A stretch of 63,993 nt of DNA, filler included, from Porpidia crustulata (GCA_964255105.1; 13 parts of 13 records of this genome joined end to end with filler, not necessarily neighbours in it), one strand, 5' to 3'. Shown: positions 1 to 63,993, counted from the whole stretch's first letter. Notes: generated by a model not told the origin, from the letters alone. A program made the numbers and translations.

Positions 1-671
1 CAACACACACAGACCTGTTCCGAACACCCACTGTGGATACACTTTGTACCAACTGCTGTCTGAGAATACCTCGTTTTTTCACCCGCCACACGCTGCACTA
101 TAATAATTAAGTTTGACTGGCTTGCTGAATATAAGAAATAGATTTTCTCGCGATTGAACTCGCTGTGGCTTGCCACGAGATCAGGAGAATCGGTGGGAAA
201 ATTTCTCCTCAATGAGGCGAGTGAGCGTTGGAGAACAGAAAAGATCATCGAATCGGAAGTGGCGCTCTTGAATCATCTTCCTTCACCCCAGCGTCTCCCA
301 CGGCCTTCTTCATCGTGACATCTGACTGGGCTGCGAATCGGCACATCTCCGATCGAATGCCACTAGGTTTGTATCAGTTCGGTCTCCACGATGACCGAAG
401 AGGACCAAAAGATTGCACAAACGATACTGTACGCAGGAGAAGATTTGGCGATAGGTGCGAGGTTCTTATATCTGGACATATAGATATGTACATTGAATTC
501 TACATTGGACACCGCTTCGGAAATTCATGCTGTAGCTGTCAAACTTCATATTCCTCGTGACAAAAAATTTATCAGGGAACACTCCGACCCATCGGCCAAT
601 ACGCCCGCCCAACGCCCCCCGCGAATCCACCCAAATGCAGTCCCACTCAGCCACACCCGCTCTACCACGCC

Positions 672-2910
672 TCACGAACTCTCCAATTCCGCGATCCTCC
701 TCTCACATTCCCCAACCCCCCTCAACTCCCTCTCCACCTCCTCCCTCTCATCCTCCAGTGCCAACCTCCTGCCGGCATCCAGCCTCGTAAACACGTGCCC
801 GCCCACGCCGTCAAACTGCAAGATCCACCCGTGATACCGCCACAGGCTGCGCCGGTGGCTGACCGTCATCAGCGTGATGCCGCGCCGCTTCGCTTCCTCG
901 TACATGGCGCGCTCCACCTCGAGCGTCACCGATGACGTGCACTCGTCTAGGATGGCATAGGTGGGTGCATGGTAGAAGAGGCGGGCCATGGCGACGCGCT
1001 GCTGCAGGCCGGCGGAGAGGACATCACGCCATTCCTCGTCGGCGTCCCAGCCGCCCGGACGGTCAACGATTTGCGCGATGGAAACGGTTTCGAGGAGGGT
1101 GAGGAGGTCGGCGTCGGTGGTGCGTTTGCGGTGCATTTCGCGCAGGGAGTCGGGATATATGATCTGTTGGCGCAGGGTGCCGCGGCAGAGGTAGGGCCGC
1201 TGGGGGATGTAGAAGATGGAGCTCGTGGGGGGTTTGCGGACGGTACCGCCATAGACGGGCCAGAGGCCGCCGAGGATGCGGAACAGGGAGGATTTGCCGC
1301 AGCCGTTAGGGCCAACGATGAGGAGATGGTTACCGGGCTTGACGGTAAAGTTGAGGGCGCGTACGAGGATGTCGCCGTTGGGGGAGACAATAGGGACGTT
1401 GATGAATTCAATATCAAGGCTCTCGATGATGGTGCCACGGCCGGAGAGGATAGAGGCGTTGGAGGTGTCGGCGGAGCTCACGAGGCGTTTCTCGAAGTGG
1501 CCAGCGGAGATATCGTCCATGACTTCGAGGAGGGTCGAGACGCGAGAGGTGTAGCCGGCGAGCTCAGATATTTCTTTATAGGAAAACATGACGCGACCAA
1601 CGGCATCGGAGGAGGAGAGGAGCATACGGCGATTGGTGACGAAGCCTATGATTTGAGTAAGTGAATAGTCTCGTGCGATCGAAAAGGATGGACGCACTTC
1701 GGGTACGGTCACCCGTGCCGTGGAGGGTTTGGCCAGGGATCTTGAAGAAGACAGGAACACTGCAAAGCATAAGGCCCAAAGCTCCCCAGAAATACTTAAT
1801 GACAAAATCTTCCATGACGCCGTGGTAAAGTCGCCTTCGTAATATGCGATTGACATGCTTGATTAACGTAAAGTACCCCTTGTCTAACGTATCTTTCTCA
1901 GCTTCATGCCCGTGGTACAACGCTACCTCCTCACTATTATCGATTAATCTCGAATGCTGGAACCGAAATTCGCCTTCTAATCGCGCCTCCTCCGCGACGT
2001 ATCTTCCAAAGGGAGGAGTCAGAGCACGCATAACGCCCGCGGAGACTTGCACCAGCAAACTCATCATAAAAAGAGCTTCTCCACCAACAGAACGCGAAAG
2101 CGAATAATTGTACACTATAATGTCCAGAGTTGGCTTGGCCAAGTTCGAGTATAACTCTGCAAGGCTGTTGGAGAATCTGGATACGTCTACGGTGATTAAC
2201 TGATCTGCATTCTTTATTCGGTCGTCGAGTGCAGAGAGACTGTAGAAGGTCATGTTGGAGAGATATCGGTTATGTAGGTAGTTGGTCAGGCGGCTGCGAT
2301 ACTGAAGTGCTAGTTTACATTGATGGTAAGATAGCTAGAATTGAATAATTAGCTTACTGTCTTCGTACTGCGATTGATCACATGCCATAGAATTGGTGAA
2401 GGTTGCGGGGACAGCAACAACCATCCACCATATTATCCCTTTGAAGAATGCCTTCCCCTTCCCCCTGACAAGGCTGCTGACCAGCTTGCCATCCAGCTCT
2501 GCGACATGGAGACTAATCAAAGTCCGTATCACCAAGAAGACGCTGTGACTGATAAGTAGGCGAAGCTCTTTACTTCTCCATCCCGGTATTGCAATCCTCA
2601 ATAGTCTCCATAGGTTCCTAAAGAATTCTCTATCTATCTCCACCTTCTTCCTCACACTAGCTTCTCCCTGGGTTGAAGCAGTTCCTGGGCGTTGCCGCAC
2701 CTGCGTTTGAAGTATTCTCGCTGCTTTTTGTTCCGAGACGGCATTCCGAATTCGAATGATCAAGGCGAGAAAGAATGTAAGATAGACAGTCCTCGAGATT
2801 CTTGTTCGGTGCTTTGAATAGAGATCTGTGAGCGTGGAGAGAAGGTGCTTGATGGATTTGTCCGAAGGAGGAGATAGCAGAGGTAGGACCAGCTTAGATT
2901 GGACTGCCAT
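672..2910 (-). CDS. PXA2: Peroxisomal ABC half-transporter (ABCD family, Pxa2-like), 3 exons
   Basis: EAA-like motif [28 protein letters not shown], Walker [10 protein letters not shown], signature LSAGLQQR, Walker B AILDECTS. Intron 1 is 2335-2385 (GC-AG); intron 2 is about 1647-1697. Confidence 0.9.
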
Positions 2911-3549
2911 GCTGCCATGGAGATCAATTGGTACGAGTCTATTGTGAAGACGATGATGCCTGAGCTGGAAGTATGGCTTGAGGGGATGGATTATTGTATG
3001 AATTGTTTTGGCATGTGATTTCGGGCTTGTACCATGCCTAGGCGCGGTGTACGCGATAGAACTCGCGGGTAAGCTGCCTCATAGGGTAGAGTAATTGCAA
3101 GGATAGATACCAGACTATTATACCATGGATTCTGCACACGCCAGCATAGTCTACCATGTAGGACGAGTCTATCTAGCTCGATAGACGCGCTAAGCGATCG
3201 GGAAACCTTCGAGCGTAGCTTACCACCTTACGAGACTTTCCCTTCCATACTACTACAATTACTGTGTTTGGTAATGCGGCTCTGGCATGACCTCTGACCT
3301 GAGAAGTAAGAGTTTAGCAAGAACTCGATAGGTCTCTGTATGTAGGGCCAGCAGGGATACCTCAGTCTGAAGAGGCGGAGGACTCTGCCTGGTATCAGGG
3401 GCGAAGACCCTTTCTAGCGCCCCTGTCTCATCACCTTCCGGACTCTGTCTCGATATGACCAAGGAGATTGAGAGTGGCAGCGGACAAAAATAACATACAT
3501 ATGGTATAACGAAAAATACCCTGAGCATTTTTCCCCAGTTTACTTACCA

Positions 3550-3644
3550 ATTGCTTAGCAATGCACTCAAGACGATTGCTTAGCAATGCATTCAAGACGA
3601 TTGCTTAGCAATGCGCAGTATGGCACAGCGATGCGCTCGAGATA
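3550..3644. repeat. 25-bp tandem repeat containing the palindrome ATTGCT-T-AGCAAT
   Basis: Unit ATTGCTTAGCAATGCA(C/T)TCAAGACG starts at 3550, 3575 and 3600 (third copy partial), with a degenerate copy at 3620-3644 (17/25 matches). Confidence 0.9.
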
Positions 3645-3831
3645 GCTTGTAGCTCAAGGTATGTAGCAACGCTGATCTGTTCTTCCAGCGGAAGATAAAA
3701 TTACAAACGCTCGTTGATCAGGGTGGACTCGTTCTATCACTCTTATCATCGTTGCAATATTCATTTTTCTCCACCGTCGACCTTCCAAGCAGCCCGACAA
3801 GTAGTAACCCGAAGAAAGGTTTCAGGGCATC

Positions 3832-4777
3832 ATGTCTTCGACCACCACAATCCTAATCACCGGGGCAAACCGAGGTCAGAAAGCAAACCACCGGTTCCCT
3901 CCCCCCCTGGACGATTAATAACATTTTCGTATTAGGCATCGGCAAAGCTCTACTTGCTACATATCTAGCTCGACCCCATGCCACTGTCATCGCTGGTGTC
4001 CGTGATCCCGATCATGCCACATCCGAGGAGCTGTTATCGTTTCCCAAAGGCTCTTCCAGTCATCTCATTGTTGTCAAAATCGATAGCGCTTCAGAAACCG
4101 ACGCGGTAGCGGCAGTCAAGCAACTCCAGCTCACTCATAAAATCACAAGTCTCGACCTTGTCATCGCCAACGCCGGCATCGCTCAACGCTACCCCACTGT
4201 GGCCGATACAAAGCCAGCAGAGTTCCTAGAACATATCGCAATCAACGTAAGCGGTACAGTCCTGCTCTTCCAAGCCATTCTGCCACTGTTGCGCAAAGGT
4301 TCAAAATTCGTCACCATGAGCAGCTCCGCCGGTAGCATCGGCGGCATAGAGCTCAGAAACTTTCCAAATGCTCCGTATGGTGCCTCGAAGGCCGCTCTCA
4401 ACTACATCACCCGCAAGGCTCATTTTGAGCACGAAGACCTAATCATATTTCCCATTGATCCTGGGTAAGTCACTTCCAATTGAATAGATAAGATGAGGAA
4501 TTCGTCGCTAAGAGTCTTGGGTCCAAAGATGGGTCCAGACAGATATGGGGAACAGTAGGGCCGCTTACTTCATGGGCGCTGGCGCCACAGCGGAGATCTC
4601 AACGGAGGAAAGCGTCAAAGGGCTGGTCTCAGTGGTACGTCGTTTCCCAATCTCCAACAATGCATCCAGTCGAGGGGGTTCCGCACTGATGATATTACCT
4701 TCCAGATTGATGGTGCGACAAGAGAGAAGACATCCGGGCATTTCCTCACGCACGACGGAACCGAGACCGAGTGGTAG
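3832..4777 (+). CDS. Short-chain dehydrogenase/reductase, Nor-1/AflD-like ketoreductase, 4 exons
   Basis: Spliced protein shows ITGANRG|IG Rossmann motif, IANAGI, MSSSAGS, catalytic YGASK, DPG|WVQTDMGN; ends HDGTETEW*. Confidence 0.88.
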
Positions 4778-4921
4778 AAACGTGGAGGGGGGTGGCCATG
4801 GGAGGATCTTTAAGCCACGTCTCTCATCGCAGCTATCTGATCCTAACCAGAAAGAACAAATCCTCCCGCCCAACTAAAAAAAACCAATCAACCCAAAAAA
4901 AAACCCAAAATCATTCACAAA

Positions 4922-5021
4922 NNNNNNNNNNNNNNNNNNNNNNNNNNNNNNNNNNNNNNNNNNNNTTAATTAATTAANNNNNNNNNNNNNNNNNNNNNNN
5001 NNNNNNNNNNNNNNNNNNNNN
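4922..5021. other. Artificial contig linker (N44-TTAATTAATTAA-N44); first of 12
   Basis: Identical 100-bp spacers with six-frame stops at 4922-5021, 9927-10026, 14931-15030, 19921-20020, 24902-25001, 29882-29981, 34857-34956, 39831-39930, 44800-44899, 49765-49864, 54726-54825 and 59685-59784. The intervening contigs decrease monotonically from 4905 to 4859 bp. Confidence 0.98.
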
Positions 5022-8000
5022 TTCGAAGACGAAGGGGTGGGTGCAAGAGCGGCAGCGGAGGGTCAGGCGGGCCGAGTCTTTGAAGCGGATGGCGTCGGGG
5101 ATTTGGCTTTCGAGGGGGGAGATGTCGCTGGTTTGGTTGGAGGCGGATGCGGAGGCGATGGAGTACTTTTTCGTGTCGAGTCCTAGGCAGTCGGCTAGCT
5201 GGGTGGCGTCGGTCCCCGGGATGGGAGCGCAGAGACGCTCGATAGGGGGGAAGATTTGCTTGTAAAGGTACCAGTCGATATCGGGTTTCAGAGTTGAGGA
5301 TGCGGACATGACGTCCTGTGGGGCAAAGGCGCGTTTGGCGGCAGAGTCGGAGGAGGAGATGTTGGAGGAGGCAGACGTGGTCATAATGTAGGATATCACG
5401 TCGTTGATACGAACAGATTTGCCCTGAGCGAGGGATCGTAGAGCGACTTGGACTTGGGGCATGCTGTCGGCGTTGGGATAATCTTTGGGGTTTTTGCCAA
5501 GTTTCTGCGAAGAGTGGTGATCAATTTGGGGAGACATGATGAGGTGGAAATGGGAAGACGAGGGTGGCTTACGGTGAAGATGATGTACTTTTGGGCGGGG
5601 ATCTTTTCTTCCCTCATCTTTTGGGAGAGCTCTCGAAGGTACTCGTGGACCTTTCCAACAACCACTTCGGGGTCTTCACCTGACAGAATCTCGTTGAGTA
5701 GCCGGGACGATGCTTCTTTTGACAGAGCACAGTATTCTCTCCGTTTCATGTCCAAACCCTTGACTTCGAGCTTATCGACGTATTTGCCGTCGACTTCTAG
5801 CATGTTGATGGCGGCATATTTCTTCTTGGCATGAAGTAACAGTCTACGGAAGATGTTATCAATGTCAATTTCCAGAAGCCTATACCGTTCATTTACTGAA
5901 CGCTTGAAGTCATTGCCTATTTTTAGGGCTTCTTCCATATTGTCCGCGTTGGTATTGATCATGACTGAGTCAGTGTCTCCGTATATGACACGTAAAGAGG
6001 TGCTCTCTGCAAGGTCTTTAGTACTCCTTAAAATTTCTCGGCCCTTGAAAGTCGTAAGCATGGCCAAGGGTCTCGCATAAAATCTCGACTGCGTATACCC
6101 GAGACAGCCGTACATAGAATTAGCAGTCAGCTTCAGTGCCAATTGCTTGATGTCCCATGTCGCGAGCTGCTCAGGGGCGGCGGTCTTATCCTTCATCAGG
6201 CTTTTCACTTGTCGCCTTCGACTGACAAGAGTGGCAATGAGCTTTGGCAAGATGCCTTGCTTTTGGTCTTGAGGTATATCTGGTACTCTGTCGTCATTTT
6301 CCGACTGAGGTCTGTCAGCCACCATATACCTACCCACTCAACGACCTCGCTTACCTGGTCTGATCTATCCACCGTCGTGAAGCAAATATTGAACTCCTGT
6401 ATAATGCTTGGATAAAGACTGTTGAAATCCATGACCAGGATAAACTTGTCATAGAGCCCCTTTTCAGGCTCGAAAACAAGACCACCCTTAAACTTGTCTT
6501 TCTTCTTGACATCGACACCTTCTTCGCCATCTGGATTCTCATCTTCAGCCTTGGGCTTGCTTTTGCCATATATCTTGTCAGGACATATATACTTGTTCCT
6601 ATTGAACTCGTGAAGCAGAATGTACTCATTGCGTTCGGCCCTAGTACCACTTAAAGTCCTCGCCCAAGAATTGCCAGCTAGGTTAGTCAGAACCTTGGTC
6701 AGAGGAAGCATCTGCACACGCAATGCAATGGCTGTAATAAAGAAAGTGTCGGCTTCGCAATGATTGACGTAGTTGAGAAGCCCTTCTCGCGATGTGGCCC
6801 ATGTCTTCAACGCGACTTCGTTTTCAATTTCCCGGCGAGGATTACCTGCACCAAGGTACAATTCGCACATCTCAGTGAGACTCCACGATTGACATTTCGT
6901 CATGAGAGACTATATCGATGTTAGCTACAGAGTGTCTCAATACAAATGGTTCTGCATACCTTTCCCATGTCATTCGCAACATCACACAGTAATCGTCCAG
7001 ATATAAGCTGTCTTTCAGCGAAAAAGCTTGCTCCACTTTTCCCCATGTTCCTGGGCCAATCGCTCCGCCTCATTCTTCCTATGCGGTGCCACCCAGGAGT
7101 TTTCCTCTCCCGCATTCGGCTGAGTAGAATAGGGTAGTCCACGTCTTGCAATTGATGGCCCATGAGGACGTCTGGATCTGTCTTCTCTAATAGCGCGAGG
7201 AACTTCGCCAATAGTAACTGCTCGCTCTTGACAAGCATGATACTACCGCGTTGGCTCTTACTAAGTGCTTCGAAGCCTGGAGGAAAGGACGCTTCTGCTG
7301 GACGCATGACGGTGAAGGTTTTGCATGGTAGTTTCTCTGTGGGTGTCGTGTCGCTCAGAGAGATGCCCTCATATACACGAGCACTAGCAATTAGGATCTC
7401 TTGCTTATTTTCCTTAACATTCAAGGTAGTCCTCAAGGCTAAACTCATAAATGTCAAGGGAGGGGCCTCCATATTTTCTGATTCGGTAAGAGCTGTAATA
7501 GCCTTGGGTTCAGCCACTTGTAGCTCCAGCTTGCACCAAGATGCATTGTTCAACGGTATCATCTCAGCGTTTTCGATCTTGAGCCAGCAAGGACCCATAA
7601 TGCTCTTCCAAAGAACGAATTGCTCGAAAAGCGCTGTCGAAGTACCAAACGCGTGGGAAAAGGTTTCGCCTTGAAGATCCGTAGGTAAGGCCGGCTTGTC
7701 GTATGGGTACATCAATTTGAGATAGTCTGCTTCCTTTGGAACATCCGAAAGCTCAAAAGCATACTTCCTAGAAGTAGGCTTGATCTTGTGCATACCGACT
7801 CGAAGCTTTGTCATGACCTCGTCCACCTCGTTGTAAACGTCGCCCATCTCAATCTCGTCAGAGGAATCTCGGCCATGCCGCTGACGGTAAGTCCTTGGAA
7901 GGAAGTAGAGCTTCCGTAGGATGTTATCCACTTTTACAAAAGCACTGACATGTGATCCGGTATTCTTGTCCTTGACTTTTCCAAATAAACATAGACTTCC

Positions 8001-9159
8001 GTTGATCTCGGTGTAATCAGTCCAAAAAATGCGAAGGCTACCATCGTCCTCAATAGCATCTTCCAGTCGAAGCTTGCCAAAATTACTAGTTTCCGGACCT
8101 TGACTACTCAATACATTGAGTTTCGAGGTTACGTCGTTCCAAGCAGAGGGATCAACAGCATTTATGGGCGGTCCAATTGGAGAGGAACTTTCTGGGGAGG
8201 GATACGGAGCTTTCTTCAATACTTTTGGTGCAGGCCGTGACCCGGAGAGATTGATGTTGGCGGTTTTGACATTATGGCTACCAACGACCTGTGCAACCTC
8301 CATAATATCTTCCTCTTCGTCCTCTTCCTTAATCGTTTGCTGGCCTTTGCGATCCAAGGCATTGGCAATTGGGGATGACGGTATCGGATCGCTCATTAGC
8401 ACGTCGTTGTCGAACATGGCTGTAGGAAAATCATCGTCGTCATAACTTGGTTCCAGAGGAGGAGTATTCAACAAGAGACCCGGATTGGCATGGTCATCGG
8501 CCTTCGATATTATGCCTTTTCTATTTTGAGCTATAGGCGGTGACAAAACGCGCGTCTTCCGTCGAGCTGCAGTCTTGACAGTCTTTATAGGCAGACGAGA
8601 GGGAATATTTGTATCCACTTCCCCGAGGAGGTCCGCCATGAAAGCAGCATCTTCAGCTGTAGCGACAGGCTTGGTAAGGGATCAGCTCATTGCACGAAGT
8701 AATCGGTCTGGACTATCACCTTTGGCTTCGGTGCCGCAACAGCAGGCCCGTTACTAAAGTACTTGTTGATGCTATTGTTCGTCTTTTCAATCTTCTCCTG
8801 GTCTTCCTCGCGCTTTCTCTTCGCTTGATCTACAAGTCAGTCTTTAATGGCTTTCTCAGAGAATCAGAGGGGCACTGACCAGCTTTGCCCCTCAGAGGAG
8901 CTTCCTCCTCGCTACCACTAGCACTATTATATCTCCTCTCCCCCATCCATTCTTCGCGTCCGTCATCAGCGTATCCATCTCCATTGTCGTCAACGACGAA
9001 ATCGTCACGATCCAACCGAGCTCGAACGACTTTTTTGTATCCTTCCTCGTCAACTTCCTCATACAGACTTTCTTCTTCCTCGACTTTATACGTGGATAGG
9101 CGTGTTTTGCCAGAAGCGCGCAAGGCCTTCAATTCAGCGAGGCGAGCAGCCCTTGACAT
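5022..9159 (-). CDS. POL1: DNA polymerase alpha catalytic subunit (3' truncated at contig edge)
   Basis: N-terminal [20 protein letters not shown] and family-B motifs [35 protein letters not shown]. The C-terminal Zn-finger start (CRSC) lies at the contig edge. Several GT-AG introns. Confidence 0.97.
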
Positions 9160-9296
9160 TCTGGGAGTTGGACAACGAAAGAGCCCGTGGTGGGTGGATA
9201 TTCTACACAATTGCAGATTTCATTGTCACAGTCGGAGAGAATAATGTCTAACTTAGTGTTGCGGTGCTGGAAGTTCAATTTACTCACTAGATTAAG

Positions 9297-9350
9297 TCGC
9301 GTTCCTACCTACCTTGAAGAAGCGCGTAGTCCCGCGAATCCTTGTCGCGC
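9297..9350. promoter_or_regulatory. Cluster of MCB-like CGCG cores upstream of POL1
   Basis: TCGCGT, AGCGCGT, CCGCGA and TCGCGC within 54 bp, 140-190 bp upstream of the POL1 ATG. MBF/MCB control of POL1 is established in yeasts. Confidence 0.5.
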
Positions 9351-9581
9351 CAGCTTAGCTCCGAAAGCTAAGCTGTATTAAGGTAGGTACATCACTCGAG
9401 TAGATTACACTTGTAATATAATCAATCGATGGCCTTTTGACCGCCAGTATGTACGCCGTCGTCCCTTGCCATCCGCATTAGAGCCCAAAGTCCTTTCTGC
9501 AGGCCCTGCGCCAGTGTGTTCATCGCGAGATCAGAATGATATTCTACCGATAACCTCGTCTACTCCAACCTCTCGACCACG

Positions 9582-9926
9582 ATGTCCACCCGCCGTGGCG
9601 TCGGCCTCTCCGCCTTTCAAAATCGCACCTCCCTTCAATCGTCGTATGCCACCCACGGCGCCTCCCTCCGCACCCAACACCTCACCTCCCTCCAAACCCA
9701 GCTTTCGGTCTTCCAATCCTTGCTCCACACCTTTGCCCTCCAACATGGCGACACTATAAAACGGGATCCCGCCTTCCGCGCCGAGTTCGCACGCATGTGC
9801 AATGCCATCGGCGTGGACCCTCTAGCCGGCTCGAACATAAAGGGCAAGGGGGAGAAGGGGAGCTGGTGGGCGCAGATACTGGGAGGGGATGTGAATGATT
9901 TTTACTTTGAGCTGGCGGTGCGAGTC
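9582..9926 (+). CDS. SNF8: ESCRT-II subunit Vps22/Snf8 (EAP30), 3' truncated
   Basis: MSTRRGVGLSAF...FRAEFARMCNAIGVDPLA...WWAQILGGDVNDFYFELAVRV. Confidence 0.93.
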
Positions 9927-10195
9927 NNNNNNNNNNNNNNNNNNNNNNNNNNNNNNNNNNNNNNNNNNNNTTAATTAATTAANNNNNNNNNNNNNNNNNN
10001 NNNNNNNNNNNNNNNNNNNNNNNNNNGAATGTCAGTGGGGGGGTTCAAGGAGTGTGTGTGTGTGTGTTTTTTGGCTTGTTGAATGTTGGTTGAGGAATTT
10101 GATGTTGTGCGCACGGGGGGGAGGGGAGCGGTAGGTAAATCCCGCGGTCCAGCTTCCCATTCTCTCGGATAAACCGCATGGATGAGACCGTGCTC

Positions 10196-11689
10196 CTAGA
10201 ACCCCTCGTCGTCATCCGTGTCATCGTAGTCTGGCGGCCCCTCTTGGTGCTGGAAATCGCCGTTTGTTAGAAAAACATCAGAAATCCAAGTCAAGAGGGG
10301 TATGACCTACGTGACCTTTACCCTTGTGGGGTCGACGATGATGATAGTAGTACTCCGACGGCATGCTCTTGATGGAGTACGTCGGGGTGAACTTGAGGCT
10401 GGTGGTGAAGGAGGAGATGGACCAGGGGTAGGAGATCGGAGGTGCGATTGTTTCGGTCGTGCTGCTGCTGCTGCTGGGAGCGATTGTAGATGGGGAGACG
10501 GAGGTGGCGCTGATGGTGGTGTTTTTCGATGCGGTGGTGGGGTCAAGGGTGGTGGATGGGGCTGTGCCTGCTGTGGTGTTAGAGATGGCGAAATATACTA
10601 GGGAAACGTGTGGGAGTGGGTTACCTGTGGGGAGTATTGAGTAGGATGTGTTGCTGGTAGGGCTTGGGTGACCATTCGTGCCGGTGCCACCAGTAGACTG
10701 TGGAATTATCCCACTACCGCTGGATGGATATGGGCCAGTGCTTGCGGTGGGAGACCAAAATGGGTAGGACCAAGTTGGGTAGGTGGGAGTCTTTGTGCTG
10801 TTTCCTGGATCGGTGGAGCTTGTCAGGTTGGCGGTGAAGCTCGGAGTCCCGGTTGCTGGACTCAGAGCAGTGGTGTTACTGACTGGATATGGCGTGGTAA
10901 TGGTAGAGCTAATTATTGTCGTCGAGTTAATTGTTGAAGTGGTATTGGGGGTAATGCTTGTTGGAGAGACCGAGGTCCCGCTGGCTCCAGTGCCAGACCC
11001 CGGGAAGCTATAGGTGTAGCCAGAGCCTGTTGGTCCAATGGCAGTGGTTGAGTTTCCGTACGGAGCCGTAGGGCTTACACTGGTGCTGGTTGGGCCAGGA
11101 GCACTGCCGCTGGAGCCTCCAGTTGGATAAGGTGTTGTACCGCTGATGATGGTTGACGTAAACGTGGGGAATGTAAAGCTGTAAATAGGGTAGCTAGGGC
11201 TACTGGAAGTATTTGCCAGGCTGGTAGTAGACGTTGTGGGATCAAGTAAGCCAGTAGCAGTAGGAAAGGTCCCGCTTCCAGTCCCAGTCGGAAATATTCC
11301 ACTTCCAGTAGCAGTGGGCCCACCAAATCCGCTACTAAAGGAGTATGGGTAAGGAGGAGCCGTCTCGTTGTCACATCGAGGATGAACAATGGCTGGACGG
11401 AGAGCTGTTGCCATGTCAGTGAAACCAATTGATTGATGCTAAAGCAAGTTGAGATTAGGAAACCTGAGAGCTGTCTCCCCAACCCAATGACTCGATTGTT
11501 ATTTTGACCAACAAGATTTGAATTGAAATATGAAAATAGACCAAAGATTCAAAAATAGGAGATTGTAGCAACGTGTATTCTTCCTGCTGTGCTCTGAAGA
11601 GATGGCAGACTTTGAAGCTTACCGAGCTCAGGCTTGCCCAAAGCAAGAGGAATGAGCGCTCCAAAAACGGCAGTCCTTGTCAGATGCAT
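10196..11689 (-). CDS. Secreted Ser/Thr/Pro/Gly-rich (mucin-like) protein of unknown function
   Basis: Exon 1 (11689-11623) encodes the signal-peptide-like MHLTRTAVFGALIPLALGKPEL and splices in frame over intron 11405-11622 (GTAAGC...CTGAC...CAG). A probable in-frame intron lies at 10571-10624. A last intron precedes the terminal exon HQEGPPDYDDTDDDEGF*. Many N-x-S/T sequons. Confidence 0.75.
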
Positions 11690-14600
11690 CTTAAGTTGGC
11701 GACGGATTTGGCCGCGTGGTTAGTACTAAAAGACAATACTTCGGACCTGGGTGATAACAGGATTGAGCTTTGGATAAACAACGTTGACCACCACCAGAAA
11801 AGCTTTCGGAAGACAGATCTTATACCGCATATATTACAAGGGCCGTCATGTCATAGAAAGCCTTGTGGTCCCCCCCCATGAGTCGAGGCAGCTCGAAGAG
11901 ATACGGCGCAGCTGCCAAAACGCAAGGTTCCTCGGAAAGATATCCATGCATCTTGCACTCAGAGCTGCTGGCTGAAGGTGTTAGGGTCCCCAGTGATTGT
12001 AAATGCATCGGAGCAAGCGGGAGGAGATGCACAAGACTGGGTATCTTGCAGTCGAGAGATCCACTTTGATGTGTGGACTGGGATATTTTGCTTGGAAAAG
12101 GAAAGCGTGACATCGAGTCATGTGACTAAGAAATCTTACAGTCGCACGATACGTTGTGAGACGCTGATAAAAGGTACAGATCTGAGATCTTGACACCTCC
12201 GGTCAAGTCTTCCACGGCTTGACATGTCGGCCAGGTTTATAGATAAGCGGGGAATTGGTAAAGTAGACAGCCGTTGTTTACTGGGCTTTTTCGGATGTGC
12301 CTGGGCTGAAGCCAGGAAGGGATATATGGCGAGCAATGGTGGATGCACAAGCGGAAGATTGCAGTGGAGGTCTTTCAGATGCTTCAGCCATGCAAGCTCG
12401 GAGGCAGGCAAAAACTCGTGCCTGACAGTAGTGTAAGGGAACTTTTGTCCAGTGACCCGGCTCTCAAGGACCGTCAACTAGTATTTAGAATGGGAAAACT
12501 TTCTTGTCAATAAAAAAGGTTTTTGAATTTGAGACTGAGAGCAAAAGACGTATTAAAAATTGTGAGCTGGACCGAATTTATTACTCAAAGTTGAGGTATC
12601 AGATGTAACCACCCATATGCAGCCTCCATTACCAAGCTGGGAGATCTCGAATTTTGTGATACGCTCATCGATCCGAAATGGACAGGGTCAGCCTATCGAA
12701 CCAATTGGCGGGCTATGAGTGCAGCGCACCTCTCTAGACGTAGCCGTGACATGAGTCGCAGCAAATCGAAGATTTCTCAGCCGGTCGTGCGAACTGGTGG
12801 AGGATGACTCTAGAAAACCAATCAGCGTGTGCTTATGTAACTTACATGCTGTCAATCACTCAATCAACAGTAGGGTAGTGGAATTTGGCGTTTATATAAT
12901 GTTACCAGGGGCACAATTAATCTACTCTTCTGAATCGAGATCCGCGAGCAAACGGATAACGGAGAAGCAATTTCCTTAAGTAAGCGGTGTACAAATCGCT
13001 AATTCTTTGATGATAAATTGATGACAGCAGATACCGGGAATTCTGGAATGTTGATTGAAACTTTGTAGATCTGGTTTTCATAAATAGTGATTCCTGCGGG
13101 ATAAAATAGAAACGTAGATACTACACTTGATGTTTGGTTCCTAACGGCGGCCTCTATGTGATACCTAGCGTTCTCACTCTTCCGAAAACAAGATTCGAGT
13201 AGGGGAACAGAAACTGTGTTGGAATAACGAAGGAATGTGTATATGGAATGGGAATGAAGACAGCAATCCTATGTAATTAGGACTACACGATCAAAAGCGT
13301 GAAATATCCTGACCACATCTACTTTAGCCTTCTCATTAAATAGAAGTTCAAACTTGACACTCTGGTGAGATCCTTGTGTGTTGTCTTTGCGAACGTATTA
13401 CCAGAACCACCTACAATAAATTGCCTTTCTCTCGAATGTAGAAATATAATAGAAGATTAATAACGCGTTTATCCATCAGATAGACACATCCATTCCTTTA
13501 CCTATCAAATTATCTTTACATAAGCAAGATTCGGTCAATAATTTATGCAAGGTAATGCAGCAGGCGTCTGCATGCAGGTTGCGATATCGATGGTAAAGCG
13601 AGGGAATCAGGCAATGTTAGCGAGAACAAGAGTTGTAGGCAGACTCTTTTAGACGTCCTCTATCCGCATTGTTTTGTTTTCTGGACTGTTAGTGAACAGT
13701 CAAGTAGAGTCATCCAATAGTCAAAGACAAGGTCGGAGTGAACTCCAGTACAGGGCCAGACATAGGCTGCGTATTCAGGCGAACAATTTTGATGGAGTAA
13801 CATCCTACCTACGCAACGAGGTTTATTGTAGTGGATGGACGAGGGCTGGCTCTTTATCGTGGGCGATTTATGTTCACCTTTTCTTGTCGCCACAGACGCC
13901 TGACTGTCAAATCTGGCAATGTTCAGTTCGTTTGGCGGCATGCATCGCCCATACGGGGTGACGGGTCTTGTGTCGTAGCTGAAGTTCTCTGACAGTAAGT
14001 ATTTGGTCATCGTCCTGCCGAGAATGGTTGAAGTCTCCACTACACCGTGTTGAAACCCGTTGATGAGCACTGGTTCAAGAAACGCGACGAAAAGGAATCT
14101 GATACATCAGTCAGGCTTTCGCTCCAATTAAGAGAAAAACTCTCATCACGAAGCTGGCTTAATCGTCTCCCGACGCCAGAAATGGTGATCAGCTTTTATG
14201 CTTCGAGAAAGTTTCAAGTTACTCAAACTGGAGTATTGCTTGCACCTATGCGTAACTTCTGACTGTCAGCAGTCGCGGGAGAATTAATCCAATAACATTG
14301 TGGAAGAGACGAAGTGAGTGGGCTGTAAAGAAGCGTGCTATCCAAACTGACATCATCGTCGCCAAGCGCAGAAGCTAGCCACGTCCCGTTCCTGGAGCGG
14401 AACCCGTCTCTTTGGTGCCATATCACCATTTCTATCGGCAATGCGATGGGCAGAACCTACAGTGCGACTTTGGTCTGGGCACGCACGCAGCTGAAAGGAT
14501 AAGAATTAAAATATTACTGTGATAAAGGCGACAACAGCCTCACCTTTTTCTTCAACGGCGTGTGAGGATGTCTGTATCTCGATACCATAGCCATCAATTA

Positions 14601-14860
14601 AGCTTTACGCAAAGCTCTCCTCCCCCACTCAACCACCTCATGCGCCTGGACGATTACCTCATGACATGCTAACCCTACACTGATTCCATCAACCAGCGTC
14701 ATTGAATCGTTCCCCACCCAGCTTCTTGCACCGCGATGATTTCATGACGAGCAAGTCTATCGGGGTTGATAAGTAGCAGTGTTCTCTTACACTGAAGTAG
14801 ACACTCAGACGCATCAATTATCCAAAGTCCACATCAATCTAACCAAATAAAATTCTCAAA

Positions 14861-14930
14861 ATGCAAAACACAGCCGAAGACATCTCCAACGCCGCCTCCG
14901 GCCACAAAGCCAACCTCTCCAATCCCAGTG
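14861..14930 (+). CDS. con-6: Conidiation protein 6 (Con-6) family, first exon only
   Basis: MQNTAEDISNAASGHKANLSNP, with the Con-6 GHKAxLxNP motif and a CAAAATG start context; cut by the linker. Not in the ORF track. Confidence 0.75.
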
Positions 14931-15030
14931 NNNNNNNNNNNNNNNNNNNNNNNNNNNNNNNNNNNNNNNNNNNNTTAATTAATTAANNNNNNNNNNNNNN
15001 NNNNNNNNNNNNNNNNNNNNNNNNNNNNNN

Positions 15031-15488
15031 GTGTTTGGGAGGTTGGAGGCTGGGGTGGAGCGATGGACGGGACGCGGTCGAGCGGGTGTGGGTACGTTGT
15101 CGTGGATGGCTATCTCGGGGGCTCCCCAGTTGTCACTTTCGTATTTTGCCAGGGCATTGGTGGCTATGGTTGGGAATGGGTCTGGAAATTCCCATTTCGT
15201 GTTCGGCGCAGTCCCGTTCACAATCTTGAGTAAGTCATTCAACCGCAAAATCTTCGCCGTTTGGGGCGTTAGGTTTGTGATGTTTGATAACGCTCTCACG
15301 ATTCCATCCAGCTCTGCGTATTCCTCGTCCTTCAGTGGTTTTGCCGTACGTTTCGGCGGATCCTCCGTCAGCTGCAATGCAAACTGGCAAATTCGACGGC
15401 GGAATCTGTCCCCGTATACCTTGAGGTGGATTGGATCACTTGGGAGGATGACCTCGTTGTGAGGTACGTCTGGAGCGTTATTCGACAT
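15031..15488 (-). CDS. Hypothetical protein N-terminus, possibly an SRA/YDG-domain protein (3' truncated)
   Basis: Open frame from MSNNAPD to the contig edge. The FPxP...ALAKYESDNWGA segment followed by a Pro-rich linker resembles, from memory, the region preceding the SRA-YDG domain in Pezizomycotina proteins. The domain itself is not visible. Confidence 0.4.
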
Positions 15489-16941
15489 GATTGAAGTTAT
15501 TATTGATGATTTAGATTTTATTGAGATCGTAGCCTTGTGATGTTGATCGAAACAAACTTGACTGTGATCCGACGACTTCAGATCGCACACAACAACACTA
15601 CACACGCGATAGGGTTCTGTCTCATTCACGCCGACTCAACAACAACTTTCGATAAACAATACGGTAGCACCCATCAAATTGTATCATGGACATCAAGCAT
15701 CGAGCCGAACTCCGTTGTATGCGATGCTTGAGGTTTGACAATTGAAATAGTGATGGTGCTACATGACAACAAGAGACTTCGATCTAAGGTGAAAGAATTT
15801 ATCGAGTGCATAACCCGCCTAATATGGAAATCATTTTCTCGACGGATTATATTATCATCATCGCTGTGCCATCGTCAAAATATCGTTGTTCAAGAAAAGA
15901 CGAGTATTAAACTAAGAAAATCTCTAGAAAATGATGATTTATATACAAACTCTGAAGTGGCGAATCAGGGTCATGGCAAGTTTGCGGATGATGATTGGAC
16001 AACTGTCTGCACGATGGTCTCATCACGCATAGATGAGCAGAACGGACCTCATTGAGTTACAACCGATCGCAAATGTTCGAGAAGTAACCTGTCGCCGAGT
16101 GTATCTTCTTCTGGGACCAAGTCGGAAAAATAGGAGAGACCAGGTTGGAGCTTGACCAACGACTAGTAAAAAATCCCGATTGGATGGAATGGGACCCTTG
16201 AACGGACACTCACCCAGAGCTCTATCTTCCCCTAGATGCTATGAAGGCTGATACTTGGTTGATTTGCAGTAAAAGGTGACATCTGACAGTGCATGTTGAT
16301 CTGCGAGTACACACCTGACGACGGATACATGCATGGTGGCCTTAGTTACCCTTTTTGAACAATGCCTCATGATTTGAATTGCAGTGGTTCCGTTCCCCTA
16401 CTTGTTCACAATTACTCTTGTATTTTCGAGCCCAAAGAGCACTAGAAGTTCTCCTTAGAAGCGCTTGTAGTAGTTCTGGGATTGTGCAAGGAGGATGAGG
16501 GTGTGAGGATAGTGAGGAAAAGCCTCATGGAATACTGCGGGGCGGCCTAAGGCTGCGCTAAGCCCGATCTGGGCATTATAATCCCTAGTGATTGGTGTCT
16601 CAACGGAGGGTGGTGACTTACAGACTTCTCATGCGTTCGTGAGCTGATGCTTCTAAGCACTCGAACTAGTAGTGCTACCCCAGTACGCCAGTTGTCTGCC
16701 GTTTGTTGGCTGCCTCCTCTTCATCGACAACCTCGGACTATTTCATGCTCCAGTCGCAGTGTGCTTTGAATCGCAAGGATTCATTGCCAGTCGATTGCTT
16801 TTCGGAATGTCGCCTCAACGGTCGAACACAATGATCCGAACATAGAGCTAGTAATTGTGGTGGTTGTCACACAGGCAGCTTGTTGGTTACAAGGACGCAT
16901 CGAACCTCACGAGAGAAGCCCTCCAAGTAAGGCATCTTAGC

Positions 16942-19259
16942 ATGGGGACCTCCACGAGGGTATCAGGCATGTCTAGTCGTATGCGCGGCCACGAATCTCG
17001 TCCGCATAAGGTACGCTCGCATAAGGCGCGCTCATCGACAAATGAGCGAAATTTGAGCTCGCTACAATCGACTCTGCCCGACGTCCGCGAAGAGCCTAAT
17101 GTCGAAGAGCTACGACAAGTTCGCGCCGACAATTACAGTGAAAGTTCTGAAGGAAGTCAAAGGGACACGCATAATAAAATGGCATCGGATTACAGTCGGA
17201 AAAGAGAGCCAGGCTTAAGGATGTCAGCTACGAGAGACTCGACTAAGGTTGTCCGTGAAGTTCGCGAAAGCCACAGTTCCGAGCATCGGCGACGGCGACG
17301 AAGGCCTCGGAATCCCGACGGAGGTGATAGCGAAAGTGTTGTCTACGTCTACAAGTCAACAGGGGGAGACACGATGAAAAGCGCCGTGCCAAGTGCGCCG
17401 CGGCTACGAAGGACAAGTAATACAGTAGCCCGCAGCAGGACACACATTGACCGAGAGCACCGTGATGACGATCCGAGAATCCCGTCTAAAAGCAAGAGAA
17501 CTTATTACCCAGAACGACAGAGAACGCCTCTCCGGAATGAGGATCGCCCTATGTCTCGAACCACCAGCAGGAGACCGCGGCCATATTACCCAGATCGGGG
17601 GAAACCACCCCTCCGAACCGAGGAGCGTCCTCCTTCTCGCGTGGCTTCAAGGAATCGTGCTAGAGCTGTGATCAATAGGTAAAGTCCACTGGGTCCGAGT
17701 GCTTCATATCACGCTGATTTCATGTCTAGAAGTACGTCTGTACGTGAAACAGCCTCGCCGCCGGTCGCCGGCCCCCCTTCGATTCGGAGCCAAACCGCAT
17801 CTCGTAAAGTTCGACTTCCCTCTTCCCATTTGCCAGCCCTTGCGTCCAGACGTGAAGAAGTGAAACGATCCCCCTCGACCATGAGAGCAAAAGACAGTAC
17901 CTCAAGCTTCTTCGGTTCCCTTCTCAGCGCGCCCAAGCCAGCACGCCCGGAGAAACAGTGAGTCGAATTTCTTTTACGCAGCGACATGAGAATACTGAAT
18001 GGGCTTATAGGGTCGAATGTCTGACTTGTCTTTCCGACGTTCCGATCTCCAAATCCGCTAAACTGTCTTGCGAGCATCGCATGTGCAACGCTTGTTTGCG
18101 CAGAATATTCACTTTATCGGTTACCGACCCTCAGCATATGCCTCCTAAATGCTGCACTCAAGACCACATACCACTTAAATACGTTGAGAAGCTTTTCGAC
18201 ACGAAGTTCAAAATGAAATGGAACCAGAAATATCAAGAATATACCACCAAGAATCGCATTTATTGTCCTGTAAGAGGCTGTGGCGAATGGATCAAACCCG
18301 CGAACATCTATCTTGACACGTCTGGTGGTGTCAACGGTGGCCGCAAATACGGAAAATGTGGTCGCTGCAGAACAAAGGTTTGCTGCATGTGCAATGGCAA
18401 ATGGCACAGAAGTCGCGAATGCCCAAAGGACGAAGCTACGCAACGTTTCGCCGAGATTGCAAAGCAAGAAGGCTGGCAGCGCTGTTTCAATTGCTCGGCC
18501 ACAGTTGAGCTCAAGGAGGGCTGTAACCACATGACATGCCGCTGCCGCGCAGAGTTCTGTATGGTCTGTGGCCTGAGGTGGAAGACATGTGATTGTCCTT
18601 GGTTTAGTTATGAAGCGGTTGAAAACGATCGCCTGAACCAGATGAATCCGCCTCAAATTCGGAGAGTGCCAGTGAATCAACAGCGTGGGTACCAAGAAGA
18701 AATGGAACGGCGACGGGAGCAGGAGCGCCGGGATGAAGCCCTGGCCAGACGAATGCAAGTTCTTGGTATTGATCTCCAAACCGGCAACATCCATAATCAA
18801 AGTCGTAATATTCATCACCAACAAGACGTTGTGGATCTTGGAAACGCTCCCCATCATGTTGTCAATCAACATTTCCTACGGCGCGCCGCAGACCTGTTAT
18901 CGAATAATTACAACAACGATCAAGCCGCCACGGCGATCCGTATAATGAACGAAATGAATCAACCTCCGCCCCCTATCCCCGGCCCGCAAGTACAGCGGCT
19001 GCCGGGCGTTCTCCGCAATCATTCTACAGCTTCGAGACAGTACAACAACGATCCGCGAACACGAGCAAGCGAGAGAGTGGTTCCACGACGTGCTCAAGCA
19101 GACTACCAGACTGAAGCACAACGACATCGACCCGCAGAGGCGAACGCTGGGAGGGAAGGAGACGGCGGTGGTAAGAGGCACAGCACGCTTGCGGGTTTAA
19201 CCAGAGGTACGGCGGAGGGAAGGGTCGATGAATGGAGGAGGCATATCGGAGATGATTGA
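16942..19259 (+). CDS. RBR (RING-IBR-RING) E3 ubiquitin ligase with long Arg/Ser-rich N-terminus, 3 exons
   Basis: RING1 CLTC...CEHRMCNAC, IBR CPVRGC...CGRC...CCMC...H...C, RING2 CFNC...GCNHMTCRC...FCMVC. Introns about 17679-17729 and 17958-18010. The start could instead be 16970. Confidence 0.85.
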
Positions 19260-19791
19260 GGCAGGAACGAGATGATGATCTGACGAACAATAACGGAACC
19301 TTATGATATTTAATGCCTTGTCTACGACATGTACTATCTTGAATAATTAGCAGTTAGCAAACAGCGAATATGGCCGAATATGATTATCATTCAAAGTGTC
19401 ATTCACTGAGACTTGCAGAGCAAAAGGACTACGTTGAGCCAAGCCAAATCCCCCGGTCAAAACCCCGCCAGTACGCCATTCCACCCTTGCCCCACCAGGC
19501 ACACATTTGGCACCCGCCGTACGTCTTCAACCATCACCATCCTTCTAAAAAACAACCAAATACTCTTCCACCTCCCAAATACCCCAGTTCTGGCTCATTG
19601 AGAGTGTGCTGGAGACCGCCAACGCCCCCCACCCCCCGAAAATATCGTGAGCCATAGTACGTTCCCTACCACCTTCTCACTTTGCTTCTTTCCCTGCTCT
19701 GTGTGTGACATCTTCTCCTGACAAGCTCCTCAGCTTCTGTAAACTCAAATCAATCTCTGCGAATCGCCCGGTCCTACTGAGCAAAGTTACC

Positions 19792-19920
19792 ATGTCCGGT
19801 CTGGAGAAGTCGTTGTTTAATCTCAAGTTCACCGCGAAGCAACTTAATCGGCAAGCGGCCAAGGCGGGGAAAGACGAGGTTGCGGAGAAGAATAAGCTTA
19901 AGAAGGTCCATTCCCCCCCC
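19792..19920 (+). CDS. DID2: ESCRT-III-associated Did2/Vps46 (CHMP1), first exon only
   Basis: [38 protein letters not shown], followed by a GT donor and the contig edge. Confidence 0.9.
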
Positions 19921-20020
19921 NNNNNNNNNNNNNNNNNNNNNNNNNNNNNNNNNNNNNNNNNNNNTTAATTAATTAANNNNNNNNNNNNNNNNNNNNNNNN
20001 NNNNNNNNNNNNNNNNNNNN

Positions 20021-20660
20021 ACTCTAGTCTATCTCTGTTTATATCTTGTGTTGTTATTAGAACAACCGTTACATTCTTCTCGATTATGAGATTAATATCA
20101 CTGTATAGATCGATCTTCTTTATCTCTTTTCTTCGATTCTTCTAAGCTTGTCTTGTCAATACCGCAGCAATAGTAGAAGATCGATGAGAGTCAATTAAGA
20201 ACACTGACGTGAGCATGACATTTTTTTTTCGAGAGTTTAAATAAAGCGATAATCAATTTAAAACTGTGAGGGGTCGTAGTGAACTATATCAATTGACTAG
20301 ACTAAGCCTACAATACAAGGAGAATAACTTAAGGAGGGAAAGGAATTTCTGTCGCGAAAACCTCCCTTTGGGATCAGCTTCTGAGCGGAAGGAATTCCGT
20401 ATCGAGAATGCAGGTACGTAGTACCTAATCCAATTAATGGGTCTAACCCATCACAAAAACATTTGACACGTGCAGATTGACGCTTGATTATTTTTAAAGA
20501 GATTCAAATCGAGTCTATTGATGCATTCGAGCGAATCAACAATTTAAAGCAAATTAGAAGCACTGTGAATGATGTGATGGCTTGAGAACTGATTTTGATG
20601 ATGATAATCTGGAGAAGAAAAGTTCGTTGTTCAAAAAATCAAATTCGAGCAAGCAACCTA
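20021..20660. mobile_element. Degenerate repeat/transposon relic (CC/GG-depleted) hosting a solo LTR
   Basis: AT-rich, almost no CC or GG outside the inserted LTR, frequent TCGA. A possible second LTR end (AACCGTTACA) terminates at 20073. Confidence 0.55.
20265..20455. mobile_element. Solo LTR (191 bp) with 5-bp target-site duplication AAAAC
   Basis: TGTGAGGGGT...ACCCATCACA (TG...CA ends, 9/10 terminal inverted repeat), flanked by AAAAC on both sides; 190/191 identical to 48481-48671. Confidence 0.92.
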
Positions 20661-20922
20661 AATAGTGGGGTAACCTAGGCGGCCGCTAGTGAAGGGCGAT
20701 TAACCCGGTCTCCGTGCTGTGCCCTCGACAGAATATCCGCGCCTACTCTGCTTGAACCAAAGATCTTTGTTCATAGTTCATTCCATGTCACTCCTTTACA
20801 CTTCTTGACTTCGTAAAAGCTAATGAGTTCTCTTTCCCTCTTATTAGCTCTGCGATGCTACATACAGCCAAAGGGTAGATATAGCTCATTCCGACTGCTT
20901 GCGCTGAACGTGAACGTGCAAC

Positions 20923-23900
20923 ATGTTCAACTTTACTCCCTTACTGGGCGCTCAATCCAGCTCACCGGCTTCACAGTCTTTGCTCGAATTTGAAGGTGGT
21001 GTGAAAATTCTGATAGACGTTGGTTGGGATTCTAGCTTCGATGTACAACAGTTGAGCAGCCTCGAGAGGTAGGTTACCAGCAGGATGTCGGGATGCAGCG
21101 AGCAGTACATGTGTGAGAAATGTGGACGTATCTTGTATTCTATATACATAGCGATAATCCAATCTTCTCAACCGTTGAACTTCTCCCGGCTTTGTTGTTG
21201 AGTTTGCTTAGCAGCTGGACTGATCGATGTGAAATTTAGGCATATCCCAAGTCTCTCCATTATACTTCTCACCCACGCGACACCAGCTCACTTGGCAGCC
21301 TTCGCTCATTGCTGCAAACATATACCGCTCTTCACACAGATCCCAGTCTATGCAACCATACCTGTCATTTCCCTAGGACGAACGTTGCTACAAGACATCT
21401 ACTCATCAACGCCCTTGGCCTCCACAATTATTCCACAAAACGCTCTCTTAGAATCTTCATACTCTTATCAAACATCCAGCATAGACAGCTCTTTGCAGAT
21501 CCTTCTTCAACCACCTACATCCGAGGAAATCGCGTCCTACTTCTCCTTGATACACCCTTTGAAATATTCACAACCCCATCAGCCTTTACCATCGCCATTC
21601 TCTCCACCCCTCAATGGCCTCACAATCACAGCCTACAATGCGGGACATACGCTTGGTGGTACTATATGGCATTTGCAACATGAAGTGGAGTCGGTGGTCT
21701 ATGCGGTGGACTGGAATCAAGTCCGGGAGAATGTGCTCAGTGGGGCCGTATGGTTGGGAGGCTCCGCCGGCGGTTCAGAAGTTATCGAGCAGCTCCGCAA
21801 GCCGACAGCCCTAGTTTGCAGTTCCAAGGGAGCAGAAAGAAATCCCCTGGCAGGTGGTCGGAAAAGACGTGACGATATGCTGTTGGAAATGATTCGGACC
21901 GCAGTCGCCAAAGGTGGAATCGTACTAATCCCTACGGATACAAGTGCGAGAGTTCTTGAGCTAGCTTACCTTCTTGAACACGCATGGCGAAGAGAGGCTT
22001 CAGATAGCTCCAGCGATAGTCCTCTCAAAAATACCAAACTCTACCTCGCCAGCCGGAACGTTGGAGCCACTATGAGATATGCGCGAAGTATGCTTGAGTG
22101 GATGGATGAGAATGTTGTTCGAGAATTTGAGACTGAGGCTAGTGGTCCCGGTAATCGAGAGCACAAACGTACAGATAGCCAGCAGGCACCGAGCCGGGGG
22201 AAGCAGGATCGTCCTAACCAGGCGCTGGGAGCAAACAGTGGCCCCTTTGACTTCAAGTTCCTGAGGCTGCTGGAACGCAGATCTCAAATAGAGAAGATTA
22301 CATCGCGCAAAGCTGCACGGGTCATCTTAGCAAGTGATTCCTCCTTGGACTGGGGATTTTCCCGGGAAATTCTCCAACGTATAGCTGCCGATTCATCCAA
22401 TCTGATCATACTGACAGAATACTGCGGGTCAGCCATCGAAAGAGGTTCAAAATCTGGGCTTAGGACTACACTCTGGGAATGGTATCTTGATCGTAAAGAC
22501 GGCGTGGCAATGGAAACTGGATCAGACGGCCAGAACCTGGAGCAGGTTCATACTGGTGGAAAAGAGCTGCGCTTTGAGAATGTGGAACGGGTATCATTAG
22601 AAGGCAAGGAACTAGCTATCTACCAGCAGTACCTGGCCACCCAACGTCAATTACAGGACACCTTGCAGACGGCCAGCAGCACAAATCTCGAGACTTCTGC
22701 CGACGCTCTCGACGAAGCCTCTTCTTCCAGCTCATCGTCTTCGGATGAATCAGATCCTGAACGGCAGGGGAAAGCACTCAATACTTCCGCTGCTGTTGCT
22801 CATTTCAATCGGAACAAAATGGGCCTGAACAAGGAGACGCTCGGTGTTAATGTTCTTCTTCGCCAACCGGGTGTGTACGACTACGATGTTCGTGGTAAGA
22901 AAGGCAGGGAGCAGATGTTCCCATTTGTCAGTAAACGGCGACGTGGTGATGACTTTGGAGAATCCATCAGACCAGAGGAATATTTGCGAGCAGAAGAAAG
23001 AGATGAGGTTGATGGTCAAGATATGCGCGACAATGGATCCGGGAAACAGTCAGGGCTCGGTCAGAAACGAAAATGGGAAGATCCTGGTTTACAGAATGGC
23101 CTTGGAGGGCGAGGCTTGAATGGTCCCAATAAGAGAAGACAGCAGGGACCGAGTTCTACCTTGGAGAATTCAACGACCATAGGCAATTCTAATGCGAATG
23201 TTAACGGCAACAGAGTCGGTAATGAGACCGAGGATTCAGAGAGCTCTGACACGGAGCCTGAAGATGTCGTGGCTGGTCCTTCGAAGATTATGTATACTAC
23301 GAACTCGATATCTGCAAACTTGAGAATTGCATACGTAGATTTTGCAGGTCTACATGATCAACGAAGCTTATCTATGTTGATTCCTTTGATACAACCAAGA
23401 AAACTTATCCTCATTGGAGGAACTACATCGGAGACAACCTACCTTGCGGAAGATTGCAGGCAGAAGCTCAGCCCGCAGTCTGGACAAGCCACTGGTGACT
23501 CTGCAAATATTCTCTTCACGCCTGCCATCGGAGAAATCGTAAATGCGAGTGTTGACACCAATGCTTGGACTTTAAGACTAAGCGAAGCCATAGTGCGACG
23601 TCTAAATTGGCAAACCGTTCGTGATCTCGGGGTCGTTACACTTATGGGTCTCCTAACAGCGGCAAATGTTAATGAAGATTCGCAAGCAGAGGCGGTGAGC
23701 AAGAAAAGGCAGAAATTATTGAATCAAGGCTCGGAGGAAAGCAAGGTCGTCGAGATATCTAGCAAGACATCAGAGCAATCACCGGAGCTTACACCCTTGC
23801 TTGACGTCCTCCCTTCGAGCATGGCGGCAGCTACGCGCTCAGCCGCTCAGCCATTGCATGTCGGTGATCTTAGGTTGGCCGATCTTCGAAAGCTTCTTCA

Positions 23901-24108
23901 AGCAGGAGGGCACACGGCCGAGTTCCGAGGTGAGGGGACTTTGCTTATTGACGGACTCGTTGCAGTGCGCAAGTCTAGCACCGGAAGGATTGAGGTCGAG
24001 AATGGGGGCGTCCAAATACCGGATTATCGAATTAGAAATCTGGAAGGACCTTTCTTTGCCGTCAGGCGCAAAGTGTACGAGGGTTTGGCTGTTATCGCCG
24101 GAGGCTAA
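20923..24108 (+). CDS. CFT2: Cleavage and polyadenylation factor subunit Cft2/CPSF100
   Basis: MFNFTPLLGAQS...ILIDVGWD, AYNAGHTLGGTIW, VYAVDWNQ, beta-CASP region, C-terminal LHVGDLRLADLRK...AEFRGEGTLLIDG. One intron, 21069-21239. Confidence 0.95.
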
Positions 24109-24728
24109 GATACTTTATATCGAGAATCGATATCCTTTATAAGAAAGCACGTTACCTCGACTTGTGATCCCATGATCTGATGGTCAGAGTCATGTTCACC
24201 TAGTGAATAATACATCCGATTTCGGGAGCCAACCATTACACCGGTCATCCCTCGCTACATGGTTGTGATATTGGAAATGCTCTCGAAGCCAAAATTCTTT
24301 CAGTCATTGCTAGGGATGAATACCACGACAGACGACGCAATGCTGAAACACAGACGAGTGATCAGTACGCTTCACGGTCAAGAGTCAGATATGTGAACAA
24401 GCGCAGTTCAGCACAGTAAAGTGCAGGTGCTTTGAGACCAGGGGTGCATGACACATCCCCAATTTCCCAGGAATATAAGACTACTACTCCCCGCTCCTTG
24501 CTCTTTCACCTCTCTCTTCCTACATATTTTCATATGAGTTTGTCAAACTATACCTTTTCAACAGGATTTCTATAAGAGTATAGCCTTTAATACCTTTCAA
24601 TTCTTTCTTCACAAGTCCCCATACACTCACAGCCTTTTGGCAAGTGTCTCTATACACTTTAAGGCCTTTGCCAAGTCCAAAAGCCCAATATCCGAGAGGA
24701 CCATCATTCGATATCTATAAACACGATC

Positions 24729-24901
24729 ATGGCCCCACGTATTCATTACCTTACCATGAGCGGAGAGCCCCCAAACCGTGGTGTTCCTCCCGGTGTCGTC
24801 CTTTTCCCACAAGAGCCCCTACTACAGCAGTTCTACGTGGCTTGTCGACCCGATGTACAACTCGTGCAGCAGTCCATCGGAGCCCCTCCCCCATACCAAG
24901 C
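24729..24901 (+). CDS. Possible N-terminus of an unknown protein (truncated)
   Basis: ATCATGG start context after a pyrimidine-rich leader; the frame is open to the contig edge. No recognisable domain. Confidence 0.3.
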
Positions 24902-25001
24902 NNNNNNNNNNNNNNNNNNNNNNNNNNNNNNNNNNNNNNNNNNNNTTAATTAATTAANNNNNNNNNNNNNNNNNNNNNNNNNNNNNNNNNNNNNNNNNNN
25001 N

Positions 25002-26410
25002 GGTCGTTGCATTTGGCGACCCAGAAGAAGTCACCGAGGGGGAGGGAGCGGAGGATGGGCTTGGTGCCCTTTTTGGTGAGTTCGGTTTCGAGGTAGTCGC
25101 GGTTTTCTTTGGAGTAGATTTCCCGGGTGTCGACGATCAAGTGGACGGTAAATGTGCCTGGCTGTAGGCGGATGGGTTCGAATGTGGGCGGGATATATTC
25201 TCGTGTGACTTCGTGCGTCTCTTTCTCGGGTGAATTAGACAGTCTGCCAGGCGTTCTGACAATGGGCCTTGGTATAGAAAGGCCATGATTTTGAAGGGGT
25301 CGAGAATGAAGGTTTGAGCCAGATGGTACGTGGTCTTGAAGAGAAGCTCGGATGGTTCTTGCGAGCTCTGGAACTACATGGAGTGGCTCATCGTCTTGTT
25401 CATGCAAAGGGATTGGGCTAGATGAAAGTCTGCGATACTCTTGGCTCGAAGTCTCCTTACATGGTTGAGGTTTGAAGGTCCCAAATTTGTCTGTGACTGC
25501 TCCCCCTAGCCGTTGACCCGGATTGCTCTTTGTTTCTCGCATGGGTTGATGGGCTTCTCCGATCAGCTTCGGATGACTCTCTTGATCTTGAATATCGTCT
25601 TCTAGGTCCACGATACTTCCGAAAGCCCTCTCGTTACTGGCGGTACTTGCTACTGCACCTCCTTTAAAGCCTGAGCCACTATCCTCAATAGCTTTTTGCA
25701 TCCTCTCCGCAACCTCCCAGCCCTCATCAGTCAAGGCATACTTGCGCGTTGGTCTTCCCCTCTCATCCACTAGATTTCTATCCACCAAGGTCTTCATGGA
25801 ATTCCACGCCGTATAGAATTTAGCAGAGTTACTTGCGGTGGTAAAAGAAGAGTCGCAGTGCTCCTCAGCGACCTTGATAAGCTGGGCTTTGGTGTAGCAA
25901 GCGTCCGCAGAGATCGAGGATAACGCTATGATCAAAGCGTAAGCTCCAGAGCGTAGTGCTGGCACGTACGGCTTGGCTGTGGCTTTCCGAGGTTTCTTTA
26001 CAGGAATTAGGTCCAGCATATCTTCTCCACTGAGACGCTTTCGAGCTGGTCATATCAGCGAGCTGGAGAAGCGTATGGACATGGGAGTAACTACACTTCC
26101 GGCTCGGCTTAGGCATTGGTAATCTATTCTGCTCGCAATGAACCTTGAGCTTTTCAGTCAATCGATCACATAATTTCGGGCCAAATCCATTCAATTGCTG
26201 AGCTTCCGATGGATGACCAAGCGTCAGAGGACACGCTCGCAGCGATTCCATGGCTTTTTTATATCTACATCATATTAAGTAAACATTCAGAGCATCTGGT
26301 CATAATATAACAACTTACACGGTTGCGACCTTGAAATTTTTCTCCTTGGCCTCATCATACAAGTCTTTCATCCATCCCAACAGTAATGGATTAGCACAAT
26401 TATCCGCCAT
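25002..26410 (-). CDS. MUS81: Crossover junction endonuclease Mus81 (3' truncated)
   Basis: MADNCANPLLLGW, HhH motif LNGFGPKLC, winged helix YVPALRSGAYA...FYTAWNSMKTL, and the start of the ERCC4 domain LIVDTRE...LPLGDFFWVAK. Two introns. Confidence 0.95.
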
Positions 26411-26489
26411 GACGATGGATTTTAAATTTATGACAGGCAATGATAGATGAACACAGCCTTTGGCCTGCACGCTAGAGATCTTGTCGCCA

Positions 26490-26503
26490 AGTCACGTGAC
26501 TCA
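26490..26503. promoter_or_regulatory. AGTCACGTGACT palindrome (bHLH/Cbf1-type E-box) overlapping TGACTCA (Gcn4/CpcA-type site)
   Basis: Perfect 12-bp palindrome 80 bp upstream of the MUS81 ATG in the MUS81-BRF1 intergenic region. Confidence 0.5.
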
Positions 26504-27017
26504 AAGAACCCGTTTGACTGGAGACGTTGCTACTCTGACTACTCTAAGGGACACCCCAGATGTTATCTCATGGTCCGGATCAATGATGCTTGAGCAATTG
26601 AACAAGGTCTGAGATTACATTTTACTGGAAATAGAGAATACAATGGTGGGTTTCGAACTCTTGTTGATACGCTGGATCCTGGATAACTTGAAAAATACGG
26701 TATTATTGTAAGCGAGACATTGGAAGTGAGTCAAAGTTTGTCTTCGTGCCTTCTACGCCATAACCACACTCGCTACCATTTACAAAGCCGTATTGCATCG
26801 CCCACCACAACGCCGACATCTTTGTTGTCACCCAATAGAGTCTATAGCCGATCCTTGCAATCTTAGGATTCCAGACGATTCAGCAGGATGGATTTGGAGT
26901 GCAATATTACAGAGAAAGTATCCGACTGAAACATGCATCTGGTTGAACTATAAAGCAATCATATTTTCTTGCTAGAAAACGGAACCGAGTCATACACCGT
27001 AGAGCAAAAAATAGACC

Positions 27018-29476
27018 ATGTCAACGAAACCGAAAGTCCTACCTAAACGACCGGGTCAAAGGCCACCCAGATTGGATAGCTTGAAGAACCCACAGCCACG
27101 TGCGCCTCCTCAAATCAAGAATAAGAAAACTCCAACAACATGTACAAATCCAGAATGTGTTGAAAAAGATGTGATCGAAGAAGATGGGCAGTTGGTCTGC
27201 CAGTCATGTGGTACAGTCATTCAAGAAATGCATATTGTCAGCGAGATTACCTTTGGCGAAACTGCAGGTGGTGCAGCCACAGTACAAGGAAGCCATGTGG
27301 CCGCAGACCAGGGCTATGCCAGAGCGGCTGGAGGGCAAAGACTCAAGATGTCTGGAGGTATGGACAGTAGGGAAATTACTGAGGCGAATGGTAAGTACAT
27401 CATGTACTACCTAGATGGCGGAGCGTAAGATTTACTGATTTTATGATCTCAGGTAGACGATACATCAACCAAATCTCTGCGGCCTTGAAAATCCCTCCCG
27501 GTATTCAGGATGCTGGAATGCAGATATTCAAGCTTGCTGCAGGAATTAATTTCATTCAGGGTCGTCGGACTAAAGCTGTGGCTGCTGTTTGTCTGTATAT
27601 TTCCTGCCGTCTCCAGCAGAGCGAAAACAAATTCATGCTCATTGATTTCTCTGACGTCTTGACGCTTAACGTCTTTAAACTTGGCCAGATATATACGGCG
27701 TTGCTCAAAGCACTTCATTTCACCGGGAACCGCCAGAACATCCAGCTCATCAACCCCGAGGATCTGATTCTCCGTTTCTCAAAGGACCTTGAATTTGGTG
27801 AGAGTCAAATGCGGGTCTGCACTGAGGCAGTCCGAATTGTTCAGCGCATGAATCGAGATTGGATGACGACCGGACGTAGACCTGCTGGTATTTGCGGTGG
27901 TGCTCTCATCTTGGCTGCTCGAATGAACAATTTTCGGCGCACGCCTCGGGAGGTCTCTTTTGTCGTCAAGGTAGCAGAGGCTACCATATTAAAGCGGCTG
28001 GACGAATTCAAGGTCACCGAGAGTAGCGGCCTTACTGTGGACGAGTTTCGAACAGTTGACCTTGAAAATGCTTGTGATCCTCCTGCGTTTTATGAGCAAA
28101 AGAATGGCAAGAAGAAACGGGGTCGCAAGCGTAAAGTCGTTGACGTTAATGATGGCGAGCTTTCTGATGGAGATTCGGAGCGGGCAGCTTCAGCTCTACC
28201 ACCGAACACAGGCGGTCAGCTTCTAACGCCAGCTAACACGCAAGCATACAACGATGCTCGGAGTATGCCACCACCGCCGGTTCCCATAGACCCAGCTTTA
28301 CTTGAAATCTCGGCGCAGCGATTGTCCGAGCTAGCATCGTCTCCCGACCACAATTCTGCCACTCGATCTTTGTCATTAGCGGATGGCCAAGTTGAGCCCA
28401 CGACTAAGCGTCGGCGTGGCCGGCCCCCTGGCAGACAGAAACAGCCATCTCCACCTGCGCCCAGCGAATTCGAACAAGAAGCAGCCATTGAATCAGAGAT
28501 TCAAGAATTCCTCTCTGATCCTTCCAATATCGCCCAAGCTTCCTTACTCCATTCAACACACGATGGCACCTCAGTATCACAAAGTCCACCAGCCACTCAA
28601 GAAGCCATCAACCAAGAGGCCACCGTCCAACACGACCCCTCCTCCCAAATCCCGGCCCCAGAAGCCCCTGCAATGCCGCCACCAATTGAGCAATTATCCA
28701 CCACCCTCGCCGTCCTCAATACCATCCCTTCAACCCCGATCATCCCGGACTCCGAATTCGCCTCCGACCCCGAAGTCTCCAACTGCCTCCTCTCCCCCGC
28801 CGAAATCCTCGTCAAAGAACGTATCTGGGTCCACGAAAACCGCGACTACCTCCGCGCCCAATCCGCCAAACTCCTCAAGCAGCAACTCGCCGAGCAGAAC
28901 GGTACCACCCGCCAGATCATCCGACGCAAGCGCCGGCGCGCCCGAATGGGGGACCTACGGGGTTATGGCATAAACTCCGACGACGACGGTGAGGCCGCGG
29001 GAGCCGAAGGCGGGGGTGGCGCGGGACGGAGGGGAAGCCGCCCGATGACGCCAGCGGAGGCGACGGCTATGATGATGAAAAAGCGCGGCTATTCCCGCAA
29101 AATCAATTACAAAGCCATCGAGGAACTTTACGTTCCCAGCCCAAGTCGAAGTGCCAGCGCCAGCGCCAGCCGGCGCGACAGTCTAGCCGAGAGTCCTTTG
29201 TCCGGCACCCCCAGTGCTGCTGCCGCTGGCTCATCGGCCAAGATGGGCACGATCACGAGCCCCGACGGCACGGCCATGAGCCCCGGCGGGACTACGGTCG
29301 AGGGCGAGGCGGCGGCGGCGGCGGCGGACAAGGACGGTGCGGGAGCTGAGGACGCGGAGAGCGAGGAGGAGGATTACGTGGAGGATGAGGGGGAGACGCT
29401 GGAGGATATCGTTAAGGAGCTGCGGGAAGAGGAGGAAGAGGAGGAGGAGGAGTATGAGGGGGAGGAGTATGATTGA
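27018..29476 (+). CDS. BRF1: TFIIIB subunit Brf1
   Basis: Zn ribbon CTNPEC...VCQSCG, cyclin folds FIQGRRT and WMTTGRRPAGICG, C-terminal KERIWVHENRDYL and SRKINY motifs. One intron, about 27391-27452. Confidence 0.96.
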
Positions 29477-29494
29477 TTGATTGATTGATTGATT
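29471..29494. repeat. (GATT)6 microsatellite overlapping the BRF1 stop codon
   Basis: Read directly from the sequence. Confidence 0.9.
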
Positions 29495-29981
29495 TGACTT
29501 TAGGAAATGGGAAATGTGATGTTGTGGCGGAAAATTTGGCGGTGTTGCATTTTGGGGCGTTGGTTGGCAGGGTGCACGTGGAAGAGGAATTTTGTATGTA
29601 TATTATCTTGGCTGTACGCCTGAAAGGGAAATGATGTTGTATTGCTATTAAATATGGATATCTCTAATAATTTGACGATATTGAGGTTTTAGCTGATGCA
29701 AAAATTGGTAGTACAGATGGATTCCAAGCTCAGCAGCTGTATTTCTACGTACGCTATGACATCTCAAATTACAGCACCCCATCCCGTAACAGCAGTTGCC
29801 CCGACCATCACCTTCATCAACTACACCAACGCAACGACCACCAAGCGTGCCCACTACCTCTTCTGCCTCCCCGCTCATCCCNNNNNNNNNNNNNNNNNNN
29901 NNNNNNNNNNNNNNNNNNNNNNNNNTTAATTAATTAANNNNNNNNNNNNNNNNNNNNNNNNNNNNNNNNNNNNNNNNNNNN

Positions 29982-31772
29982 GGGTTCGATGATGGGGCCT
30001 TTCCAGGAGCGCATGTCGGATTTGACGAGGTGGACGCGGTTCTGCCACGTGTGTTCGTTGTGGCGTTGCAGGAGGACGTAGGCGTTTGGGTTTTTTTCTA
30101 CAGCCCAGAGCTCGATTTCGATGCCGGTGGCTTCGCTGGCTCGGAGCGCTCTTGTGACTAGTGGTCCCCGACCGGCACCGACTACAGCTACGACAATGCG
30201 ACCATGGGAACTTGATGCTGGCTTTCCTTGCTGGACCCAGTCGCCCAGTGCTTTCGCTATCGCACGTTCGTACAAGTCGTACTTGACTGGGTCTTTCTCG
30301 AATACCTCATACGTGATACTTTCCAGGTTATCGGTTAGAGGCTGTAAAGGAGCTTGAAGATAGTCCTGGTAACCAGCACCAAAACGTTCCAGCTCAGTCC
30401 TTGGGGGCTGCTTGCGCTGAAGCCATCGTATGTAGCTCAAGTGGGGGTTAGGGTCGTCAGACTTTTTACCATTCGGCTGTCTCTGTTGAGATGCCTCAGC
30501 CGGGGTTGGCGCATCCAGGGCTGCGTTGGGACTAAGGAAGCCATCGGCCGTCGAGACACGTGACTCAGGATTATCTAGGCCAGGGATTGGGCCCACATCG
30601 CAAAGAAGGATCCATGGCGGATTACGTATGCGCATGTATTTGCTAATGAGCTCGCGGTGTTGTTTGGACAAGACCGGATAACCTGGGGAGTTTCGAACAA
30701 AAGTCTGAGCGCTCAAGGAGATGAGACGTAAGGACTCCGAATGCCAGCGAGACTGTATACTGAGAGGTGGAAGATGTCTGGGTATAGACAAAGCTGAACA
30801 GAGAGCGGTCAGCTTCTTGTTTTGGTGGTTTGTACTTTGAACGTAAGGAACGCAAAGAAGTACCTCAGCTTCTGATCGCCGACCGACATCTCATCTTGGT
30901 CTTCCGGGTCAACGGTGAGGTAAGATGAACGATGCAGATGTGGACCCTCACAGGATGGAATGAGAAGCAATGAATATAATTCCTTATTCTTACCTACAAA
31001 AAGCCTAACATTATGTTTACAGACGCTCCTAATAATATTCCATGCATCCCACGTTCCAAAAATATCAGCTTTCTTAAGCTTGACCTCCTCTTCGGCTCCA
31101 ACATAATCTTCTCTTGCAAATGGCGTCAAGCTACCCTCCACATCTTCACCATCAGCGCCGAAGTGGTCGATCATGGGTAGCCAGATCTGGATCTGAATAT
31201 AGTTGCCTATGGCGAGAGCTTGTTGTATTACGTAGGCATACTGTGTCACACCTTCCCCATGTAACTTCCCATGGTGTAGCTTCGGACCTGGGATGATGAC
31301 ATTTCCGATGCCACAAAAAGCAGCATAAGCTATCTCTAGTTCCAATACCTGGCGCGAAATGTCGTAGACCAAGGGATCTGGAGAACACAAATCGATCCAA
31401 GGACTAGCGACTGCGAGCAATTGGGAGATGACCTCTCCAGGGGTCAAGGGTGTGTCCACTGGTGACAATTCTGATACACTGGGCGGTGAAACATTGGGAT
31501 GAGATCTCAGCGCCTCCAAATGGTTCGATAGTTGTGCTATCACTCGACTTTGAAAATGGGGTGTTGTGATGGGAGTCGTCAGCATGTCATACTGAGATAT
31601 GTCAGCTCTGGATACACAAGGGATCGTCCAGACATACGGCGCAATCTTGCGCCTGCCGCAGAGTTTGATCTGTGACAGGCAGTGGTCGTTTACTCTCATG
31701 CTGGCCAATGTAGAAGGTGGGAATGTAATCATCTCCAGTTGGCGATGATGGAGACTCCATACTAGATTCCAT
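29982..31772 (-). CDS. HSL7: Type II protein arginine methyltransferase PRMT5/Hsl7/Skb1 (3' truncated)
   Basis: TIM-barrel motifs SPWIDLCS and EIAYAAFCG, YQDYLQAPLQPLTDNLESITYEVFEKDPVKY, SAM-binding VVGAGRGPLV, AVEKNPNA. Introns about 31592-31637 and 30794-30993. Confidence 0.95.
30794..30993 (-). promoter_or_regulatory. Candidate structured cis-regulatory RNA in PRMT5 intron 2
   Basis: 200-nt intron, versus about 50-70 nt for most introns here. It contains an 8-nt anti-5'-splice-site sequence, an 8-nt anti-branch-site sequence, several competing helices and an internal GAG|GTACTT donor. Confidence 0.45.
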
Positions 31773-32256
31773 GCTATGACAAAGAATGCGCGGTAGGAGA
31801 ATAATGAGAGCTCAAGTTCAATCCTCGAACGACGGTTCTTGGGGTTTTATGTGTACTCGGAGTCATGTAACGGGTACCGAAGTACTTCGTATTGCTTCAC
31901 CGTAATTTGAGCGGTAAGGATGAAGAGGAAGAGAGAAATCGACGAGTGACATGATACACATTGAAAACCATTGGTGGATCAGTAGGCAATCCATGCGTCT
32001 ACCTCATGTTGGTGTTGCTTGAGATGCTCTGCATTACTCAGGAATGTCCTTCGTCGTTGCATAAAATAAGATATGCCTAGATGGATACTGCACTATTATT
32101 ATGCATGCATATGGTGCTCCCTAATCCGTATATAGATTAGTCTCACAATTTGACGGATGAACCGTGTATAATTTTCAATTAGGAAAGAACGTCAGTAGTG
32201 GTACTTGAGTGAATAATATAATACATACCGCCACTTTAACACATAAATAGTCCGCC

Positions 32257-34711
<2,455 letters not shown>

Positions 34712-34956
34712 ATGGTGTTCGCCGTATTGCTGCGTAGAGCATAGATGTACAATAGATATCATATGAACATGCATCATGCCAAGAAGGCATTGGCTCCCGT
34801 GCAGGGCCTCCATTTACCCAGAGCCCCTGTTGTCGGTATGTATATATGTACTGTCCNNNNNNNNNNNNNNNNNNNNNNNNNNNNNNNNNNNNNNNNNNNN
34901 TTAATTAATTAANNNNNNNNNNNNNNNNNNNNNNNNNNNNNNNNNNNNNNNNNNNN

Positions 34957-35850
34957 AAAGTGGGGTGTGCACGGGACCGGAACGTGCACGGGCCCGGGAA
35001 TACTCCTAATCAAGAGCTATTCCCCCGATTTGATCGGCAATAATTTCTGCCCCGTGAACGTGCTAAACCTAGTAGTCAGACTTATTCTAACCGTTTTTAT
35101 TTGATTCTCAGCGATCGAGATCGTATATGACGAGGCAACTTTCTCAGTCTCAATTCGAGTGATTAAATTCGACATCGAGAATGTGAATCGAGCGAACGAT
35201 GTATTTTGATTCTGACATAATCGATTGAGGGCGAAGAGAGCGAAGAATCCCGACATCTTCAATTTTGCATGATCAGAGAAAGCAGTCTTTCGAACAGATG
35301 CTCTTTCAACTGTTACGCAACGACTCATAAGAACTGAGTCACATATACTCGAACTCAAACATCAGCGCGAGCGTTTAACATATTTACTATCAGTCGATAC
35401 AAGACTGCAAGATAACAGAGCGACACGTCAGCCTTGAAAGACACTGAAAGACATTCAAGAAATGACGTTCACATTCTTCTCGAACGCAGTCGAGATAATC
35501 TCTGTTCGAATTACAGCTATGACGCATGAACGATGTCTTGAATTTCTTCATCATCAAGCAAAAATCTTGTCGCTCAACGTTCGTTCGAATGAGAACTTGA
35601 ATTCATTCTATAAAGAAACCGCGAAGAAGTCGAATATAAAATCAGTCATTCTCATTATTCTAATAGCACGTTAAAAAAATCATGAGCATGCGATGTATGA
35701 CGAAGACAAAGTCGAGTTAAACAATTCATCATCAAAGTCAGAAGAGATTCAATCGAGCAGCAATGAATTTCAAGATTTTTTAAATCGAGTGAATCATGTC
35801 TCGACGACAACGAGATCTTATCGAGAGATCTGTGAAGCACTCGACTTTTC
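34957..35850. mobile_element. Transposon-like end plus heavily mutated repeat relic
   Basis: Direct repeat GTGCACGGG(A/C)CCGG at 34967 and 34984 at the contig edge, resembling a subterminal repeat. It is followed by about 750 bp nearly devoid of CC/GG and rich in TCGA, with a + frame interrupted only by TGA codons. Confidence 0.55.
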
Positions 35851-36405
35851 GTCCGGCAAAGCGATTCTAACTAAGAGTAGCGCCTTCGCTGCCGTTCCTG
35901 AAGTGGCGGACCACAACCTGAAAACTTGACAAATCATCGTCATTGACTTTCTAGAGAACCTGTTTCAACGTCCGATCCCTGTTTGCATCTTTAGTGATGA
36001 CTGTGGGTTGGGAAAAACCGTTGTGGGGCTCTACTATCGAGATCGTAGTTTCTCCGCTTCAACTGGAGGGGAATACGTGCTTTGAGACGCGATATCACGA
36101 CGCCATGACTTCATGCGCAACCAGACCGCCTCCTGAACAATTAGGCCATAATCCTCGATATTGTGGTCCTGCCTGTCTCACTCATCGAGGTGCAATCCAC
36201 ATAACAGATGTCGCCTTCCGGAAAAGCAAAAGGATTTGAATAGTTGAGGTTGCTATCGGTCGAGTAATCTGTCACCCAAGATTATTGGCCGGTGCCAAGC
36301 TGTCGGCCTCAAAGCCCTGCAGAAGTCTAGAATCGACTTCGGTGTCTGGTTCGTGAAGAGTGTATTGTTGTGAACTGTACGATCCCAAAGGCCGTCTTGG
36401 TCCCG

Positions 36406-39400
36406 TCAATCACTCGTTGGTCGATGCACTGGAGGCCGATCCGCGAGGTTGCTTGGTACATACATTCCACGCGAGTAAGCAGGAAGCGCTTCCGGGAACG
36501 AATCGTTCCCAACATCAATGAACGGCTGCGAATACATCGCTTCAGGTGGCGAACCAAGTGGCGCATGGACAGGCCAAGGGTTGGCGTACACGGGCGCAAC
36601 AGCTCGGTAGGGCGGGATTCCTGCAACAGCCCGGGTGTCTGGATTGGTGCTTCCTTGCAAGGTCCATTCTCGTTGACTCCCCGTTGCATTTGCCTGTTCC
36701 TGGTTGTTTCTTTTGGCGTTGTAGATTCGAACCTCATTGATCCGCCGAAAGTAGTCATTGATAGCCTTCCTTTTCTCGCTATCTTTGATTCTTGTAACAG
36801 AATACTCCCAAGGAGTGTTGAACTCGCTAGTCCGTGCAAGCATGTTGGCCCCACCGCGAAAGAGAACTTGAGTCGTCTCCAAATCACCCCTTCTAGCTGA
36901 AATATGCATAGCTGTCAGACAGCTGCCAGGCATCGCCGCATTGGCTTTCGCACCTCGTGCTAGTAGTAAACACACCAGATTCGTATTTCCAGACTCCGTC
37001 GCCATCATGAGAGGCGTTCTGCCATCGTCAGGCGTTGCGTTGACCCAAGCGCCAGCGTCAAGAAGTATCACACTCATCTCGAAAAGACCGCCTTTACACG
37101 CGTAATGTAAAGGCGTTTGAGGAAGGTCGCTTGACCGTTTAGTCTCTGTTGATGGAGTCGTGATGCTGTGGGGTGAGTTTTGAGGCCTTGCCCAAGTATT
37201 TACATCAACGATGTTTTTTACCAGATATTCCGCCAGGGCCAACCCACTCGTCAGACTGGCAATGTGCATTAATGTTTCGCCAGATTTCGTCGTCCTCTCG
37301 AGGTCAGCGCGATCACTTATCAAGGCTTTGATGGCGTCGATATTACCCTGGCGGCCAGCTACATGAACAGGCAAGTCACCATTGCGAGCGTATCCGTAGC
37401 GAGGTGCATTGTTTGCGAGAAGGCAAGAGATGGAGTCTGTATGGTTGAGCTTAGCCGCTAGGTGCAATGGGGACATTTTGTCAGTATCGACAGCGTCAAT
37501 GCTAGCACCACTAGACATTAATATCTGCGCAGTACCAACATGGTTCAGTCGAACTGCCTCATGGAGTGCTGTACGGCTTCGATTATTTCTCGAAGAAATC
37601 TCGGCGCCGGCTGCCAGTAATAGCTCAACCATTTTGTGCAAGTTTACTTGAGCTGCAAGATGAATGGGCTTTGATCCTTCCGCATCAGACACTTCGCGCA
37701 GGACTTTATGGGATCTCATGTCCATGACTTTATCAGCAGCTCGGAAGAGCTTCCAGGATTTCGAATTTGACGGTGACGCTGGCGCGTAAGCTCCAAGTAG
37801 CCAATTCACCACTTCAAGTCTGTTCGCCATCACAGCCAAATGCATCATAGTTCTCCCTCGACCGTCGATAGCGAACTCGTCGGCATTATAGGTCTTGAGG
37901 AGTTCCAAGCAATGTATGTGTCCGTTGATTGCTGCTGCCATTTGTGGGGTCCTGTAATTGTCACCCCTGGCATTTACATTGATCTTTTCTTCCAGCAGAC
38001 CCCTGACCTTTGTTAGATCGCCGGTACTTGCAGCTTCAATAAGCGCCACAGTCTTTGTACTTCTTCCAAGATATGAAAATGAAGGAAGACGTATGAGACT
38101 ACTGCGATTAAAGCCCAACTTGTTGACGGCTTCTTTACTTGTCGATGGCTCTCTATCAACTGGTCCTGAGAGGTATGTGCTTTGAATGAGCTCAATGGAC
38201 TTTTGTATTGCTGCGTTAGTGGAACATTTGTCACCTCGTCCTTTGGCTTCGGCCAACTGAAATTGGAGCTGCCGGAGCTGTGATTGCGCTTGGCCTTTCA
38301 TGGAGCCTTGCAAATGTGTAGAGATTGAGGTGTCCATTGTGTCAGAAGATAGTATCGTCGGCGAGCTTCCTGTAGTCTCAGAGTCTTGCTGACTAGTCGA
38401 AGATTGAGTTGAGTGAAATTCGTGCATGGATGCTGTGTGGTCTAGCGAAGGCCTTGTAGGCACACCATAAATCTGCAGTCCAGAGGAAACACTATCAATA
38501 GAATGCTTTGGCTTCATATGAGCGGGTGGAGGGTGGGGTGCAGGACGAGTGGGCGGTGGTTGCGTTCCAAATTCCTCTTTACTGTTTTGAAGCTCCCTTA
38601 TTTGATCATCGATCTGGCTTTCTAAGGCACTATGAAAATTTCCGACGTCGATCGCGATAGACGGGGTGAAAGTTGAAATGGGTTCCTCGATGTAAGGAGC
38701 GGGATACGCAACACCAAGTACAGCTTGAGGGACAGAAAGGTCTCCTAAATCGGATCCTCTCGAATGATGCTTAACTGCAGAATCAGTCACAACGAACATT
38801 CCCTCACTGCTGGTCTGGCTGGATTTGCCAGCAGTTTCAATCATTTGTTCTTCATTACTTAATATTAAGCCGTCATCCGAGATAAGTTTGCTAGACCCTG
38901 ATTCAAGCTCGCTAGACTGGAGTTTGAAATACTGATGCTCTGCACTTCTTGGTGCCACAATACCATTCGTCATGTATGATTTGGTAAGGCTGTGGATGTC
39001 GTCTGGCCTCAGTGCTGGTCCTGATCCTGAAATGCTGTTATTGTAGATTGGAGCTGTAGAGACCGAAGTGGAGCTAGACATTTCTCTTGAGGGGCCAGGA
39101 ATGTCATCTCCTGACCTTTGCAAGCCAGCGTCTACTTGTAGCGTCACCTCCGAGGTCTCGATACTACCTGCGGATTCGATCAAAGAATGTCTCTCGAGGT
39201 GGCCAATACTGAGTTTCATCTCTCCGTCCGACTTGTGATCTTGCGTGCTGTCGCACGGAATGTCCACATCCGCGCCTGAGGAGGGATCAAATGGTAGGGT
39301 GACCCTACTGTCTTGGTTACCCACATTGGGATCGGAGCTTGTGGATTGTATCCTAGACTCCTCTTCATCTCCTACACTTCTGATGCTGCTGTCATAGAGA

Positions 39401-39830
39401 CTGTCAGGTTGAGGTTGTGGCATAGCTGTATGCTTTGTGGTGATGACAGGGTCTGCCGGCCCATTGCTACAGAACTCCGAGTTGCTACGAGATGATCTGA
39501 TGGACGGGGTGGTTTGAGAAGCTGAAATTGTTTCCTTTCTTTCTACCGGGACGGGGTCTTCTGAGTCCCTCGTCAAAGGAAGCTCGATAGGTCCATCGAA
39601 GTCTAGCATTCTGGGTTCCTCCTTCAGAGCGACCGGGCTATTCGCAACTGGCAATTCAATCCTCGATATCGCGACGTGTGGATCGACCAGTTGTTCATTC
39701 CGAGTTTCCGCGTGGATCTGATATCGTTCAGTAAGCCGGGTTTGACTCGGTCGCGGAGGGAGTAGGGGAGCCTCAGGGGAGAGTTTCGGTAGTGGGGGAG
39801 CCTTAGAGAAGAGTTCTGGTAGAGGGGTTG
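36406..39830 (-). CDS. Ankyrin-repeat protein with long low-complexity N-terminal region (5' truncated)
   Basis: About 10 ankyrin repeats (e.g. RTALHEAV, MSPLHLAA, QTPLHYAC, GRTPLMMA) in the C-terminal half. The frame stays open upstream of 39654 to the contig edge, ending in a 30-bp tandem repeat (PLPELFSKAP/PLPKLSPEAP). Confidence 0.85.
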
Positions 39831-39930
39831 NNNNNNNNNNNNNNNNNNNNNNNNNNNNNNNNNNNNNNNNNNNNTTAATTAATTAANNNNNNNNNNNNNN
39901 NNNNNNNNNNNNNNNNNNNNNNNNNNNNNN

Positions 39931-40922
39931 CCGACGCAGTTGAGGGCTAGGCGGATCTTTTCGCGGCCGTTGTTGGTCCATTCTTTGACACGGTCGGGGA
40001 AGCCGCGGTCCGTGAGGTCGGTGTCGCTGATGACCACGTCCGCACCTAATCCCTCGAGTTCACGCCGCAAGATATCTCCTTCCTCGCCTTCTCGGTTTCG
40101 TACAATATTGATGCTTTTGAGACCCCATTTCTTTCCTAGTTGGATCGCAGCGCGCCCGACGCCGGAGTTGGCGCCGTTTTGGATAAACCAATCGCCTTCT
40201 CTCAAGGAGACGAAATCTTTGAGCATCCGGTAAGCCGTGACCGGATTGACGGAAACAGTCGCAACTTGTTTTCGATCTAGCCCATCCTTTTCAATCCTGA
40301 CAACCTTGTCTTCCTCTACCTGTAGATGGGTGCGCCATGTCCCCAGTCCCGTAGCTTTGGGTATTACCCAGTCACCTTTGGCTACGGTCTTGCAGGAAGA
40401 ACCAACGCTGAGAACTTCAAAGCAAGCTTCGTTTCCGGGGATGGCGGAAGACTGGGGAGTGCCAAGGGCGGTGGTGAAGGGAGGTTTTGTGGGATAGGTG
40501 CCTTGGATTTGGTTTATGTCCGCTGGGTTGAGGGGTGCAGATAAGGTACGGAGATTTAAGAGGCCGGAGTGAGGGGGGCCTATTGAATGGGTATGGAGGC
40601 TACGGTTCAGGGGTTAGTCTGGAATTTTCTACTTGTTCGGAGCGATAATTAGTCGATGAACGCGTGGAAGTGACTATTCAATTACTGTGGACATTGTAAT
40701 TATTTTTTGGAGGAACTCAAGAAAAACCACGTACGATAGAACGTCACCCGGAGAGCCGTGCTGGGAGTAGACAAGGGATTTGGCCTGGGTATAACCGTAG
40801 GTAGAGATGGAACGGCGTTGGGGAAAGGGATTGCGCTTGAGGGTTCTCTTGGCGGAGGGTGTGGCATATTTGTATAGATTCGAGACGACCCGGTATGAAG
40901 GGCATTGTGGTGAGAAAGGCAT
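39931..40922 (-). CDS. ETR1: Mitochondrial 2-enoyl thioester reductase (MECR/Etr1), 3' truncated
   Basis: Basic presequence-like N-terminus, YGYTQAKSLVY, PLNPADINQIQGTYP, VSVNPVTAYRML, IQNGANSGVGRAAIQ. Intron about 40602-40734. Confidence 0.92.
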
Positions 40923-42474
40923 CGTACCTCGATAGAAAAGGCATGTACACAGGATGTAGAAAGCCCCAGCTCTGACGTATGACGGGGGAGGGTTTGGATA
41001 CGCGGGTATGAAGCGCGCTTCTCCTACCGATAGCGTCAACGTTTCCAGACACCTCCCACCCTCCTTCTAAGTATCATCAGTATAGTTCTGTACTACTACT
41101 TATCGAGTATCAACATTGAATAAACTGAGACGTGAACTAATGTGCTTATGCCTCCCTATAACAAGAGCCTCCAAGCCATGAGAAATACCTTCATTTACAG
41201 CCGCGAGTTTCTAATGCCCTAATACGACAAGTTTTTATATTGACCTATGACTCTTCCTTGACTGATGACTGGAAGCTGTACGAAGTGCACAGCATCGTAA
41301 GAGCCAACAATTCTATAGCTACGCATAGGAGTGACCAAGATATATTGAGACTCCACCTCCAAAAGGAATTCTTTGCACGCTCTAATGGACTCCCATGTTG
41401 AGCCCGACTTCTATTTCGAGAGTGTCGAGAGTCACGAGAATGATATATGCAGGGATTGGGGTGACGAAGGCTCATATCCGAGCAAAATCAGAGTACAGCC
41501 AATATTGGTAGCACTTACTTTATGAGATTAGACAAATATTGATCACAGAACTACCATCGACCACGAGATAGGACAATAACCGCCATGACTGCTCAAGTCT
41601 CACTGACCTATTCAATGAGCAGGCCTCGTCATCAGTCGAGCCTGTGACTGCCAAAGACAATGTCCAAAATTCTAATAAGATAGCCTCTTCAGCTAGCTTC
41701 TACGCTGACCGCCTGCAAGTCCAATCTTACGTGGAGAGATTCGCCGTTGATTCTTCTGTACCTGAAATAAGTAATAAAAGCTGGAATTACGAGACAGATG
41801 ACTTATTATGCATCCATTGTTGGTCACATTTCAAAGAAATGGGCCACCTTTATTCTTGAAGGGAGACAGAGTACTCAGATATCGAAGGCTCGGAAGAAGA
41901 CGAGTTCTCTCCCTTCCTTTTTGATATCTGATGTTCCTATTGATACGGGAACACTCATTCGATTCGACGAATGACGATGACATGGTCTTCCGATGCAGGG
42001 ACAATGATGCTTGGGTTTCGGTCTTTGTATTCTGTGAATGACGACTTGTTCAAGTATCGTTGGGCTAATGCTCTCGAAGATGCTTGGGGTTCGGACGAAC
42101 TTTAGGAAAAAGACTTAACACAAGTGAAAATTCTCCAGCAATTCAACCTATATATCAAACGGGAACACAACTGGGTATCAGACAAAAGCGCCAGACAATA
42201 CCTTGGGATCTTGAGAATGCAATAAGAATGACAAGAATGCGACAGTATTACTGCTTTTGGGCGAGAAAATGTCAAACCACAACGATTCCTTCTTGGACTT
42301 TCATACCCCGGTCGTACCTCTGACCATTCTACCATCATCCGACAAGTCGCTCAAGGCTGGTAGAGAATTTGGCTACTACCGAGCTTAGATTCCTCCTGTT
42401 TCATTCTGTATGACGATTCATGCGTCATCACAGAAACGGCTAATGTTGGACTTTTGCGTCTTTTCAAGAATTTT

Positions 42475-43915
42475 CTACTTGGCCCGTGGCTTGACTTTGA
42501 TATAGAAACCAACCGGTCTAAGGTTAAACCAGCCATCCTGTTTAAGCTGGTATTTCGGGTCCGCCATCTCCATATCCACGTCTCTCAACAACGTGACGAG
42601 TGTGGTCATGTTCCACATCAACGCATAGTACCTCCCAACACACACGCGCTTACCATTTCCAAACCACTTCTTCGCACCCTCAGGCAGCTCTTCATACGCC
42701 TGTCCCATCATCCTTTCCGGCTTGAAAGCCTCGGGCTCTTCAAAGACGGCCGGGTCGCGATTGACGCCATGAAGCACAATGATCATGGTCTGCTTGGCCG
42801 GGACTTGATATTTGCCTCCGCCGAGCAGAACGGGTCCTTGTGTATCCGGCAAGGGCTCAATATTGAACCCCGGCGCCGCTGCGGACAGGCGGAGGGATTC
42901 TCGGACGATCCCGGTGCAGTAAGTCATCTTGTCCAGATGATCGTGTGTGAACTCGCCATCACCGATGACCGAATTGATCTCTTCCCGGGCTTTTGTGATA
43001 CAGTCGGGATTCTTGAGCAGATAATAAATCGCGCTCGAGACGACACAGGGCGCGGTACTGGATCCAATGGGCATCGTCACAATCTCATCGATAATCTGCT
43101 GTTCGTTGAGCGATTGACCGGTTTCGGGGTCTTTTCCGTTCATCATGGCATACAACATGTCCTTTCGGTCGGTCGGATTTGCCTTGCGATAATCGAGACA
43201 TTCAGCTGCATATTGGCGCATGGCTTTGGAGTCTTTCTCGAATCGAGATTGATGGAAAAGCCAATTCACAAACCCAGGCCGAGTCGGTCGTTTGATCGCC
43301 TCCGACGTCGCGCCATCCATCGCCTTGATCATTGGCAATTCCGTTCCGGTCAGGCCATTGAGCTTCCTACCGTAGAAGCAGAGGGTCGTCGTCTCCAAGT
43401 CGAGTCGATTCAACTCACCGATGGCCGAAACCGGAGCGTCGCCACTCAAGGCTCGCCATTTGGCCGTCAATTCAGACGCACAATCCCGCACTTCAACGAA
43501 ATTCCCAGCAGCCACAGCCGCCGGAGTAAGCAACGGCGCCAAAATCCGATGATGAACGCCCCAGCTCGCTTCGTTGTCAAACGCGGTGAACAGCGAATCA
43601 TGCACAGCGTGTCGGATCTCCACGATCGGGCCCCCAACGAACTTGCGGAACCGCTTCTCGTCGCAAAGTTCCTCACAGAGCGCAACGCTGCCTACGAACA
43701 CAATCTGCTGACCCAAGACAGCGATCTTGCAGATCTCACCTTACCAAGAAAGGACGTCAGTTGACGGAATCGGGAATCCGGGGCACGGATTTTCACGAAC
43801 CGTACTTTTCCCACAGCTTCCGCAACGACGTCCACGTATTGCTCGGATCAACGTCGAAGATATTTCCCAGCAGGGGGATACCCGGAGGCTGGGGGATTGG
43901 TTTTGTCATTGCCAT
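42475..43915 (-). CDS. Cytochrome P450, CYP505 clan, heme domain only (CYP541-like)
   Basis: PIPQPPGIPLLGNI N-terminus with no membrane anchor, ELCDEKRFRK, SLFTA, WGVHHRIL, ExxR (ESLR), PERM, heme motif FGNGKRVCVG. The stop follows the heme domain directly. One intron, about 43741-43800. Confidence 0.88.
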
Positions 43916-46191
43916 GTTTGATACCCAAATCCACCGAATTACTCAAAATTGCGTAAATAGAGGGGTGTCAGCTTTGGAGAGAAAGAGAGAGAGGACGGAG
44001 CTGGAGGGGAACTATTACAAGCATCGAGATAGCATGTGTCGGAAAGTCAAAAAAATTTCTAGTAATTCGGACTTGCTCGCGCGACGCGATTCTGATCGAT
44101 TTGATTGGTGGTGGGGGTTTGGATGCGATGCAGGGCGTTGTCACCAAAAGTGGGGGATTGTTGCATCACCTCCGCTCACGCAGCTTACCTACCCTTTACT
44201 ATAGTCAGGAAGATAAGTTGTGCTTTCCGAAGATCTTGCTTAGGTGCGTCGATTGCGATCCCTCGATGGCCTCGTAGAGTCGCGCAAAATATCCAATTCC
44301 TCACTATGAGCAGTGCGAATATCATCGTAATCACCAAATGAGGGCGTTGAGTCTTGTGAAATTGAAGCGGTCGGGGGAATAAGAAGAAGAAGAGGGATGA
44401 TAAAGATCATGAGGATTGGGAATCGGGTGCGATGGATGGCTTTTTTGATCAGGGTTTGGGAAAGGGTTTTGTTTTCTTGGTGTTGTGGGTTGGAGAGATT
44501 GGGGAGTTTTGAAAAATGAAAAAGGGTAAGGAGGAGTGGAGGTATGGGTGGAGGTATTGATGATAATTTAGAGTATGGGGTGTCAGGTGGATGGGTTTTT
44601 TTCGGCGATGATATGTTTTACAGTGTCTTTGTGATTGATGTGGCAATGATGTTTTTGAAATATACAATATAGTGGGACAATATACCCGTCCTCGATGGCA
44701 AGTTTTTTAGAATTCTACTGTCTTTTTTGAGTACCTGCTTCTCGGATTTGGGGGGGGGGGGGGGGGGTTGGGGGGGCGCGGGGGGGGGGGGGGGGGGGGN
44801 NNNNNNNNNNNNNNNNNNNNNNNNNNNNNNNNNNNNNNNNNNNTTAATTAATTAANNNNNNNNNNNNNNNNNNNNNNNNNNNNNNNNNNNNNNNNNNNNG
44901 CATGGGGTGGGACGATGTGGGACTTACAGGCAGCTGAGATGAGGGATGACAGAGAGATGAGGGGGAGAAGAAGGCAGAGGACGTGGATGGGGAATCGCAT
45001 GGTATGATTATGGAGCGGGTCGTGTTCGACGATGGTCGCCCACGAGAACGGCTTCCACCGAGTACTGAGAAGGCCGAGGTAAATCGCGTCAGATGCGCTT
45101 AGTCAGACGCAAAATCCAGGTGGTGAGGTGGTGAGGCACAATAGACTTCTTGAAAGCTTCTCGTGCTTGTCCTAACTTGTCTACTTCATGATGACCCTTT
45201 TGATACGCTATCATGGTCCCATGTACCTTCGCAAAATGAAACAGTCAACTGCTGCGCACAATTCCCTGGGCGGCTAATGCAAGTACCAGCTTGCTATGGA
45301 TCAAGGCGTGCCCACTCACGCTGCTTTGTGCGACTGTGGACACATTCACTCCTTGTCCTGCTTGTGCACTGGTCGTGAGACTGATGGCTCGTCATACCCT
45401 TTCATGCTCTTTCCACAGAGCCGCTCTACATAGAGTACAGTACAGAGATGGTCCCTTGCAGTCGGTGGCTTATCGCTTGACCTCTTCCCGGATTTGGAAC
45501 AGCGCTGCAAAATACCGTTAGGATCTCCTTTTCGCAGTCAAGCTACCAGAAGAACTGCCGTTGAAGGGTAAGGCGCCGAAGAATTCAAGGTATGCAGTCG
45601 CATGCCCCTGGCGAAGCTTGAATGCAAGGCACGGGGACAGGTACCACTTTTCGAGTCAAGCTCCGACACTCACCGACCCCAATCACATTCGCCTATTCGT
45701 TGAAAGACATGAAGTGGTACAATGAGCCATCCGGAGCATCGCAATCTCTTCCCACTTATTGTCTTTCACGATCCTGACTTGACCATACGGGGGCCACGCT
45801 CTATCTCTCTAGTTGAGCATCCACGTCTTATTGGTTCCTCCTACTTGTCTTGGCCCTGGTTCCGACCGGAAGCAAGCAGAAGCTTGACCAGATGGGGGCC
45901 TTTGGGGCCGATTATCTCATTGACTGATCTCGAGATACTCAGATCAAGAAGGCAGTTGGGTGTACCTGTCCAACATGCGCTGTCGTCAGGAGATCAAGTT
46001 ATAAGTACAGCTGACTTCCTCTCCTTGGCACTTATTGTCGTTCATGGGCAGCACCACGGTCTTTCTCTATTAATTAGATAGTTTTCGGTCTTTACTCCGC
46101 ACGGAAAATCACTCTTTCTCTCGTTTACACCGAAAGTATTCTTCTGTGCATTGGGAAACATTTCGAAAAGGCTAGCAGTGGATAATCCAAC

Positions 46192-48061
46192 ATGACTTCA
46201 ATGATGACTACCACCTTTCGTCGGATGCTATGTGCAGCGACTCTAATGACGGGCTCGGTCTTGGCCCAAGATAATTCAATCTCACAAACCAACGCCATCC
46301 AGCATATTGCTGTCAGTACATCCAATGACTCCCTGGAGGATTGAAAACTAATTGGGCTTTTCCCTCCGCAGGGCCCAGATATGAGAGTTACAACCAATAT
46401 CAACAATGTCACTAATCCAGAACACATTTTTATGTCGGTCAGTAGTAATTTTATGATTCCTTGTTAACATGACCCTGACCAAGCCTTGAAATATATAGCG
46501 ACCAGATTTGATGGCTCCCATCTTGAACGTTACCATGAACGACGCTGGCAGTGTCACCCCAGGATACATCTTCATTTGCCCCTACTGGACCGATCAGTCC
46601 GGTCCATACATCTATGCCACTAATGGGGTAAGTCTACCCTAAGCTTTGTGAGAAGCTGAGCTGATTTTCGTAGGATCTTATCTGGAGTGGTTTTGGTAAT
46701 GGAGGTGCTGGTACTTCGATGAGTCTGGCTGTTGTGGACATCAATGGTTCGCCACATTTGACTGTCAACAATATCAATCTTGCGAACGGCTATGGACACG
46801 GCCACGGTCTTATTATGGATCAATCGTACAGGACCTACAAGACTGTCGAGGCAAGCAACGGGCGTACCTCATCTGACTTGCACGAATTCAATGTCTTACC
46901 CGATGGCAAGTCGGCCATTTTGACGATATACGATCAAGTGCAATACGACCTCTCCTCGTATGGAGTGCAGGGCGGCATGGGATGGGTTACACAAGGGATA
47001 TTTCAGGATATCGACATTGCCACTGGAGCTGTCTTGTTTGAATGGAACGCCCTAGACTACGTTCCTCCAAGTTACAGTTACAGCCAATTGAACTCTACCG
47101 ATGTTTCGGGCAACGGACTCACCTATCAAACAGCATGGGACTATTTGTAAGTATCTTTCATTCCTGACTGAAGATCAGACACTAACAATAGTATAGCCAC
47201 ATCAATGCAATTGATAAGTGCACCAATGGCGATTATTTGGTCTCTTCTCGAGCAACGGGTACCATCTTTAGAATCTCCGGCAAAGACGGATCTATCAAGT
47301 GGAAGCTCGGCGGCAAGCACTCGGATTTCGTCCTCAAAGGCTTCAACTTTGCTTTCCAGCACCACGTCCGATTCCATGGCGATTCCAACACCACCACCAC
47401 CCTCTCCATCTTCGACAACGGCTCCGACGGCTTCAACCAGTCCATCCCCCAATCCTCAGGCATGATCATCTCCGTCGATACCGCCACCAACACCGCCACC
47501 ATCCTCAACCAATACTACGCGCCCGGCACCGCCATCTCCTCCGCCAGCCAAGGCAGCATGCAAGTCCTGCCCAGCGGCAACGCCTTTATCGGCTGGGGCG
47601 TCGTGCCCGCCATGTCCGAGCACACCCAGGACGGCAAAACCGTCTGGTTCGCCAACCTCGGCACCCACGGCGTCAGCACCTACCGCGCCTTCAAGTTCGA
47701 CTGGACCTCGACCCCCATCGACAAGCCCGCCCTCTGGACCTACGCCAAAACCAACGCCTCCAGCACCCACATGTACGTCAGCTGGAACGGCGCCACCCAG
47801 GTCACCCAGTGGCGCTTCTGGACCGCCGGCGCCAAGAACGGTACCTACACGCCGCAGCCGACGGCGGCCAAGACGGGCTTCGAGACCATGTGGAAGGCGA
47901 CTGGGTTCGCGCCGTACGTGTACGTCGAGGCGCTGGATTTCAGCGGCAGGGTGCTGTCGAAGTCGATGACGGTCAAGACGTTCACGCCCGGGCCGGTGCT
48001 GGTGAATTCGTGCGGCGATGCGAATTGTAATACGGCGACGGGGTATACGTCGCCGCATTAG
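46192..48061 (+). CDS. Secreted arylsulfotransferase (ASST) family protein, 5 exons
   Basis: Signal-like N-terminus, RPDLMAP, DLHEF, WDYF|HINAIDK, FAFQHHVRF, LSIFDNG, SQGSMQVLPSGNAFIGWG, YRAFK, YVSWNGAT, GFET. Confidence 0.88.
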
Positions 48062-48480
48062 GGGAGGCGTTGGTTTTTTGGGGGGGGATTTTGCGTAGAC
48101 GTTTGGGTTAGGGAAGCATAAAGGACTGCATTTTTGGGGGCTTAAATCGGGATATTGGATATGTAAGATACCTGGCAGTCACATCGCATCACGGTAGTGG
48201 CTTTTTCGATTCTAATTCGCGGCCGGGAGGGGAGGGGCCTTTAGGGATGGCGCTTTTGAGAGCGCTGGGTATAGATATAGAAAACCCCGGACTCGACTCG
48301 CGTATCTTGATAAGTATCAAAAATCAAAAACTCACAGAGCATTTGACGTTGTCTGCTGCAAGGCTTTGCAAGCTTTCTCGTGTCTCGAAGTTTTCGATCT
48401 GATCTTCATCTGTCTTCACTTCATTTCATTTCATCTTATTTCACTCTCTCTCATCTCATTTTATCTTAAATCTTTCTCAT

Positions 48481-48671
48481 TGTGAGGGGTCGTAGTGAAC
48501 TATATCAATTGACTAGACTAAGCCTATAATACAAGGAGAATAACTTAAGGAGGGAAAGGAATTTCTGTCGCGAAAACCTCCCTTTGGGATCAGCTTCTGA
48601 GCGGAAGGAATTCCGTATCGAGAATGCAGGTACGTAGTACCTAATCCAATTAATGGGTCTAACCCATCACA
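48481..48671. mobile_element. Solo LTR (191 bp), second copy, flanks CTCAT/CTCTT
   Basis: Identical to 20265-20455 except one C>T (CCTACAAT vs CCTATAAT); 4/5 flank match; embedded in CC/GG-poor sequence (about 48300-49120). Confidence 0.92.
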
Positions 48672-49864
48672 CTCTTTCATTCATCTTCACGCATTCTTAT
48701 CGAATCCGATTATCCGCTCGTTACTCGCTATCGTCGTCGACGATAATGAAACACGAACGGGGCGAAAATAGATGATGAATATGACGATGACGATGAACTA
48801 AATGTGAGTAGATTATGTAGATTTGATGATGCAGCGACGATGTATACACATGAGCTTCGAACTTGGGATTGAAAATTGCCGTTTCAAGAGAGCAAGAAGA
48901 GAAGAACTGCTTTAAAGAAAGGAATGAAAGAGTCTGAAAATGTAATCAGAAAGTCGAAGAGAGTAGTAAGAGAAGTAACAAGAAAGGGAGAAGACGTGCA
49001 ACGTTTTAACAGTCAGTGAAACATATCAAACATAACCTTGAAAGCATGAAAATACGGAAATCGCATCAACGACACTGCGCTTCAAGACGAAGGTGATTCT
49101 ATACTGAAAATGTAATCTTTCATTTTTGTACAACTACACAATCCAATGTATCAATGATGTAACAAACGACCTTTACCACGCACCCCTAACGTCCCATTCA
49201 ACACCATTCGCCTATCTCCAGGAACTTACGCACCGGCATCAAAGCGAGACAGACGGATCCCTCCCTCCTACACCGGCCGGTCGGCCCAGCAGATCCATAA
49301 CTTTCGCCTTTGATAGCGATTACATAACGTCCTTCCTTCAAACTCTCTCTCTCTCTCTCTCTGCCCCAGACATTCTTCTCTTCAATGGGATGCAGTCACT
49401 TTTCGAAATGGGGTTGATCGTGGAATACCCGGTCGTGGTACTTCTGACCGCCTACATAACCCCAGCTTCCTCACCCTGGTAAACATGTGTCCCGGGGGAT
49501 GGTCGTAGCAAAAAGTCGCTTCGACGTTGAAGGATAATTTGCAAAACTGATAATTCTGATGATGCAGATTGATTCTAGTATTCGTTTAATCGATCTTCTT
49601 TAACAATTTTAACGGTCGATTATCTGATACATTCTTTAAGATTCTTAACGAGTTTAAAGACATCAATGTAGATACGAACTTTGTTTAAATATTTAATAAA
49701 ATGTTATATATGTTAGCCCCAGGCTAGGAACACTTGCCCAGGACACAGGCTACGCGGGCTGCGCNNNNNNNNNNNNNNNNNNNNNNNNNNNNNNNNNNNN
49801 NNNNNNNNTTAATTAATTAANNNNNNNNNNNNNNNNNNNNNNNNNNNNNNNNNNNNNNNNNNNN

Positions 49865-51621
49865 CCCTTACCGTAATCTGAACTCCCAAATGCTCTCCCA
49901 CATTAACAGTGACCTCGACCTTGCCTCCCTTCTTGACTCCCCTGACCGCAGTCTCTGCAAGTACTTTTCCGATTTTCCATATCTTCTCCCTTGTCTCCTC
50001 CTCTTCGTCCTCGCTATCGTCAAGATCGGAATCATCATCGGCGACTTTGCCATTAGTCTTGGCTTTCGGCGCTGCTTTCGACACTTTGATATCTCTTGCA
50101 CTCTCACAAACCTTGATAATAACATTCCCACCTTCTTTCGGCGTCGCGAAGACACCAGCTCTCCGTGCCGGCACTGCGGTCTCTGCTTCTAGTAAACACT
50201 TGAAGGCGCCCTTTTCAACGTTCTCGCTGATGACAAGGACACCGATGGCGTGACGAAGATGAGGTGTGACAGTAACCATTGGATGCGTAGATTGTTGGAT
50301 ATCTTCTTTCTCGAATTCTTGAATGAGAGATGCCTGTATGGCAGCGCCGCGGGCTGCAAGGGAAGAAGGGTCGAGAGCCGTAGGAGTGGTAGAAGGGGCG
50401 AGGATGCTGGTAGTGGGCGAGAAAAGGGAGGTGAGGATTCGAGCGATTTTGGGGGTGTGAGAGGTCCCACCGGACATGATGACCTGCGACATTGGTTAGG
50501 TTCACAAGTACCAAGGACATTATAAGAGCCAAGTACCTCATCAATATCAAGAATATCCAGCCCCGCTTTTCGTACGGCTTCTTCAATAAGACGACTAAAG
50601 CTTCCAAACACCTTATTGGCCAGTGTCTCATATCTTAATCTATTGATCGTCGAGGTAAAATCTATCCCATCCACAAGACTCTCGGCACTAAAGCTCGCGT
50701 TCGCCCCTATACTCAATGCCTTTTTCGTGGCTTCGGCTTCTAACTTTAGCTTGGCGAGACTCCTCTGATTCTCCCGTGGATCTTTCTTATTCTTTTTGAT
50801 AAACTCTTTCGCAAAGTGGTCAATGAGTACCTGATCAAGCTGGGCACCTCCAGTCTCGTAGTCATGAGCCGTCGAGAGTATGCTGTACATTCCTCCCCTT
50901 GATGCGACAACCGCAATATCTGATCTTGTCCCACCCAAGTCGGCTACTATAACCGTCTTATCTGATAGTTTCGCTTCTGGTCGAGCATCATATGCTAGTA
51001 TCGCTGCTGTGGGTTCTGATATGAATTGCAATACTTCAATTCCGGCAGCCTTGCTTGCCTTGCTCAGAGCTTCTTGTTGCCCCTCTGAAAAGTCCGTTGG
51101 TACCGTTATGACAGCGGCATTGACCTTCCTCCCAAGGAAGTCCGTCGCTGAAGATGCTAGCCTGCGGATATGACGAGTAGTGATCTCAATCACTGGGACA
51201 GTATTTGGTGTTTCTGACGTAGAGTCGTGTATTGAAAACACGACATCGGAATCCCTTTTCTGGGGATGCGCGGAGGCATGACTTGGAGTAGGGTCTATCG
51301 AGTCAAAGCTAGAGGCGCTATCAGTAACAGTAGTAGAGCACATTGCTCCTATCGTGCTTACCCTTTACCAAGGTAATCCCTGAAGTATGCAATAGTATTC
51401 TTGCTGTTTCGGACCAATTGCGACTTTGCTTGAGTACCATGATACTCTTCTCCATCAATATAGGATAGTATTGAGGGAATGTGCCGATCTCCTTCTTCGT
51501 TTGCTATGACTTCTGCTTTCCCGTCCCCAGTTGTGTATGCGATTGAGCTGTTGGAATTTCCAAAAGAAATCCCAATAGCAAAGGTCTCAGCCGGAGCTGC
51601 CCCATTCTCATCCCCACTCAT
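49865..51621 (-). CDS. SSZ1: Ribosome-associated complex Hsp70 subunit Ssz1 (last codons truncated)
   Basis: FAIGISFGNSNSSIA, IANEEGDR, ADLGGTRSD, VIMSGGTSHTPKIA, QQSTHPMVT. Two introns. Confidence 0.94.
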
Positions 51622-51856
51622 TCTGTGTGACACCTGAGTATTTCCTGCTGTGATATGGACCTGGGACCGATCGGATGTCACCGTGGCATTGTGTTCCGAG
51701 ATATGCGATATTTTGATCTTTCAATAATTAGAGTGAAAGATCGCGAGGTTTTGCTAGCTGCGGGAAAGATTTTTGGCTTCTCGGCTAGGGCTGCAATGCC
51801 GTTCGCCTCTATCAATGACAGGTTTCTAGCTTCGAGATTTCTACACTTTTTCAAGA

Positions 51857-52645
51857 ATGGCGATGCTGGTATTACCTGGGGAGACAATATCTTCTGACTT
51901 CCTTCCGATCTCTTCGGCGTCCTCATCAGCGCTCAAGTTGGGCCCTGGTCTGCGCCATGTACCACCTTCAACAATCACCTCGACAGTCGCCGGGACTCTA
52001 AACGTAGACCAAAAGAAGAACGCTATATGGATCGAAAACAACAATGGTAGGGTATAACAGCTTCACCTCAAGATACTTCGTACATCATTGATAATGTTTC
52101 TATTCTTGCAGTATACTCCCAAGACTAATGACCACATCCTCGCAACCGTCCACCATTCGTCAACCGACTTCTTCCACTGTGCAATAACCCCCCACACCAC
52201 CTTTGCTCAACTACCCCAACTGGCATTCGAAGGTGCCTCCAAGAAAACTCGGCCCCAACTCACCTCCGGCAGTCTCGTTTACGCCAGGGTGTTGTCAGCG
52301 TCAAAATACCTAGACCCAGAGATTGTATGTTATAATCCGTCGACTGGCAAAAGTGAGGGTATGGGCGAATTGAAAGGGGGTATGGTGTTTGATATTAGTC
52401 TTGGCATGGCCCGGAGGTTACTGTTGAATAAGCAGAAAGAAGATGGGGGTATTGCGGTGCTTGAAGCCATCGCCGAGAAGTTGGCGTTTGAGATTGCTGT
52501 GGGTAGAAATGGGAGAATGTGGGTGAAGGCAAAAGGATTGGAGGAAACGCTGCTCGTTGGAAACGCTGTGCAAGAGACGGATCGGGGGGATCTGGGGCTA
52601 GATAAACAAGGGAAGCTTGTGAGGAGGTTGATGAGAGACATTTAG
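51857..52645 (+). CDS. RRP40: Exosome cap subunit Rrp40
   Basis: VLPGE, LKLGPGLR, AFEGASKKTRPQL...LVYARV, FEIAVGRNGRMWV. One intron, about 52052-52111. Confidence 0.94.
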
Positions 52646-55600
52646 GATACCGATGTTTGATGACATTCTATCATGAGTATCGAGGTTTGGCTTAAGTGTA
52701 GCAACCTCAATCAGTGGTTTCCATAGAATACTATACGCGGAATATTTCCGCCATCGAACCGGCCCTCGGGCTTCAGAAAAGTTCTCTTGGCAGATGAAAT
52801 ATGATAACTACTTTCCCCACCAAATTCGCTGAATTCCGAAATCGGAACCAGAATTTCGAATACAACGGTACCAGATACACAGAAGTAGCTTTCTATGTTA
52901 TGATGTTCAGCTGACTTTGGACGTTGTTCTCGATATGTCGCTGAAAAGCCCTCCGAGTAGTCTACAATTGAAAAATGGAGGTGATATGTACTATCGGAGA
53001 TGTACTTGCGCACTTGATCAACGAATATCAGCGCTACAAGACTACATCACCACCATTATTGATCCCTTAGGAAGCTTCACTACTACAACAAAGATTTGTG
53101 TTGGGCCAGAGGAGATGTCGGGAAGGGGCGCTCTCCTCTGACAAGTTACACACTACGCCGGTCGTAGAACCTTTGTGATGAGAGTACTGCGCAAGACTTC
53201 GTCGACCACCGAAGAGAGCATGTGGCGACCATTGGAAGGCATAGAGATGTAGAGTATCGCCAGCTCAATTACCTAGGACATCACTATGCGCTTTGTCGAG
53301 CCCATCGTGGTTGAAAGCGCTACAAGCGGAAGTGATTTTATTGCTTCTAAGCAAATCAACAATGAGCCATCCTCTGGCTAGACCGCTACAGAAGACTTCT
53401 GAAGTAGTCTCATCTCATCGACAATGCGGTCATTGGCGGTAGAAAAACCCCGCTCATATAATAAATTTAACAGTCGACGAACAAGCCATTTCAGTCAAAA
53501 GACGAAGCTATTCCAAGCCGGCCTCAGCTGAAAAAGCGCTTCGGGGTCGGCAAGATTTCTATCAGTATCTCCTCCGTGTCTCATGGCAGGGTAAGTCTGG
53601 TGCGCTTCATTCGGCATTGATATGAGATTTCTCTCACTCCTCAACTCCTGTTTCAGTGTTGGGACCCGCTTCATGAGTATCTTCGTTCGATTTTCCTTCT
53701 TCACGCGCATTCGAAAGGTCTTAACATACACATATAGAGAGAATGCTCAATGTTCCCCAGGTCTTGGACGCCGGCGAGCTTGGCTAAATTACTCACATGG
53801 GGCCGAACCTCTCGTGTGCCTTTGTGTAAATTAACCTCAAAGAAAGTGACGCCAAAGCAATCATCACCGGGATTCTTTACTTGGTTAGCGCCGAATAACG
53901 TGCCGTTAAAAGTTTCATTTTCGACAAGTCGACCAATGAGATGTCTTCATTGTTGTCGCGAGCCATTCACGGTTCCCCTTTTCCGTTCACACGCGAAATT
54001 AAGGATGTACAATGTGCTACCGAGAAGCTTCACTTGTGCATCCGTCCAAGGGGCCAAATAAGGTAGTGAATCTACTGCGAGATTGCGTGCAGCGTGACTT
54101 GACATGACTTTGCCTTGCGGGGTGATGAATCTGGGGCAGAAATCGAAAAGAGGCTTAGGCCTAGATGCTTTGCGACGATGCTCAACATCTCCCGTTTCAT
54201 TTCGTTCTATCTATTCTCTTCCTCACCCTCATACATTCTTCCTGCCGCCCTGCTGTTACTCGTGTTTCCTCTTCTTGCGCAAAAATAACATCACGCTCCT
54301 TTTGCTTTTGACATCTTTGTCGTCCACTCTTTGTTGCTGTCAAGTCAATCATATCAACAAGACGCTCATTGCCAGACGATCCAATTCATTGTTTACCTGA
54401 GCTTATTCACAATCAGTTGCTATTGTTGACCTGCACCTCGCATTATCACTTGCGCAATCTATCTTTAGTCAAACAATCGAACAAAGAATACAACATCCAC
54501 ACCGTGGCGCACGCAATATCACAGCATCCATATCCACAGCGGAAACCCCATCGCTTGCTCAAGCAACCGCTATCGCGCACATCAGCATAAACCAAATCAC
54601 ATCGTTTTGCCTCGTCCGAAGTCTCGACCGACATCGCGCATAACCACAAACCCTCACACACCAACCACCCAACAACCAAAGTATTACCACGCACCGCGCA
54701 AAGATGCACCTCACCTCCCTCCTTCNNNNNNNNNNNNNNNNNNNNNNNNNNNNNNNNNNNNNNNNNNNNTTAATTAATTAANNNNNNNNNNNNNNNNNNN
54801 NNNNNNNNNNNNNNNNNNNNNNNNNGTTAGGGGAAGGGGGATTTTTGTGAGGGGAGTGTTTTGGTGTGGGTATGAGAGGGGATTTTTGGTGGTTTGTATT
54901 TGAGGGAAGATGTTTTTTGGTTTGTGGGAGAGGAAATCTGTGGGGTTGACGAGGTATACACAGCCATCATTTCGGGTTTCCGGTTCTTTGAGGTGAGCAG
55001 CCGATGAACTATCAGTGCGAGACATCGAGAAGTATATGTGAACTTTCGTGAAGAATGCGTTCGGATGAAGTGAAAATCAACGCTGAAACAAAAAAACACG
55101 GGAATGAGCAGTTTCGTAGAAGGTGTCCGGGGAATATTGAAGAAAACTTCGCGTGGAGAGCTCCCATAAAACAGAAAGTCACGTAGAAACACAAGAAAAT
55201 ATCACCTAAAGAAGGAATGAGAAAAACATGGAATGAGATGCCACCCCAAGCTCCACAGGATCACAACAAAGAGACCACAAAACCTCATTATTACGTATTG
55301 ATTGCTTCTATCACATCACTGCATCCTCGCCGCAGAGTAACTAGCCGCCATGTCAACAGCGTAGCTTTTCGCTGCTGAATAAAGAGAATTAGCTGCGAAA
55401 TCCGTGCATTGAAAATATCGAAGATGAAAATCGTGCGGAAACGCGAGTGAAGCGCGATGGTATAAAGGGTAGATGCGGGTTTGTGGATAGATTTAGGTTC
55501 ACGCCTTTGTGGGATTTTCGGAGGGGGATGGCGAGAAGGTTTGGTGGGATGGTGGGTTGGAATTGGAAAATCGCTGACAGATATTTTGGGGGAAGGGTCG

Positions 55601-55836
55601 TAGATGTCTTATTTAAGATAGAGGAAGTGGCATGTTTGAGTTGATGATGGGAATTACAGTAACATGACATGAAAATTTTGTCGAAGATGTTGAGAGATAC
55701 CATTGGGCTACGCGAATGTTGAGACTGCAAAGATATTATATCCCAGCGTTCTTGCCGCTTTGACGGATTCGAAACGCTCTTTAAATGATCTCTCCCAGAT
55801 TGGTTTCATCTCGTACTTCCTTCCTTCGCGTCCCAT

Positions 55837-58800
55837 TTAGTCCCTCAATGTCGAGCACTTTACAACCGCCACTTTGCCATTCCGCGGATAGAGCACCGTC
55901 CCATCCATCATGACCGTGCAAAGTGTTACGGAGTCCGGACTAATCCAATCACTAGGGAAGAAGTAATGCTGTTTAATTTCTCTTGTGCCCTTCTCGAGGA
56001 CATCGGTGACATTTGGCATTCGTGGCGTGTTGTTTGAAGGTACGGGTAGGCGCCAGGAGCAGAGCCAATGATTTTGGTCGAGGAAGACGAGGCGGTCCCG
56101 GGAGAGGAAGCTTAAGGGGATTTTGATTTGGGATGTGAGTTCTGAAGAAAGAGATACTGGGTAGAGCTCTTGGCATTCGTCGTCCCTGGGTAAGCTTGAT
56201 GTCGAATTAATTATGCTGTGGAGAGGACGCGGAATAGGTATGATTGTAGATACTGGCTCATCAGAATCTGTGGAAGAGGGTTGGAGTCCTGCAGTAGTTG
56301 GAACTTTTGAGACGTCAAATACAAGCGTTTCCTTCTGTTTCTGACCTTGAATAGCTGGGCATGAGGACTGGACAAGAATAAATGTTCTGTCGTGCGTTAC
56401 TAGCACTCTGTCAATATTCGCCCTTAGTTCCCAGAAGTTGGTTGATGATGACATTCTGTTGCGCGAAATATGCTCCATGACAGCGGATTGGAATATTAAC
56501 TGATTCGTCTGCATCAGGTCTGACCAAGACTAGACAAGCACTTTGCCGGGTCTGAAGGCGAGCAGCAAGCCTTGGTGGGCGGGATGGTTGATCCACTTAT
56601 ACATACTAGTCGCTTCTGGCATCTTTTGAGGATGGAAAATCGACCTTGAGGCTAGTGAAATTGTACTGACAGTCGAACTCGTGTAAACCAGTACCGCATT
56701 CGACTCAGGGTGGAAAAGGAGCTGGCAGACCGCTCCTCCGGCAATCTTAATTGCGAGCTCGGATTTCGACTCCATCTACCAAAATCCTTTGGGTCCAAGA
56801 GTCCGACTCACGGAATTGAAAAAGATTGTACGACTCAGATCAGTAAAGCTAATGTACTTTCCGTCATCGCTCCAAGCGACATGCTGAATACCCATGAAGA
56901 TCTCTGGGTTTCGTAACTCGAGGACAGTGCTTGTGGTAGTCTCTAGGATTTTCATCAATCCGCTCTTTGTACCAAAACAGTAGATACAACCACTAGGTTG
57001 AGCAGCTGACGCGGTCACAGAGTCAAAATCGCCAGCGATCCTGAGCGCCGCCGTATCTATGCGCTCTTCAGTATCACTAAGACCTTCAGCTGACGCCGAG
57101 AGGTGTAGCAAGACGTCAGGCTCCCAGACATTACCGTAGGAGCCTCGAATGTCGTAAAGACGGCGAGAATCTGGCGCAAAACAAAGGTCAAACACCGAGT
57201 CCTGCAAGGCAAACTGATACACCAGCTTGAAGTCGGCAAGGCCATACAACTTTATTATGCCGTGAGGATTACCAGCGGCTAGAATCCTGACTGACCACGA
57301 TGGAAGTTGCGCCTGTATGAAGTTCTTGTGTCTCATCAAGATACGGATGCCAGCGAAAAATAACGCCCTCAAGGTAGAGACCGATAACCTCACCGGTGTG
57401 TGGATGCCAGATGAGCTGGACAACTTCTCCCCAAGCAACCCTGACAATGCTCCTGGTTTGATAATCAAAAACACGGAAGCAATTTCCTACCAGCTTGGGC
57501 CCCTCGGCCTCCCATACGCTTACTGGATGACCTCGATATCCAAGAGCTACTTTGTGACCGTGTGCGTTCAGTGCCATACAAGAGGGTAAATTGACTACTG
57601 TACCCTCTAGGGCTTGCTCATTGATGTCAACGGCCCATCGCCAGGCTATCGCAGTGCCTTCCAAAGACAACGATTGTATCCTGCGATCGTCAGTCCCCAC
57701 CAAGACTTTATCGTCATCATCAGTAAAAATGATTGTGTGTGGATGAGGTCGATTGATCGGGTTCTGAACGGACCCGACACAATTACCTAATTTAACCTCC
57801 CATGCTTTCGTAGTAAGATAGCCATATGTCACGAGGAGGGTCCCCAATAAGTTGAACTGCATCCGAAGAACCCTTTCACCGTGTTGTTTCCGTCGACTTT
57901 GCGTACGTAGAGGCGTGATAGATGATTACAGTTTCAGAGGAACACATTATCGCGATCCAGCTTCCAGCTGCTCTGATTGACGTAACGCGGATACCGGGGC
58001 CAAATGGGAGCCGTGCTAATGAGTCGTCTCAGCTAAATAATGATTGTTCAGTTACTATGAGTGAGTTGCTTTCTTTTTTTCCGAATTGTTGATACATGAC
58101 AGATTCTTCTGGACAGAAAGGCGGTATTAATTTGTAGATCGATTCAGGGTTCCTCAAGGTTTGTCCTACATTTACCAACGATCTTAACGAGATCTATAGC
58201 CCAGGTTTTCAAGTAGGCCTTTTGTGAGGGGTTCTTTTCGCTACGCCTTGAGGCAAAATTTGATATTTGCGGGGAAGCTAGAAGAAGGATTTGTAGTCGT
58301 TTGGCTTGAGCCAGATATTGTATCCAAGTCAGCACTGACGAGGCCTTGAGAGATGTCATCAATATATGAAAGGTTCCAGAAGATGAGGCAGAGCTGTATG
58401 ATAAATGATAGAACCATGAAGTTGCCGCGTAGTCCAGGAATACCGGAGCTTCCCTTCGATTTATCTTCGATTGAAGTCCGAAGTCTGTTAGACAAGACAT
58501 GCAGCGCAGGAAGAGCTGTTCGTGGGCGGAGCTTGGATTTATGTTGAAAGGTCGAGTCTGATCATCAGTCAGGTACTCGCACGCAGTCTGGTGGATCATG
58601 ATAACATTTCCTCTGTTGTCAATATTAACGAACCCACCACAAAGATCATCAATTGAGCGCTGGAGGTCTCAAGACCTCGAATTCGAGAGCTAGTGACAGC
58701 TCTTCGATTGTCAATGGTTGTAAAGCGCATGCTGCCCAAGCTAAAATATTTGATGCTAGTTTCTGGTCGCCTTCCCGAGGAAGCGCCGCAATAGACTGAG

Positions 58801-58925
58801 CCATACAATCATACAGGGCTTCCATACTAGAATATGACTGCCGGAGAGCATTTCCAACATTGACTACCGTGTGGTAGTCGTTCATCCTCCATCTTCCAAA
58901 ATGTACCTATAGAAAGTTACCTTAT
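55837..58925 (-). pseudogene. Decayed NACHT-WD40 (NLR-like STAND) gene, C-terminal part
   Basis: Fragments in several frames: GNFL*V, ILAWAACALQPLTIEELSLAL (winged helix), MIHQTACEYL, FLDYAATSWFYHL, WAIDLVKIVGK, then WD-like repeats (VFDLCFAPDSRRLYDIRG, VAWSDDGKY) and ...YPRNGKVAVVKC. Multiple stops and frameshifts; no P-loop seen. Confidence 0.8.
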
Positions 58926-60420
58926 AGAGAGTGAATTAAGTGGCGATGAGCTCGAGAATGAATTACTTTGATGAGGAGCTGATGCTGATTAGTGAAGACT
59001 GGTCAAGTGTTTCGACTTGCTTCTAGCAGCTTTTTTCCCAAGACTTCGCACATCTGTCATCTCTTATACCAGCTTTCTCTTATACCAGCCATCTGCCATG
59101 TATATATGGTAAAGCCACCCTTTTTTCTTCTTCTTCTTCTTTGGTTACAGCTTCTACAATTTTATTATCAATACATCATGTCGAAAGTATTTTATGAGCT
59201 ACATAGAAATGAGAACGTGGCAGCGAGCCATGGCAATGCTGGAATCCATGACGGCTTCCCCATGAACGAGGCTATGATCGAAGGTGAAAATCCATCTGAC
59301 ATCTGTTGATTGGAATTCACTAAAAGACTCTATCAGCAAGGTTCAAAGGGACAAAGATGACCCCTGTACAAGCATACGGACACTCTGTCTGGAAAATTGC
59401 TGGAAGAATTTCCGCCATCTTGCCCGATTGAACACCCAAGAGATATTCTGATGAGCGAAATGCGAAAGCTCTTATCCTGTGCCAACCTACTCTATATATA
59501 TCACCTTCGAACACTCCCTCTCAATATATGGAGTGGATATGCTATATATGAGAAGTTGTTCCTTTCGCAAGGTCGAATATTCATCTTATACAGCACATTC
59601 CTCTATCGGCACTATATATATATATCAACTTTGTTGAGATATATGATGGGCTGACTTAGGGTGAAAAGGGTTGTGGATTGAGTCNNNNNNNNNNNNNNNN
59701 NNNNNNNNNNNNNNNNNNNNNNNNNNNNTTAATTAATTAANNNNNNNNNNNNNNNNNNNNNNNNNNNNNNNNNNNNNNNNNNNNGAGTATTTGGGAGTGT
59801 GATTGGGAGGACGTGGGGGTTGCGAAGGGGTCGGTTTGTTCGTGACAGGAAACCGGGTAAGTGTGAACGGTTTTTCTCATTTGCGTGGAGAAGCAGATGC
59901 GGGGTTTTTTCTATGGTGGTTTGCTTTGGTATGGGATGCTGCCTTGGTCTTGGATGATACCCGCTGATATATAGCTTTGTATTACGAGAGATATAGAGGC
60001 TTGGATCTTGTGGATTTACATGTCGGCTTGGCTAGCTTTGCTGTTGACCGCTTGACGGCTGTGTCTCGGTTTGCTTGGATAGCCAGATATCACTAGGTCT
60101 CAGACGAGACCAGAGCAGAATTAGCGCGCTCACTACATATCCAATGCCTGACTGTATGTCCAGCGGAAGCTCTAGCATACGGGCGAGAAGATGGCGACAA
60201 GGACGGGAGAGAAGAATAGGGTAAAAATCGAACCTCGAACGCCACGCTTGGAGAAGAACTTTTGAAGATTCTCCACGTAAAATACACGGCGCCTCGCACG
60301 CAACTCAGTCTCACTCTGTTGGCGAAGGAGTCGGTGCCCACAATATCAATGAACCCGGGGTGAATTGATCATCGAGCTGGCGGCCACGAGTCTCCAGTCT
60401 TTAGTCAGCACCGTCATCGT

Positions 60421-61496
60421 TCAGACACTGCCATTGTTGTCCACAAAGTTATTGCGGTTCTGCGTAAAGACGACGTGTTTCTCGTAGAACTGCAGCATCT
60501 AGAGTCGCAAGGTCAGCCATTTCCGCAGCTTTCGCAGGATGGAAATCCTCAGTCATACCCGTTGCGGACACGTCTGGTTACAGGTAGGAACCTTGGCTTT
60601 CGACCGGTAGAACCGGCCGTCGTTGTTTTTCTCGTTCCAGACCAGATAGGCCCACAGTTCTCCGTCGTCATCTTTTTCGATGGTGTCGATGGCTTGCACC
60701 ATTGGGTCCCAGGCGTCCTTGTCCGGCGGCGGGGGTTTCCAGTCGTCGTCGCCGACGGTGGTGAGGCCGATGGGCGGCTCGGGGGTTTGGTCGAGGCTTA
60801 GGGTTTGTGCGCTCTTGCGCCCTCGCTTTTGCTTTTTGGGCTGTTCTGAGGCGCCGTTTCCGAGGCTTGCGCGGCTGCGTTTCTTCGACAGCTTGGTGGT
60901 TGCAGTTGGCTTGCCGCCGATTTTCTTCCAGTAGGCTTCGAGGACGAGACGGGCGCCTCTGTCAATTGGTGAGATATTGTACCTCGTTAAGGGGGTTGGG
61001 GAGCTTGCGAAGGGGGCTTACTCCAGGTTCTCTTCGCTCTCCCAGGTTCTGTCGGACTTTTTCTCGTAGCCTTTCCACTTTACGTTGTATCGCATCAGTC
61101 CCTAATTGCAATGATGTTAGCACATGCATAGTTGAGCTTCTCAGGGCAGAGCAGCCCACATCTTCAAAATCACTACGGTGGTCCATAATAGATTCCACAA
61201 CGTAGCTACCCGATTTTGTCAGTCATTCTCCACTCCTAAGAGAGCCGTACACTAACATCTCCTCGTCGTTGTCTTCTTCCTCGTCATGCTCTTCGTCTCC
61301 GACCTCTTCCACAGCCGCGTCTTTGAGTTCCTCGTCCACTTGGGCGGATGGTGATTCAAGCGGAGTATGGGGAATTGCTTCTACCACAGATTCTGTATCA
61401 CTTTCTTCGGGTAAAGGCGCTGAAGGAAAGATATGTAAGCTGGAATTCATGATCTGCATTGCATAGTGACTTAAAGGAGTGAGCTTTACGAGGCAT
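60421..61496 (-). CDS. HP1: Heterochromatin protein 1 (chromo + chromoshadow domains), multi-exon
   Basis: Spliced: acidic N-terminus, EEI|YVVESIMDH, RYNVKWKGYEKKSDRTWESEENL, basic hinge, WDPMVQAIDTIE...AYLVW...CPQR|MLQFYEKHVVF. Largely missed by the ORF track. Confidence 0.88.
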
Positions 61497-61910
61497 TGTG
61501 ACGTATGAGTGTGGGTCCTGGCAAAGGTGTGCGGTTGCGGACTTTAGCTACAAGTGACACAGCTCAGACTTTAATTGACAATAAAACGGTGATAGTCTGA
61601 CTATCGGTATTGTATCGCGCTGTGATGTAGGTGGTGGACAGTGGTGATTGTCGCAAAACATAAGTAAGAGTTCGCGCTTCAGATTGAAGAACCTCGCAGT
61701 CGCGTGAAAACGGAGCTAGTACATTTGTGGAAAAAAGCTTTAGCGGGAGGCACGTCCTCCAGGCTTTCTCTCTGCCATGAACAGAATTCCTTAATAGGCG
61801 CAAAATAGTCGTTGCTCTGACCTATCGCCTAAACTACTCATGCTCATCACCAGTTTCTGAAAGAGGAGCTCTGAGGGAGAAAGTAGTTCGGCCTCGGAGC
61901 CAGTGATAAA

Positions 61911-63813
61911 ATGGCTATGAGTAGGTCTCCAATATCTTTTCTTCTCTTGAACTGAAAATAGAGTGACTGACTTGATACCGACAGATCTTGATATGTCAAA
62001 TGGTATGGTCCATTCAGCTAAACGATTGAACAGGCCTCCGCGGCTGAACAGTATAATATAGCGGCCGTGATGAAAGATGAGCAAGGCCGGCCCTTCATAG
62101 TAGTCCGAGATCAAGGAAAAAAGAAAAGACAGCACGGAAACGATGCGGTAAAATCACATATTCTTGCAGCGAGGACGGTAGCGAATATTGTAAGAACTTC
62201 GCTAGGACCAAGAGGATTAGACAAAATTCTCATATCCCCGGACGGAGATATCACGGTCACAAACGATGGCGCTACAATTCTATCACAGATGGAGATATCG
62301 AATCATGTTGCAAAACTACTAGTTGAGCTCTCAAAATCTCAAGATGATGAGATAGGAGATGGCACAACCGGTGTGGTGGTTTTGGCAGGAGCTTTATTAG
62401 AGCAAGCTGCAGACTTGATCGACAAGGGCATACATCCTATACGAATAGCGGACGGCTATGATGAGGCTTGCGAAGTTGCCGTCGCCGAATTGGACAAGAT
62501 TAGTGACAAAGTCGAGTTTACAAAGGACCGGAGACAGAACCTGTTCGAGGTCGCCAAGACAAGTTTAGGAAGTAAAATCGTCTCGAAAGCTCACGATCAA
62601 TTTGCACAAATAGCCGTCGATGCAATTATGTCTGTTGCAGACCTGGAGAGGAAAGATGTTGACTTTGAATTGATAAAAGTCGATGGCAAGGTTGGAGGTT
62701 CGCTTGAGGATACACTGCTCGTAAAAGGCGTCATAGTAGACAAGGACTTCTCACACCCTCAGATGCCTGATGAAGTACGAGATGCCAAGCTCGCCATCCT
62801 CACATGCGCCTTTGAACCCCCAAAGCCCAAAACGAAACATAAGCTCGATATAACAACAGTCGAAGAATTCAAAAAGCTCCAAAGTTATGAAAAGAATAAA
62901 TTCACCGAAATGATTCAACAAATCAAGGATACCGGTGCTAACCTCGTAATCTGCCAATGGGGCTTCGACGACGAAGCCAACCATCTTCTCCTCCAAAACC
63001 ATCTCCCCGCCGTTCGCTGGGTCGGCGGCCCCGAAATCGAACTCATCGCCATCGCCACAAATGGTCGCATCGTTCCGCGCTTTGAAGACCTCAGCGCTGC
63101 GAAACTCGGTAAAGCGGGCATTGTCCGCGAACTCAGCTTCGGCACTACGCGCGAGAAAATGCTCGTCATCGAGGAATGCGCCAACACGCGTGCCGTGACC
63201 GTATTCGTGCGCGGCAGCAATAAGATGATCATCGATGAGGCGAAGCGCTCGCTGCATGATGCGCTGTGTGTTGTGCGCAATCTGGTCAAGGATAATCGCG
63301 TCGTATATGGCGGCGGGGCGGCGGAAATTGCATGCTCGTTAGCTGTGGAGCAAGCGGCGATCAAGAGTCCAGGGCTCGAGCAGTATGCGATGCGGGCGTT
63401 TGCGGACGCGTTAGATGCGGTGCCGATGGCGCTGGCGGAGAATTCGGGATTGAGTCCTATCGAGACGCTGGCGGAGATCAAGTCAAGGCAGGTCAAGGAG
63501 AAGAATTCAAGGTTAGGGGTGGACTGTATGCAAACCGGTAGCAATGGTGAGCCTTGAAGCCCAGATCCAGGGGCGAGCTATTAGACTGACGGCCATGATG
63601 CATCAGATATGCGCGAGCACTTCGTCATCGATCCCCTGATCGGCAAACGGCAGCAGCTCCTACTCGCCACGCAGTTATGCCGAATGGTGCTCAAGGTCTG
63701 TATTTTACTCCTTTATTCCCCAAACTCACCTACGCTCGTTACCTTATTAACCCGAAAACTCCAAACAGGTCAATCAAGTCATCATCGCCGGCAGCGACGA
63801 AAACGACTTTTAG
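61911..63813 (+). CDS. CCT5: Chaperonin CCT/TRiC epsilon subunit
   Basis: [53 protein letters not shown]. Two short 5' exons and two 3' introns; ends [10 protein letters not shown]. Confidence 0.97.
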
Positions 63814-63993
63814 CAAAATTAGACTTCGGTATGGTTCTAGATAAAAGATATCCTAGCATTAAAAAACGGCGTTTTTTGCACGTGGGGAGGTGCAGGGTAG
63901 TATGGTGATGGATCTGAGCTACTTTGGAAGATCTTTGATGAACGAGTGAACTCGATATCAAATTCCAATTTCTCACATCATCTCACCCTCTTC

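Follow-up and report, generated by a model that had tools for sequence, protein, structure and literature searches.

The PRMT5 gene of Porpidia crustulata contains an intron that is much longer than its neighbours and that carries a second donor-like sequence, which raises the question of what keeps this intron long and what the second site might do. The window, by which we mean the whole stretch of DNA that was analysed (63,993 nucleotides, filler included), encodes on its minus strand the N-terminal two thirds of the arginine methyltransferase PRMT5/Hsl7. The 5' end of the gene is complete; exon 3 is cut short at 29982 by an assembly gap, a stretch of N with its TTAATTAATTAA linker. The nearest protein relatives are PRMT5 proteins of lichen-forming fungi (about 70-76% identity), and a quick maximum-likelihood tree places the window within a Lecanoromycetes clade. 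PRMT5 is reported to methylate Sm proteins for snRNP assembly (PMC6315869). The gene is organised as follows, with a caret marking a splice junction here and below.

29982..31772, minus strand: PRMT5/Hsl7 gene, from Pfam PRMT5_TIM and PRMT5 domain matches and computation of exons and frames
31772-31638, minus strand: exon 1
31637-31592, minus strand: intron 1, 46 nt
31591-30994, minus strand: exon 2
30993-30794, minus strand: intron 2, the long intron, 200 nt, phase 1, between V and A of LFV^ALSIP
30793 down to 29982, minus strand: exon 3

Intron 2 runs from GTAAGA at 30993 to a CAG ending at 30794, and its removal joins LFV to ALSIP in phase 1, as a preliminary description made from this DNA alone had proposed. 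With its GT...AG borders, a CTRAY branch site, a restored reading frame and a position shared with orthologues, it is a normal U2-type spliceosomal intron. That description also held that most introns here are about 50-70 nt long, which agrees with the other introns of the orthologous PRMT5 genes (median 56 nt, n=45); in the window itself the other introns defined are 46 nt and 50 nt (n=2), and a pattern-based intron census of the window did not differ from shuffled sequence. The extra length is not that of a repeat or mobile element: apart from chance words the window contains no further copy, and in blastn comparison just the first 33 nt of the intron match the orthologous loci L001, L002 and L009. 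The elements of the intron that concern us are these.

30986..30996, minus strand: productive distal donor, TAG^GTAAGAAT, whose extended form GTAAGAAT/A recurs in four clades
30946..30951, minus strand: second donor-like word, GTGAGG
30864..30993, minus strand: would-be exon extension if the internal donor is used, 130 nt
30858..30868, minus strand: internal donor-like element, CTGAG^GTACTT, with the G of its GT at 30863 and a core RAG^GUAC(U) in other classes
30794..30863, minus strand: 3' sub-intron defined by the internal donor, 70 nt
30806..30813, minus strand: branch region GCTGACCG, with CTGAC at 30812-30808

The extended donor GTAAGAAT/A is present in Lecanoromycetes, Helotiales, Eurotiomycetes-like and Dothideomycetes-like loci. 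Near the position of GTGAGG, a YTGTGAR word is seen at a similar place in L001, in Helotiales loci and in L005. If the intron is retained in full, translation meets a TGA at 30811-30809 (minus strand), the stop that had been placed at 30809. Use of the internal donor in silico leaves a 70-nt intron, adds 130 nt, shifts the frame and leads to a premature stop at 30645-30643. The computation returns the geometry first described, in which the distal donor is strong and productive and the proximal one unproductive.

We examined how far these features extend among orthologues using 80 PRMT5 loci recovered by a profile search of metagenome contigs, with the intron position mapped by tblastn with exons 2 and 3 of the window. 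The same phase-1 intron, between V and AL, is present in 60 of the 80 loci; it is lacking at that position in 12, and in the other 8 the exon-2 match is missing. Fifty distinct rows have a median intron length of 114.5 nt, with 27 of them at least 100 nt long, against a median of 56 nt for the other introns of these genes, just five of which (5/45) reach 100 nt; one of those five is the mis-assigned LFV^ALSIP intron of L024. Lengths of the long intron are 186-221 nt among lecanoromycete rows and 155-193 nt among those of the Helotiales. The intron position is evidently ancient, being shared by most of the fungal orthologues compared, and its length is unusual in several classes, although the intron has been lost altogether in some lineages.

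Sixteen of the 27 distinct introns that reach 100 nt contain a site of the form xRG^GTR at 52-70 nt upstream of the acceptor, so that the equivalent 3' sub-intron is 52-70 nt in all 16. These rows fall into three clades of the tree: Lecanoromycetes (the window, L001, L052 and L053, with CTGAG^GTACTT identical in all four), Helotiales (L003, L004, L007, L010, L015, L039 and L040, with sites of the GAAG^GTACTA type) and a clade grouping with Dothideomycetes (L041, L042, L043, L045 and L047). Since the seven Helotiales rows are alignable among themselves, they amount to about one lineage. The window, L001 and L052 share an identical CTGAGGTACTT, though the exon-3 protein of L052 is just 69% identical to that of the window. 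The most widely shared 7-mer is AGGTACT, found in 8 of 25 representative introns, whereas in 200 shuffles, which take no account of kinship, none is found in more than 6, and the background frequency of AGGTAC is 0.27 per kb (sense strand of all loci, 367,819 bases). Within each clade, only the splice signals themselves are better preserved than the block round the site.

A further view of the site comes from database ORFs whose reading frame continues through the 3' portion of the intron. Fourteen of these do so for at least 26 residues, and removal of one full-length protein included in error leaves thirteen. Twelve of the thirteen carry EVL, KVL or RY at 19-26 residues upstream of the junction; the remaining one is compatible too, having S-G-T 23 residues before it. 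EVL, KVL and RY are consistent with translation of (G/A)AG-GTA-CTN or AGG-TAC, peptides that do not by themselves fix the nucleotides. Judged by these alignments, the internal donor-like element is genuinely conserved, far beyond chance, and the view that this intron is exceptional and has a frame-shifting second donor is upheld by the orthologues, in which both length and site recur.

The internal sites have a composition of their own. A G at +5 is present in 2 of 16, compared with 60 of 60 real donors, and most rows have C at +4 and U at +5; full-consensus donors stand at the internal place in L004 (GTAAGA) and L047 (GTATGT). The -3 position, left free by the search pattern, is a purine (AAG or GAG) in all 16, and AG directly precedes the GT in 15 of the 16 rows. 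A purine at -3 suits the exon side of a donor and is unusual at acceptors, which prefer a pyrimidine there. Every one of the 16 extensions produced by internal-site use brings a stop or a frameshift in silico; this is expected of any random piece of intron of about 100 nt and is no independent support. The site was not found in some long introns of the site-bearing classes, those of L006, L014, L022, L024, L036, L048, L050 and L057, nor in the shorter Eurotiomycetes-like introns. Because it is missing from some long introns, and because the intron itself is lost in some lineages, the element is dispensable. A GTTRGT word, noticed by eye only, stands 72 nt before the acceptor in L014 and L022.

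The preliminary description had interpreted the two donors as parts of a fold-switching RNA, in which mutually exclusive helices, among them those formed by anti-donor and anti-branch elements and possibly set by SAM, SAH or MTA, select the donor. The two elements are the following.

30918..30925, minus strand: proposed anti-donor TCTTACCT, complementary to AGGTAAGA at the real donor; not conserved
30878..30885, minus strand: proposed anti-branch CGGTCGGC; not conserved

All of the words quoted in support of these helices lie on the minus strand where they had been placed: TCTTACCT at 30925-30918, CCTCAC at 30920-30915, GTGAGG at 30951-30946, TTCATCTT at 30929-30922, AAGATGAG at 30897-30890, GATGAGATGT at 30895-30886, ACATCTGCATC at 30941-30931, CGGTCGGC at 30885-30878, GCTGACCG at 30813-30806 and GAGGTACTT at 30866-30858, with GGGTC/GACCC also present. 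The anti-donor is complementary to the internal site as well (TACCTCA against TGAGGTA). Its 8-nt match to the donor is locally rare, with one of 200 shuffles attaining 8 nt (P 0.005). For the anti-branch pairing the comparison with shuffles is marginal, at P 0.095 by length and 0.025 by energy. The geometry of two donors is also like that of fungal TPP riboswitch introns, reported to govern alternative 5' splice site choice in Neurospora NMT1/NCU01977 (PMC3597705). Neither pairing is kept, however, even in L001, whose exon-3 protein is 89% identical to that of the window; both words are absent there and the aligned positions differ. Among the 26 other orthologous introns of at least 100 nt, a Watson-Crick donor complement rarer than P 0.05 occurs only in L047 (0.045), donor duplex energy has P below 0.05 only in L015 and L040, which are one lineage (0.02), and in L028 (0.04), and no branch-region pairing is below 0.05 by energy. 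The intron with its flanks folds at -54.8 kcal/mol compared with -49.5 ± 4.4 kcal/mol for shuffled sequence (z -1.22, with 20 of 200 shuffles as stable), the local fold round the internal site has z of +0.37 in the window, +0.90 in L001 and -0.01 in L052, and accessibility of the internal donor is not below that of shuffled contexts (mean z -0.29 over 14 orthologues). A consensus structure of five lecanoromycete introns reaches only -2.5 kcal/mol. Searches against Rfam gave no family, the TPP and SAM aptamer classes included, in 28000-34000 of the window at E values up to 10, nor in 20 orthologous loci at the gathering score. Helotiales introns contain an extra conserved hairpin that ends at the internal site (consensus -13.3 kcal/mol; z from -2.1 to -4.3 in four of six loci), but a covariance model of it recovers its six training loci only and matches neither the window nor any of 24 other sources. 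The orthologues thus bear out the position and length of the intron and its internal site, and not the pairings built on them: by this comparison the helices exist on paper and carry no signal of selection, and complementarities that are appealing in one sequence did not survive. Sensing of SAM, SAH or MTA is left without support, and we consider a fold switch of this kind highly improbable.

The Rfam results bear equally on an intron-hosted small RNA (a snoRNA of the box C/D or H/ACA class, or some other processed RNA), offered earlier as an alternative that would explain both length and conservation. The length is indeed conserved and there are two CUGA words, at 30868-30865 and 30812-30809, but their flanks are non-complementary and form no terminal stem, there is no TGATGA or ATGATG (the lack of a canonical C box had been recognised at the outset), and the conserved blocks are short, with the remaining intron diverging freely; such an RNA seems scarcely credible and we reject it. 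Only slightly less remote is the notion of an ordinary long intron whose shared words reflect chance or non-functional shared ancestry. Fungal introns do include a long tail, and the window and L001 are so close that intron 1 aligns too, yet the same word recurs at an equal distance in clades with proteins only 53-69% identical to that of the window, where the remaining intron is unalignable between clades and neighbouring introns stay near 56 nt. Removal in two steps through a zero-length exon, whether by recursive splicing or as two abutting introns, would use the RAG before the GU as an acceptor and regenerate a donor. It would fit the AG that so regularly precedes the GT, as well as L004, where a GTAAGA donor and a CTGAC some 33 nt upstream make the arrangement look like two canonical introns; in the Helotiales the hairpin is situated between the AG and a branch-like GCUGAG, which it could bring effectively closer together. 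We nonetheless think it quite unlikely, because the -3 position is a purine everywhere and there is no consistent upstream branch word: in the window the 45 nt before the AG are purine-rich and contain no CTRAY, and the branch-like word of the Helotiales is not consistently CTRAY. Nor is the sequence that of a [D1,2] stwintron (G^GT...AG^T) as published accounts outline it, since GTACTT rather than T follows the internal AG and the outer donor GTAAGA is intact. Readings of the motif as a U12-type donor, a branch-site mimic or an antisense acceptor were dropped after inspection by eye gave no consistent matches. An unlikely reading, though one with more in its favour than these, is that G^GUACU is an unspliced binding site that acts in place and tunes splicing efficiency or transcript fate, with no second isoform, for example by docking U1 snRNP to help or delay removal of a long intron, as a decoy for the branch machinery, or as a nuclear-retention or decay signal on unspliced transcripts. 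Maintenance of a non-consensus form fits recognition by something other than a productive spliceosome, and in the Helotiales the motif sits in an internal loop of the conserved hairpin. The prmt5 mRNA of Neurospora is reported to be a direct exosome target (PMC4549623), which agrees with this reading and is also compatible with an unproductive isoform, without being specific to it. A mere binding site would not need the tight spacing of 52-70 nt to the acceptor that a functional intron does, however, full-consensus donors occupy the place in L004 and L047, and no result points to a candidate binding protein.

The explanation that we tentatively favour, at somewhat short of even chances, is that the conserved weak proximal 5' splice site gives rise to a PRMT5 isoform that is unproductive and may be linked to spliceosome capacity, a link that the preliminary description had also raised. 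We propose that the intron is kept long because it holds a second, deliberately weak element resembling a 5' splice site: carriage of G^GUACU would hold it at about three to four times the length of its neighbours, with the motif 52-70 nt from the branch site and acceptor, a spacing that is optimal for fungal introns. Splicing from the strong distal donor UAG^GUAAGAAU would give productive mRNA. Choice of the weak proximal site would instead leave intron sequence of 82-149 nt in the mRNA (in the window, 130 nt), and the reading frame would end before the SAM-binding domain, yielding an unproductive isoform of the AS-NMD type. PRMT5 output would then depend on how a strong distal donor and a weak proximal one compete, which seems the simplest mechanism. 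The shared phase-1 position, the unusual length and the presence of the site in 16 of 27 long introns from three clades suggest unproductive splicing of this sort. On the other side, an internal site without a +5 G may be too weak for splicing, and the motif could serve otherwise.

Use of the internal site in vivo, decay of its product and any feedback are what we infer from this arrangement. Loss of PRMT5 mainly impairs weak 5' splice sites. Because PRMT5 aids snRNP assembly and its loss affects such sites, the design with two donors could feed back on PRMT5 itself, and output could follow recognition of the weak donor and hence the supply of snRNPs that PRMT5 promotes through Sm methylation. 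In its fullest form this would be an ancient homeostatic loop in PRMT5 of the leotiomyceta, in which high Sm methylation and snRNP supply lead to more frequent recognition of the proximal site and an unproductive transcript, and low supply leaves only the strong donor working and raises PRMT5 output; we regard this loop as speculative and on balance unlikely. A search of the literature gave no report of alternative splicing of fungal PRMT5 or of this element, and PRMT5 names are not in the supplements of alternative-splicing surveys of Sclerotinia (PMC7749757, 8 files) and Botrytis (PMC11857874, 1 file), a comparison by name in which the gene may be listed under identifiers. Five database ORFs that are at least 96% identical to the loci are all plain genomic read-throughs and include no alternative transcript. 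The one sequencing run compared, X1, yielded a single near-identical contig over 30020-31900; it is unspliced, probably comes from the source of this very DNA, and has no bearing on expression.

Several known systems share parts of this organisation. Unproductive splicing is reported to regulate SR proteins across kingdoms (PMC4379411). The PRMT5 intron resembles such genes in having a conserved alternative site in a splicing-pathway gene, in the premature stop that use of the site would bring and in conservation of the non-coding element itself. The site is shared between distant species (three clades, with an 11-mer identical within the Lecanoromycetes), and the alternative isoform has a premature stop in silico, although chance would give as much in intron sequence. 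Regulation of SmB/B' by AS-NMD is likewise known. Unlike the SR-protein cases, that of PRMT5 is an alternative 5' site inside one intron, known from DNA alone, and it belongs to filamentous and lichen fungi and to an enzyme working upstream of snRNP assembly; the internal site is also weaker than any real donor examined. Fungal TPP riboswitch introns are similar in being long and in having competing 5' sites, one productive and one not, but the PRMT5 intron has no conserved aptamer, no conserved long-range pairing that would occlude a splice site and no significant structure in the clade of the window. Recursive splicing and the stwintrons of Pezizomycotina, so far as the published accounts describe them, share the long sequence, the internal AG^GT and the normal-sized 3' sub-intron; the PRMT5 intron differs in its -3 purine, in having no consistent upstream branch site and in that no splice signal is interrupted. 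In MAT2A, splicing is controlled in response to SAM through METTL16, a methyltransferase that binds conserved hairpins. PRMT5 is similarly a gene of a methylation pathway whose output may be set by the splicing of one intron, but nothing comparable to those hairpins was found in it.

The weak second donor of PRMT5 fits among the unproductive splice sites that are conserved in genes related to splicing. Few non-coding elements of fungal introns are so deeply conserved, and that of PRMT5 is simple, consisting of one motif and two donors; among its carriers the Helotiales are genetically tractable. Knowledge of the intron also has a practical use in gene prediction, since in some database entries predictors read through or mis-join it. 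Conservation of the weak second donor across three fungal classes suggests that PRMT5 is controlled at the level of splicing, and such control would link the supply of spliceosomes to an enzyme that supports it. If the proposal is true, the PRMT5 intron would be a built-in gauge of spliceosome capacity across three classes of fungi.

The donor of the 200-nt PRMT5 intron (30993-30794, minus strand) has an extended form, GTAAGAAT/GTAAGAAA, which is kept in Lecanoromycetes, Helotiales, and Eurotiomycetes-like and Dothideomycetes-like loci; in Lecanoromycetes, the clade of the window, about 40 nt to its 3' side are likewise conserved. Several clades also have another donor-like word, YTGTGAR (GTGAG/GTGAA), at a distance of 43-67 nt from the start of the intron; in the 100-nt intron of the Eurotiales-like locus L005 it is 44 nt from the acceptor. 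The features are as follows.

30986-30993, minus strand: real donor of the PRMT5 intron, extended form
30946-30953, minus strand: YTGTGAR, also in the introns of orthologous loci L001, L003, L007, L015 and L005
L003:2399-2456, L007:392-449, L015:1641-1698 and L010:2391-2448: bipartite hairpin, Helotiales orthologues
29882-29981: two N runs either side of a TTAATTAATTAA linker (29937-29926)
32257-34640, plus strand: PRP43/DHX15 gene, 777 aa, with one 50-nt intron at 32610-32659

The bipartite hairpin is conserved among the Helotiales orthologues of the intron, with the internal donor (30863 in the window) lying at the end of its 3' strand. It has an outer helix AGAGC/GCUCU and an inner helix CCUUCGGAG/CUCYGAAGG, with a loop that varies freely in sequence, and the fold z-scores are -2.1 to -4.3 in four of six loci. 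The hairpin is not present in the Lecanoromycetes.

Exon 3 of PRMT5 is broken within the methyltransferase domain by the N runs and TTAATTAATTAA linker at 29882-29981; this block is a scaffold join, and the 3' part of the gene therefore lies outside the window. On the other side, PRMT5 is divergently transcribed from PRP43/DHX15, which encodes a DEAH-box spliceosome-disassembly helicase, with the start codons approximately 480 nt apart. The two genes are also adjacent in 40 of the fetched loci, in several classes, and in none of the Helotiales loci.

The orthologous loci L016-L021, L027, L033, L068 and L069 have no intron at the LFV|ALSIP position, and the intron has therefore been lost several times, along with any element inside it. 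In two database relatives, P0024 and P0096, the intron lacks stops and its length is a multiple of three, such that the deposited or predicted proteins translate through it and carry a GKN... insert separating LFV from ALS. This intron-derived insert is an annotation artefact, and read-through of the PRMT5 intron in database proteins should be treated with caution.
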